A DNA stretch of 64,000 nucleotides from Bacteroidales bacterium (GTDB lineage Bacteria > Bacteroidota > Bacteroidia > Bacteroidales > UBA932): positions 126,007 to 190,006 of the forward strand of contig JAFRRA010000005.1 in assembly GCA_017428325.1 (NCBI GenBank), given 5' to 3'. Positions within the stretch are counted from its first letter, which is position 1; each line of letters begins with the position of its first letter. The notes beneath the pieces are model-generated. The model saw nothing but the letters and a program-made list of their open reading frames with translations. It had not been told where the DNA came from and made no database searches. Of the stretch, positions 1-64,000 are shown piece by piece. The translations under genes and the position numbers were made by a program.

Positions 1-746
1 CCCATCCTTACGGAGTTGCCGATTGTAGGGTCCGGTTCCTGTTTGTAGACAATGGAGTTCAGGGTGTCTGCATAAGTGTTCACCGTACCGTCGAAGAGTA
101 TCTTGTCAAGGTTAAGGGAATTGTATGTGAGTTCGCTCTTTACTCTGTGATAAGGCAAGGTCAGAAGGTTCGGAACCCTGGTCCAGCAGTCGCTGCCGCT
201 AAGTCCGAGCGTAAGGTCTATCTCGCTCTGGGCCGGAATTTCAGTTCCCGGTACCAGCGGCCTTCCGTTGACAGACTGGCCCATAACGCTGTTTGTGGCA
301 ATGTCCGGCACATAGTTGAGCCGTCCGATCTGCAGGTTTGCCGCGTGCAGGTTGCTTTCGGCCTGCCTTAGGGAATAGCCCACAACATCCGGAGCCTTTA
401 CCATCATAGGCACCAGGGAGTTGATGGTTATCAGAATGTTGCGGTTCTTCTTCACGCGGGATCCGGCTGCAGGGGTCTGCTTGAGCACCTGACCTGCGTG
501 CAGCTGCGGAATGTATACTGAGTCGGTGATCTTGATCCTGATATGGTTTTTCTTGGCCACTTTGCGGGCCTCCATAAGGGTCATGTTGGTAAGATCCGGC
601 ACCTCCAGGGTCTTGCCGTGGCGTGTTATTCCCTTAAGCATCCAGAACAGAACCAGCACTGTAACGAAGGCAGCGAGCACTGCCAGTACGAGATGTTTCA
701 ACCACCAGTACTTCGATGTTTTTTCCTGAGTCTTCTTTGTTGCCAT
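1..746 (-). CDS. PASTA domain-containing membrane-anchored protein (3' end runs off the left edge)
   Basis: The minus-strand frame is open from the ATG at 744-746 to position 1. It is absent from the ORF track because it has no stop in the window. My translation, MATKKTQEKTSKYWWLKHLVLAVLAAFVTVLVLFW..., gives an N-terminal TM helix. This is followed by repeated units such as VPDLTNMTLMEARKVAKKNHIRIKI and APDVVGYSLRQAESNLHAANLQIG, which is a PASTA-repeat pattern. Confidence 0.7.
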   Translation of the reverse strand, partial: MATKKTQEKTSKYWWLKHLVLAVLAAFVTVLVLFWMLKGITRHGKTLEVPDLTNMTLMEARKVAKKNHIRIKITDSVYIPQLHAGQVLKQTPAAGSRVKKNRNILITINSLVPMMVKAPDVVGYSLRQAESNLHAANLQIGRLNYVPDIATNSVMGQSVNGRPLVPGTEIPAQSEIDLTLGLSGSDCWTRVPNLLTLPYHRVKSELTYNSLNLDKILFDGTVNTYADTLNSIVYKQEPDPTIGNSVRM

Positions 747-789
747 AACACACAAATATACAAAAAATCCGGCCGCACCCGGTTGTACA

Positions 790-821
790 TAAAACAAAAT
801 GGGCTGACACAATGGTCAGCC
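790..821 (-). terminator. Hairpin terminator downstream of rpmH
   Basis: On the minus strand the stem is GGCTGAC-cattgt-GTCAGCC, followed by CATTTTGTTTT. Confidence 0.5.
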
Positions 822-846
822 GCACTCTCACCTCTTGAAAACAGGT

Positions 847-999
847 TTAGAACCTGTCCTCAGAAGAAACAGTCAATTTTTTTCTTCCTCTGCGACGGCG
901 TGCTGCGAGAACTCTTCTTCCGTTAGGAGTGCTCATTCTCTCTCTGAATCCGTGCTTGTTGCGTCTTTTGCGGATGGAAGGCTGGAATGTACGTTTCAT
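847..999 (-). CDS. rpmH: 50S ribosomal protein L34
   Basis: This 50-aa ORF is below the ORF-track cutoff. It translates as [50 protein letters not shown], the classic L34 sequence. Confidence 0.92.
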
Positions 1000-1035
1000 A
1001 TCTTTAAATCTTTATTATTTTCGACAATTGGGCTG

Positions 1036-1043
1036 CAAATATA
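1036..1043 (-). promoter_or_regulatory. Bacteroidetes -7 promoter box (TATATTTG) for rpmH
   Basis: The reverse complement of caaatata is TATATTTG, matching the TAnnTTTG consensus. It lies about 37 nt upstream of the rpmH ATG. Confidence 0.5.
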
Positions 1044-1076
1044 AGATTTATTTCCCAAACACCAAAAAAATCAGGG

Positions 1077-1727
1077 TCATTTTATAAGGAGGACTTTCTT
1101 TTCCTGGAAATAACTGTCGCTGAACCAGTCTGTTATCTCTTTCTCAAATATCCGGGAATGGCGGATTCTGCATTTTTTTACTGCCTCGGCGATTTCCTCT
1201 TCCAGGTTTCCGCCTTTAAGGTACAGGATGCCTTCCGTGTATTTGCCTTTTACCCAAGGGATGAAGTTTCCCAGTGAGGTTACTGCCCTAGAGACAATAA
1301 GGTCAAACTTTCCCTCTACATCTTCAGCCCTGGAATGGAGGGTCGTAACGTTTTTAAGGTCAATTGAATCTGCGACAGCCTGCGCTACCTTAACTTTCTT
1401 TCCGATGGAATCGACCAGAAGGAATCTGGTTTGCGGATAGAAGATGGCCAGCGGAATTCCCGGGAAACCTCCCCCGCATCCCACGTCCATGACGTTGATG
1501 CCGCCGTCGTTCATCCTGGCTTCAAGACCAGGGAGGAACTCGGCGATGAACTTGGCTATAGCCAGGGAATGGAGAACGTGATGCAGGTAGAAGCAGTCAG
1601 TGTCCTTGCGGCTTATGACATTGATCTTCGTGTTCCAGTCCCTGTATAAAGGGCCAAGCATGGCGATTTGCTCTTTCTGCCTCTGAGAAAGATCCGGAAA
1701 ACACCTGTATATGACCTCTCCGTTCAT
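1077..1727 (-). CDS. rsmG: 16S rRNA (guanine527-N7)-methyltransferase RsmG
   Basis: The 216-aa ORF carries the SAM-binding motif DVGCGGGFPGIPLAI typical of GidB/RsmG. Its ATG overlaps the upstream stop codon (ATGA). Confidence 0.9.
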   Translation of the reverse strand: MNGEVIYRCFPDLSQRQKEQIAMLGPLYRDWNTKINVISRKDTDCFYLHHVLHSLAIAKFIAEFLPGLEARMNDGGINVMDVGCGGGFPGIPLAIFYPQTRFLLVDSIGKKVKVAQAVADSIDLKNVTTLHSRAEDVEGKFDLIVSRAVTSLGNFIPWVKGKYTEGILYLKGGNLEEEIAEAVKKCRIRHSRIFEKEITDWFSDSYFQEKKVLLIK

Positions 1728-2356
1728 TTTTTCTTTGTCCTGGCTGGTGCTTTTTTCTTCCCTTCCGCGGCCTTCTTTGTGCGCTTCTGAGCCAACGGGC
1801 TGTCTTTCAGAGCCTCGGCAAGAAGGTCCTTGCCGCGTTTCACTCTGACCTTGGTGTTTGACAGGGATATACTGAGCTCGTCTGCGATGTCGTCCAGCGC
1901 ATAGCCTTCTATGTAGAGAAGCATCACGTCCTTGTAGATGTCAGGCAGACGGTCGATGGCCCTCATTGTCTTCTCTATCTGCTGGCTTATGATGAGGTTC
2001 TCCTCCGGAGTGTCTGAAGACAGGATACTGGTTACCTCTCCGCTCTCCGGTGAGGCGCTGGTGTCGTTCAGGGAGTTGCGGCTGCGTCGGAGGAAATCCG
2101 TAAGGCAGTTGATGGCAATCCTGTAAAGCCAGGTGGAGAACTTGTACTTCTCGTCATAGGAGTCTATGTTCATGAATGCCTTGTTGAAGGTATCCATACA
2201 TATGTCTTCAACTTCTTCGCTGAGCTCCTTGCGGATCGTGACGAAATTACGCTTGATGAAATTCATCAGCGGGATGTAGTATTTGTCGAAAAGGAGAGTG
2301 AAAGCGAGCTGCTCTCCCTCTTTGGCGTAGCTGATGATCTGACTTACGTCCATCAT
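1724..2356 (-). CDS. RNA polymerase sigma-70 family (ECF-type) factor with Lys-rich C-terminal tail
   Basis: Region 2 (FSTWLYRIAINCLTDFLRR) and the region 4 HTH (DDIADELSISLSNTKVRVKRGKDLL) are present. I set the start at the ATG at 2354-2356 so the gene does not overlap polA. The tail reads QKRTKKAAEGKKKAPARTKKK. Confidence 0.8.
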   Translation of the reverse strand: MMDVSQIISYAKEGEQLAFTLLFDKYYIPLMNFIKRNFVTIRKELSEEVEDICMDTFNKAFMNIDSYDEKYKFSTWLYRIAINCLTDFLRRSRNSLNDTSASPESGEVTSILSSDTPEENLIISQQIEKTMRAIDRLPDIYKDVMLLYIEGYALDDIADELSISLSNTKVRVKRGKDLLAEALKDSPLAQKRTKKAAEGKKKAPARTKKK

Positions 2357-2372
2357 CACATACTCCTTGCTC

Positions 2373-5171
2373 TTAATGCGCTTCAAGCCAGTTTTTGCCA
2401 TATCCACATTCTGCTGTTAGTTTGATTTTCAGACTGATAACACTTTCCATCTCTTCCCGTGCAATCTGCATCACGATGTCTTTTTCCTGTCCGGCGACAT
2501 CGAATACAAGCTCGTCGTGAACCTGGAGGACCATACGGCTGGCAAGATGCTCGGACTCCATCCTTCTGGAGACATTGGCCATAGCGATCTTTATTATGTC
2601 CGCCGCGCTTCCCTGCAGAGGGGCGTTCACGGCATTGCGCTCGTTGAACTTCCTGACGTTGGCATTGCGGGAATTGATGTCCTTGAGATAGCGTCTTCTT
2701 CCGTAAATTGTCTCAACAAACCCTCTGCTTCTGGCCCTTTCCACAGTATCAGCTATGTAGCTGCTGACTCCGGGATACATATTGAAGTAGTTCTCTATGA
2801 ACTTCTTGGCTTCCGAGACTCCGATATCCATTCTTTCTGCGAGGCCGAATGCGGAAATACCGTAGATTATTCCGAAGTTCACAGTCTTTGCCTTCCGTCT
2901 CATCTCGTCCGTTACCTCACCCAGTTCAACACCGAACAGCCTTGCCGCAGTTGCCCTGTGCACGTCTTCTCCACTGTTGAAGGCGGCAATAAGATGCTCG
3001 TCCTGGCTCATATGGGCCATAAGCCTCAGTTCAATCTGGGAATAATCCGCGGAAACGATGTATCCGTTTTCGAAAGACGGGACAAAAGCCTTGCGGATTT
3101 CCCTTCCCCTTTCCGTGCGGATAGGGATGTTCTGCAGGTTAGGGTTGTTGGAAGAAAGCCTTCCTGTAGCGGTAAGTGCCTGGTTGAAAGTTGTGTGCAG
3201 TTTGCCGTCCACAGGACTTATCATTCCAGGAAGTGCATCGATATAGGTGGAAAGAAGTTTCTTGAGGTTGCGGTATTCGAGTATTTCCCCGACAATAGGG
3301 TGGGTTCCGGCAAATGAACGGAGAGTGTTCTCGTCAGTAGGGTAACTTCCCTTAGGGGTCTTCTTGATATCAGGCGATATCTTCAGCTTCTCGAACAGCA
3401 GTTCTCCCACCTGTTTAGGCGACGAGAGGTTGACCTGGATATCGCCGGCAAGTTCCTTTGCCTTGGCCTCTATGCTGTTCATCTGGGATGTCAGGGCCTT
3501 GCTGTAATCCTTGAGCTGGGCCGTGTCTATCTTTATTCCGGCAAGTTCCATCCTGGCCAGAGTGCCAATGAGTGGCATCTCTATCTTTCCGTATAGGTTG
3601 CCGTCTGCCGGAGAAACCTTGGAAACTTCAGACATCAGCCTGTTTTTCAAATAGATATAAAGTATGCTCTCTTTGGCGTCTGCCTCGTCCCTTGCCGGGT
3701 CGTCATCCTGAGGCTGAGAGAACAGGTCCATTTCTTCTGGGGCGTCATACGTTGCCGCAAGGCTTGAAACATCCACTCCGTAATATTGTTTCAGGATGAA
3801 AGATGCCGTATGGCTCATCTCCGGATTGATGAGATAGTGGAGCAGTTCTATGTCGTAAAGCCTGGACTTTGCAAATCCCTCCACAATCTCTTCCCTGCCT
3901 GATTCCAGAGAAGATGCAATGCTTCTGAATGTCTCTTTGAGACCGCACCCGGTCTTGGCTACCGATACATCCTCAAGCAGGCTCAGAACCCCGTTGTCCG
4001 CATCGCCTTTCCAGGCGACTCCGGCCGGTTTCTGCCTGGAGGAGCCTTTGTCCAGAGTTGCCAGAACAATCTTTCCGGAAGGCTGGACCAATATGGACAC
4101 TTCTCCGTTCTGAAACGCAATGCCTTTGAACTCAGCGAAATCCGCAAACCTTACGGAAGGGATTTCCATTTTCTCAGCAGCGGTTTCCTGGTCCGGAACA
4201 TAACTGTTGAAGTAATTGCCGTCCGGCTTGGAATCATCTTCAGGATAGTCGTCAGCAGGCATATCCTCAAAGACAGGCGTCTGTTCAGCCGAGTCAGAAG
4301 AGAATGATGTGATCATTTTCTTCAGCGAGGTGAACTCGTACTTTGAGAACACGCTGTCGACAGCAGAGGCGTCTGCGCCTTTGACCTTAATCTGGTCCAA
4401 TGCCACCGGCAGATCGATATCAGTCTTTATGGTCACCAGGAACCGGCTCATGTCCAAATGGGAGGAAGCCTCCCTTATCTTTTCCTGCTGCTTTGCAGGA
4501 AGATCCTGGATATGGGCCAGAAGGTTGTCAATGTTGCCGTATGTTCCGATCAGCTTCTTTGCTCCGACTTCTCCGATTCCCTTGACACCCGGAACATTGT
4601 CAGAAGCGTCTCCCCAGATTGTCAGAATGTCTACAACTGATTCAGGAGAAGAAATCCCGTAGTAGGCGCAGATTTTTTCCCTGTCTATGATTTCTGGTTC
4701 GGAAGATGATCCTTTGGCAAATTTGTACTGGTATATGTGAGAGTCTATCAGCTGACCGTAATCTTTATCCGGGGTAACCATATACACATCGCAGGAGTCT
4801 GATGCCCACTGCTTTGCCATTGACCCGATAACGTCGTCCGCTTCATATCCCTCCATTCCCAGAGCCGGAATGTTCAGCGCCTTTAGTATTTCTCTCAGCG
4901 GCTCCAGGGCGTCCACAACAAGTTCGGGAGCCGGCGGACGGTTGGCCTTGTATTCCTTATAGACTTTGTGCCTGAAAGTGTCTGCGTGCAGGTCGAAGGC
5001 CACGGCAATATGAGTAGGCTTCTCCTTGGCCAGCAATTCCAGGACCATCTTCGTGAAGCCGTACAGGATAGACGTGTCTATCCCCTTTGAATTAATCAGG
5101 GGATGGCGCATGAATGCATAGTACATCCTGAAAATCTGCGCGTGTCCGTCTATGAGGAATACTTTATCCAT
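2373..5171 (-). CDS. polA: DNA polymerase I
   Basis: The 932-aa ORF has the 5' nuclease N-terminus (VFLIDGHAQIFR) and the polymerase motifs DYSQIELR and QVHDELVF. Confidence 0.95.
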   Translation of the reverse strand: MDKVFLIDGHAQIFRMYYAFMRHPLINSKGIDTSILYGFTKMVLELLAKEKPTHIAVAFDLHADTFRHKVYKEYKANRPPAPELVVDALEPLREILKALNIPALGMEGYEADDVIGSMAKQWASDSCDVYMVTPDKDYGQLIDSHIYQYKFAKGSSSEPEIIDREKICAYYGISSPESVVDILTIWGDASDNVPGVKGIGEVGAKKLIGTYGNIDNLLAHIQDLPAKQQEKIREASSHLDMSRFLVTIKTDIDLPVALDQIKVKGADASAVDSVFSKYEFTSLKKMITSFSSDSAEQTPVFEDMPADDYPEDDSKPDGNYFNSYVPDQETAAEKMEIPSVRFADFAEFKGIAFQNGEVSILVQPSGKIVLATLDKGSSRQKPAGVAWKGDADNGVLSLLEDVSVAKTGCGLKETFRSIASSLESGREEIVEGFAKSRLYDIELLHYLINPEMSHTASFILKQYYGVDVSSLAATYDAPEEMDLFSQPQDDDPARDEADAKESILYIYLKNRLMSEVSKVSPADGNLYGKIEMPLIGTLARMELAGIKIDTAQLKDYSKALTSQMNSIEAKAKELAGDIQVNLSSPKQVGELLFEKLKISPDIKKTPKGSYPTDENTLRSFAGTHPIVGEILEYRNLKKLLSTYIDALPGMISPVDGKLHTTFNQALTATGRLSSNNPNLQNIPIRTERGREIRKAFVPSFENGYIVSADYSQIELRLMAHMSQDEHLIAAFNSGEDVHRATAARLFGVELGEVTDEMRRKAKTVNFGIIYGISAFGLAERMDIGVSEAKKFIENYFNMYPGVSSYIADTVERARSRGFVETIYGRRRYLKDINSRNANVRKFNERNAVNAPLQGSAADIIKIAMANVSRRMESEHLASRMVLQVHDELVFDVAGQEKDIVMQIAREEMESVISLKIKLTAECGYGKNWLEAH

Positions 5172-5614
5172 TACTCATTGTCTGATGCATACCAGGCGGC
5201 GCAACTCTTTTCTGTCTCCCATAGCTTAATGCTGTATAGGGAAAGACCAGAAGGGAGATTCTTTGATATAATGCCGGCGAAATAGATTGCCAGCATCTCG
5301 CTGGTCGGCTGGAAATCAACCAATACCACATTCCCGTAAGCCGATTCAATCTCGGTGGCCAGTGCGGCTCCGCGGCTCATCACCAGAGCGTGGTCGAATC
5401 TGTCTATGATGTTCTGGTTCACAATCCTCTTCAGGTCCGTGAAATCCAGGACCATTCCTTTCTTTGGGGAATCCTCTTCCGAAACAGGTTCTCCGGTCAC
5501 AGTCACTTCCATCCTGTAGGAATGCCCGTGAATGTGGCTGCACTTTCCGTCATAACCCTGCAGGGCGTGTGCGCCCTCAAAGCTGAACTGTCTTGATATT
5601 CTGATTTTTGCCAT
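5171..5614 (-). CDS. queD: 6-carboxy-5,6,7,8-tetrahydropterin synthase (QueD / PTPS family)
   Basis: The sequence FSFEGAHAL...CSHIHGHSY...E matches the PTPS-fold zinc and catalytic motif. I set the start at the ATG at 5612-5614 (MAKIRISRQF). Confidence 0.85.
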   Translation of the reverse strand: MAKIRISRQFSFEGAHALQGYDGKCSHIHGHSYRMEVTVTGEPVSEEDSPKKGMVLDFTDLKRIVNQNIIDRFDHALVMSRGAALATEIESAYGNVVLVDFQPTSEMLAIYFAGIISKNLPSGLSLYSIKLWETEKSCAAWYASDNE

Positions 5615-5618
5615 AGTC

Positions 5619-6395
5619 TTATATGTTCGCAACAAACATCATCTTCTCCTTGTCGAACCTCACGCCTTCCACATCAAACATCTTCTCAATCTTTCCGTTA
5701 GCGATGATGTCGGAGGCTTCTCCGCTTAAGAATCCTTCAGAAGTCATAACCCATAGCCGGCTGCACATCTGCAGCGAAAGCTGGAGATCGTGGGTGGAAA
5801 AGATTATCAACTTTCCGCTTTCCAAGGCGATTTTCTTGAGTAGCCGCGTAATCAGGAACTTGTTTGCCACATCCAGGAATGCCGTCGGTTCATCCAGCAG
5901 GATGATGCGGCTGTCCTGAACCAGCGCTCCTGCAATGGTGGCACGCTGGAATTCCCCGTCGCTGAGGCTGGTGCAATACCTGTCTTCAACGCCTGAAAGA
6001 GCGACCATCTCCAGTGCCTGTCCGATTCTTTTTTCCTCCTCGGAATCAGTCATTCCCAGCCAGTTGGTGCGGAAGTAGGAATTGATGCCCACAAAGTCCC
6101 TGACCTTAAGGTACCCGGCCCTCTGGGAAAGGGGACTTACGAAAGACACCAGGGAACTGATCTCCTTTCTGGAATAGTCCTTCAGAGGTTTTCCCTCGTA
6201 TAATATCTCTCCCTGTCCGGAAGCGTTCCAGATTTCTTCCAGTCCGGCAACCGTGCGAAGCAATGTAGACTTGCCTCTTCCGTTGCTTCCCAGAAGTGCA
6301 ATGAGTAGCCCCTGGTCCTCAACAGCATTGATGCCGGAGAAGATCTCCTTCTCTCCATATCCGAGACACAGGTTGCTGATAGAAAGGAGGGCCAT
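5619..6395 (-). CDS. ABC transporter ATP-binding protein (FecE/BtuD-like)
   Basis: Walker A is GSNGRGKST, the signature motif is LSDGEFQR and Walker B is ILLDEPTAFLD. No permease gene is adjacent. Confidence 0.85.
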   Translation of the reverse strand: MALLSISNLCLGYGEKEIFSGINAVEDQGLLIALLGSNGRGKSTLLRTVAGLEEIWNASGQGEILYEGKPLKDYSRKEISSLVSFVSPLSQRAGYLKVRDFVGINSYFRTNWLGMTDSEEEKRIGQALEMVALSGVEDRYCTSLSDGEFQRATIAGALVQDSRIILLDEPTAFLDVANKFLITRLLKKIALESGKLIIFSTHDLQLSLQMCSRLWVMTSEGFLSGEASDIIANGKIEKMFDVEGVRFDKEKMMFVANI

Positions 6396-6407
6396 TGGTC
6401 CGGAAGA

Positions 6408-6920
6408 TTACTGCTGGCCTGCAGCCAGCTTTATGAATTTGTACAGGTTTTCTCCCCTGAGCCCGATTGCCGCAATCTTTCCCTGAGGATTGAAGACTAC
6501 GGTATATGGAATTCCTCCAAACTTGTAAACGTCAGAAGCTATGTCTCCGGTATTTATGATCTGGGCCCATACCACACCATATTTGGCTGCGGCGGCCTTT
6601 GTGTCTGCAGGCTTGTCCCAAACGGCTATGCTCAAGACAGTTACCTTATCGGCAGGAAGTTCCCTGTAGATCTTTTGCAGGTAAGGGATTTCCTTGATGC
6701 ACCAATGGCACCAGCTTGCCCAGAAATCGGCGACAACCCATTTGCCCTGGCCCACATAATCGCTGAGAGATACCTTGCTTGAAGGATCTGAAGCATCCTG
6801 CACGACTGTGAAGTTGCGGAACATGTCTCCCTCCTTCGGCTTATTGGTCTGGGCGCTGGAGACGGTAATCGAGAACAGCACGATGCATAGAGCCGCTGCA
6901 GCTGTCAAAAACTTTTTCAT
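6408..6920 (-). CDS. TlpA-family thiol:disulfide oxidoreductase (exported thioredoxin fold)
   Basis: The protein has a signal peptide ([24 protein letters not shown]). The active site is WASWCHWC, a CxxC motif. Confidence 0.8.
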
Positions 6921-8047
6921 ATCTGTTGGTGTTTGAATCGTTCTGCCTGCTCGGCGATGAGGGCCTTGTCGTCAAAGTAGTTTATTTTCATAGCCTTGCG
7001 CACATCATCCATAGTCTGGGCCGCAACCTCGCGGGCCTTGTCGCTGCCCTTCTTGAGCATATTGTAAACTTCAGGGATATCTTTCTCGAATTCCTTGCGC
7101 CTTTCGCGGATTGGGGCCAGTTCCTGCTCCAGGATCTTGCCCAGGAATTTCTTGATCTTTACATCTCCAAGTCCGCCCCTCTGGTAATGGGCCTTCAGTT
7201 CATCCAGGTTGGCGTAGTCCGGAAGATACATTCCGAAATGCTCCTGGCGGCAGAAAGCGTCCAGATAAGTGAACACGGTGTTGCCCTCCAGATGTCCTGG
7301 GTCGTTGATGGAGATATGGAGAGGGTCTGTGTACATGCTCATCACTTTCTTTGCCAGAATGTCCGCAGGCTCTGAAAGATAGATGCAGTTGCCCAGGCTT
7401 TTGCTCATCTTTGCCTTTCCGTCCGTACCCGGAAGCCTGCAGCAGGCGTTGTTGGAAGGCAGCAGAATCTCAGGTTCAACGAGGGTTTCCCCGTAGATGC
7501 TGTTGAATTTGCGGACAATCTCCACTGTCTGCTCAATCATCGGTTTCTGGTCTTCTCCCGCAGGAACGGTAGTGGCCTTAAAAGCCGTGATATCAGCTGC
7601 CTGCGAGATAGGATAGGTGAAGAATCCTACCGGAAGCCCGCTTCCGAACACCTGCTGCTCCTGATCGCTTTCCTTGCTGAAACCCCTCATGGCAATCTCC
7701 GTCTTTACTGTAGGATTTCTCTGAAGACGGGCCACGGTCACAAGGTTCATATAGTAGAACGCAAGCTCGGTCAGCTCAGGAATCATACTTTGGACAAAGA
7801 TTGTGATCTTGTTTGGGTCCAGTCCGACGGACAGGTAGTCCAAAGCCACCTCGATAATGTTCTGACGTACCTTCTCGGGATTGTCAAAATTGTCCGTAAG
7901 CGCCTGGGCGTCCGCTATGAACACAAACATATCCTGATAGTCCATAGCGTTCTGGAGTTCAACCCTGCCTTTGAGTGAACCCACATAGTGTCCGATGTGA
8001 AGACGGCCGGTAGGGCGGTCTCCGGTAAGTATAACTTTCTCTTTCAT
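6917..8047 (-). CDS. trpS: Tryptophan--tRNA ligase
   Basis: The class I motifs HIGH (HIGHYVG) and KMSKS are present. I set the start at the ATG at 8045-8047 ([14 protein letters not shown]) rather than the longer ORF-track start. Confidence 0.9.
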
Positions 8048-8100
8048 ATTCTCTTTTGCACAACTTTCAAATATATGAAAAATTCGGCGGGAACGGATAA

Positions 8101-8391
8101 TTAGTTGCGGGAATCTATCCAGCACCAGAGTCTCCACATAAGCCATCCCCAGGCAAGGAAAAGTACGATATAAATCCACTTTGGAATGCTTGTCACAATG
8201 CCCTTGTCATTGAGAACCTTGTCAAAGTCAGGGATATCCGCATAGTAGTACGCGCCAGCCCCGAAGTCGTGGGCATCGCTGAGGCCCAGCCTGTCCTTCA
8301 TTATCCACAAGGCACAAAGCAAGACAGCGGCCACCATTACGATGGTCACTGTCTTGATAATAATCTTGCCGCGCCTTGTCTTCATTGTCAT
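8101..8391 (-). CDS. Small two-TM membrane protein, translationally coupled to the upstream transporter
   Basis: The 96-aa ORF has an N-terminal TM helix ([21 protein letters not shown]) and a Trp-rich C-terminal TM helix ([19 protein letters not shown]). Its start overlaps the transporter stop by 4 nt. Confidence 0.5.
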
Positions 8392-9839
8392 TGCAGGTAC
8401 AGCACGGATGCGGTCTTTGCCGGTGCCGGAGCCGGTGCCTCGACAACCTTAGGCTCTGCCTTCTTTCCGCTGTAGTTGTCCAGCTGAGGAACAGGGAAGA
8501 ACTTTCCGCTCAGAAGCAGCCATACAGCAAGGAATGTAAGCGCTATGTTGAAGAGCTGTCCTATCACATAGAGCCACAGAACCTTTCCGCCCTGCATCTT
8601 CTTGATTATCTGACGGAAATTGGTGTCCAGACCTATGCTGGTGAATGCCAGTACAAAAGCCCAGTTCTTGTACTGGTCCAGAACCTTGTTGATGGCTCCG
8701 ACATTCTCGCTTCCGTATACCGGGAGAATGATGAACGATGCCACAAGCGATGCGGCAAAGAAACCGATTATGAACTTAGGGAAGCGGTACCATATTTCAT
8801 TTGCTCCAACTCTCTGTCCGTGCTGGCGGTCAACTCTGGTTGCAAAGAACAGTGCCACAAAGAAGGCGATGAAACCGATCAGTATGTTCTGGATGCTCTT
8901 TACCAGGACAGCTGCCTGCTCTGCCTCTGCTCCGAGTGCACTTCCCGCGAGTACAACCGCTCCGGTTGAATCCACTGTTCCTCCGATCAGGGAACCTCCC
9001 ATAATCTGGCTCATTCCGGTCCAGCGGATAATCATAGGCTCAAACACCATCATCAGAATCGTGAAGATGATCGAGATGGAGATGGCAAGTGAAAGATCCT
9101 CTTTCTTTGCCTTGGCGGCGGCACCGGTCGCAATGGCGGCTGAAGTTCCGCAAACACTTGTCGCCGAGGCAAGTGTGATCACAAGTGGCTTGTTGTCCAT
9201 CTTGAATATCCTGGTTCCCAGCCACCACATGAATATGATAACGATTGGGGTTACGATCCAGGCTATTCCAAGGCCGTAGAGGCCGAACTTCGCTATATTG
9301 GAGAACAGAACGGAGAATCCCATTATTACCAGACCCGTCTTGATGTAGAACTCGGTCCTTATGGCAGGTTTAAGCCAGTTAGGAATGCCTACGGTATTGG
9401 AAATCAGAAGACCGATGATAAGTGCCCAGAAAGCCCATTCCAGATAGCGGTTGAATGTAAACTCGGCGCTCACGATCCTTACTATAATCGCAAGGATGAA
9501 AAGTCCCAGGAATGCCGGCAGGAACTTTGTGACTTTCTCTCCCTGAAGCTTGATGCCGATGGCAAACAGAAATGCCAGGACAAGGAATGTGCGCGCCAGC
9601 TTTACCCAGAACACGCCGCTCATCTGTGAAATCAGCGAAGCCTTCTCCGGAACATCCTCCCACAGATGCCATTTGGAAAAGTTAAGTGCCGTAAAATCAA
9701 AAGCTTTTGAAAGAACTGCAATGGCTGCAACCACTATCAGCACAACTCCAATCCATACTGCCAGCCAGTCTTCTTTCTTCCATAAATCAGAAAAGGTTGT
9801 CCTGTTGCGGACGACCTCTTTTTTTTGAGTAGGTTCCAT
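8388..9839 (-). CDS. YeiH/UPF0324-type putative sulfate-exporter family transporter
   Basis: The 483-aa polytopic membrane protein carries SATSVCGTSAAIATGAA, which resembles the conserved ICG-SA-A segment of YeiH-family proteins. Confidence 0.7.
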   Translation of the reverse strand: MEPTQKKEVVRNRTTFSDLWKKEDWLAVWIGVVLIVVAAIAVLSKAFDFTALNFSKWHLWEDVPEKASLISQMSGVFWVKLARTFLVLAFLFAIGIKLQGEKVTKFLPAFLGLFILAIIVRIVSAEFTFNRYLEWAFWALIIGLLISNTVGIPNWLKPAIRTEFYIKTGLVIMGFSVLFSNIAKFGLYGLGIAWIVTPIVIIFMWWLGTRIFKMDNKPLVITLASATSVCGTSAAIATGAAAKAKKEDLSLAISISIIFTILMMVFEPMIIRWTGMSQIMGGSLIGGTVDSTGAVVLAGSALGAEAEQAAVLVKSIQNILIGFIAFFVALFFATRVDRQHGQRVGANEIWYRFPKFIIGFFAASLVASFIILPVYGSENVGAINKVLDQYKNWAFVLAFTSIGLDTNFRQIIKKMQGGKVLWLYVIGQLFNIALTFLAVWLLLSGKFFPVPQLDNYSGKKAEPKVVEAPAPAPAKTASVLYLQ

Positions 9840-9904
9840 AGGTTTATACAGTTAAAACAAATTTGCTTCGGTAATAGTAAACCCTTTTACTATAAACACG
9901 AAGA

Positions 9905-9912
9905 CAAATTTA
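9905..9912 (-). promoter_or_regulatory. Candidate -7 box (TAAATTTG) for the transporter operon
   Basis: The reverse complement of caaattta fits TAnnTTTG. It lies about 66 nt upstream of the ATG at 9839. Confidence 0.4.
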
Positions 9913-9946
9913 CAAAAACTTCCCTTTCCAACCAACTCAGTGGCCA

Positions 9947-10423
9947 TTATTCAAACAGCGGGCAGACTGTTGCCCTGGTAACCTTGATAAGATCTGAAGG
10001 TGAGATTTTGAACTGAAGCCCGCGCATTCCTGCGCTCACATATATGGCCTCGAATTCCATACAAGTTGAATGTATATATGTAGGAAATGACTTTTTCATT
10101 CCGACAGGAGAGCATCCGCCTCTGATATAGCCGGTTGTTGGCAGAAGTTCTTTCATCGGAATCAGGCTGCAGCTTTTGTTCCCCGATGCCTTTGCAGCCA
10201 TCTTGAGATCCACCTCCCTGTCTCCCGGAATCATGCACACAAAGTGGCCGGTACGGTCTCCTTTCAGAACCAGGGTCTTGAATACGCAACTTATGTCCTG
10301 TCCCAATTCCGCAGCCACGTGCACGGCATCCAGATGCTCTTCATCCACTTTATATGGTATCAGGGAATAAGCCACCTTCTCCCTGTCCAGTATCCTTGCG
10401 GCGTTTGTCTTCTGTACTTTCAT
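9947..10423 (-). CDS. ybaK: Cys-tRNA(Pro)/Cys-tRNA(Cys) deacylase, YbaK/EbsC family
   Basis: MKVQKTNAARILDREKVAY...KTLVLKGDRTG...GYIRGGCSPVGMKK shows YbaK-family hallmarks. I chose the start at 10421-10423. The longer ORF-track N-terminus looks non-coding. Confidence 0.8.
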   Translation of the reverse strand: MKVQKTNAARILDREKVAYSLIPYKVDEEHLDAVHVAAELGQDISCVFKTLVLKGDRTGHFVCMIPGDREVDLKMAAKASGNKSCSLIPMKELLPTTGYIRGGCSPVGMKKSFPTYIHSTCMEFEAIYVSAGMRGLQFKISPSDLIKVTRATVCPLFE

Positions 10424-10535
10424 CAGACCAAAGGTAAGCAACTCGGTGCTATTTAACAACAAGATACGAGTTTGCATACTTTTTGTTATCTTTAAGGTTG
10501 GAATGAAACGATGATAATTAAAAAAACATATTTCT

Positions 10536-11633
10536 ATGAAAAGATTTCTTATGAGCATCCTTCTTTCATTGGCTTTCATCGGTATGATGAATGCCCAGGA
10601 CGAGCCGCGCCAGTGGCTGAAAAGGTACAATATAGATCCAATGAACTCCAATCCTGTGTTTACACGTCCTACGCACGAGCGTGACGAGGCCAGGGTTCAG
10701 GGAGCCGGTATCTGCATGAATGACGGACTGGCTTACAACCGCACTTTCTACAATTTTGGAAGCGACTGGCACTATGAGCCAAAACTGAATCTCTGCCAGG
10801 AGGAGGAGGCTGTTCTGCAGAAGATCTTCGGCAAGTTTATTCCGGAAGGCAACAGATTCTACTATCAGCTTCTGAAGTATGGAGTAATCCCTACGGAATA
10901 TGGAGCCATAGTGGCATACAGGCTCTGGGATGATGAATATCCGGCAGACAGGGAGAGTGTAAGGCACTTTTACGCCACATTTGACCAGAAGGGTAACCTG
11001 CTGGATGCCATATATATAGGCCATTACGACTGGCTGAACGAGATACTTAAGGCCGAACCTCACGGGAACTACACTCCTAGAGAGAATTATGGAGGTGGAT
11101 CAATGGAATTCTCCGACGATGGCAAGACTCTCACAAAGCAGGATTATTACTACTTCAAGACCTCTGACGACAAGAGCGACAAGTGGGAAGACACAACAGT
11201 ATTCAATATCTCAGACAAGGGTATTTTCTCTCTTGTTTCACACAAGGAAAAAGGCAAGCCTCAGGTAAATCCGGTGGCAGAAGAGCTTCATGACCTGGAA
11301 CTTCTTCCTCTCAGCGACAAGGATGCAATCCGCAAGTGGAATGCTTTCCTGAAGAAGAACGCCAAGAACGAGCAGTTAAAGGATAGAATCAATTATGATG
11401 TCCTTTATCTTTTCATAACCCGCCAGAAAGAATATATGGAATGGGCATACAAGAACCAGAAGGAGAGTGTCTTGGTTTCTTCTCTCGCTTCTGCTGTAGA
11501 TATTCTTTCCAAAAAGTTTGGCGATGGGGCTACCCAGAGGCTTATGGCAAATTCTCTGGATCTTTTTGAAGACAACAAGCCTGTCCAGAACTACTGGAGA
11601 AACCGCAAGTTTGTCAAGTCGCTGTTTGAATGA
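10536..11633 (+). CDS. Secreted hypothetical protein
   Basis: The 365-aa ORF has a signal peptide (MKRFLMSILLSLAFIGMMNAQ). I recognise no family motif. Confidence 0.6.
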   Translation: MKRFLMSILLSLAFIGMMNAQDEPRQWLKRYNIDPMNSNPVFTRPTHERDEARVQGAGICMNDGLAYNRTFYNFGSDWHYEPKLNLCQEEEAVLQKIFGKFIPEGNRFYYQLLKYGVIPTEYGAIVAYRLWDDEYPADRESVRHFYATFDQKGNLLDAIYIGHYDWLNEILKAEPHGNYTPRENYGGGSMEFSDDGKTLTKQDYYYFKTSDDKSDKWEDTTVFNISDKGIFSLVSHKEKGKPQVNPVAEELHDLELLPLSDKDAIRKWNAFLKKNAKNEQLKDRINYDVLYLFITRQKEYMEWAYKNQKESVLVSSLASAVDILSKKFGDGATQRLMANSLDLFEDNKPVQNYWRNRKFVKSLFE

Positions 11634-11634
11634 T

Positions 11635-12180
11635 TTATCTGACGATTCTGTAATAGTTTTCCTTGCGTGGCTTTGCAGGCCTTGGTTCTCCTTCCGGATA
11701 GCCTAGGGCCAGGGCGCCAATACCTGTGAGCCCTGCCTGGATGAGTTCTTCCGGAATGCCCATCTTGCGCATCAGGGCCTTGCCTTCTTCCGTGGAGAAC
11801 ATCTCCATCTCGCGGTTGATCCAGCAGCTTCCGAGTCCGATGGCGTATGCGGCGTTCATCATATTGCCCAGCACCAGTGATCCGTCCTGGACAGAATTGC
11901 GCCATTTCTCAGGATCTGAACCAAACACCAGGACAATGGTAGGGGCTCCGTAGTAAGGGTCTGATGTAGAACCAAGTATCTCGGCATTCATTCTTCTCAG
12001 CTGGTCCAGAATCTCAGGATTCTGTACTGCAACAATCCATGAGTCCTGCCGTCCCATACCGTTAGGGGCAAAGGTTCCTGCTTCCATCACTGCTTTAAGT
12101 TCAGCGTCTGTAATCTGCTGTGGCTTGTAGCTGCGGACGCTTCTTCTTTCCTTGAGCGCTTTCAATACTTCATTATTCAT
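11635..12180 (-). CDS. Nitroreductase family protein
   Basis: The 181-aa ORF begins LKERRSVRSYKPQQI, the typical nitroreductase FMN-binding start. Length and overall pattern also fit. Confidence 0.85.
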   Translation of the reverse strand: MNNEVLKALKERRSVRSYKPQQITDAELKAVMEAGTFAPNGMGRQDSWIVAVQNPEILDQLRRMNAEILGSTSDPYYGAPTIVLVFGSDPEKWRNSVQDGSLVLGNMMNAAYAIGLGSCWINREMEMFSTEEGKALMRKMGIPEELIQAGLTGIGALALGYPEGEPRPAKPRKENYYRIVR

Positions 12181-13090
12181 AATTTAGGAAATCTTCAAGG
12201 TCTTTTGGCTCAAATCCTGCAGTAATTGCTTTGATTGTGCCGTCTGCATTCACGTACACGCACATTGGAGTAGCTGTAACATTATAGATTATATCAACCT
12301 TGGATAGCTGGCCTTCCATATCGGAAACCGGATTGTATTCAGTCATCCCGTAGTAATCAGCGTCCTTCTTGAACTTCTCATAGTTGTCTTCGGAGAAATA
12401 TGGAATGAAAACAAAATCGCTGAGCCCTTTGACTTTCTTTTCGATTTCGTTTTTGTAATAGTTCTTGAAAGCAAGCGGATTCATGTGGCTGCCCATACAG
12501 TCGTAGCCGTCAAGAATTATGAAGATCCTCTTGCCACGGGCGCTTTTCCAGTTGAACTTCTTGCCGTCCAGGGTGTAGCAGGTGAATTCCCATAGATTGT
12601 CTCCGGCCTTCAGTGGCTCCGAAGTCAGATATTCTTTCAGCCTTTGGGCAGCTTTGCTTTTTCTGACCTTAGGGCTGAGGTTTGCCAGAATCTTTTCCAG
12701 GGAATCTCTGGTATGGCCTTTTTTTATTCTATAGACATCTGACAGGGCACTTTCTGAAACAGCGTAATAGTCTTTTCTCAGCGAATTGATGTCATCGTTT
12801 ATTCTTTTCCGGTTGTTGTCAGAGATAACTATCAGAGAATCGGTATAATGCATCAATGAATCCCTGACCTTAGTGAGCGAATCAATCTGTTTCTTGATTC
12901 TCATCGCCTTTCTCCTGTCGGGAGGAATGTTGGCGTTATGCCATTTCATATTCTCGGAAAACTCCTGATAAAGGCCTTCCTTCTTCTGTTCGTATTCTTT
13001 GTCTGTCTTGCTCTGGTTCTTTTTGTTGTTCTGGGCTTGAAGGCTGGTGCAGACCAGAACAGCGGCTAAAATGATGAGGAGCTTTTTCAT
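12173..13090 (-). CDS. Exported coiled-coil + thioredoxin-fold protein with CxxS motif
   Basis: The protein has a signal peptide (MKKLLIILAAVLVCTSLQAQ) and a charged helical N-terminal half. The C-terminal TlpA-like region (FTCYTLDGKKFNWKSARGKRIFIILDGYDCMGSH) has CMGS where CxxC would be expected. Confidence 0.55.
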   Translation of the reverse strand: MKKLLIILAAVLVCTSLQAQNNKKNQSKTDKEYEQKKEGLYQEFSENMKWHNANIPPDRRKAMRIKKQIDSLTKVRDSLMHYTDSLIVISDNNRKRINDDINSLRKDYYAVSESALSDVYRIKKGHTRDSLEKILANLSPKVRKSKAAQRLKEYLTSEPLKAGDNLWEFTCYTLDGKKFNWKSARGKRIFIILDGYDCMGSHMNPLAFKNYYKNEIEKKVKGLSDFVFIPYFSEDNYEKFKKDADYYGMTEYNPVSDMEGQLSKVDIIYNVTATPMCVYVNADGTIKAITAGFEPKDLEDFLNYE

Positions 13091-13110
13091 CGGAGACGGT
13101 GTTTGGCAGG

Positions 13111-13779
13111 TTATTGCTTTTTTGCAGTTTGTTTCTTGGCAGGGGTTTTCTTCACCGTTTTCTTTGCAGTTTTCCTGGCAGACTTTTTCGCGGCAGGTTT
13201 CTTGGTGACGGTCTTGAAAGGCAGACGTTGCTGGGGACTTTCAAGGTCAAGCAGATAGCGTTTTGCTCCAAGGCCACCGCCGTAGCCGGTAAGGCCGTCA
13301 TCGCTGCCTATAACTCTGTGGCAAGGTATTATGACAGAGAGGGCATTGTCTCCGCATGCATTGGCAGCTGCTCTGACTGCTTTAGGATAGCCTGCCATTG
13401 AAGCTATCTCCGCATACGAAACGCTCTTTCCGTAAGGAATATCCAGCAGGCTCTTCCACACGGCATTCTGGAAAGGGGTGCCTGCCATTTGATAAGGAAT
13501 GTTAAAAGTCTTTCGTCTTCCGTTGAAGAACTGGCCGAGCTGTTTAATAGCCGAGGCTATTACCTTGGAAGGCTTCTCCTGGCGAGGCTTTGCTGTTTCA
13601 GTTTCAGGCAGTATGAACTCAATGTCAAGTGCTTTGGAAAGCCTTGAGAGAGTGTCAGTAAGATTCTTGCTGCCTGCCCAGCTGCAAAGGCAGAGGCTCC
13701 CTTTTCTAGCGGCCAGATATAGCTTTCCGCAAGGGGAATCGTATTCGTAGATTTTAACTTTAAGCATAGCTTCAGGCAT
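13111..13779 (-). CDS. ogt: Methylated-DNA--protein-cysteine methyltransferase with Lys-rich C-terminal tail
   Basis: The active site IIPCHRVIG and the segment GYGGGLGAKRYLLDLE are present. The tail reads KKPAAKKSARKTAKKTVKKTPAKKQTAKKQ. Confidence 0.85.
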   Translation of the reverse strand: MPEAMLKVKIYEYDSPCGKLYLAARKGSLCLCSWAGSKNLTDTLSRLSKALDIEFILPETETAKPRQEKPSKVIASAIKQLGQFFNGRRKTFNIPYQMAGTPFQNAVWKSLLDIPYGKSVSYAEIASMAGYPKAVRAAANACGDNALSVIIPCHRVIGSDDGLTGYGGGLGAKRYLLDLESPQQRLPFKTVTKKPAAKKSARKTAKKTVKKTPAKKQTAKKQ

Positions 13780-13844
13780 GGCCTTTATGCCATTTTCCCA
13801 AAGTTACGAAAAGTTGCGGAAAAACCTACATTCAGATGTCAGAA

Positions 13845-14372
13845 TTATAGGATTTTGAGGGCTATGCGGGCGCAGGCTTCCGCGTCTGCAAGGGCGTGGT
13901 GATGATGCTCCAGATTGTATCCGCAGAGTCTGGCGATTGTGTGGAGCTGATGATTCTCAGCATAGGGGAAAGCTTTTCTGGAAGCTATGAGAGTGCAGTA
14001 GAACGGATAGTCCGGATAGTCCATCTGATAGCAGCGGAAGACGGCTTTCAGACAGGTTTCGTCAAATGCTTTGTTGTGGGCTACTAACGGCAAATATGGA
14101 GAACCCAGTTTTCGGGCATCTTCATCGCTGAGCCTTAAGAGTTTTTCTATTTCACGCCATACAGTCGGAAAAACGGGAGCACAGTCCGTATCCTCGCTGC
14201 AGAGTCCGTGAACCCTGGTACAGAACCAGTTGTAATAATTGGGCTCAGGCTGGATAAGCGAATAAAACGTGTCCTGAATCTCTCCGTTTCTGACAATTAC
14301 AAGCCCTACACTACAGACGCTTGTCCTCTCGCAGTTTGCCGTTTCAAAGTCTATCGCCGCAAAGTCTTTCAT
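13845..14372 (-). CDS. DEDDh 3'-5' exonuclease (DnaQ/epsilon-like)
   Basis: The motifs are Exo I (AAIDFETAN), Exo II (VAHNKAFDETCL) and Exo III (HHHALADAEACA). Confidence 0.8.
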   Translation of the reverse strand: MKDFAAIDFETANCERTSVCSVGLVIVRNGEIQDTFYSLIQPEPNYYNWFCTRVHGLCSEDTDCAPVFPTVWREIEKLLRLSDEDARKLGSPYLPLVAHNKAFDETCLKAVFRCYQMDYPDYPFYCTLIASRKAFPYAENHQLHTIARLCGYNLEHHHHALADAEACARIALKIL

Positions 14373-14375
14373 GCG

Positions 14376-14816
14376 TTATTGAAGAATGGAATCCAGGATA
14401 GGGTAGATTTCCTCTTCGGAGGAATAGGGGTGGATGTGGAAATATGTGTTGCCGGTCAGCATTGCGGAGAGGCGGGTTCGCTCCCTGTTGTAGAAGATGT
14501 GGACGGGTTTGTTAAGATTTTCCGCAAAGGCCAGTTCGTATCCCACTCCAAGGGATGGGGTGGTGCATTCCGCAATCACAAGGTCTGATTCCTTTAGCCA
14601 GCCGGTATCCTGAAGATAGATGGCCTGGTCAATGTTTTCTCCGGCTTTTATGTCCTTGGGTGTGGAACCTTCCTTCTGGCTCAGCGACAAGTCTCCCACG
14701 TGTTCTGTAAGCACCTTGCAGCCAAGTTCTTGCTGAATGTAGCGGATGATATTATGATATAGTGCAGCATCAGATCTTCCGCCCCTTATGGAGCCGGCAA
14801 AGTAAACTTTTTTCAT
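14376..14816 (-). CDS. DNPH1-like 2'-deoxynucleoside 5'-phosphate N-hydrolase / nucleoside 2-deoxyribosyltransferase family
   Basis: VYFAGSIRGGRSD...VLTEHV...SLGVGYELAF...LSAML is collinear with my recollection of DNPH1 (Rcl) proteins. Confidence 0.7.
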   Translation of the reverse strand: MKKVYFAGSIRGGRSDAALYHNIIRYIQQELGCKVLTEHVGDLSLSQKEGSTPKDIKAGENIDQAIYLQDTGWLKESDLVIAECTTPSLGVGYELAFAENLNKPVHIFYNRERTRLSAMLTGNTYFHIHPYSSEEEIYPILDSILQ

Positions 14817-14828
14817 TGGCTGTTTCTT

Positions 14829-15476
14829 TTAGTCTTTGGGAATGGTGATTTCAATAGGATCGCCGAGGAAATGAGGCTTTTTGCCAAATGTGAGGTCAAG
14901 GACGGCCTTGCATCGGGCGAGGTTTTCTCTTAGGAACATAAACACTTTCCACTTTCTGGAGCCAACATTTTTGGCGTTATAGGCAACTGCATCAAGGCCA
15001 ATGCCCTGGCAGATATAAACAGCTCTTTGGTTGTGGAATTCCTGTGATATTATGGTAATGGAATTCTGGCCGAAGACCTTTTGGGCCCTCACCATGGAGT
15101 CGTATGTGCGGAAGCCGGCATAGTCCAGGACGATGCAATTATCCGGAATTCCCTTGGCAACAAGATCATTCTTCATCCGTTCAGGCTCGTTGTAAGAGCG
15201 GTGGTGATTGTCTCCGCTGATGAGCACGACCTTGATCTTGCCTGCCTTGTAGAGGTCTGCCGTAGCCTGGATGCGGTTTAGGTAGTAAACATTTGGCCGG
15301 CCGGTGCGTCCGATAGGGTTGGTGCCAAGAAGCAGACCCACGTCGTTATAGGGAATCTCCTTTACATCGTTGAATATCTTTCCCCTGGAACTTTTTTCAA
15401 CGATGTGGCTGCACCAGGCAACAACCGCGATGCCGATAATGCACAGAAGAAGGATTATCCTTATGATCTTTTTCAT
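14829..15476 (-). CDS. SanA/YdcF (DUF218) family protein
   Basis: An N-terminal TM helix is followed by the pattern LLLGTNP...VYYLNRIQATADLYKAGKIKVVLISGDN. I set the start at the ATG at 15474-15476 because the ORF-track start is a TTG. Confidence 0.75.
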   Translation of the reverse strand: MKKIIRIILLLCIIGIAVVAWCSHIVEKSSRGKIFNDVKEIPYNDVGLLLGTNPIGRTGRPNVYYLNRIQATADLYKAGKIKVVLISGDNHHRSYNEPERMKNDLVAKGIPDNCIVLDYAGFRTYDSMVRAQKVFGQNSITIISQEFHNQRAVYICQGIGLDAVAYNAKNVGSRKWKVFMFLRENLARCKAVLDLTFGKKPHFLGDPIEITIPKD

Positions 15477-15493
15477 ACAGTCAGCCAATGGTT

Positions 15494-15949
15494 TTACGGG
15501 TTGAGGATCTGGCCGGCGGCATTTTTGGTATCTACCTTCTCTATGACACGTTCAAGAATTCCCTTATCGCTGAATATGAAGGTCCTTCTTAGGGTTCCCA
15601 TTGTGGTTTTGCCGTACATCTTCTTTTCTCCCCAGGCTCCGAAATCCTGTAGCATCTTTGTGGTGGTGTCTGCCAGGAGGGTGAAAGGAAGGTCATATTT
15701 GGACTTGAAACCAGTATGGGATTTCGGGCTGTCCTTGCTGACGCCTATAACGTTGTATCCGGCCTTGGTAAGGGCATCGTAGTTATCTCTGAAACTGCAG
15801 GCCTCTGCAGTGCAGCCGGAAGTGTTGTCCTTTGGATAGAAATAGATTATGGTCTTTTTGCCGTTGCCTATAAAATTTTGGCTTTTAACGGTGTTGCCGT
15901 CCTGGTCCAGGACCTCGAATGCCGGCATCTTGTCTCCGATTTTAAGCAT
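15494..15949 (-). CDS. bcp: Thioredoxin-dependent peroxiredoxin Bcp
   Basis: The sequence FYPKDNTSGCTAEAC contains the peroxidatic Cys motif of 1-Cys/atypical 2-Cys Prx (PxxxTxxC). Confidence 0.9.
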   Translation of the reverse strand: MLKIGDKMPAFEVLDQDGNTVKSQNFIGNGKKTIIYFYPKDNTSGCTAEACSFRDNYDALTKAGYNVIGVSKDSPKSHTGFKSKYDLPFTLLADTTTKMLQDFGAWGEKKMYGKTTMGTLRRTFIFSDKGILERVIEKVDTKNAAGQILNP

Positions 15950-16025
15950 ATGGTGTCTGGTCTATTGTTTTTTCAAAGATAAAGAATTTTGCCTACATTG
16001 CATTTGGATAGTTTTATAGAATGAT

Positions 16026-17072
16026 ATGAAAACGATTTTGAGTTTTTCCATTATCCCTATGCTGATGGGCCTGTTTGCCTGCAGCGGGAACAAATACATC
16101 GATATGGACGTTGTGGAGTTCGGTCTTCTGCTTAAGGAGAACGAGGCTGCGCTGATAGATGTGCGTACCCCTGACGAATATGCGGAAGGGCATATTGCAA
16201 GCGCCGTAAATATTGATGTATATTCAGAGACATTCCTTGATGATGTTAAGGCTGCGTACCCTGCAGACAAGCCTTTGGCTGTTTATTGCCGTAGTGGAAA
16301 GCGCAGTGCAAGCGCTGCAAAGAAACTCGCTGATGCAGGTTACACGGTTTATAACCTTAAGGGAGGCTATCTGGCTTGGACAGAGGCAGGACGCAGGGTT
16401 ACTAAATATGAGGTGGAGCTGTTCCAGACAGACAACGGGTCTCTTGTGGCAATTTGCCTTATAAAGCACGGAAGCCTGGAGATTGAGTATGACGGGCTAT
16501 CCATCCAGGTGGATCCAGTGGGAGATTACGGCAAGAAGACAGACTATGCTTCAGAGTTTCCTAAAGCGGACGTGATCCTTGTGACACACGAGCATCCGGA
16601 CCATCTGGAAGACTCAACCATAAAGGTTCTTGAAGGAGACAATACCTTGCTGATTCTCAACAAGACCAGTGCAGACAGGATCGGTCGCGGAGAGGTCATC
16701 TCAAACGGCCAGAGCAGGGAGCTTCCAAAGGGCATTATGCTGGAGGCAGTTCCTGCTTATAATACAACTCCTGGAAGGGAGATGTTCCACCCGAAGGGCA
16801 ACGGAAACGGATATGTCCTGACCATTGACGGCCTTAGGATTTACATTGCGGGAGATACTGAAGATGTGCCGGAAATGGCAGATCTCAAAGATATTGATGT
16901 TGCATTCCTGCCTGTCAACCAGCCATATACAATGACACCTGAACAGTGTGCCAATGCAGCCAAGATGTTTGCTCCAACGGTCCTGATTCCTTATCACTTC
17001 AACAAGACAGACCTTTCCGGCCTGCAGGATATGATTCCTGGCCAGAAGATTCTTTTCCGCCAGATGCAGTAA
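16026..17072 (+). CDS. Lipoprotein fusion of rhodanese domain and MBL-fold metallo-hydrolase
   Basis: The lipobox is MGLFACSG. The rhodanese active-site loop is YCRSGKRS. The C-terminal MBL motif is VTHEHPDH (HxHxDH). Confidence 0.8.
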   Translation: MKTILSFSIIPMLMGLFACSGNKYIDMDVVEFGLLLKENEAALIDVRTPDEYAEGHIASAVNIDVYSETFLDDVKAAYPADKPLAVYCRSGKRSASAAKKLADAGYTVYNLKGGYLAWTEAGRRVTKYEVELFQTDNGSLVAICLIKHGSLEIEYDGLSIQVDPVGDYGKKTDYASEFPKADVILVTHEHPDHLEDSTIKVLEGDNTLLILNKTSADRIGRGEVISNGQSRELPKGIMLEAVPAYNTTPGREMFHPKGNGNGYVLTIDGLRIYIAGDTEDVPEMADLKDIDVAFLPVNQPYTMTPEQCANAAKMFAPTVLIPYHFNKTDLSGLQDMIPGQKILFRQMQ

Positions 17073-17078
17073 GGCAGA

Positions 17079-17621
17079 TTATTGTTTCTGCTGAGGATTT
17101 TGCGGTTTCCTGAAGTACACCCAGATAGCCCATCCGGCAAGGATAATCATAAGCACCACTGCGCCAACAGCGTAGAACTTGGTGCCGTGTGTCAGGCTCA
17201 TCCAAATCATAAAGTAGTTGAAGGCAAACAGGACGGCGCCTCCAAGCAGCAGAATCAGAACTGCCGGCAGAATGCCTTTTTTATCCACCTCCAGCCTCTT
17301 CTTTCTCACCAGACGGAAGACAGAAATCGCAGGGAAGAAAGCGATCAGAAGCGAAAAGAACAGGGCAATCTCCCTTTTCAGTTTCCTGCTAGCCTCTGCC
17401 TCTTCTTCCTGCTGTTCAATCTTGTCCATCTCTGCCTGCATCTTCTGGTACAGCTGGTTGGTATCAGCTCCATACATATTCAGAAGATTCTCCTCTGTCA
17501 TGGTTTTATCCTCAGCGATGGCTTCCTTTACAGCCTCCTGAAGGGTGCTGGAAGAGGTATCGCTCTGGGAATAAGAAGAGGTGAATATAAAGAGTGCAAT
17601 AATGGTTAGAAACTGTTTCAT
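17079..17621 (-). CDS. Membrane protein, hypothetical
   Basis: The protein has a signal peptide, an acidic coiled-coil segment and three TM helices. The mirror ORF on the plus strand looks non-protein-like. Confidence 0.6.
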   Translation of the reverse strand: MKQFLTIIALFIFTSSYSQSDTSSSTLQEAVKEAIAEDKTMTEENLLNMYGADTNQLYQKMQAEMDKIEQQEEEAEASRKLKREIALFFSLLIAFFPAISVFRLVRKKRLEVDKKGILPAVLILLLGGAVLFAFNYFMIWMSLTHGTKFYAVGAVVLMIILAGWAIWVYFRKPQNPQQKQ

Positions 17622-17632
17622 TTTGGATGCTT

Positions 17633-19231
17633 TTATCGGAGAAGAACAAGATGGTCTCCTTCGTAAAGTACTGTGTTGCCGTTAGGTATGATGTTCTCGT
17701 CTCCTCTGCGGATGAGGATGATAATGCCGCTTCCCGGAACTTCCTTGATCTTCTTGCCGATTCTTCTGCTGGTAGGCTTGACAGTCTTTTCCAGGAAGAT
17801 TGCGTCTGAGCCCTCAAAGGCCTTGGTCACGAGTATTGCCTTGTCGCCTGGCAGGAGGGTTGTGTCTCCCCTTGCGATAATCTGTTCCTTTCCTCTTATG
17901 ATAAGGGCAATCAGCACGTTCTTGGGGAAGTTTATCTCGTGTACCTGCTTGTTGGCCATACTGCTTTCCGGAGTAACTTCAACCCAGCTGAAATGGAGGG
18001 TGTTGTCCTCTGTATAATCGTTGAAGGACTTGAGGACATTGCTGTGCTTGTCTATCATATCCAGTTTCTTGGCTGCCCAAGGAATCAGGGACCCCTGAAG
18101 GCCTATCGAAATTACAACCAGGAAGAAGACGATGTTGAACAGATCCTGCTGCATAGGCTCGTCTCCATTTATGCACATAATGGCAAACACGATTGCAGAA
18201 GCTCCCCTGAGCCCTACGAACGATATGAAAGCCATCTGTTTGAAGTTGTATTTCCGGAACGGAGTCAGCACTCCGAAAACTGCAGCCGGTCTGGCCAGTA
18301 GCAGCAGGAACAGGAATATGAGTATTGCCGGAATGATATCATTAGGCATCTTTGACAGATCAACGAGCAGACCTATAAGGAAGAAGGTCATCACCTGCAT
18401 CAGCTCGGTTATTCCGTCGAAGAAATTCACGATGGTTTTCTTGTCCTTGAAATCCTGATTTCCCACAATCATTCCGACCAGATAAACGCTCAGGTATCCG
18501 TTACCACCCAGAATGTCTGGTATGGAGTAGCTGGCAACGGCAAGGGCCAGGATGAAGAGCGATATGTAGCCGCTGCCTTTGATATCGACCTTCCGCAGGG
18601 TAAGGCATGCGATTTGTGCCAGAATCAGACCGCAAACAGTTCCAATGCCTATCTGCATAAGCAGCATCAAGGCCAGTTTTCCTCCCGATGCAGTACCATT
18701 GGCTATTGAAAGCATGGCTATGGTAAGCATATATGCCATAGGGTCGTTGCTTCCGCTTTCCACCTGAAGCATCGGAGATGTGTTGTTCTTAAGACCAAGC
18801 TTCTTCGTTCTGAGTATGGAGAAAACAGACGCAGCGTCAGTAGAACTTACTATCGCTCCCATAACCAGGCTTCCGATAAGTTCCCAGCCCAACACAAAGT
18901 AGCACAAAAGACTTGTTACGGCGGCAGTTATGATAACTCCCACGGAAGCCAGAAGACCCGCCTCCGTAACTATATGCCTGACAGCACTCCAGCGGGTTCC
19001 GAAGCCGCCGTAGAACATTATGAATATCAGTGCGCAGGTACAGAAATTATGGGCAAACTTGAAGTCTTCTATCTTGACTGGAATCACATCGGTGACACCG
19101 AAGATTGCGCCGAGCAGCAGAAAGGCCAGGAGGGCGGGAATCCCCAGACGGGTGGAAATATTGTTAAGCCCGATGCTTATGAACAATACCAGTGCACCAA
19201 TGAGCAGAATGAGAGTTATCATATTTGACAA
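17633..19231 (-). CDS. Potassium/proton antiporter (CPA1, NhaP2/CvrA-like) with C-terminal TrkA-C domain
   Basis: The 532-aa ORF has about 12 TM helices. The C-terminal soluble domain contains ALIIRGKEQIIARGDTTLLPGDKAILV, an RCK-C-like segment. Confidence 0.85.
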   Translation of the reverse strand: MSNMITLILLIGALVLFISIGLNNISTRLGIPALLAFLLLGAIFGVTDVIPVKIEDFKFAHNFCTCALIFIMFYGGFGTRWSAVRHIVTEAGLLASVGVIITAAVTSLLCYFVLGWELIGSLVMGAIVSSTDAASVFSILRTKKLGLKNNTSPMLQVESGSNDPMAYMLTIAMLSIANGTASGGKLALMLLMQIGIGTVCGLILAQIACLTLRKVDIKGSGYISLFILALAVASYSIPDILGGNGYLSVYLVGMIVGNQDFKDKKTIVNFFDGITELMQVMTFFLIGLLVDLSKMPNDIIPAILIFLFLLLLARPAAVFGVLTPFRKYNFKQMAFISFVGLRGASAIVFAIMCINGDEPMQQDLFNIVFFLVVISIGLQGSLIPWAAKKLDMIDKHSNVLKSFNDYTEDNTLHFSWVEVTPESSMANKQVHEINFPKNVLIALIIRGKEQIIARGDTTLLPGDKAILVTKAFEGSDAIFLEKTVKPTSRRIGKKIKEVPGSGIIILIRRGDENIIPNGNTVLYEGDHLVLLR

Positions 19232-19249
19232 AAATACGAAAATTGTCTC

Positions 19250-20425
19250 TTAGCAGCACATGCTGTAGATTTTTTCCACATCCTGCTGCTGAAGCGGTTT
19301 GAAGCCCGGAAGCGTTCCGCCGTTTACTGCTTTGCAGGCCATCTCGGCGAAATGGGTCTTGTCTATCCCAAGTTCGGACAGTGTACTCTTCAGCCCCAGT
19401 GTCTTGAACAGGAAATAGCTCAGTTCCTCGATGGCCTTGTGAGCAATGAGCATAGGGTTCAGCGATGGATCTATTCCGAAGACATTGATGCCGAACTGGG
19501 CAAACTTGGAGGCGGTGGAAGTATCAAGGCAATACTCCATCCATCGCGGAGTAAGGATGGCAAGGCCGAGACCGTGTGTGATGTCATAATATGCAGAGAG
19601 CTGGTGCTCCATAGGATGGCAGCTCCAGGCCAGGCGCTTTCCTCCGTCAATGAAGCCGTTTATTGCCCAGGATGAGCTCCACATAAGGTTTGCCCTTGCC
19701 TCGTAGTTTTCAGGCTCTTTCATCGCGATAGGGGCATACTTTATTACGGTCTTCATCAGGCCTTCCATAAAGCAGTCCAGCATATAGAGATCCTGGTCCA
19801 TATTGAAGTAAACCTCAAAGATATGGGAGAGCATATCGGCTGCGCCGCAGGCTGTCTGGTAAGGGCTTACGGTAAACGTATTTGTAGGGTCCAGGAAAGA
19901 AGCCTTAGGCAGCATAGGAGGGCACATGCATCCTATCTTGTCGTTGGTTTCAGGATTGCTGATCACCCCTCCGCAGTCCATCTCGCTTCCGGTTGCGGAC
20001 AAGGTCAGAATGCTGACAATAGGCAGAGCCTTTTCAACAGGCACTCTCTTTTTCATGTCGAAGAAATCCCACGGGTCAAAGTCCACTAGCGCTCCCGCTG
20101 CCATAAACTTTGTGGCGTCTATCGTTGAGCCGCCACCAACTGCCAGCAGCACGTCTATGTTGAGGTCTTTACACATCTGCGCTCCCTGCCTTACGGAACT
20201 GATTCTTGGATTAGGCTCTATGCCAGAAAGTTCGAATAGTTCCAGCCCTGCGTCCTTTATCTCCTTGACCACCTTGTCGTAGAGTCCGATGCGCTTTATG
20301 GAGCCGCCTCCGTAAGTAAGAAGTACACGCTTGCCCCACTTCTTGAGTTCCGGACCAAGGTTCTGAAGCTGGTCCTTTCCAAAATATACCCTGACAGGTA
20401 TATCGTAAATGAAATCGTGGATCAT
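19250..20425 (-). CDS. Iron-containing alcohol dehydrogenase (butanol dehydrogenase/YqhD-like)
   Basis: The 391-aa ORF contains GGGSTIDATK. His-rich metal ligands are present (AADMLSHIFE, HPMEHQLSAYYDITHG). Confidence 0.9.
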   Translation of the reverse strand: MIHDFIYDIPVRVYFGKDQLQNLGPELKKWGKRVLLTYGGGSIKRIGLYDKVVKEIKDAGLELFELSGIEPNPRISSVRQGAQMCKDLNIDVLLAVGGGSTIDATKFMAAGALVDFDPWDFFDMKKRVPVEKALPIVSILTLSATGSEMDCGGVISNPETNDKIGCMCPPMLPKASFLDPTNTFTVSPYQTACGAADMLSHIFEVYFNMDQDLYMLDCFMEGLMKTVIKYAPIAMKEPENYEARANLMWSSSWAINGFIDGGKRLAWSCHPMEHQLSAYYDITHGLGLAILTPRWMEYCLDTSTASKFAQFGINVFGIDPSLNPMLIAHKAIEELSYFLFKTLGLKSTLSELGIDKTHFAEMACKAVNGGTLPGFKPLQQQDVEKIYSMCC

Positions 20426-20445
20426 TGCTTTGCTGTATTAAGTGG

Positions 20446-21018
20446 TTAAAGAGATAGCGAATCTATCCAGGCCTTTACATCCTGATCTGACGCTCTGTTG
20501 AGCACCTTTCCGGCCTTCCAGTTGATTTTAGGGTACTGTGTCTTGAACTGGGCGTTTGCCTTGTCAATAGTGCTGCCACCGGATGTCGCAAAGAACACAA
20601 CGGTCTTGCCTTCGAAGCCATATGTCTCTATGAACGTGTTGATTATGGTAGGGGCAGTGTACCACCATACCGGGAATCCGATGAATATCGTTCCGTACTG
20701 GCCAGGGTTTTCAAGATCCTTTACAAATGCCGGTCGGGAATTCTTGTCCGCCATTTCCACGCTGCTGCGGGAAGTCTTAACGGTCCAGTCCAGATCCTCG
20801 GATGTATACTTTACTTCCGGTTTGATTTCATAAAGGTCTCCTCCGGTTGCCTTTGCAACCTTCTCTGCCAGGGCCTTGGTTGTTCCTGTCGCGGAGAAAT
20901 AAGCTACGAGTGTCTTCATATTGTTTTCCTCCTGTGTTTTTTGTTCCGTCTTTTTGTTCTGGGCGCAGGCAGAAAGTGCCATCGCCATAATCGTGAAAGT
21001 GATCAGAAATCTTTTCAT
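20446..21018 (-). CDS. Flavodoxin-like protein with lipoprotein signal peptide
   Basis: The N-terminus MKRFLITFTIMAMALSAC is a lipobox. The flavodoxin start TLVAYFSATGTTK is the FMN phosphate-binding loop. Confidence 0.8.
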   Translation of the reverse strand: MKRFLITFTIMAMALSACAQNKKTEQKTQEENNMKTLVAYFSATGTTKALAEKVAKATGGDLYEIKPEVKYTSEDLDWTVKTSRSSVEMADKNSRPAFVKDLENPGQYGTIFIGFPVWWYTAPTIINTFIETYGFEGKTVVFFATSGGSTIDKANAQFKTQYPKINWKAGKVLNRASDQDVKAWIDSLSL

Positions 21019-21034
21019 AATAAGTCTGTTTCAA

Positions 21035-21042
21035 CAAATATA
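21035..21042 (-). promoter_or_regulatory. -7 box (TATATTTG) upstream of the long flavodoxin start
   Basis: The reverse complement of caaatata lies about 17 nt upstream of the ATG at 21018. Confidence 0.45.
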
Positions 21043-21099
21043 CTGAAAAGATTTGCCAAAAACTACTGGAGGAAACCGATAGTTTGGAGAACACCGGCT

Positions 21100-23091
21100 T
21101 TAGGAACGGAGGGTGCGCATCGCGTTCAGGACGGCAAGAACGGTTACTCCCACGTCTGCAAAGACAGCCATCCACATTGTTGCGATGCCAAGGGCGGCCA
21201 GGATCAGGACTGCGACCTTTACGGCTATGGCAAACCAGATGTTCTGCTTTGCGATTGATAATGTGCGCCTTGCGATGCGTATAGCGGTGGCGATCTTGGA
21301 TGGCTTGTCATCCATCAGCACTACATCTGCGGCCTCTATTGCGGCATCGCTGCCCAAAGCTCCCATCGCAATGCCGATGTCTGCCCTGGCTAGAACCGGA
21401 GCATCGTTTATTCCGTCTCCCACAAAGGCAAGCTTTCCTTTTCCTTCTTTTCCGGAAATGAGTTTTTCCACCTGATCGACCTTGTCTGCCGGGAGAAGCT
21501 CTGCATAGTATTGGGTAAGGGACAGTTTCTCAGCGATTTGCTTTGCCACCTCCCGGTGGTCTCCCGTGAGCATGACGCACTGGGATACACCTAAATCTTT
21601 AAGGCTGGAAATGGCAGATTTGCTGTCTTCCTTAATCTGGTCGTTGATGACTATATGGCCGGCATATTCTCCATTGACAGCTACGTGGATAATCGTTCCT
21701 GTGCAGTGGCACTGATGCCATTTTACGCCTATGCTGTCCATCAGTTTTGAGTTACCCACGCAAACAAGATCCTCTCCAACTTTAGCTTTTGCACCCTGTC
21801 CTGCAATCTCCTCTATGCCAGTCACCTGGCAGCCGTCAGTCGCTTCGGCTGGGAATGCATCCCTGAGAGCTCCTGCAATAGGATGTGTGGAGAAATGTTC
21901 CACGTGTGAAGCAAGGTGTATGAGCCTGTCCGAAACCGGATCATTTGAGTGGGATTGATGACACTCTCCGGTATGATGGTCATCCTTGCAGATATCAGGA
22001 TGTATTGCCTCAACGGCAAACTTTCCCTGAGTGAGAGTTCCGGTCTTGTCAAAGACAACCGTTTTCACATCGCTGAGGATATCCAGGCAATTGGCTCCCT
22101 TTATCAGTATTCCCTTCCTGGAGGCTCCGCCGATTCCTCCGAAGAAAGTCAGAGGAACGCTGATTACCAGTGCACAAGGGCAGGATACAACCAGAAACAT
22201 CAGGGCTCTGTAAAGCCAGGTAGGGAATGACTGGGAGAAGTTGCCGCAGATTAACGGCGGCAGGATAGCAAGAAGAATTGCCGCAAATACCACAATCGGG
22301 GTATAGACCTTGGCAAAGCGGGTGATGAATGCTTCGCTTCTGGACTTCTTGTCCTGGGCGTTTTCCACCAGGTCCAGGATCTTGGAAACCGTGCTTTCCT
22401 TGAAGGACTTTGTCGTGCGTATTTTCAGCACTCCGGAAAGATTGATGCAACCGGATATAACCTGGCCACCCACAGTTGCTTCCCTGGGCACGCTCTCGCC
22501 CGTTAGGGCCTTGGTGTCCAGGGAAGAACTCCCTTCCGAGACTATTCCGTCCAGCGGAATCTTCTCTCCGGCTTTAACAACTATGGTTTCTCCTATTGAA
22601 ACGTTTTCCGGGCTTGTTTCCACAAGCACTCCATTCCTTTCCACCAGAGCCCTGTCAGGACGTATGTCCATTAAGTGGGCGATACTTTTTCGGCTCTGTC
22701 CTTCAGCATATCCCTCAAACAGTTCCCCAATCTGGAAGAACAGCATAACTACAACTGCTTCAGGAAACTGTGCCTCCGCCCCCGGAAGAAAACCAATGCA
22801 CAAGGCGCCAATTGTGGCAACCGACATAAGAAAATGCTCGTTGAACGGTTCACCCTTCATAAGCCCCTCTGCCGCCTCCTTCAAGGTCTCCCATCCAACA
22901 AGAAGATATGGCACCAGATAAACCAGCAGAAGCTGCCAGGTCTTGAGGTTAAATTTCTTTTCAACGATTACCGCCGCAACAAGAAGAATCACTGTCGCGA
23001 TGATTATAATTATCTTATTTCCAAGCCCCTCGTGATGGTGCTCGTGATGATGCTCAAGGCAGCATTCTTTATCGTGATGGTGATGACTCAT
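21100..23091 (-). CDS. Heavy-metal translocating P1B-type ATPase (Zn/Cd-type CPC)
   Basis: The motifs are the TM motif SCPCALVISVP, the phosphorylation site DKTGTLT, HP in STHPIAGAL, and GDGINDAP. The N-terminus is His-rich (MSHHHHDKECCLEHHHEHHHEG). Confidence 0.9.
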   Translation of the reverse strand: MSHHHHDKECCLEHHHEHHHEGLGNKIIIIIATVILLVAAVIVEKKFNLKTWQLLLVYLVPYLLVGWETLKEAAEGLMKGEPFNEHFLMSVATIGALCIGFLPGAEAQFPEAVVVMLFFQIGELFEGYAEGQSRKSIAHLMDIRPDRALVERNGVLVETSPENVSIGETIVVKAGEKIPLDGIVSEGSSSLDTKALTGESVPREATVGGQVISGCINLSGVLKIRTTKSFKESTVSKILDLVENAQDKKSRSEAFITRFAKVYTPIVVFAAILLAILPPLICGNFSQSFPTWLYRALMFLVVSCPCALVISVPLTFFGGIGGASRKGILIKGANCLDILSDVKTVVFDKTGTLTQGKFAVEAIHPDICKDDHHTGECHQSHSNDPVSDRLIHLASHVEHFSTHPIAGALRDAFPAEATDGCQVTGIEEIAGQGAKAKVGEDLVCVGNSKLMDSIGVKWHQCHCTGTIIHVAVNGEYAGHIVINDQIKEDSKSAISSLKDLGVSQCVMLTGDHREVAKQIAEKLSLTQYYAELLPADKVDQVEKLISGKEGKGKLAFVGDGINDAPVLARADIGIAMGALGSDAAIEAADVVLMDDKPSKIATAIRIARRTLSIAKQNIWFAIAVKVAVLILAALGIATMWMAVFADVGVTVLAVLNAMRTLRS

Positions 23092-23160
23092 TTTCTTTAA
23101 AATTACACTGCAAAGTTAAGGCGTTCACCATCCACTCGCCAATACCCAGTAATCGGTATA

Positions 23161-23604
23161 TTACTTGAGAAGGGCCTCGCAGCCGATAAGCAGATCCTGG
23201 AATGTTGTTTCAAAGTCTCCGGTATACCAGGGATCTGCCACATTGCGGCAAATACCTGCAAAAGACATCATAAGGTGGATTTTATTCTGTGGATCTTCCG
23301 GAATTATCCTCTTGATTAGTCTAAGATTAGAGGTATCCATACATACGATAAGGTCAAACTTGCCGTAGTCTGAGCGTCTGATCTGCCGGGCTGTCTTTGA
23401 AGCATTAAACCAGACTCCGTGCTGTTTCAGACAGAATCTTGCAGGAGGATAAATAGGGTTTCCGATCTCTTCTGTGGAGACTGCTGCGGATTCTATATAA
23501 TACTGGTCTTCAAGGCCTCTAGCCTTTACTAAAGCCTTGAGAATGAACTCCGCCATAGGGGATCTGCAAATATTGCCGTGGCAGACAAAGAGTACCCTTA
23601 TCAT
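23161..23604 (-). CDS. Low-molecular-weight protein-tyrosine phosphatase
   Basis: The P-loop VCHGNICRSP (CX5R-S) and a downstream DP motif (VADPWY) are present. Confidence 0.85.
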   Translation of the reverse strand: MIRVLFVCHGNICRSPMAEFILKALVKARGLEDQYYIESAAVSTEEIGNPIYPPARFCLKQHGVWFNASKTARQIRRSDYGKFDLIVCMDTSNLRLIKRIIPEDPQNKIHLMMSFAGICRNVADPWYTGDFETTFQDLLIGCEALLK

Positions 23605-23606
23605 AA

Positions 23607-24548
23607 TTACATTGTTTCTATGCCGTCTTTGAAGGTAGGGTATTTCAGGTTAGGCAAGAGGTCAGTTTTCATTCTGGATGTGTCTCCGTAATAGCTTACG
23701 TGTCCGATCTTTACAAAGTCTCTGGTAAGAGGGGACTTTGAGCCGGTGAGGAGTGACCACTGTTCCATACACCATGCGGCGGTATAAACCATCCAGTCCG
23801 GCATACGCCAAGGCTTGCGGGTTCCCCAATAACGGCAGGCTTCATCAACAAATTCCTGCAAGGTCTGTTTCCCGTCATCTCCAATGTGATAAATGCCTTC
23901 AGCATTTGGATTTAGGACAGTCTGTTTGAGAGCGGAACAAAAGTCATCTTTGGAAATAAGGTGAATCCAGGTTGGCTTTTTCCATATTCCCATAATCCAA
24001 TGTCTGGAAAACCATTTACAGGCATCCATCATAATGATGTCTTTGCCGTATATCATTCCGCAACGTGCTATTATACAGCGGAATCTGTCTTGCTTTCGCA
24101 TAAGCAGGACTTCTTCTTCATGACGGGTCTGAGCATGGACGGATATGGGATTTCCGTCCAGCCTTCCTGTTGCGGGATGATCGGGAGTTGTTTCCCCCTC
24201 CGTATGAGGAAAACTTACGAGCACGATTCTTTTGACCTTGCATTCTTCTGCAGCGCTCAGCAAGTTCTTGAAATATTGAGTGTTTGTTATGGGAAGAAAT
24301 TTTTGGGGATTACCTTTGAACAACACCCCGGCAAAGTGTACCACAGCATCCACGTCCTGTAATGCCGGAACAATGGTTTCCGGCTTGGCTAAATCCACTT
24401 GAAGTGGCGTTACCTTGCTGTTGCTTAACAGGTTATGTCTAAGCGGCCTTTTATGGTAAAGCAGGTTTAGAGTTACATCTTCATCCAAAAAGGCTTCAGA
24501 TAGAAGACTACCCAGATTTCCAGCGGCTCCTGTAATTGCAATTTTCAT
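23607..24548 (-). CDS. NAD-dependent epimerase/dehydratase (extended SDR) family protein
   Basis: The N-terminal Rossmann motif is MKIAITGAAGNLGS. The ORF is 313 aa. Confidence 0.8.
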   Translation of the reverse strand: MKIAITGAAGNLGSLLSEAFLDEDVTLNLLYHKRPLRHNLLSNSKVTPLQVDLAKPETIVPALQDVDAVVHFAGVLFKGNPQKFLPITNTQYFKNLLSAAEECKVKRIVLVSFPHTEGETTPDHPATGRLDGNPISVHAQTRHEEEVLLMRKQDRFRCIIARCGMIYGKDIIMMDACKWFSRHWIMGIWKKPTWIHLISKDDFCSALKQTVLNPNAEGIYHIGDDGKQTLQEFVDEACRYWGTRKPWRMPDWMVYTAAWCMEQWSLLTGSKSPLTRDFVKIGHVSYYGDTSRMKTDLLPNLKYPTFKDGIETM

Positions 24549-24674
24549 GGCTCAGCGATGCTTTTCAGGTCGCAAAATAGGCATTTTTGAGGGCATACGC
24601 GTATTTTAATATAGGAGTCGAAAATTTTTTAGAAAAAAGTTGCAAAAATATTTGGTTTATAAAATAAACTGGTT

Positions 24675-24682
24675 TATATTTG
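24675..24682 (+). promoter_or_regulatory. -7 box (TATATTTG) with long leader before the membrane protein/wHTH pair
   Basis: This is an exact TAnnTTTG match about 125 nt upstream of the ATG at 24807. Confidence 0.4.
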
Positions 24683-24806
24683 CAGTGGATTTGGGACTCA
24701 GAGAGTGCGCAATCGCTGAGAAAAGAATCCAAAATGGCCATTGAAACTGGCTCGATTGAAGAGCCAAAAACAAACAAAAGTATTTAACATTTAAAAAAGT
24801 TTAACA

Positions 24807-25442
24807 ATGGAAACTATCGAGAAAAACCTTACAACCGAAAACTCTCTGAAGATTATCGCAGAGACAATGGAGCGCAGCAGAATGACAATAGCCAAAAATA
24901 CCGGCAAACCTCTTATCCTCTGGGGATGCATGGTGGCTGTAACTTCTGTAGTTATTTACTTTCTCTGGTCAAAGACCGGTAGCCCTGTCTGGAATCTTCT
25001 TTGGTTCGCGATGACTGCTATAAGTGTAGTTTGCAATATTGTTATGGACAAAAACAAGGAGAAGGCCCCAAGCAACGAGATCAGCAGAATCATAGGCAAG
25101 ACCTGGATGTGGTTCGGAATCTTTACAACTGGCCTCTATCTGATGATCTGGGTTGCATACTTTATACTTAGAGCTTGTAATCCGGAAGCCAGCATCCACG
25201 TAGACCTTACTCTTGTAATCTCGTTGATGATGGGACTTTGCGGAGTTATCTCCGGAGTTGTCATGAAGATGAAGTCCGTTGTTGCCTGCCTGGTTCTCGC
25301 TACTGCATTGTCTGTAGTCGTTGCCCTGGTAGTAAACGGTCCTGCACAGATATTGGTATTCGCAATCCTTGGAGTCTTGGGGCTTGTCATCCCTGGAATT
25401 ATCCTCCAGAATAAGGCCAAAAACAGCCAGATATCAGCTTAG
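24807..25442 (+). CDS. Membrane protein, hypothetical (about 5 TM)
   Basis: The 211-aa ORF has several hydrophobic helices. It sits immediately upstream of a small wHTH regulator. Confidence 0.6.
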   Translation: METIEKNLTTENSLKIIAETMERSRMTIAKNTGKPLILWGCMVAVTSVVIYFLWSKTGSPVWNLLWFAMTAISVVCNIVMDKNKEKAPSNEISRIIGKTWMWFGIFTTGLYLMIWVAYFILRACNPEASIHVDLTLVISLMMGLCGVISGVVMKMKSVVACLVLATALSVVVALVVNGPAQILVFAILGVLGLVIPGIILQNKAKNSQISA

Positions 25443-25490
25443 TTAACCATAACGTTAATTAGTGTCAACTTCATTAAAACACAAAGTGTT

Positions 25491-25802
25491 ATGGAAGAGA
25501 AACAGACAACGTTCAAGCCGCTGGATCCGCTGCTCCATTCGGAGCTAAGGCTTGCGGTGATGAGCATACTGATAGGTGTGGACGAGGCAGATTTCGTGTA
25601 CATCAAGTCCCAGACCGGAGCAACGGCAGGTAACTTGAGCGTACAGATAGACAAACTCTCTGCAGCGGGCTACATCGAGGTGGAGAAGACCTTCAAGGGC
25701 AAGAAAACCTGCACTCTCTGCCGGATTACCGACAAGGGCCGCAATGCTTTTGCCGAGTATGTAGAGACTCTCAAGCAATATCTCCAGATTCCAAAGGTCT
25801 GA
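25491..25802 (+). CDS. Winged-helix transcriptional regulator (HTH_34/ArsR-like)
   Basis: LDPLLHSELRLAVMSILIGVDEADFVYIKSQTGATAGNLSVQIDKLSAAGYIEVEKTFKGKKTCTLCRITDKGRNAF shows the typical small wHTH pattern. Confidence 0.75.
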   Translation: MEEKQTTFKPLDPLLHSELRLAVMSILIGVDEADFVYIKSQTGATAGNLSVQIDKLSAAGYIEVEKTFKGKKTCTLCRITDKGRNAFAEYVETLKQYLQIPKV

Positions 25803-25838
25803 GAAATCGCCAAGGTTGATTTTTAGGTATAGAAAGAA

Positions 25839-25871
25839 CTCCCGCTGCTACACTGGTTGTAACGGCGGGAG
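25839..25871. terminator. Weak bidirectional hairpin between convergent genes
   Basis: The stem CTCCCGCTG...CGGCGGGAG has a large loop. T-rich sequence follows on both strands. Confidence 0.3.
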
Positions 25872-25893
25872 CACTTTATTTATGGCGGATAAA

Positions 25894-26685
25894 CTACAGG
25901 TTGGTGAAGTTTATCTTATATATCTTGGAAGTGGTATCGTCGGATACCCAGATGCAGCTGTGGGTGTGGTCCACGTACAGTCCTTCTCCATTGTCTATGA
26001 AGGAAACGCTGTAGCTCTGAAGCAAATCACCATTCAAATTGCATAGATTGATTGTGCGGTTTTTGCTGTCCGCTATCCAAAGAACGTCCCGGACAGGATC
26101 GTAGCAAAGGTCGGCGATTTCGTTGAGAGGGCCGCTTGACAGGTCCCGGCGGCTGATTTCTCCTTTGTCCAGGGAATAAGCGATCAGAACCACAGGCTTT
26201 TTCTGGTTGCCGATCAGGAGGGTGCGGTCTTTATACCAGGTAATGCCCTCGAGTCCGTTGTTGGTGCCAAGTCCTACATCGCTGATTACACAGATCAATT
26301 CATCCTTCTTGTAGTCAGGAGCAACCAGACGGTGAACTTCCTGCTTGTTTTCAATGATATAATATACGTCTTTGGTTTGAGGGTCTATTGTTACACCCTC
26401 GCAATCGAAATGGCCTTTATAGAAGTCAGTGGTTGTGCCGTTCCAGGTAATGTGGTTTATGCCGTTTTCGTCTGAAGCTCCCAGAAAGCCGTCACCGTTA
26501 GGTGCAAGGCAAAGGCCTGAAATCTCCTCGCAGGTGGTATTGATTTCAGCATAAGTGCCCATAACCGGCTTATAATTTTCCGGAGTGTCCGGGGATTCCG
26601 GGCTAAGGTGCTTGTGGGAGCAAGAAGATACTGCAGCAAACAGGGCTGCGGCCAGTATCAACGGATAGTATCTGTTGTGTCTCAT
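25894..26685 (-). CDS. Lipoprotein, SdiA-regulated-domain-like beta-propeller
   Basis: The lipobox is AAVSSCS. Repeated segments resemble SdiA-regulated family proteins (EISGLCLAPNGD, CEGVTIDPQTKDVYYIIE, LEGITWYKD, ADLCYDPVRDVLWIADS). I set the start at the ATG at 26683-26685. Confidence 0.55.
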   Translation of the reverse strand: MRHNRYYPLILAAALFAAVSSCSHKHLSPESPDTPENYKPVMGTYAEINTTCEEISGLCLAPNGDGFLGASDENGINHITWNGTTTDFYKGHFDCEGVTIDPQTKDVYYIIENKQEVHRLVAPDYKKDELICVISDVGLGTNNGLEGITWYKDRTLLIGNQKKPVVLIAYSLDKGEISRRDLSSGPLNEIADLCYDPVRDVLWIADSKNRTINLCNLNGDLLQSYSVSFIDNGEGLYVDHTHSCIWVSDDTTSKIYKINFTNL

Positions 26686-26781
26686 TTTTGGTTTTCTTTC
26701 TGCAAATATACTCATAGATGCCGTGCAGACCATACGGATTCCCGCTTGATTACGGAAGAAATTGTAAATTTGTAGGGAATT

Positions 26782-27351
26782 ATGACAGAACTTGAAAAAC
26801 TAAATGCCGGCCTGCCATACTGCTATGCAGATGCGGAAATGATTGCCAGAAAGACTAGGGCAATAAAGTGGTGCGAAGAATACAATTCCATCGACGGAAC
26901 AGATTATGAGGCTCAGTACAAGTGCCTTCAGAAGATGCTGGGCTCTGTGGGAGAAAGAGTATGGATATCAAAGACATTTGGATGCGACTGCGGCAAGAAC
27001 ATTTTCATCGGGAATGACTTTACAGGTAATTTCAACCTGACAATCTTGGATATCCGTGAGGTTTACATCGGCAACAACGTGATGATAGGGCCAAACACTC
27101 TTATCACAACAGTCGGTCATCCTCTTTCTCCAAAGGGCAGGCGGGAATATATCGCTGAAGCCAAACCTGTGAGGATTGGCAACGATGTCTGGATTGGCGG
27201 AAACGTAACCATTCTGCCAGGAGTCACGATAGGCAACAATGTAGTCATAGCTGCCGGAGCAGTGGTTCACGAAGATATTCCGGACAACTGCCTTATAGGA
27301 GGAGTTCCAGCATACAAGATCAAAGATCTGCCTAACGATGTCGAAGACTGA
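26782..27351 (+). CDS. Maltose/galactoside O-acetyltransferase family (hexapeptide repeat)
   Basis: The N-terminal Mac domain reads MTELEKLNAGLPY. Left-handed beta-helix hexapeptide repeats follow (IGNNVMIGPN, IGNDVWIGGNVTILPGVTIGNNVVIAAGAVV). Confidence 0.85.
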   Translation: MTELEKLNAGLPYCYADAEMIARKTRAIKWCEEYNSIDGTDYEAQYKCLQKMLGSVGERVWISKTFGCDCGKNIFIGNDFTGNFNLTILDIREVYIGNNVMIGPNTLITTVGHPLSPKGRREYIAEAKPVRIGNDVWIGGNVTILPGVTIGNNVVIAAGAVVHEDIPDNCLIGGVPAYKIKDLPNDVED

Positions 27352-28051
27352 TATCCTGCTTCAAAAGATGCTTCTCTGCCGCGACGAGAGTCAGGTGGCG
27401 GGGCTGATGCGTTTCTTCAAGACAGGTCTGGGGCAATATGGGGAGGGGGACAAGTTCCTGGGCATCAAGGTACCTGTCACGAGGGAAGTTGTAAAGGAGT
27501 GCTGGAAGGAAGTTTCCTTTGAGAATCTTGAGGAGTGTATTCTCAGCGATTATCACGAGGTACGCCTTGCCGCTCTGCTCTGCCTGGTGGAGATTTTCTC
27601 CCACAACAAGAAAGGGGGAGAAACCATACGAAAACAGTGCGTGGACTTCTATCTTGCGCACACTGACAGGATCAACAACTGGGATTTGGTGGACCTTTCC
27701 TGCTACAATCTGCTTGGAGCATGGCTACTTGACAAGGACAGGACTCTTCTGTATGACCTGGCCAAATACGGTAAGAATATCTGGGAACAGAGAATTGGAA
27801 TAGTTTCAACGATGGCCTTTCTTCGCAAGGGTCAGCTTGACGATACTTATGCCATTGCCGAAATATTGCTGAACCACCCTCACGACCTGATTCAGAAGGC
27901 GGTAGGGTGGCTGTTAAGAGAAGCCGGCAAGCGGGACGAGAAACGCTTGAGATCATTTCTGGATACCCGTTGCCGGACTATGCCCCGAACTATGCTGCGG
28001 TATGCAATCGAGAAGTTCCCTGAACCCCTCCGCCAGCACTATCTGCGCTAG
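27338..28051 (+). CDS. DNA alkylation repair protein (AlkD/AlkC-like HEAT-repeat)
   Basis: FFKTGLGQYGEGDKFLGIKVPVTRE...NNWDLVD...WEQRIGIVST...QKAVGWLLRE shows the typical AlkD-family pattern. Confidence 0.8.
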   Translation: MSKTDILLQKMLLCRDESQVAGLMRFFKTGLGQYGEGDKFLGIKVPVTREVVKECWKEVSFENLEECILSDYHEVRLAALLCLVEIFSHNKKGGETIRKQCVDFYLAHTDRINNWDLVDLSCYNLLGAWLLDKDRTLLYDLAKYGKNIWEQRIGIVSTMAFLRKGQLDDTYAIAEILLNHPHDLIQKAVGWLLREAGKRDEKRLRSFLDTRCRTMPRTMLRYAIEKFPEPLRQHYLR

Positions 28052-28629
28052 CTCTCTGAGGTGAGGTCCTTGATCTGGGCCAGAGTTTCGTCAGACTTGC
28101 TGAGGATGTTGTGGCGCATCATAAGGCCGAGTGCTCCGCCGATTACGATTCCCACTCCAAGACCGACGAGCATTGGTGCTCTGAGTTCTGCCGGGAATTT
28201 TCCGTTTGTGTAGATTTCGTAGACCATGCCTCCGAGCCACAGGATAAGCAGAGGAATTCCGATCCAGAGCCAGTTGGCATAGCCTTTCTTGAAGCGTACT
28301 ATTCCCTTGGCTGCAGTTACGAGGTCCGTGTTCATGTTAGGGAGCCTGTTGTTGATTATGATGGTTGCTACCAGGCAGAAAGCCAGCATTACCTCTGTCG
28401 CGATTACAAAAGGAATAGAGAATCCCACATTCAGGAGGTTGAGGCAGAGGAGCATTGCAACAACTCCTATTATAGTTTGCCAGAGAGCCTTTCTCTGGAG
28501 ATTGCCGAGAGTCTTGCGGTAGGCATTGCGGAGGAGCTTGTCGTTGACGATGGATTCTCCTTCCAGTTTTTCCTTCATCTGGCGCATCTGCTGCTGCATT
28601 TCGTTGAGTATGTTATCTGTGTTTTCCAT
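28048..28629 (-). CDS. Membrane protein downstream of ECF sigma (possible anti-sigma/partner)
   Basis: The N-terminus is coiled-coil (NEMQQQMRQMKEKLEGE) and is followed by 4 TM helices. The ATG at 28627-28629 abuts the sigma stop. Confidence 0.55.
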   Translation of the reverse strand: MENTDNILNEMQQQMRQMKEKLEGESIVNDKLLRNAYRKTLGNLQRKALWQTIIGVVAMLLCLNLLNVGFSIPFVIATEVMLAFCLVATIIINNRLPNMNTDLVTAAKGIVRFKKGYANWLWIGIPLLILWLGGMVYEIYTNGKFPAELRAPMLVGLGVGIVIGGALGLMMRHNILSKSDETLAQIKDLTSES

Positions 28630-28630
28630 T

Positions 28631-29101
28631 TTAGTGCATCTTTTTGAGTTGTTCTTTGATTCTGACAAGACGGACAGAGACATTTTTGGTGCTGATTCCG
28701 ACAATCTGGCCTATCTCCTCGTAGCTGAGGTTTTCCAGCCACAGCAGGACTATTGCCCTGTCAAAAGGCCCTAGCTTGGAGATTCTGTCTTTCAGAAGGT
28801 TGGCCTGGATAGAAGCCGTATCGCGGTCTTCAAAGAGGTCTATCTTCATCGATAGAGGTTCCTTTCTCGGCATACGCCTTTTCTTGCGGTCTGAAGAGAT
28901 GCAGGTGTTGAGGCTTACCTTCCATATCCAGGAGTTCAGGCTGCTTTCCCCACGGAAAGTTCCGGATCCTTTCCAGAGGTTGATCAGGATCTCCTGGAAG
29001 AGGTCAGCAACCTCCTCTTTGTCCTGCGAGAACATATAGCAGACGGTATAGATCGTCCCCTTGTGTTCCCTGACCATTTTTTCGAATTCTTTTTCTGTCA
29101 T
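28631..29101 (-). CDS. ECF-type RNA polymerase sigma factor
   Basis: The 156-aa ORF has region 2 (DLFQEILINLWKG...NSWIWKVSLNTCIS) and region 4 (YEEIGQIVGISTKNVSVRLVRIKEQL). Confidence 0.85.
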   Translation of the reverse strand: MTEKEFEKMVREHKGTIYTVCYMFSQDKEEVADLFQEILINLWKGSGTFRGESSLNSWIWKVSLNTCISSDRKKRRMPRKEPLSMKIDLFEDRDTASIQANLLKDRISKLGPFDRAIVLLWLENLSYEEIGQIVGISTKNVSVRLVRIKEQLKKMH

Positions 29102-29193
29102 GTCCGTTTTGTTTGTTTCTGCCCATTAGACGCAGAACCACTGGAAAAACTACACAAAGGTCAGAAAAATTTTAACGTGGGTGATGATTGATC

Positions 29194-32082
29194 CTAGAAG
29201 ATCATGCTCCAGGCGGCTTTCTGGGCTCTCTGGCTGTTTGCGGCGTTCATCTTGCCAAAGTTCCATTTGACACCGAATAGGATGTAGCGCCCCATCACAA
29301 GCCGGTAGGTGTCTTCTTCATAGTTTGCCGCTACCGTATGGCGCAAGTTGCGGGTCTGGTTAAGGATATCGCGAACCCTTACACTCAGGTTAAATGCTCC
29401 TATATTCTTTGATATTTCCGCATTCCACTGCCATTCCGGCTTTCCGTATCCTTTTGCGTATCCTTTGTAGCAGACATAGGAAATGTCGGAGATGAACTCG
29501 AATTCGTGTTTTGTGGTGTATGTGCCTTCTGCAAAGAAGCTGGTGCTCAGTGTATTGGTATTCACACTGTTATCAAGAGAATATCGGGATATCCTTGCCT
29601 CGGTATCCGCTCCGGCAGAGAACGTATACTGCTTCTGGTTGCATCTGATCTTGAAACTGGCGTCTGGAATAAAGAGTCTGGTCTTGCTCTTTCTGAAGCC
29701 GCTAAGGCCTTCATAGAAGCGGTTGCCCTTGCTGTCTCCCCAGAAGTCTGCCATAAAAGCTGTGTAGTCAAAGGTCTCCCTGTCCAGAGCCGGAAGCGTA
29801 CCTGTTGCCTGATAGCTTGAAGAGAATGAATAATTGCTGCTTGCGGAAAGGCTCAGAGACCATATCTTCTTGGAATCCAGAGGGGTGGTATAGTTAACAT
29901 CTATCCAGCCTGAATAATAAGGATCTTTAGAGTTTACCGGAATGGAATAGAGTATTCCGTCTGAATCATACCAAAGGGCACTGGTGATGGTCTTGGTATT
30001 GAAGCTGAAGCTTCCGTAAACCATAAGGTTGGTGAATTTTGCCCTGTTGTTCCGGTTATAGTTTGCGGATATATTGGTATTCGTATATGGCTTGAGATAA
30101 ATGTTTCCCAGTCTCAAGCTGGAAGGGTTGCTGATATTCAGTACCGGCAGCATCCTGCTGTTGCCGGGTTTCTGGCTGCTTCCGCTAAGGTGCAGATTGA
30201 ATCGGTCGGAACCTTTTGAAAGCTGGAGCCGGAGTGTTGGGGCTACATACCAGTTCCATTCTCCCTTTCCTGTAGTGTCCAGTACGTTAAAGCTTTGGGA
30301 GATGAGCTGGTTTAGAGTTCCGTTGGCGGTCACTCCGAATGTTACCCAGCTCTGCTTATCCCACTTGTACTGGGTTGTAAGGTCATACTGCTGAATAATG
30401 TTGTGGTTTTTGCTCACCGATGAATAGTAGCTGTTCTTTCCGCCTGCGTCAAAAGCGTCTCTGATGCTTTTTGAATCATTAAGGGTTAACTGAGTCTGGG
30501 CGGAAAGGGTCAGCTTGTCTGAAACGGGTTCCGTATATCGCAGAAGACCAAGTGTGTAGTATGTGTTGGAATTAGATACATAGTGCATCGTTCGCTTGTC
30601 CTCTCCGGATGCTGTCTTGAATATGGATGACTCGTCGCTGTAGCCGTCGTTGTTATTGATGGAGCTGTTAATGTTAAAGTGAAGAGACCTGTCACGCTTT
30701 CCCCCGATTTCCCTTAAAGTAAAGCCGGTGCTGAGCATTGCATATCTTGTAAGGGAATGGTTGCGGGAGTTGTTCTCGGACTGGTTTACAAGAGACTCTT
30801 CCCTGTATGTTTCGGATGATCCGTTGCTGTATGTGTCTGATTTGGTAAACTTAAAGCGCGGGACAAAGCTAAGCCATACCTTGCCTTTCTGCTTCTTCAT
30901 TTCAAGATTCACGCCAGCGTCGTTGCTGAACCCTCTTCCGGATCTTTGACTAGAGGTTAAAAGATTACCGTTTTCCTGGAAGGTTTTCCTGTAGCTTTTA
31001 GCCCCGGATTCAGTATCTGTGTATTTGTAGTTTCCGGCCAGGGTTGTCTCAAAATCCTTGATTCTGGAGGTGTTGACATTAAATCCGAGTTGAGCCGCAG
31101 AAGAAAGACCCGGTTCGGATGAGGTCCTTTCTCCGTCCGAAACGAATACTACTCTTATTGTATTGTCGGAAGCAACTATATTCATTCCGTTGGCTATGAC
31201 CGTAACCTGGTCTTTCTCGTTGTAGGCGGCAACCAGGGCATTGGCATAGTATAATGCTCCGCGATTGTCTCTAAGTGGCTCGTCGTTTTTCTTGCCCTCG
31301 ATGGTAGTTCCGCCCTTAATGCTTGCATTGCCGAACCATCCCTGTTCGTATTCTTTCTTCAACCCCACGTCCAGAATCTTTTCACGGTTTCCGTCCTGAA
31401 TTCCTGTTGCTCTGGTTTGTTCGGATTCCCTGTCTATTACGCGTATCTTGTCAACAATTGCCGCCGGAAGATTGTTCAGCGCAGTAGCCTGGTCATCAAA
31501 GAAGAAGGTCCGCCCTCCAACCGTGAGTTTGGATATGGCTTCTCCGTTGAATATCACCTTGCCCTGATCGTTGATTTCCATTCCAGGCATCCTCTTTATC
31601 AGGTCTTTGAGCATTGCATTGGCTCCCACCCTGAAAGAAGAGGCGGTGAACTCGATTGTATCCTGTTTTATCACGATGGGGTTGCCAACATCGGTGACGG
31701 TAATCGCAGAGAGATAATTCTCATCCAGTTTGAGCTTGACAGTCCCCATATCCACCCTTTCTTCCCTGAAATACTTCTCTTTGGAGTAATGCTTGTAACC
31801 CATCATCTCGATATGGAAGACATATCTGCCGAACGGCACATCTTTAAGGGTTGCAACACCGGACGTGTCTGATATTATGAAATTTGTAATGGTGGTGTCT
31901 TTTGCCGGAACAACATACACGGAAGCATATGGAATAGCCTCGCTGGTCAGGGAGTCTATGATCTTCACACTTATGTTGCTCATCATCCTGTTGGTCAGAT
32001 TATCGTTGCCAATGAAAATCTGCGCCCTGGCAGAAAGGCTGAATACAAGTGTCAGTATTATCGCGATAAATATCTTTTTCAT
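29194..32082 (-). CDS. Outer-membrane beta-barrel receptor with CarboxypepD_reg-like and plug-like N-terminal domains
   Basis: The protein has a signal peptide (MKKIFIAIILTLVFSLSARAQ). The N-terminal domain reads VKIIDSLTSEAIPYASVYVV...SDTSGVATLKDVPFGRYVF. The plug-like segment is LKDLIKRMPGMEINDQGKVIFNGE. A long barrel of alternating beta strands ends in an aromatic residue (...AAWSMIF). Confidence 0.8.
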   Translation of the reverse strand: MKKIFIAIILTLVFSLSARAQIFIGNDNLTNRMMSNISVKIIDSLTSEAIPYASVYVVPAKDTTITNFIISDTSGVATLKDVPFGRYVFHIEMMGYKHYSKEKYFREERVDMGTVKLKLDENYLSAITVTDVGNPIVIKQDTIEFTASSFRVGANAMLKDLIKRMPGMEINDQGKVIFNGEAISKLTVGGRTFFFDDQATALNNLPAAIVDKIRVIDRESEQTRATGIQDGNREKILDVGLKKEYEQGWFGNASIKGGTTIEGKKNDEPLRDNRGALYYANALVAAYNEKDQVTVIANGMNIVASDNTIRVVFVSDGERTSSEPGLSSAAQLGFNVNTSRIKDFETTLAGNYKYTDTESGAKSYRKTFQENGNLLTSSQRSGRGFSNDAGVNLEMKKQKGKVWLSFVPRFKFTKSDTYSNGSSETYREESLVNQSENNSRNHSLTRYAMLSTGFTLREIGGKRDRSLHFNINSSINNNDGYSDESSIFKTASGEDKRTMHYVSNSNTYYTLGLLRYTEPVSDKLTLSAQTQLTLNDSKSIRDAFDAGGKNSYYSSVSKNHNIIQQYDLTTQYKWDKQSWVTFGVTANGTLNQLISQSFNVLDTTGKGEWNWYVAPTLRLQLSKGSDRFNLHLSGSSQKPGNSRMLPVLNISNPSSLRLGNIYLKPYTNTNISANYNRNNRAKFTNLMVYGSFSFNTKTITSALWYDSDGILYSIPVNSKDPYYSGWIDVNYTTPLDSKKIWSLSLSASSNYSFSSSYQATGTLPALDRETFDYTAFMADFWGDSKGNRFYEGLSGFRKSKTRLFIPDASFKIRCNQKQYTFSAGADTEARISRYSLDNSVNTNTLSTSFFAEGTYTTKHEFEFISDISYVCYKGYAKGYGKPEWQWNAEISKNIGAFNLSVRVRDILNQTRNLRHTVAANYEEDTYRLVMGRYILFGVKWNFGKMNAANSQRAQKAAWSMIF

Positions 32083-32146
32083 TCCCAAATCTGTTAGGAG
32101 CGGCTTACGGGATGCAATATAAAAAAAAATCAGTTGATTATGAAAA

Positions 32147-32743
32147 TCAATCGTCTTTCTTGACAGTGTATCTGGTACCGTTGATGGTGATAAACTCTAC
32201 AGGTTTCCCGTCTATAGAGACGCTTCCGTCTGCCTCTGTTTTTGCCCCGGGAATGATTTTGAGAAGTGTTTTTAGGTCTGATTTCTTAAGCACGTTCTGG
32301 TTTGGCTGGGTTTCTATGAAAGTGGTGATCAGGATTTTTGGGCCATTCTTGTCCGGATTCTCCTTTTGCTCGCTTCTAATGCTCTTCATAGTCCTCTCCG
32401 ATGATCCCAACACTTTTTTTAGATAATCGTTCCCTTCTTTATGACCATATTTTTTGCCATCTATGATAAAAGACATGTTAGGATAATCCGGTTCGGTAGT
32501 AGCGGTTGCTATGCCGAAAAAAGAACCTCTTCCCTGAGACGATGTTCTGATAGAGTGGACAGTAACTGCATCTTTTCCCTTCCCGGTGCCTGAAATCTTG
32601 TAATCTTTGATTATCTTGCCTTTAAGCTGAGAGCCATCAAAATTATCTACGGTTATGTCATCTATGACATAAACAACCTTCTGGGCAAATGCTCCGCAGC
32701 AAGCCAGAAGAATGACGGTTGTAAGTAATAATATCTTTTTCAT
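32147..32743 (-). CDS. Secreted/lipoprotein with C-terminal plug-like segment
   Basis: The signal with Cys is LLACCGAFAQ. The C-terminal segment LKTLLKIIPGAKTEADGSVSIDGKPVEFITINGTRY is collinear with the plug-like segment of the adjacent receptor. Confidence 0.55.
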   Translation of the reverse strand: MKKILLLTTVILLACCGAFAQKVVYVIDDITVDNFDGSQLKGKIIKDYKISGTGKGKDAVTVHSIRTSSQGRGSFFGIATATTEPDYPNMSFIIDGKKYGHKEGNDYLKKVLGSSERTMKSIRSEQKENPDKNGPKILITTFIETQPNQNVLKKSDLKTLLKIIPGAKTEADGSVSIDGKPVEFITINGTRYTVKKDD

Positions 32744-32754
32744 AATTCTAAGTT

Positions 32755-33318
32755 TTAATAATCAATACCAGGAGAATTGAGTGAAATTAAGAAGAAAGAC
32801 TGGTCTTCTTCTGTTTGGGAAAGCAGATATTTCCCCTTGCTTCCGTCCGGGAAATAGGCTGTCAGGATATAGCCGCCTTCAATGGGCTCGAATTCACATT
32901 TTTCTGCTTCTTCCAGTGCGTTATTGGAGAATAGAAGTACTTGTTCTACCGGGTTGCCCGAATAGTTTTCACTCTGAGTCTCAGTAGATTGGGTCCGAAG
33001 AAGGAAAAACATCGCGACAGCTGCCGCAAGTCCTGCAAGGGAATATCCCCAAATTCGGCTATTTCTGTGTCTGGAAATAATGCTGTCAAACTCTTCCTCC
33101 GCGATAATATCATCTTCCAGAAGATAGTCTTTTCCTTTATCAGCCTCTACAAATAGATTTGCGTGGGCGAGGATTGCAGCAATCTTCTCTTCCTCTTTAT
33201 CCTGTGGCGGATTCTCTGCAAAGGATTCTGCAAGCAGGCGCTCTTCCTCTACAGATGTTTCAGCATCCAGGTATTTTTGGATGAGAGCTTTGCGGTTTAT
33301 GTTTCTTCTTGTTTCCAT
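32755..33318 (-). CDS. Single-pass membrane protein, putative anti-sigma factor
   Basis: The 187-aa ORF lies directly downstream of the ECF sigma. It has one central TM helix (WGYSLAGLAAAVAMFFLL) and a small extracytoplasmic domain. Confidence 0.5.
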   Translation of the reverse strand: METRRNINRKALIQKYLDAETSVEEERLLAESFAENPPQDKEEEKIAAILAHANLFVEADKGKDYLLEDDIIAEEEFDSIISRHRNSRIWGYSLAGLAAAVAMFFLLRTQSTETQSENYSGNPVEQVLLFSNNALEEAEKCEFEPIEGGYILTAYFPDGSKGKYLLSQTEEDQSFFLISLNSPGIDY

Positions 33319-33354
33319 TGCTGTATCTTCTGCGATTTATTCATTCTTTTTATA

Positions 33355-33849
33355 TTAAGTATTGAGGCTCTGAACCAGTGCTTTTCTGGCTGCTGAGATG
33401 GAACTCTTTACGCTGCCCTTGCTGCGTCCGGTTATGGCTGAAATCTCGTCAAGAGACAGGCCTGAAGCCCTGAGCCGCATCAGTTTGATGGTTCCTTCCG
33501 AGAAACCCTCCATAGTTCTGTTAAGTATCGCCGAGGCTTCTGTTTCCCTGATTCTGTTAAGAGCCGGGTTGTCAGAAACCGATGAGGTCTGCGCTTCAAG
33601 TCCGGAATGGGTTGCTCTACTTTTTTTGCGCCAGGCGGAAATGCAGGCATTCTTGGCGGCTCTAACGGCCCAGGCTTCTGCATTCAGGATATCCGTTCCG
33701 TTTTGCTTTGCTGTCCACAGTTTCAGAAGCACATCCTGTACGATGTCTTCCGGATCTGATTCCAGGTGGGCGGAAAGGAAAAACCTGCGTGTGAGGGCAA
33801 GAACCTTTGGTCTCAGCTGAGCGAGTTCTATGTCAAAGCTTTTTCCCAT
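33355..33849 (-). CDS. ECF-type RNA polymerase sigma factor
   Basis: Region 2 is DIVQDVLLKLW...AWAVRAAKNACISAWRK and region 4 is LDEISAITGRSKGSVKSSISAARKAL. I set the start at the ATG at 33847-33849. Confidence 0.8.
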   Translation of the reverse strand: MGKSFDIELAQLRPKVLALTRRFFLSAHLESDPEDIVQDVLLKLWTAKQNGTDILNAEAWAVRAAKNACISAWRKKSRATHSGLEAQTSSVSDNPALNRIRETEASAILNRTMEGFSEGTIKLMRLRASGLSLDEISAITGRSKGSVKSSISAARKALVQSLNT

Positions 33850-33933
33850 ATTCCGTATAGATAGACGCGCCGGTTCCGGAAAGTTAAGAAAAAAAAAGCG
33901 AGGGGTGCCGAAGGCGGGGTGAGATTGCTCCAC

Positions 33934-33959
33934 AAAAAAAGACAGCGGTTAAGCTGTCT
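33934..33959 (-). terminator. Rho-independent terminator after tRNA-Ala
   Basis: On the minus strand the stem is AGACAGC-ttaacc-GCTGTCT, followed by TTTTTTT. Confidence 0.65.
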
Positions 33960-33966
33960 TGATTTG

Positions 33967-34039
33967 TGGAGCATAGGGGAGTCGGACCCCTGACCTTTTG
34001 AATGCCATTCAAACGCTCTGCCAACTGAGCTAATGCCCC
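33967..34039 (-). tRNA. tRNA-Ala (anticodon GGC)
   Basis: The 73-nt cloverleaf is GGGGCAT-TA-GCTC-AGTTGGCA-GAGC-G-TTTGA-ATGGCAT-TCAAA-AGGTC-AGGGG-TCCGACT-CCCCT-ATGCTCC-A. It has the G3:U70 alanine identity pair. No CCA is encoded. Confidence 0.88.
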
Positions 34040-34049
34040 AACGGGACTG

Positions 34050-34057
34050 CAAATATA
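34050..34057 (-). promoter_or_regulatory. -7 box (TATATTTG) for tRNA-Ala
   Basis: The reverse complement of caaatata lies about 11 nt upstream of the mature tRNA 5' end. Confidence 0.55.
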
Positions 34058-34072
34058 TAAAAAAGTCTTGTT

Positions 34073-34264
34073 TTATCCCCTAAACAGCAGGATTATGATT
34101 GTGAAGATAACCGCAGCAATGAGAACTATAATCCAGCCCTTGTTGCCGCGTGGCTTCTTGGGTTCAAACTGATATTCGTACCAGATTCTCTGCTGCTCCA
34201 TCTGCTGGGCCATGTTCTGCAGATTCTGATGATCCTGATTGTCCTGCTGGTAGTTTTCTTCCAT
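34073..34264 (-). CDS. Small C-tail-anchored membrane protein, hypothetical
   Basis: The 63-aa ORF has a Gln/Asn-rich N-terminus and one TM helix (WIIVLIAAVIFTIIILLF). It begins 2 nt after the dipeptidase stop. Confidence 0.45.
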   Translation of the reverse strand: MEENYQQDNQDHQNLQNMAQQMEQQRIWYEYQFEPKKPRGNKGWIIVLIAAVIFTIIILLFRG

Positions 34265-34265
34265 A

Positions 34266-35930
34266 CTATTTCTGAGGATTAATGTAGCGGTCTCCGGTAT
34301 GAGACTTTACCGCCTCTATGAAGGCAGGGGCATAGGCCGGAGATGTATGTCTGCCAGGGGCCAGTTCTCCGTCTTTGGACGGCAGCATGATTTGGTCATT
34401 GTGCTTTACAATGATGAGTTTTGCGAGCTTGTCCCAGCGCTTCATCATCTTGTCTGTGTATTGCTCTGTCTTGCGGGTGAGGAAATCGCTGAGATCGCTA
34501 GGAGTCATCTTTGCGGCGGCTTCCTCAACCTTCTTCTGGTCTTCCTCGTAGTAGTCTTCCAGTTCTTTCTGGGCTTCTTTGAGGTCCGGATAGAGGGCGC
34601 TCCATCTCGGATAAACCATATTGGCAACAAAGTTGTTCATCCAGAAGGCGCTTCCCGTGGAGAACTCGCGTACGTTGTTGTTCTCCCTGCGGAAAGGCTC
34701 CGGGATGCGGTTAATTCCGCAATAGACCGGAACATAGGCCACCATCGTGGCATCGTCGAGGTTAAAATAGGTTACTCCGCCCAGGGCGTCAGGAAGCCAG
34801 TTTCTCATCTGGCAAACCATTGTCATTCCGCTCTGCTGGCAGCCGATTGGCCTCTCCCTGAACATCTTGGTGGAGTCGCTGCTGTAGAAATTGACCGGCT
34901 GGTTGCGGTAAGGAGAGCCCCAAGGGCCTGCGCTTACGTCCGCAGTCATGTCGAGAGCGGTTCCCTCATAGTGGTCTCTCATGTCGTTCATTATGTCTCT
35001 TACGCTGACTGGTTTGTCAGGCTTGATCCACAGAGGAAGATGGTCGCAGATCTCAACCTTTCCGTTTATGAACGGCAGGTATGAGTCCATCTCTGCCTTG
35101 TCATAGTGGTGGCGGAAGAAGCTCCATACACGGGCCTCACAGTAGCGGATCTTGCTGAAATCCATTGGCTGGTAGGCGTCCCTGAAGCTGAAGTCCTTGT
35201 CTTCTCCGCTGTAATAACCCATCTCGCGGGCAAAGGAAATGATGTCTGAAGAATACATGCACTCGTTTTCAACGATGCAGAATCCCAGTTTCTTGTCGGC
35301 TTTCTTTGCCTGAGGAAACTGCATTATCCTGCTTGAGTTGGCATAAGCGGTAATGCAGTCATCGGGGAGCCTCATTGCAATCCAGATTGCTCCCTTGCGG
35401 CCCTTTCCCTTGCCGATTATCTCCATAATCCAGGCCTCTTCCTTGTCGCACACTGCAAAGGATTCTCCTGTGGAGTTGTAGCCGTATTCCTGCACCAGCT
35501 GGTGTATTATCTCAATGGCCTCGCGTGCTGTAGCTGCCCTCTGGAGAGTAACGTGCATCAGTGTGAAGTAGTCGAAATATCCTTCCGGATTGCGGAGTTC
35601 CCTGCGTCCGTCCCAGGTGGTTTCCACGATGCTTACCTGATGGTCGTTCATCAGCCCTACAACACCATATGTATAAGGTACTTGCTTTACGAGCCTCTGT
35701 CCTGCTTGTGGTCCCCAGCCCCTTATGTTAATCATTTCATCTGCCGGATGCATTCCGGGCATGGAGAAAGAAAGTGATGCGGCAAAGCCGAAGCCGTCGC
35801 AATTGTATGTGCATATCACGCTTCCGTCCGTGGAAGCTTTCTTTCCGACAATAAGGTTTGTACAGGCGTCAGCCGTAGAAGGCTGGAAAATGAGCAGTGC
35901 GCCCACGAGAATGGTAAACAGGCGTTTCAT
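34266..35930 (-). CDS. C69-family dipeptidase
   Basis: A signal peptide is followed by the nucleophile context TADACTNLIVGKKAS. Length and overall pattern fit peptidase C69. I set the start at the ATG at 35928-35930. Confidence 0.85.
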   Translation of the reverse strand: MKRLFTILVGALLIFQPSTADACTNLIVGKKASTDGSVICTYNCDGFGFAASLSFSMPGMHPADEMINIRGWGPQAGQRLVKQVPYTYGVVGLMNDHQVSIVETTWDGRRELRNPEGYFDYFTLMHVTLQRAATAREAIEIIHQLVQEYGYNSTGESFAVCDKEEAWIMEIIGKGKGRKGAIWIAMRLPDDCITAYANSSRIMQFPQAKKADKKLGFCIVENECMYSSDIISFAREMGYYSGEDKDFSFRDAYQPMDFSKIRYCEARVWSFFRHHYDKAEMDSYLPFINGKVEICDHLPLWIKPDKPVSVRDIMNDMRDHYEGTALDMTADVSAGPWGSPYRNQPVNFYSSDSTKMFRERPIGCQQSGMTMVCQMRNWLPDALGGVTYFNLDDATMVAYVPVYCGINRIPEPFRRENNNVREFSTGSAFWMNNFVANMVYPRWSALYPDLKEAQKELEDYYEEDQKKVEEAAAKMTPSDLSDFLTRKTEQYTDKMMKRWDKLAKLIIVKHNDQIMLPSKDGELAPGRHTSPAYAPAFIEAVKSHTGDRYINPQK

Positions 35931-36016
35931 AAATATCAGATGTTTTATATCGCGATATAAATATACGATAATTAATGATAATTGTCTTATCTTTACTGAA
36001 TAATACATATCTGATT

Positions 36017-37594
36017 ATGAAAAAACTGTTCGTTCTTCTGGCCGTTTTCCTGCTACCGGCGTTTTCTGCGGCACAGGCCGTCCATACAACCCTTCAGCAG
36101 GAGGAGGCTTTGCTCCGCGACTGGATAAAGACAATATCTTCAGACGAATTCGGAGGCCGTAAGCCGATGACGCCTTACGAAGAGAAAACCATAAACTATA
36201 TGGTAGACCAGATGAAGGCTCTTGGCTTGAAGCCGGCCTTTAACGGAAGCTGGTTCCAGCCATTCAAGATGATTTCCACCACCTGCAAACCGGTAGGGGA
36301 CAAGTTCCGCGTAAAGGGCAAAAAGAAGACGGAACTCATCCATAAAGAGGATATGATGGTCTGGACCGCAAGGGCAACGGACAAGGTCAAGTTGCCTTCT
36401 GCAGAAATAGTCTTCTGCGGATTCGGGATTGACGCTCCGGAATTCAACTGGAACGATTTCGACGGAATAGACGTTAAGGGCAAGATAATCATCGCGATGG
36501 TAAATGAGCCGGGGTATTACAACCCTTCTCTTTTCCGCGGCAGGAACATGACTTATTACGGAAGGTGGCTCTACAAGTTCGAGCAGGCAAAGAGGATGGG
36601 CGCTGCAGGATGCCTGGTGCTGCACAACACTGAGGCTGCCGGTTACGGATGGCACGTTTGCGTAAACGGCCATATTGAAAGCAATCTTGCCTTGTATGAC
36701 GAGGATACAAACAACTCTGATGCGCTTGCCATAAAGGGATGGCTTCACGAGAAAGGCTGCCGAAAACTGTTTGCCGCAGCCGGGATGGACTTCGAAGCCG
36801 CGCTTGAAGCCGCCAAGAAGCCGGGTTTCAAGGCCTTCAGCCTCAACCTCAAGTGCGATGTAGACATGGACGTGGAATATAACATCGACCAGACCTGCAA
36901 CGTTGCCGGAATGATCGAGGGCACGGACCTAAAGGACGAGTGCGTGGTTTTCAACGCCCATTGGGACCACCTTGGAATAGGCCTTCCGGATGACAGGGGA
37001 GACTCCATTTACAACGGGGCTTCGGACAATGCCTCCGCGATGGCCGCCCTGCTTTTTGCCGCCAAGAAGAGTTTCGAGATGCCGGTAAAACCTCGCAGGA
37101 CATTGATTTTCCTGAGCGCATCGTCTGAGGAAAGCGGTATGTTCGGATCCCAGTATTATTGCGAGCATCCCGCATTTCCTATGGAGAAGACAGCAGCCTG
37201 CATAAACTTCGAGAGCGTCGGTCCGGCAGAACTTACCCACGATATCAGCGTCATGGGAGGAGGGGCCTGTGAACTGGACAATTACATCGTCGAGGCCGCT
37301 GCCGCACAGGGCCGTTATGTTTTCTTCAAGTATGACAATTCAGACGGCTGGTTCTTCAGGTCAGACCATTTCAACTTCGTGAAAAAGGGCGTTCCGGCAC
37401 TGGTCATAGAAAACGGAAAGGACATCGTTGACCCTTCCCGTCCTAACAAATATCCTTACAAGAGCATATATCACAGGCCGATAGACGAGTATCACGACGA
37501 TTGGGACATAGAGGGAATGATCGCCAACATCAACCTTATGTTCAGTATGGGAATCCGTGCCGCCAATTCGGACAAGGCGCCACGCTGGTATTAG
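36017..37594 (+). CDS. M28-family metallopeptidase (aminopeptidase) with PA-like insert
   Basis: The protein has a signal peptide ([21 protein letters not shown]). Zinc-ligand contexts are [33 protein letters not shown] and YHRPIDE. Confidence 0.8.
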
Positions 37595-37610
37595 AATAAG
37601 TTTAAAGATT

Positions 37611-38186
37611 ATGTTTATAGATACTTTGAAAGAACGTATCCTCAAGGAAGGCAAGTGCTTTGAGGGTGGAGTGCTGAAAGTTGACCGTTTCATCAACCAT
37701 CAGATGGATCCATATCTGATGAAGCAGATTTCCATTGAGTTCATCCGCCGTTTTGCCGATTTGAGTGTCAACAAGATAGTTACCGTAGAGGCTTCCGGCA
37801 TTGCTCCTGCGGTGATGCTGGGCTATCAGATGGAGCTTCCTGTAGTCTTTGTAAAGAAGCAGCAGCCTTCTACGATGTCAGATATGTATGTTGCTCATTC
37901 AAGGTCATTTACCAAGCAGTGCGACTACAATATGGTTATCAGCAAGGAGTTTCTTACCTCGGATGACCACGTGCTTTTCATAGATGATTTCCTTGCCTGC
38001 GGGAGTGCCGGAAAGGGTATAGTTGACCTGTGCCGCCAGGCCGGGGCCACAATCGAGGGAATGGGGTTCATCATTGAAAAGGAATTCCAGATGGGCCGTC
38101 ATGTGCTTGAAGCCGCCGGTGTGAAGCGTATCGAGTCTCTTGCTATAATCGAATCCCTGGATAACGGCCAGATTAAGTTCAAGTAA
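37611..38186 (+). CDS. xpt: Xanthine phosphoribosyltransferase
   Basis: [15 protein letters not shown]...[13 protein letters not shown]... is present, with the PRPP motif [13 protein letters not shown]. Confidence 0.85.
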
Positions 38187-38204
38187 TCGGCAAGTTGAAG
38201 CGGG

Positions 38205-38564
38205 TCAGTCTGAAACCAGTGAATGAAGTTTGAAGGAGATATAGCCTTTGCTGTCCAGATAGGTTATGGCATCATTAAGCAAGGCCTTCTTTCTGGATTC
38301 ATCGAGATCCGAATAGAAAAGTATCTCCATAAATGTTTCCAGCGCCCTGTCTGAAAACTTCTTCTCCTCCACAAGATAGCATACAGGATTTTCCTGCTTA
38401 AGGACAGATTCCAGGTCTATCTCAAGATCTGCTTTGCAGAATTCCTCCTTCACATTTGAAAGGGAATAGTCCGGCTTCTTCCTGCCAAACAATCCCAATC
38501 GCCTTGCAATCATCAGCATCATTTCTCCGATGCGGTCTATCTCTCTCAGAAGCACGTCTTCCAT
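38205..38564 (-). CDS. Hypothetical cytoplasmic protein
   Basis: The 119-aa ORF has protein-like composition. I recognise no motif. Confidence 0.5.
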   Translation of the reverse strand: MEDVLLREIDRIGEMMLMIARRLGLFGRKKPDYSLSNVKEEFCKADLEIDLESVLKQENPVCYLVEEKKFSDRALETFMEILFYSDLDESRKKALLNDAITYLDSKGYISFKLHSLVSD

Positions 38565-38576
38565 AGTGATTTCTTT

Positions 38577-39464
38577 TTACTTCAGCGATTTTAACCAGAT
38601 CAAGGAATCTTCCATTGGAGTTTCTGTGTTTACATCCGGCTCGATAGGGTCGTCGCAGAATTCTTCTCCAGTCCTTGCCACATCGCAGCCTTCAGTCAGC
38701 ACAAGCATAGAGCCGTCAGCCATCTTGTAAGGGCGGTTGCTTGACGCATATCCTGCTGTCGGCGAGCCAAATACACGGGTATTCTCCACTCCGCGGAAAC
38801 ATATCAGAAGCGCTTCAGCTGAACTTCCGGTTCCTTCGTCGGTGAGAATGGCTACAGGGCACTGTATAGGTGTCAGTTTCTTTATCCCGGCAACATTCAA
38901 TACATAGTCCAGAGTAATCCACATCGTTCTTTTCCTGGAGCGGAAGCGGAGTATGTTTCCATCCGGAATGAACCTGTGTACAGAGCTGATCATAGGGTAC
39001 ATATCACCTCCGCCGTTTCCCCTGAGGTCTATAATAACTCCTTCAATATCTTCCGGAATTGCTTCTATTACAGTGTTGGCATATTTCCGTCCCTCTTCAC
39101 TGTTACCTGAAAACATAGGTAGCTTAACCACCGCAATCTTCAAAGAATCAAAGAGCTCCACTTCCGGCATCTCCCACTTTGAAGTATCCTCCTTGACCAC
39201 AATATCAGATTCCTTCAGGAAAGAGTGCTTCCCGCCTGCTACTTGCAAAGCCTTTTTGACCACATCGTGAGCCTCTTCCATCGTAAGCGGATTTGCTGAC
39301 AGCGCTTCTTTCTTTGCCATTTCCCATTCATCTCCAGTGGCATACAGCCCGCTTCTGTCCATAATCTTGACAGCCTTTTTCACATAGCTCCTGCCAGGAT
39401 CCGTACACCCAAAAGCAATTAAAACCATCGTGATGGCAAAAAAGAATCTTGATATCCTTTTCAT
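38577..39464 (-). CDS. S41-family peptidase (lipoprotein)
   Basis: The lipobox is LIAFGCTD. The motifs DLRGNGGG and GTGSSAEAL are typical of tail-specific/S41 proteases. Confidence 0.75.
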   Translation of the reverse strand: MKRISRFFFAITMVLIAFGCTDPGRSYVKKAVKIMDRSGLYATGDEWEMAKKEALSANPLTMEEAHDVVKKALQVAGGKHSFLKESDIVVKEDTSKWEMPEVELFDSLKIAVVKLPMFSGNSEEGRKYANTVIEAIPEDIEGVIIDLRGNGGGDMYPMISSVHRFIPDGNILRFRSRKRTMWITLDYVLNVAGIKKLTPIQCPVAILTDEGTGSSAEALLICFRGVENTRVFGSPTAGYASSNRPYKMADGSMLVLTEGCDVARTGEEFCDDPIEPDVNTETPMEDSLIWLKSLK

Positions 39465-39494
39465 CTGAATAAACAATCAAATCCGCTACGAAAC

Positions 39495-39520
39495 AGGCAC
39501 CCGTTATAGACCGGATGCCT
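39495..39520 (-). terminator. Possible hairpin terminator after tRNA-Leu
   Basis: On the minus strand the stem is AGGCATCCGG-tctataa-CGGGTGCCT, an imperfect stem, followed by GTTTCGT. Confidence 0.35.
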
Positions 39521-39529
39521 GCGTTTAGG

Positions 39530-39611
39530 TGCGGGTAAAGGGACTCGAACCCCCACGGATTACTCCACCAGATCCTAAGTCTGGCGCGGCTGCCAATTAC
39601 GCCATACCCGC
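39530..39611 (-). tRNA. tRNA-Leu (anticodon TAG)
   Basis: This 82-nt class II tRNA has acceptor stem GCGGGTA/TACCCGC and anticodon arm CCAGA-CTTAGGA-TCTGG. It has a long variable arm (TGGAGTAATCCGT) and T-loop TTCGAGT. Confidence 0.88.
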
Positions 39612-39620
39612 ATTGGATTG

Positions 39621-39628
39621 CAAAGGTA
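39621..39628 (-). promoter_or_regulatory. -7 box (TACCTTTG) for tRNA-Leu
   Basis: The reverse complement of caaaggta lies about 10 nt upstream of the tRNA 5' end. Confidence 0.5.
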
Positions 39629-39701
39629 TTATTTTTCTGACAATTTGCAAGGTCGTTGAAAGTTGCCGGCAGCTGTTAAATGGTTTTGGAAAAGTAATTG
39701 T

Positions 39702-39709
39702 TATATTTG
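39702..39709 (+). promoter_or_regulatory. -7 box (TATATTTG) for the lipoprotein/radical SAM operon
   Basis: This is an exact TAnnTTTG match 14 nt upstream of the ATG at 39723. Confidence 0.5.
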
Positions 39710-39722
39710 TGGTGTATAGGAG

Positions 39723-40172
39723 ATGAAAACGATGTCTAGGAAAAGAAATATTCTGGCATTTTTGGTTTCAGCCTTTGGAATAAGTGTTACCATTGGCTGT
39801 TGCGCATATGGTACTCCTTACACAACTCTTAAGATTAAGGCAACGGTTACGGATGAAACCAATCAACCTGTATCCGATGCAAAACTCGAGTTCAAAGACT
39901 TGAACTACAATCACAAACATCTTGAGCTTGTTACTGATTCTAAAGGCAGAATAGATTATTCTCACGATTTGTACCATTCTTATTACGGGTCTGATAACCT
40001 GAAAGAGGGTGCCAATATCGTTTTTTTAGGAGATCATAACGCCGGGTTGCCGGTCAAATACAGAGATGACTCGATAAGGGTCCAGTCTTCATACAAGAAG
40101 GGGAAAGGCGATTGGCATAAAGGAACTTATGAGATAAAGGCATCGCTGAGGCTTAAGAAAAAAACGGAGTAA
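39723..40172 (+). CDS. Radical-SAM-associated small lipoprotein, paralogue A
   Basis: The 149-aa ORF has the lipobox SVTIGCC. It shares the blocks AYGTPYTTLKIKATVTDETNQPV and KYRDDSIRV...GKGDWHKGTYEIKASLRLKKK with the two paralogues. Confidence 0.75.
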   Translation: MKTMSRKRNILAFLVSAFGISVTIGCCAYGTPYTTLKIKATVTDETNQPVSDAKLEFKDLNYNHKHLELVTDSKGRIDYSHDLYHSYYGSDNLKEGANIVFLGDHNAGLPVKYRDDSIRVQSSYKKGKGDWHKGTYEIKASLRLKKKTE

Positions 40173-40190
40173 AATTAATATTATTTAAAT

Positions 40191-40634
40191 ATGAAACTGT
40201 TCAAGAAGATATTGGTTGGTGCTATGGCGCTGATGGGTTTTTCCGCCTGCGGCAGTAATCATGGCCCTCAGGTTGAGTACGGTTGCCCGCACGCAACTCT
40301 CAGGGTAAATGCTACCGTGGTAGATGAGGATGGCAATCCTGTAGGCAAGACCAGGTTGCTGCTGAGGGATCTTGAGAAAAACCATGATCTCGTTCAAGTG
40401 GAGACGGGGGAAGACGGAACGGTTTCGGATACCTTGCAGCTCTTTGCTGATTTGCGGCTTACATCCGGGGCCAATGTAGTCTACTATGGCGAAGATAATG
40501 AGGAGCACTCAGGCAAGTTCAAGGATGATTCCGTTACAGTTAAGGCCGAGCAGATTAAGGAGGGGGCAGGTACCTGGGAAAAAGGAACTTATGAGATGAA
40601 CGTCAATCTCAAACTCCAGAAGAAAGGCGAGTAA
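40191..40634 (+). CDS. Radical-SAM-associated small lipoprotein, paralogue B
   Basis: The 147-aa ORF has the lipobox GFSACG. It shares the blocks EYGCPHATLRVNATVVDEDGNPV and KFKDDSVTV...GAGTWEKGTYEMNVNLKLQKK. Confidence 0.75.
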   Translation: MKLFKKILVGAMALMGFSACGSNHGPQVEYGCPHATLRVNATVVDEDGNPVGKTRLLLRDLEKNHDLVQVETGEDGTVSDTLQLFADLRLTSGANVVYYGEDNEEHSGKFKDDSVTVKAEQIKEGAGTWEKGTYEMNVNLKLQKKGE

Positions 40635-40648
40635 AATCAGATAGTTAT

Positions 40649-41734
40649 ATGAGGGGGCTTCCATTCAGGACCTGGCTTGCCTGCGAGGCGGAGCGGAAGC
40701 TCCGGCATTTGGATATCAAGGATCATAAACTCAAGCAGCTCTTTTGGGAGTGTACGCTCTCGTGCAACCTGGCTTGCAGGCATTGCGGGAGTGACTGTAA
40801 GATTCTGCCTAGCGCCACATCCATGAAGATGGAGGATTTCCTGAAGGTGCTGGATTCCGTAAAGGCTTATTGCGAAAAGACAGGAGACAAGACGGGGGAG
40901 ATACTGGTTATTCTGACCGGTGGCGAGCCTTTAATGCGCAAGGATTTGGAGGAATGCGGACGCAAAATAATCCAGAAAGGTTTCCCGTGGGGAATGGTCA
41001 CCAACGGTTATGCTATGACTTCGGAGAGATTCCGGCGGCTGATGGCTTCCGGCCTGCATTCAATGACAGTTAGCCTGGACGGACTGAAGGAATCTCACGA
41101 CTGGATGAGAGGACGTTCAGGAAGTTATGAGAAAGCGATTGAAGCCATAAAGCTGGCGATAGCGGCAGGGGACGACCTTGCCTTTGATGTTGTTACCTGC
41201 GTAAACCAGCGCAATTACAGTGAACTTAACCAGATAAAGAAACTGCTGATATCAATGGGTCTCAAGCAATGGAGAGTCTTTACCGTGTTCCCTTCCGGAA
41301 GGGCCAAGGAGGATCCTCTACTGCAGCTGGACAACGAGCGTTTCCGCGGAGTGATGGAGTTCATAGAAGCTACCCGCAAGGAAGGCAAAATCCAGTGCAG
41401 TTACTCTTGCGAAGGATTTCTGGGTGCTTATGAAGGCAAGGTGAGAAACCATTTGTTCCGCTGCCATGCCGGAGTGAATGTGGGCTCTGTGCTCAACGAC
41501 GGTTCCATCTCCGCCTGCGTGAGCATCCGTTCAGACTATAACCAGGGAAATATCTACAAGGATGACTTTATGGAAGTCTGGAACAACCGTTTCCAGGTTT
41601 ACCGAGACAGGTCCTGGATGAAAAAAGACCAGTGCGCTTCCTGCAAGTTCTTCCGCTACTGCGAAGGCGGGGGAATGCATCTGAGGAATTCTGACGGCAG
41701 CCTTCAGTTCTGCCACCTCGACCGTCTGAAATAA
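40649..41734 (+). CDS. Radical SAM enzyme with C-terminal SPASM/twitch-type Cys-rich domain
   Basis: The CX3CX2C motif is CNLACRHC at residues 39-46. The GGEPL motif is ILTGGEPLMRKD. The C-terminal Cys cluster includes CHAG...SAC...CASCKFFRYCEGG...FCH (CxxCx5C). Confidence 0.88.
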   Translation: MRGLPFRTWLACEAERKLRHLDIKDHKLKQLFWECTLSCNLACRHCGSDCKILPSATSMKMEDFLKVLDSVKAYCEKTGDKTGEILVILTGGEPLMRKDLEECGRKIIQKGFPWGMVTNGYAMTSERFRRLMASGLHSMTVSLDGLKESHDWMRGRSGSYEKAIEAIKLAIAAGDDLAFDVVTCVNQRNYSELNQIKKLLISMGLKQWRVFTVFPSGRAKEDPLLQLDNERFRGVMEFIEATRKEGKIQCSYSCEGFLGAYEGKVRNHLFRCHAGVNVGSVLNDGSISACVSIRSDYNQGNIYKDDFMEVWNNRFQVYRDRSWMKKDQCASCKFFRYCEGGGMHLRNSDGSLQFCHLDRLK

Positions 41735-41756
41735 TTTTTTTTTTGGGGGGAATATC

Positions 41757-41764
41757 TATATTTG
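41757..41764 (+). promoter_or_regulatory. -7 box (TATATTTG) for lipoprotein paralogue C
   Basis: This is an exact TAnnTTTG match 22 nt upstream of the ATG at 41786. A T10G6 homopolymer tract at 41735-41750 precedes it. Confidence 0.45.
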
Positions 41765-41785
41765 CCATAAAGAACGGATTGAGTT

Positions 41786-42283
41786 ATGGTAAAAAAAGCG
41801 TTGTCACTTTACAAATACCTGCTGGGCGGCCTGTTGGCGTTGCTCGGTCTGACTGCATGTTCTAAAGTCATTAAAGCTGCATATGGCAGTCCATATGCAC
41901 GTCTGAATGTTGATGCAAGGGTTGTGGATCAGTCAAATAAACCTGTCAAGGATGCCAGATTGATTGTCCGCACGTCACTCACTGAAACTTCATATTCTTC
42001 TGTTATGAGAGACACGGTAATCAATGGTCAGCCGTCTTGGATCAATACTACAAATGAAACTGGCAGGATATACGGTTATACAGAATCTTTTTCAGAACCG
42101 GATAAGGATTACACCTATATTGTTTACCGCAGCAATTTAAATCCTCAGTTGTCCGGCAAATACGAAGATGATTCCGTAAAAGTAGTACCTGCGATGGTAG
42201 AAAAGGGAGACGGTAATTGGTATCGCGGGACGTTCAAAATGTCGGGAACCGTTAAGCTAAAGGAGAAGGCTCCAGACGAGTAA
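41786..42283 (+). CDS. Radical-SAM-associated small lipoprotein, paralogue C
   Basis: The 165-aa ORF has the lipobox LGLTACS. It shares the blocks AYGSPYARLNVDARVVDQSNKPV and KYEDDSVKV...GDGNWYRGTFKMSGTVKLKEK. Confidence 0.75.
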   Translation: MVKKALSLYKYLLGGLLALLGLTACSKVIKAAYGSPYARLNVDARVVDQSNKPVKDARLIVRTSLTETSYSSVMRDTVINGQPSWINTTNETGRIYGYTESFSEPDKDYTYIVYRSNLNPQLSGKYEDDSVKVVPAMVEKGDGNWYRGTFKMSGTVKLKEKAPDE

Positions 42284-42285
42284 AG

Positions 42286-42313
42286 AAAAAGCCCTGCACC
42301 GCAGGGCTTTTTT
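42286..42313. terminator. Bidirectional rho-independent terminator (lipoprotein C / tpiA)
   Basis: The sequence is AAAAA-AGCCCTGC-acc-GCAGGGCT-TTTTT, a perfect 8-bp GC-rich stem flanked by A and T runs. Confidence 0.8.
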
Positions 42314-42329
42314 ATTAGAAGTTCTTTAG

Positions 42330-43154
42330 TTAAAAGCTCTTGGCGATGGCGATAAAGTCGTCTGCCTTGAGGCTTGCGCCACCGATCAGGCCGCCGTCAA
42401 TGTCTTTCTGGCTAAAAAGTTCCCGGGCGTTGGAAGGCTTGCAGCTTCCGCCGTAGAGGATGGAAGTTTCTTCTGCAAGGGCTCCGAACTTCTCTGCCAG
42501 AGTCTTGCGGATGAAAGCGTGGATTTCCTGAGCCTGCTCCTTGGTTGCGGTCTCGCCGGTTCCTATGGCCCAGATTGGCTCGTATGCGACAACGATATTT
42601 TTCATCTGCTCAGGGCTGAGGTTGAAAAGGACTTCCTTTATTTCCTCTGCGACTACATCAAAGTGCTTTCCTGCCTTTCTTTCCTCGAGGGCTTCTCCTA
42701 CGCAGTAGATGACTTTAAGGCCGGCTGCCAGTGCCTGGCCTATTTTCTCAAGAAGGATGGCGTTGGTTTCTCCGTAGTAGCCTCTTCTTTCCGAATGGCC
42801 GAGGATAACATACTCTACAGGGGCTCCGGTAGCGCCTTCGGGGGCGCCGGCTACGGTTCCTACCGCCTTGCTTACGGATGCGAGCATTTTGGCTGAAACC
42901 TCTCCGGTGTAAGCGCCTTTTTCCTTGTCAGAGCAGTTCTGGGCGCCGAGAGAGAGCTTGCTGCGGCAGAACGGGCATTTGATGTCGCCGATGATCTTGC
43001 TTACAGGGAAAAGATGGGTGAAAGGAGTGTTCACGATGAGTTTCACGTCCTGAGGTACGTCTTCTATCTTTGCGATTATCTGGTTAACAAGGTCGATTCC
43101 TTCGGCAACTGTGGTGTTCATTTTCCAGTTTCCGGCAACAATTTTCTGTCTCAT
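42330..43154 (-). CDS. tpiA: Triose-phosphate isomerase (with two insertions)
   Basis: The motifs are IVAGNWKMN, GAYTGEVS, YVILGHSERR, AYEPIWAIGTG and LYGGSCKPSNA. I set the start at the ATG at 43152-43154 (MRQKIVAGNWKMN). Confidence 0.9.
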   Translation of the reverse strand: MRQKIVAGNWKMNTTVAEGIDLVNQIIAKIEDVPQDVKLIVNTPFTHLFPVSKIIGDIKCPFCRSKLSLGAQNCSDKEKGAYTGEVSAKMLASVSKAVGTVAGAPEGATGAPVEYVILGHSERRGYYGETNAILLEKIGQALAAGLKVIYCVGEALEERKAGKHFDVVAEEIKEVLFNLSPEQMKNIVVAYEPIWAIGTGETATKEQAQEIHAFIRKTLAEKFGALAEETSILYGGSCKPSNARELFSQKDIDGGLIGGASLKADDFIAIAKSF

Positions 43155-43200
43155 AATGCGTTGTATTTTTAATATCTTGTTTCGTGTTGATTCTGCGTTG

Positions 43201-43208
43201 CAAAAGTA
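43201..43208 (-). promoter_or_regulatory. -7 box (TACTTTTG) for tpiA
   Basis: The reverse complement of caaaagta lies about 47 nt upstream of the tpiA ATG. Confidence 0.4.
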
Positions 43209-43255
43209 GCAAATAGTGGGTATTTTTGTATCCGGATTTCTGGAGAATATAGGGT

Positions 43256-44242
43256 TTGAAAAAGAGTGGAGCATATTTTTTAGTCTCGGCGATTGCCTTG
43301 CTGGCGCTGTTTGCAGCCGATCTGGTCCTTGGGTCGGCCTCTCTCAGTGTGCGGGATCTTTTCACCACGGACCTGGGAAAGGATATACTTGTGAATTTCC
43401 GTATCCCGAAGGCTGTGGTGGCTTTGGTATGCGGAGTGGCGCTGGCGGTCTGCGGGCTTCAGATGCAGACGCTTTTCCGCAATCCGCTGGCGGATCCTTA
43501 CATATTGGGAGTCAGCAGCGGAGCGGGGCTTGGCGTGGCTCTCTACATAATGGGAATGTCGCTGTTTGGAGGTGGGGGAGGTTCCGTCCTGAATACCCTG
43601 GGCAGCGCTGGAGCGGCACTTGCCGGAGCGGCCCTGGTGACAGTTCTCATAATGTATGTCTCCAACAGGGTTAAGGGAAGCCTGACACTCCTGATCTTCG
43701 GAGTTATGATAGGCTTCATAGCAAGCGCCCTTGTGAATCTTCTCCAGTACACGTCAAACGCACATTCCCTAAAGGCCTATGTCCTGTGGACAATGGGAAG
43801 CTTTGCGGCTCTGGATGGAGTCCAGATATCTATACTGTGTGGCCTGGTTATCTTGGGACTTGTCCTTGCCGTAATGAATATCAAGGACTTGAACGCCATT
43901 CTTCCAGGGGAGGCTTATGCCGCATCAATAGGATTGGATATAAAGAAGATAAGGATGCGTATCCTGGCTTCCACAACTCTTCTGTCCGGTGCGGTGACGG
44001 CTTTCTGCGGGCCGATAGGCTTCCTGGGAATAGCAGTGCCGCATATCGCCCGTTTCATTTTCCGCAACGCGGACCATCGCGTATTGCTCCCTGCCTCGGC
44101 CCTTCTGGGCGGATGCCTGACTCTTCTTGCAGATACGCTGAGCGAACTACCGGGAACAGGCGGGGTGATACCTATCAATACCGTGGCAGCCCTTCTGGGC
44201 ATTCCGGTAATTCTTGTCATTCTCTTCAGAAAGGGGCGGTAA
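43256..44242 (+). CDS. FecCD/BtuC-family iron-siderophore/cobalamin ABC transporter permease
   Basis: The 328-aa polytopic protein has typical FecCD segments (NPLADPYILGVSSGAGLG, AAGAALVTVLI, STTLLSGAVTAFCGPIGFLGIAVPHIAR). The start appears to be a TTG. A TATTTTTG -7 box lies at 43221-43228. Confidence 0.8.
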   Translation: MKKSGAYFLVSAIALLALFAADLVLGSASLSVRDLFTTDLGKDILVNFRIPKAVVALVCGVALAVCGLQMQTLFRNPLADPYILGVSSGAGLGVALYIMGMSLFGGGGGSVLNTLGSAGAALAGAALVTVLIMYVSNRVKGSLTLLIFGVMIGFIASALVNLLQYTSNAHSLKAYVLWTMGSFAALDGVQISILCGLVILGLVLAVMNIKDLNAILPGEAYAASIGLDIKKIRMRILASTTLLSGAVTAFCGPIGFLGIAVPHIARFIFRNADHRVLLPASALLGGCLTLLADTLSELPGTGGVIPINTVAALLGIPVILVILFRKGR

Positions 44243-44277
44243 GGGAGCCTTTATTTGATAAAGCCGAGGATTTTGCC

Positions 44278-44285
44278 TAAATTTG
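44278..44285 (+). promoter_or_regulatory. -7 box (TAAATTTG) for tig-clpP-clpX
   Basis: This is an exact TAnnTTTG match about 57 nt upstream of the ATG at 44342. Confidence 0.4.
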
Positions 44286-44341
44286 CCGGCCTTGGACATT
44301 TATGTCCATCGCCGGGCAGAATATTTACAATTAGAGACAAT

Positions 44342-45739
44342 ATGAAAATTACAAAGAAAGAAACACAGCAGCTGACCTACATGCTTACGGTAGAGTTCGA
44401 GAAGAAAGAAGCAAACGAAAAGAAAGACAAACAGCTGAGAGAGTATCGCAGAAAGGCAGAATTGAAGGGATTCCGCAAGGGAATGGCTCCTATGGGGCTG
44501 ATAGAGAGACTTTATGGCCCTGCCGCAATGAACGAGGCGATAAACGAGATAATCACAGACGGGATCAACGGTTACATAAAGGACAACAACCTGGACCTTA
44601 TCGGCGAGCCAATCCCTAACGAGGAGCTCCAGAAGCCGATAGATCCTGAGAAAGACGAAGTGTTCGAGTTCGTATATGATATGGCTGTACGTCCTGAGAT
44701 AAATCTTTCCCTGGACAAGGACGACAAGGTTGCTTACTACAGCATAAAGGTTGAGGAAGAAGGTCTTAAGAAGTACAAGGAGGATATGCTCCGCCAGTTT
44801 GGTACTCTGGTGGACACGGAGAAAGCCGGCGAGGAAGACTTCCTGGTCGTTGACCTTGAGCAGGGAGACAAGAAGGTGGAGAATACTTACGTGACCCTGA
44901 AGAGCATAGACGAAAAAAACAAGAAGCAGTTCCTCGGCAAGAAGGTCGGAGACAGCTTTGACATTGACGTTGTCAAGTGCTTCCCTAACGAGACAGACAG
45001 GGCTTCCCTGCTCCGCGTGGGAAAGGATGAGTTTGACGCTTCCGCTCCAGTATATAAACTGACAATCAACAAAGTGCAGACCTTTACCCCTGCAAAGGCT
45101 GACCAGAATCTCTTCGACCGCGTATTCGGCAAGGATGCCGTAAAGGACGAGAAGGAGTTCGACAAGAAACTGGAAGAAAAACTCAGGGGAGAATACAAAC
45201 AGGAAAGCGACTGGCGCTTCAGGCGTGACCTTATAGATTATCTGGTGAAGAAGGCCGATCTCCCTCTTCCAGAGGAATTCCTCAAGAAATGGCTCTTCAA
45301 GATCAACGAAGGCAAGTTCACTATGGAGCAGATTGAGAAGGAGTTTCCTCTCTTCCTTCAGGATTACCGCTGGCAGATGATAAGCCGCAAGATATTCGCA
45401 GACCAGAAGATGAACATCACCAAGGAGGACCTCAAGAAGGTTGCCAGGGAGATGACCGCAACCCAGTTTGCAATGTACGGCCTGAACCAGGTTCCTGAGC
45501 AGACTCTGGACCAGTATGCCGAGCAGATGCTCAACAACGAGAAGGAGGCTAACCGCGTGTTCGAGAAATGCGAGGAAGACAAAGTCCTGGACTATGTAAA
45601 GGGCGTAATAGAGGCTGACATCAAGGAAGTTACACGCGAAGAACTTGCCCTTCTGAACGAGAACGCCGCTCCTGTCAAGACTGCCAAGAAGAAGGCTGCC
45701 CCAAAGAAGACCGTCAAGAAAACCCCAAAGGCTGAATAA
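44342..45739 (+). CDS. tig: Trigger factor with Lys-rich C-terminal tail
   Basis: MKITKKETQQLTYMLTVEF...GFRKGMAPMGLIERLYG contains the ribosome-binding GFRxGxxP motif. The gene sits upstream of clpP-clpX. The tail reads PVKTAKKKAAPKKTVKKTPKAE. Confidence 0.88.
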   Translation: MKITKKETQQLTYMLTVEFEKKEANEKKDKQLREYRRKAELKGFRKGMAPMGLIERLYGPAAMNEAINEIITDGINGYIKDNNLDLIGEPIPNEELQKPIDPEKDEVFEFVYDMAVRPEINLSLDKDDKVAYYSIKVEEEGLKKYKEDMLRQFGTLVDTEKAGEEDFLVVDLEQGDKKVENTYVTLKSIDEKNKKQFLGKKVGDSFDIDVVKCFPNETDRASLLRVGKDEFDASAPVYKLTINKVQTFTPAKADQNLFDRVFGKDAVKDEKEFDKKLEEKLRGEYKQESDWRFRRDLIDYLVKKADLPLPEEFLKKWLFKINEGKFTMEQIEKEFPLFLQDYRWQMISRKIFADQKMNITKEDLKKVAREMTATQFAMYGLNQVPEQTLDQYAEQMLNNEKEANRVFEKCEEDKVLDYVKGVIEADIKEVTREELALLNENAAPVKTAKKKAAPKKTVKKTPKAE

Positions 45740-45756
45740 CGGCCAGACCGATAATT

Positions 45757-46437
45757 ATGAACAAGACTAACGATTTCAAGCTTTTTGCATCAGACCGTAA
45801 AGGTGTCAGCTCCCTGAAACTGGACGGTTACGCAGCCCAGACCGCTGCTTACATCAACCCGACAATCATTGAGGAGAGACGCCTCAATGTAGCTTCTATG
45901 GATGTGTTCTCACGTCTTATGATGGACAGGATCATCTTCCTGGGTGTTCCTATCGACGATGATGTGGCAAACATTGTCCAGGCCCAGCTTCTCTATCTGG
46001 AATCAGCAGACCCTGAGGCAGATATTCAGCTGTATATCAATTCTCCGGGCGGGCAGGTATATGCCGGTTGGGGCATTTACGACACGATGAACCTCGTAAA
46101 CCCTAAGGTTGGTACAATCTGTACGGGTATGGCCGCTTCCATGGCCGCTGTTCTGCTGGCTGCAGGCGAGAAGGGAAGACGCAGTGCCCTTCCTCACTCC
46201 AGGATAATGATCCATCAGCCAATGGGCGGAACTTCCGGACAGGCATCCGACATTGAGATCGAGGCAAGGGAAATCATCAAGACAAAGAAAGAACTCTACG
46301 AGTCTCTGGCACAGAACACCGGCAAGACCCTGGAACAGATTGAGAAAGACGCTGACAGGGATTACTGGATGACTGCCGTTGAGGCCAAGGAGTACGGAAT
46401 GATCGACGAGATTCTGGCCAAGGCCAAGAAGAAATAG
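45757..46437 (+). CDS. clpP: ATP-dependent Clp protease proteolytic subunit
   Basis: The catalytic contexts are GMAASMAAVLL (Ser), IMIHQPMGG (His) and DRDYWMTA (Asp). Confidence 0.95.
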   Translation: MNKTNDFKLFASDRKGVSSLKLDGYAAQTAAYINPTIIEERRLNVASMDVFSRLMMDRIIFLGVPIDDDVANIVQAQLLYLESADPEADIQLYINSPGGQVYAGWGIYDTMNLVNPKVGTICTGMAASMAAVLLAAGEKGRRSALPHSRIMIHQPMGGTSGQASDIEIEAREIIKTKKELYESLAQNTGKTLEQIEKDADRDYWMTAVEAKEYGMIDEILAKAKKK

Positions 46438-46439
46438 AA

Positions 46440-47711
46440 ATGGCATCCGGAACTAAGGGAAACGGAAAGGAAAACTCCACTCCGCGATGCATCATTTGCG
46501 GAAGGTCTGAGGAGGACGGAGCCTTGCTGATAGGCCGTTCTTCCGGGTGCATATGTGCTGAGTGTGTAGAGAACATTCATAATTACATTCAAGAAAACCA
46601 GCCGGCGAAAGACCGTGGCAAGCTGGTTTCCGGTGTCAGGGACGAGTTCAGGGAACTGACTCCGCAAAAGATCCACAAATATCTGGACCAGTATGTGATA
46701 GGGCAGGACGAGGCAAAGAAATTCCTCAGTGTCGCCGTGTATAATCACTACAAGAGGATATTGAATCAGGATTCTTCAGATTCTTCCCTTGAACTGGAGA
46801 AGTCCAATGTGCTTATGGTCGGTCCGACCGGAACCGGCAAGACCCTCCTGGCACGTTCAATAGCCAAGATGCTTCACCTTCCGTTCGCCATTGTGGACGC
46901 TACCGTCCTTACTGAGGCGGGATATGTCGGGGAGGATGTGGAGAGCATCCTTACGCGACTTCTGCAAGATGCTGATTATGATGTCGCAAAGGCTGAAATG
47001 GGAATCGTCTTCATCGATGAGATTGACAAGATTGCCCGCAAGAGCGACAATCCTTCCATCACCAGGGATGTGTCCGGAGAGGGTGTGCAGCAGGCGATGC
47101 TCAAGATCCTTGAAGGCAATATCGTGAACGTACCTCCGCAGGGTGGCCGCAAGCATCCGGAGCAGAAGATGATAGCAGTCAACACAAACAACATCCTGTT
47201 CATCTGCGGCGGAGCATTCGAGGGCATAGACAAGAAGATAGCCCAGAGATTGAATACCAAGGTGGTAGGATACGGGGTGCAGGAGAAGGCCAAGGGAGTG
47301 GACAGGAAGAATCTGCTGCGATACATAGCGCCCCAGGACCTGCGTTCCTATGGACTGATTCCTGAACTCATAGGCAGGCTCCCTGTTGTTACATTCCTCA
47401 ACCCGCTGGGCCGCGATGCGCTTATGGATATACTCACCCAGCCGAAAAATGCCCTGATGAAGCAGTACAGGCAGATGTTCAAACTGGACGGGATAGACTT
47501 GAAGGTGGATGCCGAAGTGCTTGACCTGATTGTAGATACGGCAATCAAATACGATCTTGGAGCAAGAGGTCTGCGTTCCATCTGCGAGGCCATTATGGTT
47601 GACGCGATGTACGAGGCTCCTTCTTCAGACAGGAAATCCTTCAGGGTAACATTGCCTTATGCCAAGGAAAAACTTGGCTCGTTCACCGGCGGGCTATTGA
47701 TACAGAACTGA
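46440..47711 (+). CDS. clpX: ATP-dependent Clp protease ATP-binding subunit ClpX
   Basis: The N-terminal zinc-binding Cys pairs are CIICG...CICAEC. Walker A is GPTGTGKT and Walker B is IVFIDEIDK. The pore-loop region is ITRDVSGEGVQQ. Confidence 0.95.
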   Translation: MASGTKGNGKENSTPRCIICGRSEEDGALLIGRSSGCICAECVENIHNYIQENQPAKDRGKLVSGVRDEFRELTPQKIHKYLDQYVIGQDEAKKFLSVAVYNHYKRILNQDSSDSSLELEKSNVLMVGPTGTGKTLLARSIAKMLHLPFAIVDATVLTEAGYVGEDVESILTRLLQDADYDVAKAEMGIVFIDEIDKIARKSDNPSITRDVSGEGVQQAMLKILEGNIVNVPPQGGRKHPEQKMIAVNTNNILFICGGAFEGIDKKIAQRLNTKVVGYGVQEKAKGVDRKNLLRYIAPQDLRSYGLIPELIGRLPVVTFLNPLGRDALMDILTQPKNALMKQYRQMFKLDGIDLKVDAEVLDLIVDTAIKYDLGARGLRSICEAIMVDAMYEAPSSDRKSFRVTLPYAKEKLGSFTGGLLIQN

Positions 47712-47712
47712 T

Positions 47713-48576
47713 ATGACTTACGACGAACTATATGCTCAGATAAAGAAAAAGGGAAGTTTCCTGTGTGTGGGACTGGATACGGATCTGGACAAGGTCCCGG
47801 CATGTGTCAAGGAGCGCAACGTCACTATGAGCGATGCTGAAGCGATCTTCCTTTTCAACAAGGACATCATTGACGCTACAATCCCATATGCCGTTGCCTA
47901 CAAGCTGAATACAGCGTTCTATGAGGCAGCTGGCTGGGAGGGCATTATGGAGATGGAAAGGACTGCCCAGTATATCAGGGATACCTATCCGGGCATCTTT
48001 ATTATCGCCGATGCAAAAAGGGGAGACATAGGCAACACTGCCAAACAGTATGCAAAGGCTTTCTTTGAAAGGATGGACTGCGATGCAGTCACGCTCTCTC
48101 CTTATATGGGTGGAGACGCTGTGCTTCCGTTCCTTTCGTACAAGGGAAAGTGGGTAATCCTGCTGTCTCTGACTTCCAATGTCACGGCACTGGATTTCGA
48201 GACCCTTCCGGTTTCGGCTCAGACTGATGACCTTTATCAGGCTCAGGTGCAGATGCCTTTGTACGAGAGAGTGATACGCAAGGCTTCCGAGTGGGGGAAC
48301 AAGGAGAACATAATGTTTGTGGTTGGGGCTACCCGTCCCGAGCAGCTTGCCCGGATCCGCAGCATATCTCCGGAGAGTTTCTTCCTTGTTCCTGGCGTTG
48401 GGGCTCAGGGCGGAAGCGTCGAGGAGGTTGCCAAGGCTGCGATGAACCCTCGTTGCGGCTTGCTAGTCAATTCTTCACGCGGAATCATATATGCGGACAA
48501 CTCGGAAAAATTCGCGGAAGCCGCAGCTGCCAAGGCCGCAGAAATGGCCTCGGAAATGAAACGTTATCTTGAATAG
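47713..48576 (+). CDS. pyrF: Orotidine 5'-phosphate decarboxylase (long, type 2)
   Basis: CVGLDTDLDKVP...IIADAKRGDIGNTAKQYA...PGVGAQGG shows the characteristic type 2 OMPdecase motifs. Confidence 0.88.
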   Translation: MTYDELYAQIKKKGSFLCVGLDTDLDKVPACVKERNVTMSDAEAIFLFNKDIIDATIPYAVAYKLNTAFYEAAGWEGIMEMERTAQYIRDTYPGIFIIADAKRGDIGNTAKQYAKAFFERMDCDAVTLSPYMGGDAVLPFLSYKGKWVILLSLTSNVTALDFETLPVSAQTDDLYQAQVQMPLYERVIRKASEWGNKENIMFVVGATRPEQLARIRSISPESFFLVPGVGAQGGSVEEVAKAAMNPRCGLLVNSSRGIIYADNSEKFAEAAAAKAAEMASEMKRYLE

Positions 48577-48591
48577 TAAAACTTTAAGCAT

Positions 48592-50490
48592 ATGAGAAGA
48601 TTCATAAAGATTTCAGTGATGGCGATTGCAGCCATTTTGGTTTGCATTCCTTCTTTCTCACAGAAGAAACCTAAGGTTACCACCACTGCAACTGTCACAA
48701 TCAAAAGCCCGATGGTGAAAACCAACCACAAGGTGAACACCATTAAGGTTATCTTTACAGGAGACCTTCATTCCTGCGCAGAAAAGTATCCGTTCCTTAC
48801 ATCTTTCATCAGACAGGAGAGGGAAAACGCCCAGCAAAACGGCTATGGAGTCGTTACTCTGGATGCCGGAGACATTGCATTCGGTACAATCTATTCCGCA
48901 TTCACCGAGATAGATGCAACCGAGTACCGTCAGCTGGCCCTGGCCGGATACGATGCTTTCGTTTTCGGAAACCATGACTTTGACCTTGGCCTGACTTCTC
49001 TCTCATATATGTTCTATAATTCCAGAATCCAGGGCAATTCCATCAATCCGGTCACAAACACTCTTGTGGACTGGCCAATCAATATAACAGCCAATATTGA
49101 TGCGGGAGAGGACAAGGATTTCTCCCAGGCGCTTCCTTACATAGGACACCAGCGTTACATCATTCTGGAAAAGGCCGGAATGAAAGTGGGCGTTTTCGGT
49201 ATTCTCGGAAAGAACGCATACGAGACCAGTGCTGTCAAGGGCAAGCTGCTCTGGAAGGATCCTGTTGAGGTTGCAAAGCAGATTATCCCGGCCCTTCAGA
49301 AAGCTGGTGTTGATTTCATTATCGCCCTGAGTCACAGCGGTGCTATGGCAAGGGAGAACAGCGAGGATGCACGTCTGGCCACAGAGTGCCCTGAAATCAA
49401 CCTGATTGTCAGCGGCCACGATCACGAGGCCCTTGCAAAGCCATTTATGGTAGGCAATACCGCAATTGTTTCCGCTGGAGCAAACGGAGCCCTCATCGGT
49501 GAGGTTGACCTTCTCAAGACGGATGGCGGTGTCAAGGTTGAAGATTACAAGATCCTTCCTGTCCCAGAGGACATCACTCCGGATCCGGCAACCCGGATCA
49601 TCGTGAACAAGCTCAAGGAGAAGGTTGAAGACCAGTTCGGAAAGCGCTATCACTCTTCTCTGTTTGACGTGATTGATACTGTCAGGACTCCACTTTCCAT
49701 CCGTACGGATTCGACAGGTTTCAACCCTATGGGTTACGATGTGGCGAAGGCTATCTTCAACGCCGCCTATTTCCTGACGGAGATAGGAATAGATTCTTCA
49801 AGACTGATATCCGTCGTTCCTGACGGAGTCCTCCGCCAGCAGCTTCCTGCAGGACCTGTTACATACAACGATATTTTCAACTCCCTATCCCTGGGCAGGG
49901 ATTCCAGGAAGAATCCTGGCAGCCAGCTGGTGGTTGTCTATCTCAAGGGAAGCGAAATCAAGAAGATCTGCGAGTTCAACTGCTCATCCGCAGCCGAGAA
50001 TCCTGATACCCACATGAGCTTCTACGGCATCAACTACACTTACAATTCCCGTTTGCCTAAGTTCTTCAGGGTCAAGAATGTTTATGTTCACGGAAAGAAG
50101 GTAGTCTCTTCAGACCTCTATCCTGTTGTAACGGACATTTACACAGCCAACAACATCTCCCTTGCCGGCGAGAAGTCTCACGGACTGCTGAGCCTGGACC
50201 CTAAGAACAAGGACGGCAAGGAAGTTCCGGATATTGAGCGTTACTGCAGCCTCAGAGGCAACGCCGCCGGCTGGTTCCTTGACAATGCCGATATCCAGGA
50301 GTGGTATGCCTATGCCGTTTATCTGAGAGACAAGGTTATTCTCGGCGACAGCTATCCTGTTCCTGCCGCAACCAACAAGCCGAGCTACCTGCCTTACATA
50401 ATCTTCGGAGGCCTCTGCATCCTGGCCCTTCTCCTGATAGACTTTGTCATCAGGTCTTTCAAGAAAAAGAAGAAAGCCCAGAAAGCTTAA
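48592..50490 (+). CDS. Bifunctional metallophosphatase/5'-nucleotidase, C-terminally membrane-anchored
   Basis: The protein has a signal peptide. Calcineurin-like motifs are FTGDLHS, LDAGD, GNHDFD and SHSG...SGHDHE. A C-terminal TM helix is followed by a KKKKKAQKA tail. Confidence 0.8.
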   Translation: MRRFIKISVMAIAAILVCIPSFSQKKPKVTTTATVTIKSPMVKTNHKVNTIKVIFTGDLHSCAEKYPFLTSFIRQERENAQQNGYGVVTLDAGDIAFGTIYSAFTEIDATEYRQLALAGYDAFVFGNHDFDLGLTSLSYMFYNSRIQGNSINPVTNTLVDWPINITANIDAGEDKDFSQALPYIGHQRYIILEKAGMKVGVFGILGKNAYETSAVKGKLLWKDPVEVAKQIIPALQKAGVDFIIALSHSGAMARENSEDARLATECPEINLIVSGHDHEALAKPFMVGNTAIVSAGANGALIGEVDLLKTDGGVKVEDYKILPVPEDITPDPATRIIVNKLKEKVEDQFGKRYHSSLFDVIDTVRTPLSIRTDSTGFNPMGYDVAKAIFNAAYFLTEIGIDSSRLISVVPDGVLRQQLPAGPVTYNDIFNSLSLGRDSRKNPGSQLVVVYLKGSEIKKICEFNCSSAAENPDTHMSFYGINYTYNSRLPKFFRVKNVYVHGKKVVSSDLYPVVTDIYTANNISLAGEKSHGLLSLDPKNKDGKEVPDIERYCSLRGNAAGWFLDNADIQEWYAYAVYLRDKVILGDSYPVPAATNKPSYLPYIIFGGLCILALLLIDFVIRSFKKKKKAQKA

Positions 50491-50515
50491 ATCCGGCCTG
50501 TAAACAAATTATAAG

Positions 50516-50550
50516 GGGTGTAAAGAAAATTTACACCCTTTTCTTTTTGT
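50516..50550 (+). terminator. Rho-independent terminator after the 5'-nucleotidase gene
   Basis: The stem is GGGTGTAAA-gaaaa-TTTACACCC, followed by TTTTCTTTTTGTTTTT. Confidence 0.75.
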
Positions 50551-50590
50551 TTTTCCTTAAACCTCCTGTTTCTCAGCGATTTGACTTTTG

Positions 50591-50606
50591 TGGCACGGGT
50601 GGTGCT
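50591..50606 (+). promoter_or_regulatory. Sigma-54 (-24/-12) promoter upstream of the TolC/MacAB operon
   Basis: The sequence is TGGCACGGGTGGTGCT. It has GG-N10-GC spacing with a perfect -24 TGGCAC and a -12 GTGC. It lies 28 nt upstream of the ATG at 50634. Confidence 0.6.
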
Positions 50607-50633
50607 ACTATATGTTGCGATTGATTTCAGGTT

Positions 50634-52046
50634 ATGGTTAAAGTTAATTCAGTTAGATGTTTGTTTGCGTGGTCTGCTGCGCTTTTCCTGATGCTTTCTT
50701 CAGCAGGTCAGTCCTTAGCCCAAGATATGGCTGACACCGGGGAAAGCGCAGAGTCCCCAATGCCGATGACTCTCCTTCAGTGTATGGAATATGCCGTGGA
50801 GCACTCATCAAAGATGAAGATGGCCCAGGCGGATCTTTCCGATGCCAGAGTGGAGCGTAGAGATGCAATCCTGAAAACTTTCACTCCATTTGTGAGTGCA
50901 TCTTCTTATGGCTATTACAACTGGGGCCGAAGCGTTGACCCTGAGACCAACACCTACAGCAACATCAAGTCTTTCCACAACGGATATTCTCTTTCAGCCG
51001 GCCTTACTTTGTTTGACGGATTCCAGGCAGTCAACAATATGAAGATTGCAGAGACTTCTCTTCTTATGGGTATCAGCCGGGAGCAACAGACTGAGGATGA
51101 GGTTTGTCTGGCAACTATGGAAGCCTGGAGCAATGTACTTTATTATACTGAGTTGTCAAAGATTCTCCAGGATCAGGTGGCAGCCGCCGAGTTGTCTCTT
51201 TCCAAAGCCAGAAAGGAAGAGCAGCTTGGCAAGAAGGCTTACGCAGACGTGGTCCAGATGGAAGCCGAACTTTCAGACAAGCAGTATCAGAGCCTTCAGG
51301 CCAAGAACCGCGCGGAGGATGCGCTTCTTACCCTCAAGAGCGTGATGATGTGGCCGATGGAGGAGCCTCTTGTCCTGGATGAGAACGAGCCGTCTCGTCT
51401 TGCAAATGAGACTGCCGGAACAAAAGAAGACATCAGTCAGATTGTAGAATATGCCTTGGCCCACAATCCCCAGGCAATAATCGCCGAGGGAAATGTCAGC
51501 AATGCCAAAAGACAGCTTTCCACAGCCAGATGGCAGCTGGCTCCGAGCCTGAGCCTTAATGGTGGCTGGTCAACGTCTTATTTCACATATCCAGGCAGAG
51601 CCGGCTACACGCCGACTCCATTCAGGGAGCAATTCAAGAATAATCGCGGAGAATACCTTCAGGTAAGCATAAGCATTCCGATATATAACAGACTGCAGTC
51701 TCAATCGTCTGTAAGAAAAAGAAAGAACGCGTATGACAAGGCGGTAGCCGAAAGAGACCAGAAGATGACAGAGCTGGCCTCTGAGGTGAAAAGGGCTGTA
51801 CAGGACAGGGACAATACCCTCTCATCCTGGAAGCTGGCCGTAAAAAGGGCTGAAGTCCAGGAAGAAGCATATAAGCTGAATGTCAAGAAATACGAGCAGG
51901 GCATGATTTCCTCCATAGAGTATCAGACAGCAGTAAACACCTGGCTCCAGGCTCAGGCCGACAGGCTTCAGGCCCAGCTCACCTATATGATCAAGGAAAA
52001 GGTTCTCAGATATTATCAGGGGCAGAGTTATCTGTCTCAGCGATAA
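50634..52046 (+). CDS. TolC-family outer-membrane efflux protein
   Basis: The 470-aa ORF has a signal peptide. It has the two-repeat coiled-coil pattern typical of outer-membrane factor proteins (LTLLQCMEYAVEHS..., ...IVEYALAHNPQ). Confidence 0.85.
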   Translation: MVKVNSVRCLFAWSAALFLMLSSAGQSLAQDMADTGESAESPMPMTLLQCMEYAVEHSSKMKMAQADLSDARVERRDAILKTFTPFVSASSYGYYNWGRSVDPETNTYSNIKSFHNGYSLSAGLTLFDGFQAVNNMKIAETSLLMGISREQQTEDEVCLATMEAWSNVLYYTELSKILQDQVAAAELSLSKARKEEQLGKKAYADVVQMEAELSDKQYQSLQAKNRAEDALLTLKSVMMWPMEEPLVLDENEPSRLANETAGTKEDISQIVEYALAHNPQAIIAEGNVSNAKRQLSTARWQLAPSLSLNGGWSTSYFTYPGRAGYTPTPFREQFKNNRGEYLQVSISIPIYNRLQSQSSVRKRKNAYDKAVAERDQKMTELASEVKRAVQDRDNTLSSWKLAVKRAEVQEEAYKLNVKKYEQGMISSIEYQTAVNTWLQAQADRLQAQLTYMIKEKVLRYYQGQSYLSQR

Positions 52047-52082
52047 TTACACAAATAATAAAGAAATAGGATAGCAATTGAT

Positions 52083-53339
52083 ATGGATAGGGTTATTGAA
52101 AAGAAACAGGGAATAAGCCGGGCTTTCACGATGAAAGCCATCCCATACTGGCTGGGAGCGTTTGTGCTGCTCTTTGTGGTTTACCTTCTTGCCAAGGGTA
52201 ACCAGAAGACTCTCAGGGCAGATGTCAAGAGCATCACTCTCAGCGAAGTGAAAAAGGGAGAGTTCAAAGATTACATCAGGATCAACGCCCAGGTTCAGCC
52301 AATGGTTACCATACAGCTCAGCCCGATGGAAGGCGGAGTGGTGGAGCAGATTCTCATAGAGGAAGGCACTGCCGTAAAGAAGGGCGATCCGATATTACGC
52401 CTGAGGAATGACAACCTGGACCTTCAGATCCTCAATGCCGAGGCAGAACTGGCCGAAAAGGAGAACATCCTGCGTAACACCATGATTTCCATGGAACAGC
52501 AGAAGCTCTCCGTACGAAAGGAGAGGCTTGCCCTGGAGATGGAAGTCCAGAGGAACAGGCGTACATACGATCAGTACAAGGCTCTTTATGCAGACAAGCT
52601 TGTTTCAAGAGACGAGTATCTCAAGGCTGAGGAAGATTTCATCCTGAGCCAGAAAAATTACCAGCTCACCAAAGAAAGGGAAAGGCAGGACAGCCTTTAC
52701 CGCTCCGTAGAAATCCAGCAGATGAACGAGAGCCTTTCCAACATGCGTCTGAATATGAATATGATAAGGGAGAGGAAAAACAACCTCACCGTTACCGCTC
52801 CTATAGACGGAGAACTCGGTCTTCTGGATGTTGTACTTGGCCAGAATGTTGCCGCCGGAATGAAGATTGGCCAGATCAACAACCTCGAAACCTACAAGAT
52901 AGAGGCTCAGATCGATGAGCATTACATAGATCGCGTGACAGCCGGTCTTTCAGCTTCTTTCGACCGCCAGGGAGAAACATACAACACCGTAATCCGTAAA
53001 GTCTATCCAGAGGTCAGGGAAGGAAAGTTTAAGGCAGACTTCCTCTTCACGGGAGCCCAGCCGGACAACATAAGGACCGGACAGACTTATTACCTGAACC
53101 TCCAGCTCGGACAGAGCGAGGAAGCCATCCTCATCAGCCGCGGCTCCTTCTACCAGAAGACCGGCGGACAGTGGATTTACGTGATGGACAAGGACGGAAA
53201 GGGCGCAACCAAGCGCAAAATCAAGATCGGCAGGCAGAACCCTCAGTACTTTGAGGTGCTTGAAGGCCTGAATCCTGGAGAGAAGGTAATCACTTCCAGT
53301 TATGACAACTACGGCGACAGCGATGTACTTGTATTCTAA
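52083..53339 (+). CDS. Efflux periplasmic adaptor subunit (HlyD/MacA family)
   Basis: The protein has an N-terminal TM anchor, a lipoyl-like segment (VEQILIEEGTAVKKGDPILRL), a long coiled-coil hairpin and beta-barrel segments. Confidence 0.85.
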   Translation: MDRVIEKKQGISRAFTMKAIPYWLGAFVLLFVVYLLAKGNQKTLRADVKSITLSEVKKGEFKDYIRINAQVQPMVTIQLSPMEGGVVEQILIEEGTAVKKGDPILRLRNDNLDLQILNAEAELAEKENILRNTMISMEQQKLSVRKERLALEMEVQRNRRTYDQYKALYADKLVSRDEYLKAEEDFILSQKNYQLTKERERQDSLYRSVEIQQMNESLSNMRLNMNMIRERKNNLTVTAPIDGELGLLDVVLGQNVAAGMKIGQINNLETYKIEAQIDEHYIDRVTAGLSASFDRQGETYNTVIRKVYPEVREGKFKADFLFTGAQPDNIRTGQTYYLNLQLGQSEEAILISRGSFYQKTGGQWIYVMDKDGKGATKRKIKIGRQNPQYFEVLEGLNPGEKVITSSYDNYGDSDVLVF

Positions 53340-53373
53340 AGAATTGATAAAAGAAAACAATAATAATTCAGCT

Positions 53374-54054
53374 ATGATTAAAGTAAGCAATCTTTCAAAG
53401 GTCTTCCGTACGGAAGAAATCGAGACCACTGCACTTGACGGTGTTTCATTTGAGATCAAGCAAGGGGAGTTTGTGGCCATAATGGGGCCTTCCGGATGCG
53501 GAAAGTCAACCCTTCTGAACATCCTCGGCCTTCTGGACAATCCTACGGGCGGAAGCTATCAGCTTCTTGGAACCGAGGTGGCCAAGTTGAGGGAAAAAGA
53601 GAGGACAAAATTCCGCAAGGGCAACATCGGGTTTGTTTTCCAGAGCTTCAACCTCATCGATGAACTTAATGTGTATGAGAACGTTGAACTTCCTCTAAGG
53701 TATCTGAACATATCTGCATCGGAGAGGAAAAAGAGAGTTACCGAGATGCTCAAGAGGATGAATATCTCTCACCGTGCAAAGCATTTTCCTCAGCAGCTTT
53801 CAGGAGGTCAGCAGCAGAGGGTTGCAATTGCCAGAGCCGTGGTTTCCAACCCGAAACTGATTCTGGCCGATGAGCCTACCGGAAACTTGGACTCAAAGAA
53901 CGGCAAGGAGGTTATGGACCTGTTGAGTGAATTGAACAAGGAGGGAACCACAATCGTGATGGTGACCCACTCCCAGAAAGATTCCACATTTGCCCAGAGG
54001 GTGATTGACCTGTTTGACGGACGTATAGTAAACGACGTTAAGAATCTGCTTTAA
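53374..54054 (+). CDS. MacB/LolD-type ABC transporter ATP-binding protein
   Basis: Walker A is GPSGCGKST, the signature motif is LSGGQQQRVAIARA and Walker B is LILADEPTGNLD. I set the start at the ATG at 53374. Confidence 0.9.
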   Translation: MIKVSNLSKVFRTEEIETTALDGVSFEIKQGEFVAIMGPSGCGKSTLLNILGLLDNPTGGSYQLLGTEVAKLREKERTKFRKGNIGFVFQSFNLIDELNVYENVELPLRYLNISASERKKRVTEMLKRMNISHRAKHFPQQLSGGQQQRVAIARAVVSNPKLILADEPTGNLDSKNGKEVMDLLSELNKEGTTIVMVTHSQKDSTFAQRVIDLFDGRIVNDVKNLL

Positions 54055-54062
54055 AGAATATT

Positions 54063-56474
54063 ATGAGAACATATCTCCGTTTCCTGAAGGAACACAAGTT
54101 TTATACTCTGATAGAAATCATAGGCATTAGTGTGGCTCTGGCTTTCATTATCCCGCTTCTGAGCTATACCAATGACCTGTGGAGGCTGGACCACGAGAAC
54201 CGGGACTATGACCGTATTTACACGATGACCCTGTGGGGCAAGTATCTGGGCGGATGTTTCGACCAGCCGGAGTTTCTGAAATCCAATATACCGGAAGTTG
54301 AGCAGACGACTCTTTTCAGCGCCACCCGCCCTGCGGACATAAAGATTGGTGATGAAAGCTACAGCATTGAGCTGCTTCTGTGCGATTTGGATTTCTTTGA
54401 CTTCTTTCCTACAAGGTTCATCTCAGGAAACCGCAATGTTCTCAGCGACAACACTAACGCTCTGGTGTCCGAGAGCTTCGCCCGCAAGGCGGGCTGGGGC
54501 AGAGATGCCATGGGCAAGCACTTTGTGCTGGATGATCTGGAATATACAGTAGAAGGCATAATCGGCGATTATGAAAGGTCTCTGATGCTGCCTCACGATG
54601 TGGTAATCAACATTGCAGGACCTACTCTCCAGTATTACTGGAAGAATCCGCAGCGGATACACCAGAAAGACCTCTGCCTTTTCAAGGTGAAAGATGGCAC
54701 AGACCGGGATGAACTGATTGCAAAGATCCGCTCGGCGGCCAGAAACAATTATAGCAGCATATTATATCTTGAAGAAGCCTCGGAAGAAGACGTTAAAAGG
54801 ATCCTGGAGGAGCAGGTCAAGCTTTTCCGCTACGATGAGCTGTCGGATACTTCAGGAGGATGTCTTACAGCATCAAAGAGCTATTTGTTTGATTTTGTTT
54901 TGATACTCAGCCTTGTGCTGCTTATGTTCGCCTTGTTCAACTACATAGCTCTCAATGTGGCAATGGGGTCTTTCAGGGCCAAGGAAATGGCTACGCGCAG
55001 GCTTCTGGGGTCTTCCAGAAAGGATGTTCTGGGCAAGCTTCTGAAGGAGTCTCTGATACTGACTTCCATCTGTTTCGTTCTTGGTGTGGCTGTTTCATAT
55101 CTGATTGTGCCTCAAATCAATGCAGTATTCCGTACTACAGGGCTGGGATTTGACGTGAGAGTGGGCTATAACTGGCAGAGCCTTCTGATGTACGTTGCGC
55201 TTGGTGTTGTGGTGGGCCTGATTGCGGGGTTTGTTCCGGCCATACTTATATCGCGATACAAGGCAATAGAGGTAATCAAGGGAGAGATGAGAGCCAAAAG
55301 CAAAATGGTGTTCAGCAAGGTATTCATCTTTGTCCAGTGCCTTGTGACTATGGTTCTTCTGACGGCTTCTCTGGTTTATGTGTTCCAGTACAGGAAGATG
55401 GTTTCTCTTCCTTTGGGTGCAGATGTGAAAGATGTCTATTATCTGTACGGGCCATACGCCCATCACGAGCTTGACCCTGCGATTGAGGCACTCAGGAAAC
55501 TGCCTTTCGTGGAAAAGATTGGATATTGTGACGACAAGCCGGGCACTCTTTCAGAAATGGCTTTCATCACGGATGAATCGGGTTCCACCCAGATGATTGT
55601 AAATACTTCCGATGGGGCGGAGGAAAAACGGGGATACAACGTGTCCAAACTCTACTGCGACCGTGGAGCCTTTGAAGCATACGGCTTCAAGATCGTGAAG
55701 GATTTCAAGAGGGAAGAAGACAGGGTGGGATACTTGACTGAAGGCTTGGTCAAGCTGATGGGGCTCAACCCTGAGGACATCCAGCCTACGCAGGATCAGC
55801 TTGACAACCTGGGTATTACGGCAGTGGGAGGAATTATAGAGGACTTCAGGGGAAGCTATTATTACGACAATGCTACCTATGTCTGCATAATGGATGACTG
55901 GTATGTGAACCCGACTGCTTATTACAAGTCTTTGGCCATCAAGGTCAACGGTCACCACGGCGCTGCTGAAAAGGAGATAATGGAGTGCCTCAAGAACACT
56001 CTCGACCAGTCCTGGGGTATCTACAAGGAGCCTCACAGCAAGGGTTTTGTTCCCGCGTTGAACCGTGAGCATCTGAAGGACGAACATGCGCTGATGATTC
56101 TTATTCTGATGTTTGCCGGTCTTATGCTCATACTGTCTTTACTCGGCCTGACGGGCCTGAGCACCTGGTTCATATCGCTGAAGGAACACGACATTGCAGT
56201 CAGGAAAGTCTTTGGCGGTACAGTTTCCTCAGAGACCTGGAAAAATGTCAGGGGTTATATGATTCTGGTAGTGATAGCCTGCCTTGTTGCAATTCCTCTT
56301 GCCTGGTATATCTGTAAAGATCTCCTTTCAGTCTATGTCCATAGAGTAAATCTAAGCGCCTGGTTCTTCATTGCTGCTTTGCTGATTATCGTTGCTTTCT
56401 CCTTTGCCGCTGTTTCCATCCAGACCCTCAGGGTCACCCGCCTCAACCCGGCCGGAGTGCTGAAAAAAGAATAA
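54063..56474 (+). CDS. FtsX/MacB-type ABC transporter permease (double-module, 803 aa), copy 1
   Basis: There are two MacB_PCD-like periplasmic regions, each followed by an FtsX 3-TM module (ATRRLLGSSRKDV..., IAVRKVFGGTVSS...). The C-terminus is NPAGVLKKE. Confidence 0.85.
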   Translation: MRTYLRFLKEHKFYTLIEIIGISVALAFIIPLLSYTNDLWRLDHENRDYDRIYTMTLWGKYLGGCFDQPEFLKSNIPEVEQTTLFSATRPADIKIGDESYSIELLLCDLDFFDFFPTRFISGNRNVLSDNTNALVSESFARKAGWGRDAMGKHFVLDDLEYTVEGIIGDYERSLMLPHDVVINIAGPTLQYYWKNPQRIHQKDLCLFKVKDGTDRDELIAKIRSAARNNYSSILYLEEASEEDVKRILEEQVKLFRYDELSDTSGGCLTASKSYLFDFVLILSLVLLMFALFNYIALNVAMGSFRAKEMATRRLLGSSRKDVLGKLLKESLILTSICFVLGVAVSYLIVPQINAVFRTTGLGFDVRVGYNWQSLLMYVALGVVVGLIAGFVPAILISRYKAIEVIKGEMRAKSKMVFSKVFIFVQCLVTMVLLTASLVYVFQYRKMVSLPLGADVKDVYYLYGPYAHHELDPAIEALRKLPFVEKIGYCDDKPGTLSEMAFITDESGSTQMIVNTSDGAEEKRGYNVSKLYCDRGAFEAYGFKIVKDFKREEDRVGYLTEGLVKLMGLNPEDIQPTQDQLDNLGITAVGGIIEDFRGSYYYDNATYVCIMDDWYVNPTAYYKSLAIKVNGHHGAAEKEIMECLKNTLDQSWGIYKEPHSKGFVPALNREHLKDEHALMILILMFAGLMLILSLLGLTGLSTWFISLKEHDIAVRKVFGGTVSSETWKNVRGYMILVVIACLVAIPLAWYICKDLLSVYVHRVNLSAWFFIAALLIIVAFSFAAVSIQTLRVTRLNPAGVLKKE

Positions 56475-56604
56475 AGGAACTGAAATACTTGAAACAATAT
56501 TATAAAGAGACAAGATGTGCTGATATTGCAGTGGTTGCCATTTCATCGCTGAGGATAGTCAATTCCAACCCTGTTGATTCATTGAAGAATGAATAGTTTA
56601 TTAT

Positions 56605-56612
56605 ATATTTGC
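56605..56612 (+). promoter_or_regulatory. -7 box (TATATTTG) for the small lipoprotein gene
   Basis: This is an exact TAnnTTTG match about 43 nt upstream of the ATG at 56655. Confidence 0.4.
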
Positions 56613-56654
56613 CGGCCGTGTTTGGGCATTGTGTTTTAAAAGAAACGAATCTAA

Positions 56655-57146
56655 ATGAAGACATTGAGAAATTTAATATTTGCGGTGCTGCTATTGACAG
56701 GGCTGTGCGGATGTGAGAAAACTTTTACGGAAATTAATCTTGACAACTTGGAAGGTTCTTGGCAGAAGGAATATGCAAAGGGAGTCCAGGATGCGGGATT
56801 GGTGATATGGACCTTTTCAGATAACAACAATCCGGACAGTAAGGATTGGCTGACATTGGACATATATGTCTCAGACGTGTTTGCCGGAGACTCTGAGGCC
56901 AAGTATATTTACCGTCCCCACCAGAACGGCTATCCAGGCGTAGGCAGTTCAACTCCGGAGTTGTATCTCTATGAATCAGACCATGATTTCATGGCAGAGG
57001 ACGGGAAGGTAGCCTTTACTCCCGCGGCACGTTATTATGTCAAGGAATGTACCAAAGACAAGCTTGTCCTTCAGCGCATTGAGGTGAATGTGGATGGAGC
57101 GAATCTGTTGGAAGGCGATGTAGCTTTCAGGAGAGTCAAGCCCTAA
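56655..57146 (+). CDS. Lipoprotein, hypothetical
   Basis: The 163-aa ORF has the lipobox LLLTGLCGCE. I recognise no family. Confidence 0.6.
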   Translation: MKTLRNLIFAVLLLTGLCGCEKTFTEINLDNLEGSWQKEYAKGVQDAGLVIWTFSDNNNPDSKDWLTLDIYVSDVFAGDSEAKYIYRPHQNGYPGVGSSTPELYLYESDHDFMAEDGKVAFTPAARYYVKECTKDKLVLQRIEVNVDGANLLEGDVAFRRVKP

Positions 57147-57185
57147 TCTCATGGATGAGGTCCAATCTTCACTCATATCAAACAG

Positions 57186-57470
57186 TTATTTGTTGAATAT
57201 ATCAGAATGGGTTCCGGTACGGGTCATCAGCATTACCAGTTCGTCATCCAGTTGTTGCCATAGAAGAAGCCAGTCTGATTGTATGTGACATTCCCAGATA
57301 CCGTTCATAGTGCCGGCAAGTTTATGTGGTTTGTATGATGAAGGTAGACATCCATCGTTAAGAAGCAAATTAATAGCAGCTGCCAATTTCTCAAGTGAGT
57401 ATCCTCGTTTTTTGCAAAGCTTCAGATCCCTTCTGAACTGTGTTGTAGCACGATATTTATATTTATTCAT
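57186..57470 (-). CDS. Type II toxin, YafQ/RelE-family mRNA interferase
   Basis: The 94-aa ORF reads YRATTQFRRDLKLCKKRGYSLEKL...YKPHKLAGTMNGIWECHIQSDWLLLWQ...LMTRTGTHSDIF, a YafQ-type pattern with the C-terminal GTHSDLF-like motif. The ATG at 57468-57470 overlaps the antitoxin stop. Confidence 0.8.
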   Translation of the reverse strand: MNKYKYRATTQFRRDLKLCKKRGYSLEKLAAAINLLLNDGCLPSSYKPHKLAGTMNGIWECHIQSDWLLLWQQLDDELVMLMTRTGTHSDIFNK

Positions 57471-58086
57471 CTTCTTCCTCAATTTCCTTCATCATCTGTT
57501 CAACACTGTCATATTCTTTAACTCGACCTTCTCTGATGTCATCAAGGGCCATCTCCAGTCCTGCTTTAGGAAAGTTAACCAGAAATTCCCATCCCATTTT
57601 CTTAGCTAAGGCTTTTGCAAGCGGCACATCTTCAGATGGTATCCAGAATTCTGTAATATCCTTGCTGCCGTAAGTTGTGGCAGGTTCTTTAAGCTCTTCG
57701 GATTTCTCTTCGATGGTTTTATAGCTATTGGAAGAAGGCTCCATAACTTTTGCAGGATCTTCAACGGCTTTTTCCAGAGCCTTTCTGATGAAAGTATTGA
57801 TACTGATTCCCTCTGCTGCCGCAAAGTCAGCTATAGAATTGTGGGTTGCCGGAGAAATTCTGATATTCAGGGTTCCTGTATAGCTCTTTTTTGGTTTGAT
57901 ACCATTATCCTCGCAAAAAAGGAGATAGTCATCTACCGCTTTATGAAAAGCGTTTGTGAGTTCTTTAATGCTTGCGCCTTCAAAATTGACCAGGCCGTCG
58001 ATGCCTTCAATTTTCCCGAAAAAAACTCCGTCTGCTTCGCTGAAATTAACGGAGCCAATAAATCCTTTATACTTTAAACTATTCAT
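57463..58086 (-). CDS. Antitoxin with HicB-like N-domain, ribbon-helix-helix and long acidic C-terminal extension
   Basis: LKYKGFIGSVNFSEADGVFFGKIEGIDGLVNFEGASIKELTNAFHKAVDDYL shows the HicB-fold pattern. LNIRISPATHNSIADFAAAEGISINTFIRKALE is a ribbon-helix-helix (RHH). A tail of about 100 aa ends in KEIEEEDE. I set the start at the ATG at 58084-58086. Confidence 0.7.
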   Translation of the reverse strand: MNSLKYKGFIGSVNFSEADGVFFGKIEGIDGLVNFEGASIKELTNAFHKAVDDYLLFCEDNGIKPKKSYTGTLNIRISPATHNSIADFAAAEGISINTFIRKALEKAVEDPAKVMEPSSNSYKTIEEKSEELKEPATTYGSKDITEFWIPSEDVPLAKALAKKMGWEFLVNFPKAGLEMALDDIREGRVKEYDSVEQMMKEIEEEDE

Positions 58087-58298
58087 GCTGCAAATGTAAC
58101 TAAACAATAGTTACAAAACAAAATATTCATTCAAGCTTTTTATGAATAATATTGGAACACTTTGTAAAATATTCAGCGTGTTGTAAAAAAAGTTTACAGC
58201 ACCACTTCTTGTTCTTTTTAGCAAGTGTCGTATAATCAGTGGATTATGATGTGTGGCACATTTAATGATTCTTGTTGTATGACATAACTCAATATTAT

Positions 58299-60677
58299 AT
58301 GAATAGCTTTTTAAAATTCCTGGGTAAAAACAAGTTATATGCTGCAATAGAAGCGTTTGGACTGATTGTGAGCCTTGCGTTCGTGATACTGATTGGCTCC
58401 TACGTGTGGCAGCAGTATGAGGTGACAAGGGAGAATCCGGACGGAGACAGGATATACGGGTTCGGCAAGGATGACCTTCTGGCGATGGGCTGGTGGGACA
58501 AGGAGGCTCTGGACAGCATACCAGGAGTGGAGAGCATAACAAGGTTAAGTTCCTCAGGCCAGGAGGTTCTCAAGTTCTCAGACAAAATATACCTGGCTTC
58601 CTGTGGCGAGATAGACACAAATTTCTTCAGCATTTTTCATTACAGGATATTGGAGGGCAGCCTTCAGGATTTCCAGAGCGGAGGCAGCGTTCTGGTAAGC
58701 AAGAGCTTCGCGTCAAAGATAGATGACGGAAACGGGGTGTTGGGAAGGACGATAAGCCGGACGACAGGAGAATATGGGGGAGAGTCCACCTATAAGGATT
58801 ATGTCATTGGAGGAATAGTTGAAGACTTCGGGAACAGCCTTGTCATAGGCCATGATATCTTTATGTCAGCGGGAGTCAGTCCATATAAAGACGCAAAGAA
58901 CCGTTTCATGTCTTTCGGTACTCATACGACAATAATCAAAAGGCAGAAGGAAGCGGATGAGGAAACTTTCAAGCAGAATATCCTGGACAAGTGTTATGAA
59001 AACTACAGGTTTTTCAATAAGGAGGATGATGTACTGCATCTTTACAACTACAAGGAAATGTACTTTCACAAAGGGGCTTATTTTCTGCATCATTCGGACA
59101 AGACAATCCTCAGGCTGCTCCTTATAGTGGTGCTGCTCCTTGTGGCTTCCGCCATAATCAATTACATAAACCTGAATGTGGCTCTGGTGAGAAAGAGGTC
59201 AAGGGAGATGGCAACCCGCAGACTGCACGGGGCAACCAAGGCGGGAGTGATATGGAAGTACATATCTGAATCTCTGCTGTTTACGGCTGTGTGTTTTGCA
59301 GTCGCCCTTATTCTGGCTTATCTTCTGACACCTGTTGTAAGCTCTCTGCTTTCAGGTGAATTCAAGGAGCAGGACATATCGCTGAGGTTTGTTATAAACT
59401 TCAAATATGTGGCAGCTTATATCCTGGCAATACTGGTATTCGGGACACTTGCAGGCCTTCTTCCGGCACTTGAAGCCTCCAAGGCACAGCCGATAGACGT
59501 AATCAGGGGAACATACGCCAGAAGGAGCAGGATGGTGCTTGGCAAGTTCTTCATAGTTTTCCAGAACGCCCTGTCTGTCATTCTGATAGCCCTTGCAATA
59601 ACTATGGAATTGCAGATGAAGCATCTGCTTGACCGCCCGATGAATTTCACCTCGGAAAATCTGTTCACGTTTGCGGGACCTTCGACAATAGATCAGATGA
59701 AGCCATTGGAAGAAAGGCTCAGGAAACTGCCCTTCGTGGAAGAGATCGGATATGGCAGAGGATTCCCCGGGAATATCAATATGAGGATGACAAGGAAGAT
59801 GGATGTTGGCGGAGAGGAAAAACAGATGGAGTTTGCAATGATGAGTTGTGACTCTACCTACTTCCGTCTGCTCGGATTGGAGAAAGTTGAGGATTTCGGC
59901 CATCCTATGAACAATTCCATGTGGCTGAGCGAGACGGCTTTCCGTATGGCGGAAGTGTCTGATACATCCACTTATTTTGCCAGGTCGTTGACTATGAACA
60001 ACATCACTGCAGACTACATTGGAGGAGTAATAAAAGACACTCCTTCAGACAGGTTGGAAGCAAGTGAGGAAAACCAGAGCATCTGCGTTCTGGTTGCTGA
60101 GGCTGAGAAATTACGGTATTCCTGCAATCCCCTGATCAAGATTACTCCGAGTGTGGACAAAGCCTATGTTGAGAAGACCATAATGGATACTTACAAGGAA
60201 TATATGGAAGAGACTCAAGGATTTTCCAACGATCCATACTTTCGCGGATTCCTGGAAGATATCCTGGCAGATGAAGTTGCTCCGGCTGTAAGGACGATGA
60301 GGCTTCTGGAGATGTTTATGGCTCTGGCGGTGATGATATCCCTGCTTGGCCTGATAGCGATGAGCACTTACTTCAGCGGGGAGAACACCAAGCAGATAGC
60401 TGTAAGGAAAGTCTTCGGCAGCAATGTGGCAAAGGAGACTGCCCGTTCCGTCAAGGCTTATCTTGTGCTGGTATTTATCGCGATAATAATAGGAGTCCCG
60501 ATTGCCTGGTACGCCTGTTCAAGGTATCTGGAGCAGTATGCCTACAGGATAGGGGGCGTGATCCTGCCTATAGTGCTGGCCGTTATGCTGACTCTGGTAT
60601 TTGCCGCATGTTCAGTGCTTTGGCAGGTGCTCCGCTCTGCCAGGACCAATCCTGCGGTCGCCCTGAAGAAGGAGTGA
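58299..60677 (+). CDS. FtsX/MacB-type ABC transporter permease (double-module), copy 2
   Basis: This is a paralogue of 54063-56474 with the same architecture (ATRRLHGATKAGV..., IAVRKVFGSNVAK..., C-terminus NPAVALKKE). I set the start at the ATG at 58299 because the ORF-track start is a TTG. Confidence 0.85.
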   Translation: MNSFLKFLGKNKLYAAIEAFGLIVSLAFVILIGSYVWQQYEVTRENPDGDRIYGFGKDDLLAMGWWDKEALDSIPGVESITRLSSSGQEVLKFSDKIYLASCGEIDTNFFSIFHYRILEGSLQDFQSGGSVLVSKSFASKIDDGNGVLGRTISRTTGEYGGESTYKDYVIGGIVEDFGNSLVIGHDIFMSAGVSPYKDAKNRFMSFGTHTTIIKRQKEADEETFKQNILDKCYENYRFFNKEDDVLHLYNYKEMYFHKGAYFLHHSDKTILRLLLIVVLLLVASAIINYINLNVALVRKRSREMATRRLHGATKAGVIWKYISESLLFTAVCFAVALILAYLLTPVVSSLLSGEFKEQDISLRFVINFKYVAAYILAILVFGTLAGLLPALEASKAQPIDVIRGTYARRSRMVLGKFFIVFQNALSVILIALAITMELQMKHLLDRPMNFTSENLFTFAGPSTIDQMKPLEERLRKLPFVEEIGYGRGFPGNINMRMTRKMDVGGEEKQMEFAMMSCDSTYFRLLGLEKVEDFGHPMNNSMWLSETAFRMAEVSDTSTYFARSLTMNNITADYIGGVIKDTPSDRLEASEENQSICVLVAEAEKLRYSCNPLIKITPSVDKAYVEKTIMDTYKEYMEETQGFSNDPYFRGFLEDILADEVAPAVRTMRLLEMFMALAVMISLLGLIAMSTYFSGENTKQIAVRKVFGSNVAKETARSVKAYLVLVFIAIIIGVPIAWYACSRYLEQYAYRIGGVILPIVLAVMLTLVFAACSVLWQVLRSARTNPAVALKKE

Positions 60678-60701
60678 GTTTATTTCTTAAATTTGTGGTG
60701 A

Positions 60702-62075
60702 ATGAAAAAGGGAAAGATACTGGTAGTGGATGACAATGCGGGAATCAGAAGCGCTCTGAAGATTCTGCTTCCTTCGCACTTTGCACAGGTGGAGCTTCTG
60801 GCTTCACCTTCGTCTCTTATGACCAGGCTCAGAGATTTCAGGCCGGAGGTGGTGCTTCTGGACATGAACTTCTCGGCAGATATCAATACCGGAAACGAAG
60901 GCTTGTTCTGGCTCGGCGAAATCAGGAAGGCCTATCCTCAGACAAAGGTTGTGCTGTTTACGGCATACGCGGATGTGGCTCTGGCCGTGGAAGGAATGAA
61001 AAGAGGAGCCTATGATTTCATAGTCAAGCCGTGGGAGAACGAGAAACTCATTGAGATATTGACCGGAGCCTATAAGGCATCTGTTTCAGAATCAGGCGGA
61101 AAGGCTTTTGATTCTTCTTGTTCGGATGGAGGGGACTCTTCTTCCGTCCAGATGTTCTGGGGAAATACACCGGCAATGGTTTCCCTGAAAAGAATAGTGG
61201 ACAAAGTAGCCGCGACAGATGCCACTGTGCTCATAACAGGAGAGAACGGAACGGGCAAGGACGTGCTTGCCAGATATATTCATTCACTTTCTCAGCGGTG
61301 TGGCAGGATTATGGTCAGCGTAGATGCCGGAGCCGTGCCCGAGAGCCTGTTCGAGAGCGAACTGTTCGGCCACGTCAAAGGTTCCTTTACGGATGCCATA
61401 GCTGACCACAAGGGCAAGTTCGAGGCGGCTGACGGCGGCACTCTATTTTTGGACGAGATAGGGAACATACCGCTCTCAAGCCAGGCCAAACTTCTGCGGG
61501 CCATACAGAACAGGAGCATCTCAAAAGTAGGTGACAATAAAATTATTCCGGTGGATATCAGACTGATATGCGCTACAAACAGAAATCTTCCCCAGCTTGT
61601 TGCTGACGGCCTTTTCCGCGAAGACCTTTTCTACAGGATCAACGCCTTCCATCTTCACATTCCGGCTCTCAGAGAAAGGGCAGATGACATTGTTCCCCTG
61701 GCAACTATGTTTCTGAAAAAGTTCTCCGACAAATACCACAGAGACGTGAGCGGAATGACAGAGGAAGCCAGAGTGCTTCTGACCAGGCTTTCCTGGAGCG
61801 GCAATATCCGCCAGCTTCAGAACGTGATGGAGAAAGCCGTTATCCTGAGCGACGGACCTGTGCTTGAAGCCTCTGCTTTTTCGGACGAGCTGTCAGACTC
61901 CGCTGAGGGAGAACCAGAATCTTCCGGGAAAGACGTGTTCACTCTGGAGGAGGCTGAGAAACAGGCTATAGCCTCTGCCATGAAAAAGTATGGAGATAAC
62001 CTTTCTCTCGTTGCCAAGGCTCTGGATATAAGCCGTCCCACATTGTACAACAAATTAAAGAAATACGGGCTTTAG
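60702..62075 (+). CDS. Sigma-54-dependent response regulator (NtrC family)
   Basis: The receiver domain reads ILVVDDN...VLLDMNF. The AAA+ sigma-54 interaction domain has GENGTGKDVLARYIH, the GAFTGA-variant GSFTDA, and TLFLDEIG. The C-terminal Fis-type HTH reads NLSLVAKALDISRPTLYNKLKKYG. Confidence 0.9.
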   Translation: MKKGKILVVDDNAGIRSALKILLPSHFAQVELLASPSSLMTRLRDFRPEVVLLDMNFSADINTGNEGLFWLGEIRKAYPQTKVVLFTAYADVALAVEGMKRGAYDFIVKPWENEKLIEILTGAYKASVSESGGKAFDSSCSDGGDSSSVQMFWGNTPAMVSLKRIVDKVAATDATVLITGENGTGKDVLARYIHSLSQRCGRIMVSVDAGAVPESLFESELFGHVKGSFTDAIADHKGKFEAADGGTLFLDEIGNIPLSSQAKLLRAIQNRSISKVGDNKIIPVDIRLICATNRNLPQLVADGLFREDLFYRINAFHLHIPALRERADDIVPLATMFLKKFSDKYHRDVSGMTEEARVLLTRLSWSGNIRQLQNVMEKAVILSDGPVLEASAFSDELSDSAEGEPESSGKDVFTLEEAEKQAIASAMKKYGDNLSLVAKALDISRPTLYNKLKKYGL

Positions 62076-62076
62076 G

Positions 62077-63315
62077 ATGCCTTTGAAGTGGATTGTCATA
62101 TTGATTGTGGGGGTGGCCGTCTTGTCGGCGGTTCTTGCCGTCATAGTCAGTTCTTACAGGGTGCGGCGCAAGGTAAACTATATGCTGGACGCTCTGGAGG
62201 ATGGTGAAACCAACTTCCGCTTCAGCGAGAGGAAATCCAGACTGAACAAGACACTCAACCGCCTGAACGGAATTTTCAAGCAGGAAAGGCTGGCAATCCG
62301 TGAGCAGGAGAAGTTTTTCGGCACTCTTTTGGACAATGTCAAAACCGGAATCGTAGTGTTTGACACCTCTTCAGGCGCAATCACTTACAGTAACAGCCGG
62401 GCGCTTCAGATTCTCGGACTGGCTTCTCTTGTCAACATCAAGCAACTCAGGATAATAGACAACAATCTGGCCGCGGCTTTTATCGCTGAGAAAGAAGTGT
62501 CCGATTCCGAAAAGAACAAGGCAAGCTTCTACAACGAGAGTTCCCAGAAGACAATAGTGATGTCCAAGTCCTCCGCCCTTGTGCAGGGAAGGGACGTGAG
62601 GATAGTTTCCTTCAACGATGTTACAGAGGAACTGGAGACTAACCAGGAGGAGGCTTACTCAAAGCTCATCAGGGTCCTGACCCACGAGATCATGAATACA
62701 GTCACTCCTATTTCCTCACTCAGCGACGCTCTGGTCTCATATCTTGAGCCTGAAGACGATGAGTTGACTCCAGAGAGGCGAAAGGCCCTCAGGGACGGTC
62801 TGGACACTATTGCTTCCTCTTCCCGTTCTCTGATCCAGTTCGTGGAATCATACCGCAACCTCACCAGGGTGGCTCCTCCTGTCAAGAGCGTGTTCTATGT
62901 CAGGGACCTTGCCTCAGAAGTGATGGAGCTTACTTCGGAGCAACTGGCATCCTCCAGTGCAAGTCTTTCATTTGCAGAACGCTCTGATGACGTGATTCTG
63001 TTTGCAGACAGGGGGCAGATACTTCAGATTCTTATCAATCTGGTAAAGAATGCAGTTCAGGCCAAGGCCCGGACCATAAATATGGAAGCCAGGATTGATT
63101 CGTCCGACATAACCATTATTGAAGTTTCAAACGACGGGGAGCCGATAACCCCGGAAGCCCAGAAGCAGATGTTCGTGCCGTTCTACACCACCAAGCAAGA
63201 CGGAAGCGGTATAGGGCTTGCCATCTCACGCCAGATAATGAGGATGCACAATGGTCAGATCAGCCTCAAGTCCTCCACAGCGGAGAAGACAACATTCAGC
63301 CTGATTTTCCGATAG
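62077..63315 (+). CDS. Sensor histidine kinase
   Basis: The protein has an N-terminal TM helix. The H-box is LTHEIMNTVTPI, the N-box is LINLVKNAVQA and the G-boxes are NDGEPI and GSGIGLAISRQIM. Confidence 0.88.
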   Translation: MPLKWIVILIVGVAVLSAVLAVIVSSYRVRRKVNYMLDALEDGETNFRFSERKSRLNKTLNRLNGIFKQERLAIREQEKFFGTLLDNVKTGIVVFDTSSGAITYSNSRALQILGLASLVNIKQLRIIDNNLAAAFIAEKEVSDSEKNKASFYNESSQKTIVMSKSSALVQGRDVRIVSFNDVTEELETNQEEAYSKLIRVLTHEIMNTVTPISSLSDALVSYLEPEDDELTPERRKALRDGLDTIASSSRSLIQFVESYRNLTRVAPPVKSVFYVRDLASEVMELTSEQLASSSASLSFAERSDDVILFADRGQILQILINLVKNAVQAKARTINMEARIDSSDITIIEVSNDGEPITPEAQKQMFVPFYTTKQDGSGIGLAISRQIMRMHNGQISLKSSTAEKTTFSLIFR

Positions 63316-63323
63316 GACGTCTG

Positions 63324-64000
63324 TTAGATGATGTATGATATTTCCTTGAAAGCAAATGTCTTGCTGGAGCCGTCGCGGTATTCCAGGACGATGCAGGCTG
63401 TGTCGCTGAGGCCGATGATCTTTGCTTCCACTTCTTTGTTTTCCTCGGTTTCTATGTAGCGGTGGAATTCGTTTTTGCGGTAGAGCTTTTCAAGGTATTC
63501 CTTGTACAGGGAGTCGAATTTTCCGGTCTGGGCGAATTCTTCTTTGGCCCTGTCGTAGAAGCGGTAGATTTCAGACACGAGGATTTCAAGCTCGTCGGTG
63601 AGGATAAAATCTGGAGTGCCTTCCTTGAGTTCTTTAATCAGCGAAGTAGGGTTGGGAAGGTCTTTCGGGAACTCTTTCTGGTTGATGTTCAGGCCGATGC
63701 CGCAGACGCTGGAGGAGAGCATATCTCCTGAAATGCCGTGCTCGATGAGTATGCCGCAGATCTTGCGGTCTTCCACGTAGATGTCGTTAGGCCATTTGAT
63801 CTTGGATGAGACGCCTTTCTTCTTGAGGTAGCTCTCAAGGCCGAGGGTTACAATTACGGATATGATGAACTGGTCCTTGGCCAGGATGAAATCCGGTTTG
63901 AACAGGATGGAGAACATCAGGTTCTTGGCCTGGTCGCTGGTCCACTTGTTGCCCCTCTGGCCACGCCCCGCGGTCTGGAACTCGGCTGCCCAGACAGTCT
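63324..64000 (-). CDS. birA: Biotin--[acetyl-CoA-carboxylase] ligase (5' end beyond right edge)
   Basis: The frame stays open upstream of the ORF-track Met to the window edge. It encodes ...QTAGRGQRGNKWTSDQAKNL, the BirA GRGRxGRxW-type motif. Downstream segments are KWPNDIYVEDRKICGILIE and GIGLNINQ. Confidence 0.85.
   Translation of the reverse strand, partial: TVWAAEFQTAGRGQRGNKWTSDQAKNLMFSILFKPDFILAKDQFIISVIVTLGLESYLKKKGVSSKIKWPNDIYVEDRKICGILIEHGISGDMLSSSVCGIGLNINQKEFPKDLPNPTSLIKELKEGTPDFILTDELEILVSEIYRFYDRAKEEFAQTGKFDSLYKEYLEKLYRKNEFHRYIETEENKEVEAKIIGLSDTACIVLEYRDGSSKTFAFKEISYII

What the first reader, a model, noticed from the sequence alone, without database searches (positions are those of the whole stretch)
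39702..42313. Radical SAM/SPASM enzyme embedded among three paralogous small lipoproteins: candidate protein-maturation system of unknown chemistry
Seen in the sequence:
- The unit is compact and on one strand, bounded by a TATATTTG -7 box (39702) and a strong bidirectional terminator (42286-42313).
- It encodes lipoprotein A (149 aa), lipoprotein B (147 aa), a 361-aa radical SAM enzyme and lipoprotein C (165 aa). The gaps between the first three genes are only 18 and 14 nt.
- The enzyme has CNLACRHC (CX3CX2C) starting at residue 39. Its C-terminal region holds seven Cys, including CASCKFFRYC (CxxCx5C), which is SPASM/twitch-like.
- Only about 38 residues precede the cluster motif, which leaves no room for a PqqD-like RiPP recognition element.
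- No small precursor-peptide ORF fits in the gaps.

Established knowledge:
- SPASM-domain radical SAM enzymes (anSME, PqqE, AlbA, StrB and relatives) modify peptide or protein substrates that are usually encoded next to them.
- anSME shows that a cytoplasmic radical SAM enzyme can modify Sec-exported proteins before export.

Inference: the three lipoproteins are the substrates, or obligate partners, of the enzyme.

I recall that curated HMM collections contain a family named roughly 'radical SAM-associated putative lipoprotein'. If so, the pairing has been noticed bioinformatically. I cannot verify membership here, and I know of no experimental characterisation. A triplicated lipoprotein set around one enzyme looks unusual to me.
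Basis: partly seen in the sequence, partly recalled or inferred. Interest (0 to 1): 0.85.

Follow-up and report, generated by a model that had tools for sequence, protein, structure and literature searches.

The report
Radical SAM enzyme with partner lipoproteins
This is a typical copy of a two-gene module already catalogued in databases but never studied experimentally, found in gut and rumen Bacteroidales: one radical SAM enzyme that probably modifies the small, fast-evolving lipoproteins encoded beside it before they are exported.

Summary
**Observation:** confirmed. Four + strand ORFs are present as described: LipA 39723-40172, LipB 40191-40634, a radical SAM/SPASM enzyme 40649-41734 and LipC 41786-42283. 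The gaps and the terminator hairpin are also as described.

**Identity:**
- The enzyme belongs to NCBIfam TIGR04133 (547 bits, cutoff 425).
- All three lipoproteins belong to TIGR04134, 'radical SAM-associated putative lipoprotein'.
- The pairing is therefore already curated. I found no experimental paper on it.

**Census:** in 80 loci (79 reference genomes plus the window) the lipoprotein is adjacent to the enzyme in 79, and no third gene is conserved.
- One copy is the commonest state (54 of 80).
- Arrays of 2-4 copies recur, so three copies are not unusual.

**New here:**
- The most conserved parts of the lipoprotein are an invariant G-F before the lipobox Cys and an invariant [E/M]-Y-G-x-P motif before each beta-sandwich domain.
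- The enzyme lacks one canonical SPASM Cys (Gly342) and has no RRE.
- Lipoprotein genes turn over (indel, cassette replacement) beside a 91-94% conserved enzyme.

**Best reading (about 0.5):** the enzyme modifies the prelipoproteins in the cytoplasm before export, as anSME does for sulfatases. The chemistry is unknown.

The parts
39702..39709 (+). Bacteroidetes-type -7-like box TATATTTG, 13 nt before the LipA ATG
   Evidence: Sequence. The pattern is not enriched in the window, so it is a positional hint only.
39723..40172 (+). LipA, TIGR04134 lipoprotein (149 aa). Lipobox TIGC, then AYGTP motif. It is an insertion relative to the closest relatives.
   Evidence: NCBIfam 50.9 bits against cutoff 39.8. 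Absent from L001, L002, L003 and L005; an 81% aa orthologue occurs only in L004.
40191..40634 (+). LipB, TIGR04134 lipoprotein (147 aa). Signal peptide ...LMGFSAC, then EYGCP motif and a beta-sandwich.
   Evidence: NCBIfam 73.6 bits. AF2 pLDDT 87.8: signal helix 2-15, low-confidence tether, eight strands from 34 to 142. Weak Foldseek matches to CnaB, CarboxypepD_reg and transthyretin-like sandwiches.
40649..41734 (+). Radical SAM/SPASM enzyme of family TIGR04133 (361 aa). C39-x3-C43-x2-C46; SPASM Cys 254, 272, 290, 329, 332, 338 and 355; Gly342 in place of the fourth Cys of CX2CX5CX3C.
   Evidence: NCBIfam 547.5 bits against cutoff 425. Pfam Radical_SAM and SPASM. Invariant columns. Alignment to anSME and SuiB. 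AF2 pLDDT 89. Foldseek matches to BlsE, PqqE, SkfB, SuiB, anSME and ChlB.
41757..41764 (+). Second TATATTTG box, 22 nt before the LipC ATG; possible internal promoter
   Evidence: Not tested further.
41786..42283 (+). LipC, TIGR04134 lipoprotein (165 aa). Lipobox LTAC, then AYGSP motif. The cassette is replaced in close relatives.
   Evidence: NCBIfam 74.6 bits. 92% aa to L001 but only 39-42% aa to the equivalent genes of L002 and L003, whose enzymes are 91-94% identical.
42286..42313 (.). Intrinsic terminator hairpin with an A-run and a T-run, between the convergent LipC and tpiA genes
   Evidence: 13-bp stem, -20.6 kcal/mol, z = -5.6, 0 of 200 shuffles fold as well.

Best explanation
**What it is.** A self-contained two-component module: one cytoplasmic radical SAM/SPASM enzyme (TIGR04133) and 1-4 small lipoproteins (TIGR04134). 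This locus has three.

**How it most likely works.**
1. The enzyme modifies the lipoprotein precursors in the cytoplasm, while they are still unfolded and carry their signal peptide. anSME does the same for sulfatases.
2. The precursors are then exported through Sec, cleaved and lipidated at the lipobox Cys, and fold into a membrane-tethered beta-sandwich.
3. I propose that recognition uses the unusually conserved end of the signal peptide (L-L-G-F-x-x-C).
4. I propose that the site of chemistry is the invariant Tyr-Gly of the [E/M]-Y-G-x-P motif that precedes every family-type domain.
5. The reaction itself is unknown. My leading guess is a short-range modification on or next to the Tyr, for example a three-residue Tyr-to-X3 cyclophane (-2 Da), as made by compact SPASM enzymes such as ChlB.

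**Shown:** family membership, obligate adjacency, copy-number range, motif conservation, folds, the missing SPASM Cys.

**Inferred:** the substrate relationship, the timing before export, the recognition element, the site and the chemistry.
For: **Linkage**
- Both families pass their curated cutoffs.
- A lipoprotein gene is adjacent to the enzyme gene in 79 of 80 loci. Many junctions overlap by 1 or 4 nt, which suggests translational coupling.
- The reciprocal test held in 3 of 3 look-ups.
- No transporter, protease, precursor peptide or other biosynthetic gene is conserved nearby. The next most frequent neighbours are purM (13 loci), purH (11) and tpiA (9).

**Conservation pattern in the lipoprotein**
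- The enzyme stays at 57% identity or more across the 79 loci (Prevotella, Alistipes, Phocaeicola and many unnamed Bacteroidales). The lipoproteins fall to 21-35%.
- What stays conserved is outside the fold. EYGxP carries 3.5 bits per column and the signal-peptide end plus lipobox 3.0, against 1.5-2.5 for the sandwich.
- Y, G and the G at -4 are invariant in 87 of 87 sequences.
- G at -4 and F at -3 are specific to this family. They occur in 9% and 6% of other candidate lipoboxes from the same loci.
- Each family-type domain of multi-domain members has its own YGxP.
- Generic CarboxypepD_reg repeats of the same fold lack the motif.
- Some members carry the motif twice in tandem.

**Enzyme**
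- Full-length structural matches of the same size, TM 0.66-0.68, include anSME and the cyclophane synthase ChlB (PMC12912966).
- There is no RRE.

**Established knowledge**
- anSME modifies Sec-exported sulfatases before export.
- SAM and a low-potential reductant are available only in the cytoplasm.
Against: - There is no direct evidence that the enzyme touches the lipoprotein.
- The invariant Tyr, Gly, Pro and Trp could be purely structural. YGxP sits exactly where the confident part of the AF2 model begins.
- The best-scoring characterised HMMs are tetrapyrrole enzymes (AhbD, NirJ2). The top fold match is the nucleoside decarboxylase BlsE.
- Apart from the lipobox Cys, no Cys or Ser is conserved, so the usual thioether or formylglycine chemistry has no obvious target.
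- The co-variation test between enzyme and lipoprotein columns was uninformative.
Confidence: 0.5

Rival explanations
1. The enzyme makes or alters a small molecule, such as a tetrapyrrole-like or nucleoside-like compound or a lipid. The lipoproteins are periplasmic or surface binding or handling proteins for that product, not substrates.
For: - The best non-self HMM matches are AhbD (138 bits) and NirJ2 (127 bits).
- The top fold match is BlsE, with DesII and BtrN also listed.
- There is no RRE.
- The lipoprotein is a stable, well-predicted fold with a conserved acidic loop D-x-D-G-x-x-N-G-G in most members.
Against: - All those HMM scores are far below their curated cutoffs.
- No exporter or further biosynthetic gene is conserved nearby.
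- A binding protein for a conserved ligand would be expected to keep a conserved pocket. Instead the sandwich is the least conserved part, and whole cassettes are swapped beside a 91-94% identical enzyme.
- The acidic loop has decayed in all three window copies.
- Lipoprotein copy number varies from 1 to 4 per enzyme.
Confidence: 0.2
2. The lipoprotein is an accessory or regulatory partner, for example a membrane tether or a sensor, and the enzyme's real protein substrate is encoded elsewhere in the genome.
For: - Adjacency shows a functional link but does not say which kind.
- Makarova et al. proposed small auxiliary proteins encoded directly upstream of SPASM enzymes in Bacteroides graspetide clusters (PMC8939145).
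Against: - After export the lipoprotein is on the other side of the inner membrane from an Fe-S enzyme, so a stable complex could exist only before export.
- Several divergent copies per enzyme and fast cassette turnover look like variable substrates rather than a fixed partner.
- No second conserved candidate substrate is seen near the module.
Confidence: 0.15
3. The conserved 'lipobox' Cys is not lipidated. It is the sulfur donor for a thioether cross-link: it binds the incompletely ligated auxiliary cluster I, as the substrate Cys does in CteB, so the products are cross-linked secreted proteins rather than lipoproteins.
For: - The fourth Cys of CX2CX5CX3C, an Aux I ligand in anSME, is an invariant Gly.
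- The lipobox Cys is the only Cys conserved across the lipoprotein family.
Against: - The N-terminus is a canonical type II signal peptide: a basic n-region, a hydrophobic helix, then small residues and Cys.
- The spacing from this Cys to the YG motif varies from 2 to 20 residues, which fits poorly with a defined ring.
- Second and third domains of multi-domain members carry YGxP with no invariant Cys before it.
- The invariant His344 or another conserved Cys (C50, C103, C184) could complete the cluster.
Confidence: 0.05

Closest known systems
NCBIfam/TIGRFAMs pair TIGR04133 (rSAM_w_lipo) and TIGR04134 (lipo_with_rSAM); JGI name 'rSAM/lipoprotein system'
   Same: All four proteins pass the curated cutoffs. 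The gene adjacency that defines the pair is present.
   Different: Nothing of substance. This locus has three lipoprotein copies where one is the commonest state. The families are 'hypothetical equivalogs' with no assigned function, and I found no experimental paper.
Anaerobic sulfatase-maturating enzyme (anSME, PDB 4K36-4K39)
   Same: - Similar size (361-392 aa), radical SAM core plus SPASM domain, no RRE.
- Full-length structural match with TM 0.66-0.68.
- By established knowledge, it acts in the cytoplasm on proteins that are then exported through Sec.
   Different: - Only 19-20% identity.
- anSME's target motif C/S-x-P-x-R is not among the conserved positions of the lipoproteins.
- anSME's Aux I ligand Cys330 corresponds to Gly342 here.
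- anSME serves many unlinked sulfatase genes, whereas this enzyme is always encoded next to its presumed targets.
Three-residue cyclophane synthases of triceptide RiPPs (for example ChlB, PDB 9GMC and 9GM3)
   Same: - Compact SPASM enzyme of about 370 aa, TM about 0.65-0.67.
- They act on aromatic-X-X motifs such as Y-S-K (PMC12912966). The lipoproteins have an invariant Tyr in Y-G-x.
   Different: - Their substrates are short leader-plus-core peptides, later cut by a protease and exported by dedicated systems.
- Here the candidate substrates are 150-aa folded lipoproteins with a Sec/SPII signal, and no protease or transporter is linked.
- Only 15-16% identity. The chemistry proposed here is untested.
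QhpD/QhpC (a radical SAM/SPASM enzyme that cross-links the small subunit of quinohemoprotein amine dehydrogenase); from my own knowledge, not tested here
   Same: A SPASM enzyme modifies a protein rather than a peptide. The modification happens in the cytoplasm before the protein reaches the periplasm, and the two genes are neighbours.
   Different: QhpC is Cys-rich, receives Cys-to-Asp/Glu thioethers and leaves through a dedicated ABC exporter. TIGR04134 proteins have no conserved internal Cys and carry a lipoprotein signal peptide.
AhbD / NirJ2 (SPASM enzymes that modify heme-type tetrapyrroles)
   Same: The best-scoring characterised families in NCBIfam, matched over almost the full length.
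   Different: 138 and 127 bits against cutoffs of 500, so this is not a member. No tetrapyrrole genes are conserved nearby.

Membership tests
TIGR04133 family radical SAM/SPASM protein | Whole-protein HMM score above the curated cutoff (425 bits) | tested here: met
   547.5 bits, E = 1.1e-164, residues 6-360 on model positions 1-349 of 350.
TIGR04133 family radical SAM/SPASM protein | CX3CX2C radical SAM cluster motif and a C-terminal SPASM domain | tested here: met
   C39, C43 and C46 are invariant. Pfam Radical_SAM 73.9 bits and SPASM 31.7 bits, both above their cutoffs. Variant: Gly342 replaces the fourth Cys of CX2CX5CX3C.
TIGR04133 family radical SAM/SPASM protein | Encoded next to a TIGR04134 lipoprotein | tested here: met
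   Flanked by three such genes in the window. The same holds in 79 of 80 loci.
TIGR04134 radical SAM-associated putative lipoprotein | Whole-protein HMM score above the curated cutoff (39.8 bits) | tested here: met
   LipA 50.9, LipB 73.6 and LipC 74.6 bits.
TIGR04134 radical SAM-associated putative lipoprotein | Type II (lipoprotein) signal peptide with a lipobox Cys | tested here: met
   By sequence inspection: a basic n-region, a hydrophobic stretch, then ...GFSAC...GLTAC and ...TIGC. AF2 predicts a helix at residues 2-15 followed by a low-confidence tether. No dedicated signal-peptide predictor was available, and lipidation itself is untested.
Anaerobic sulfatase-maturating enzyme (anSME) | Family-level sequence match, and a substrate carrying the C/S-x-P-x-R motif | tested here: not met
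   No anSME model is among the best 25 NCBIfam matches. PDB anSME is matched only at E = 2.4e-8 and 19-20% identity. The lipoproteins show no conserved C/S-x-P-x-R.
RRE-dependent RiPP maturases (PqqE, SuiB, CteB type) | An N-terminal PqqD-like RiPP recognition element and an adjacent short precursor peptide | tested here: not met
   No PqqD or RRE domain in Pfam. Only one helix (6-25) precedes the core. Intergenic gaps of 18, 14 and 51 nt hold no precursor ORF.
AhbD heme b synthase / NirJ2 | HMM score above the curated cutoff (500 bits) | tested here: not met
   138.3 and 127.2 bits.
Prokaryotic viperin (pVip) defence | Family-level match and defence context | tested here: not met
   PADLOC pVip 73.8 bits over the radical SAM core only. 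NCBIfam viperin 76.5 bits against cutoff 180. The lipoproteins have no PADLOC match.

The most novel reading that the evidence does not exclude
The enzyme installs a previously undescribed post-translational modification on the invariant Tyr-Gly of full-length, Sec-exported lipoproteins, for example a Tyr cyclophane or another cross-link. It uses the conserved end of the signal peptide as its 'leader'. That would be the first radical SAM maturation system for lipoproteins. It would serve a family of hypervariable, cassette-swapping beta-sandwich proteins of the cell envelope found in hundreds of gut and rumen Bacteroidales species.
Probability: 0.35. Interest if true: 0.8.

Novelty: new member of a known kind. 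Interest (0 to 1): 0.45.

Why it matters
**Scale.** The module is very common in gut and rumen Bacteroidales. Its function is nevertheless a blank.

**If the lipoproteins are the substrates**, the module would:
- extend radical SAM/SPASM chemistry from peptides and sulfatases to a class of envelope lipoproteins;
- give a new protein modification in abundant gut commensals;
- explain why one highly conserved enzyme is kept beside rapidly diversifying lipoprotein cassettes.

**For this window**, the practical value is modest. It is a typical member of a catalogued family. It does add a defined candidate site (Y-G-x-P), a candidate recognition element (G-F-x-x-C) and a list of cultured carriers on which to test the idea.

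Tried and rejected
- **Literature.** Searches for TIGR04133, TIGR04134 and the family name found one paper, where 'TIGR04134' is a typo for a T9SS C-terminal-domain model. Two broader searches found nothing on this system. The 2011 SPASM paper by Haft and Basu is not held in the library.
- **Reciprocal census through metagenome contigs.** I replaced it with three exact-protein look-ups.
- **Co-variation between lipoprotein and enzyme columns** (87 pairs, normalised mutual information). The signal tracks column entropy and clade-specific features. The N-terminal motif columns do not stand out. Uninformative.
- **Simple terminator scan.** It missed the real hairpin. Folding settled the question.
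- **Defence-system reading.** PADLOC returns only a generic radical SAM core match to viperins and nothing for the lipoproteins. Rejected.
- **The adjacent S41 peptidase lipoprotein as a third component.** It is conserved only in the closest relatives, not across the family. Rejected.
- **A true enzyme-lipoprotein fusion in L057.** The enzyme ORF reads through in frame into a lipoprotein gene that keeps its own Met and signal peptide. This does not show a cytoplasmic fusion protein.
- **An autocatalytic isopeptide bond, as in CnaB domains.** The fold hits are weak (E of 2e-4 or worse), and the first-strand Lys is present in only 45 of 87 sequences. Not pursued.


Full report
**1. The observation**

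| Gene | Coordinates | Length |
|---|---|---|
| LipA | 39723-40172 | 149 aa |
| LipB | 40191-40634 | 147 aa |
| Radical SAM enzyme | 40649-41734 | 361 aa |
| LipC | 41786-42283 | 165 aa |

- The gaps are 18, 14 and 51 nt. None can hold a precursor-peptide ORF.
- The enzyme has C39-x3-C43-x2-C46. Seven Cys in its C-terminal half are invariant in 50 homologues: 254, 272, 290, 329, 332, 338 and 355. An eighth, C250, is specific to this clade.
- The hairpin at 42286-42313 is a strong terminator: 13 bp, -20.6 kcal/mol, z = -5.6.
- TATATTTG is at 39702. The consensus TANNTTTG is no commoner in the window than chance (38 against 33), so it is only a positional hint.
- An identical box at 41757 lies 22 nt upstream of LipC and may give LipC its own promoter.
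- A tRNA-Leu(TAG) lies on the other strand just upstream, at 39528-39611.

**2. What it is**

- NCBIfam places the enzyme in TIGR04133 (547.5 bits, cutoff 425).
- All three lipoproteins fall in TIGR04134, 'radical SAM-associated putative lipoprotein' (50.9, 73.6 and 74.6 bits; cutoff 39.8).
- Public sources already use these names or 'rSAM/lipoprotein system' for close homologues.
The pairing is a curated pair of 'hypothetical equivalogs' with no assigned function.
- I found no paper that studies it. The one text hit is a typo for a T9SS domain model.

**3. How general the arrangement is**

*Size and range.*
- The 79 loci kept are from Bacteroidales: Prevotella, Phocaeicola, Alistipes, Muribaculaceae and many rumen MAGs.
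- The window is closest to rumen MAG RGIG7951 (96% identity for the enzyme).

*Census with an iterated lipoprotein HMM over 79 loci plus the window.*

| Architecture (L = lipoprotein, R = enzyme) | Loci |
|---|---|
| LR | 37 |
| RL | 17 |
| LRL | 11 |
| LLR | 7 |
| LLRL | 3 |
| LLRLL | 1 |
| RLLLL | 1 |
| LLLR | 1 |
| LRRL | 1 |
| R only | 1 |

- A lipoprotein gene is adjacent in 79 of 80 loci. The exception, L071, starts at the contig edge.
- Many L-R junctions overlap by 1 or 4 nt, which suggests translational coupling.
- Some of the extra L calls are low-scoring fragments. About 18 loci carry two or more full-length copies.
- Starting instead from three divergent lipoproteins, every contig carried the enzyme, with arrays of three or four lipoprotein genes.
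- Clustering all ORFs of the loci found no third conserved gene. The next most frequent neighbours are housekeeping genes: purM in 13 loci, purH in 11, tpiA in 9.
- The module is therefore autonomous, and three copies is within its normal range.

**4. Anatomy of the lipoproteins**

*Fold.*
- AF2 on a 106-sequence alignment gives a confident model of LipB (pLDDT 87.8): a signal helix at 2-15, a low-confidence tether, and an eight-strand beta-sandwich from 34 to 142.
- Foldseek finds only weak matches (E of 2e-4 or worse). They are CnaB pilin domains, the SusC N-terminal CarboxypepD_reg domain, intradiol dioxygenase sandwiches and transthyretin-like proteins.
- An exhaustive profile search shows that the first half of the sandwich is shared with giant repeat proteins, in the sampled case (P0371) made of generic CarboxypepD_reg-type repeats.

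*What is family-specific lies outside the fold (87 full-length sequences).*
- The G at position -4 from the lipobox Cys is invariant, and F at -3 occurs in 80 of 87 (L-L-G-F-x-x-C).
- Tyr and Gly of an [E/M]-Y-G-x-P motif are invariant, and the Pro occurs in 83 of 87. The motif lies 2-20 residues (mode 9) after the Cys.
- EYGxP carries 3.5 bits per column and the signal-peptide end 3.0, against 1.5-2.5 for the sandwich.
- In other candidate lipoboxes of the same loci, G at -4 and F at -3 occur in only 9% and 6% (a crude control).
- Each family-type domain of two- and three-domain members has its own YGxP. A generic middle domain in P0284 and generic repeat proteins such as P0371 lack it.
- A few members carry the motif twice in tandem.
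- A second conserved element, G-D-G-x-W-Y-x-G-x-[YF], lies near the C-terminus.
- An acidic loop D-x-D-G-x-x-N-G-G is common in the family but has decayed in all three window copies.

**5. Anatomy of the enzyme**

- AF2 gives pLDDT 89. One helix (6-25) precedes the radical SAM core, so there is no RRE.
- Structural neighbours are a mix of small-molecule enzymes (BlsE, DesII) and protein- or peptide-modifying SPASM enzymes (PqqE, SkfB, SuiB, anSME, ChlB).
- anSME and ChlB match over the full length at TM about 0.66-0.68 and are of similar size.
- ChlB is a three-residue cyclophane synthase acting on aromatic-X-X motifs (PMC12912966).
- Alignment to anSME and SuiB shows that the last Cys of CX2CX5CX3C is an invariant Gly342 here. 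In anSME that Cys is C330, an Aux I ligand; the residue number and ligand role come from my own knowledge of the structure.
- By position I infer that Aux I would be held by C254, C272 and C290, with a fourth ligand unknown. The invariant H344, another conserved Cys, or the substrate are candidates.

**6. Evolutionary behaviour**

- Flanking synteny (S41 peptidase gene, tRNA-Leu, module, tpiA) is kept at about 90% nucleotide identity in L001-L003. The lipoprotein genes are the variable part.
- LipA is absent from L001, L002, L003 and L005. It has an 81% orthologue only in L004.
- The LipC interval (about 41800-42300) drops to about 50% nucleotide identity in L002 and L003. That is 39-42% at the protein level, with sharp boundaries, while the enzyme next to it is 91-94% identical.
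- This looks like cassette replacement or diversifying selection on the lipoproteins beside a strongly constrained enzyme.

**7. Most likely mechanism (confidence about 0.5)**

- The enzyme needs SAM and a reductant, so it must work in the cytoplasm. The lipoproteins leave through Sec.
- The simplest model that fits the evidence is anSME-like: the enzyme modifies the unfolded prelipoprotein before export. The evidence is obligate linkage, no other partner, several divergent copies per enzyme, and conservation concentrated in a short N-terminal region.
- I propose that the conserved G-F-x-x-C end of the signal peptide is the recognition element and that the Y-G of YGxP is the site.
- The chemistry is open. 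A Tyr-to-X3 cyclophane (-2 Da) is my leading guess because of the ChlB resemblance, but nothing here tests it.

**8. Rivals**

- **A small-molecule enzyme whose product the lipoprotein binds (0.2).** Its support is the AhbD, NirJ2 and BlsE resemblances. Against it are scores far below the cutoffs, the absence of an exporter or pathway genes, and the hypervariable sandwich.
- **The lipoprotein as an accessory partner, with the substrate encoded elsewhere (0.15).**
- **The lipobox Cys as a thioether donor to the open Aux I site (0.05).** This fits poorly with the canonical type II signal peptide and the variable Cys-to-YG spacing.
- The co-variation test could not discriminate between these.

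**9. Comparison and verdict**

- Membership in TIGR04133 and TIGR04134 is met on every testable feature.
- Membership in anSME, RRE-type RiPP maturases, AhbD/NirJ and pVip is not met.
- The locus is a new member of a known, catalogued but uncharacterised kind.
What remains interesting belongs to the family as a whole: a very widespread radical SAM module in gut Bacteroidales whose substrate and chemistry are unknown. This analysis adds a specific candidate site and recognition element.
- Interest 0.45.

Noticed in passing
window 39723-40172 and 41800-42300; L001-L005: The lipoprotein genes are the variable part of an otherwise ~90% conserved locus. LipA is an indel: it is absent from L001, L002, L003 and L005. 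The LipC interval falls to ~50% nucleotide identity with sharp boundaries in L002 and L003, next to a 91-94% identical enzyme. This suggests cassette swapping or diversifying selection.
   Followed up: partly
window 41757-41764: A second TATATTTG (-7-like) box lies 22 nt upstream of the LipC start codon, inside the 51-nt gap after the enzyme gene. LipC may have its own promoter.
   Followed up: no
window 39528-39611 (-) and 39621-39628 (-): tRNA-Leu(TAG) is transcribed divergently from the module. A TACCTTTG box sits 10 nt upstream of its 5' end, so the 110-nt spacer probably holds two divergent promoters.
   Followed up: no
L057 5956-7557 (Prevotella aff. ruminicola Tc2-24): The enzyme ORF has no stop codon and runs in frame into the downstream lipoprotein gene, giving a 533-aa ORF. 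The lipoprotein part keeps its own Met and signal peptide, so it may still be translated separately.
   Followed up: partly
L022 (contig CAVERO010000146.1): A contig binned as 'Candidatus Methanomethylophilaceae archaeon' carries a typical Bacteroidales-type LR module, with an enzyme 60% identical to the window's. This is probably a binning error rather than an archaeal occurrence.
   Followed up: no
L048, L049, L076; L080/L081 3372-3924: In several loci the lipoprotein gene is split into two short ORFs (99+76 aa, 98+76 aa, 82+80 aa). In others a run of 43-62-aa ORFs lies between the last lipoprotein gene and the enzyme. These look like frameshifted or decaying copies; the L080/L081 run was not checked against the lipoprotein HMM.
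   Followed up: no
L067 5247-~12100: Two complete enzyme-plus-lipoprotein modules lie in opposite orientation about 4 kb apart in one genome (uncultured Bacteroides sp. UMGS933).
   Followed up: no
L064 6384-7178, L075 7129-7929; proteins P0141, P0284, P0292: There are two- and three-domain versions of the lipoprotein. Each family-type domain has its own [E/M]YGxP and G-x-G-x-W motifs. The middle domain of P0284 is a generic CarboxypepD_reg domain without either motif.
   Followed up: partly
window 34266-39476: Three peptidase genes lie upstream of the module: C69 (34266-36008, -), M28 (35975-37594, +) and an S41 lipoprotein (38577-39476, -). The S41 gene is conserved only in the closest relatives, so it is not part of the module.
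   Followed up: partly
window 42330-43151 (-): The triosephosphate isomerase product is about 273 aa against a 245-position Pfam model. It carries an extra Gly/Ala/Pro-rich stretch (…VGTVAGAPEGATGAPVEY…) before the conserved GHSERR.
   Followed up: no
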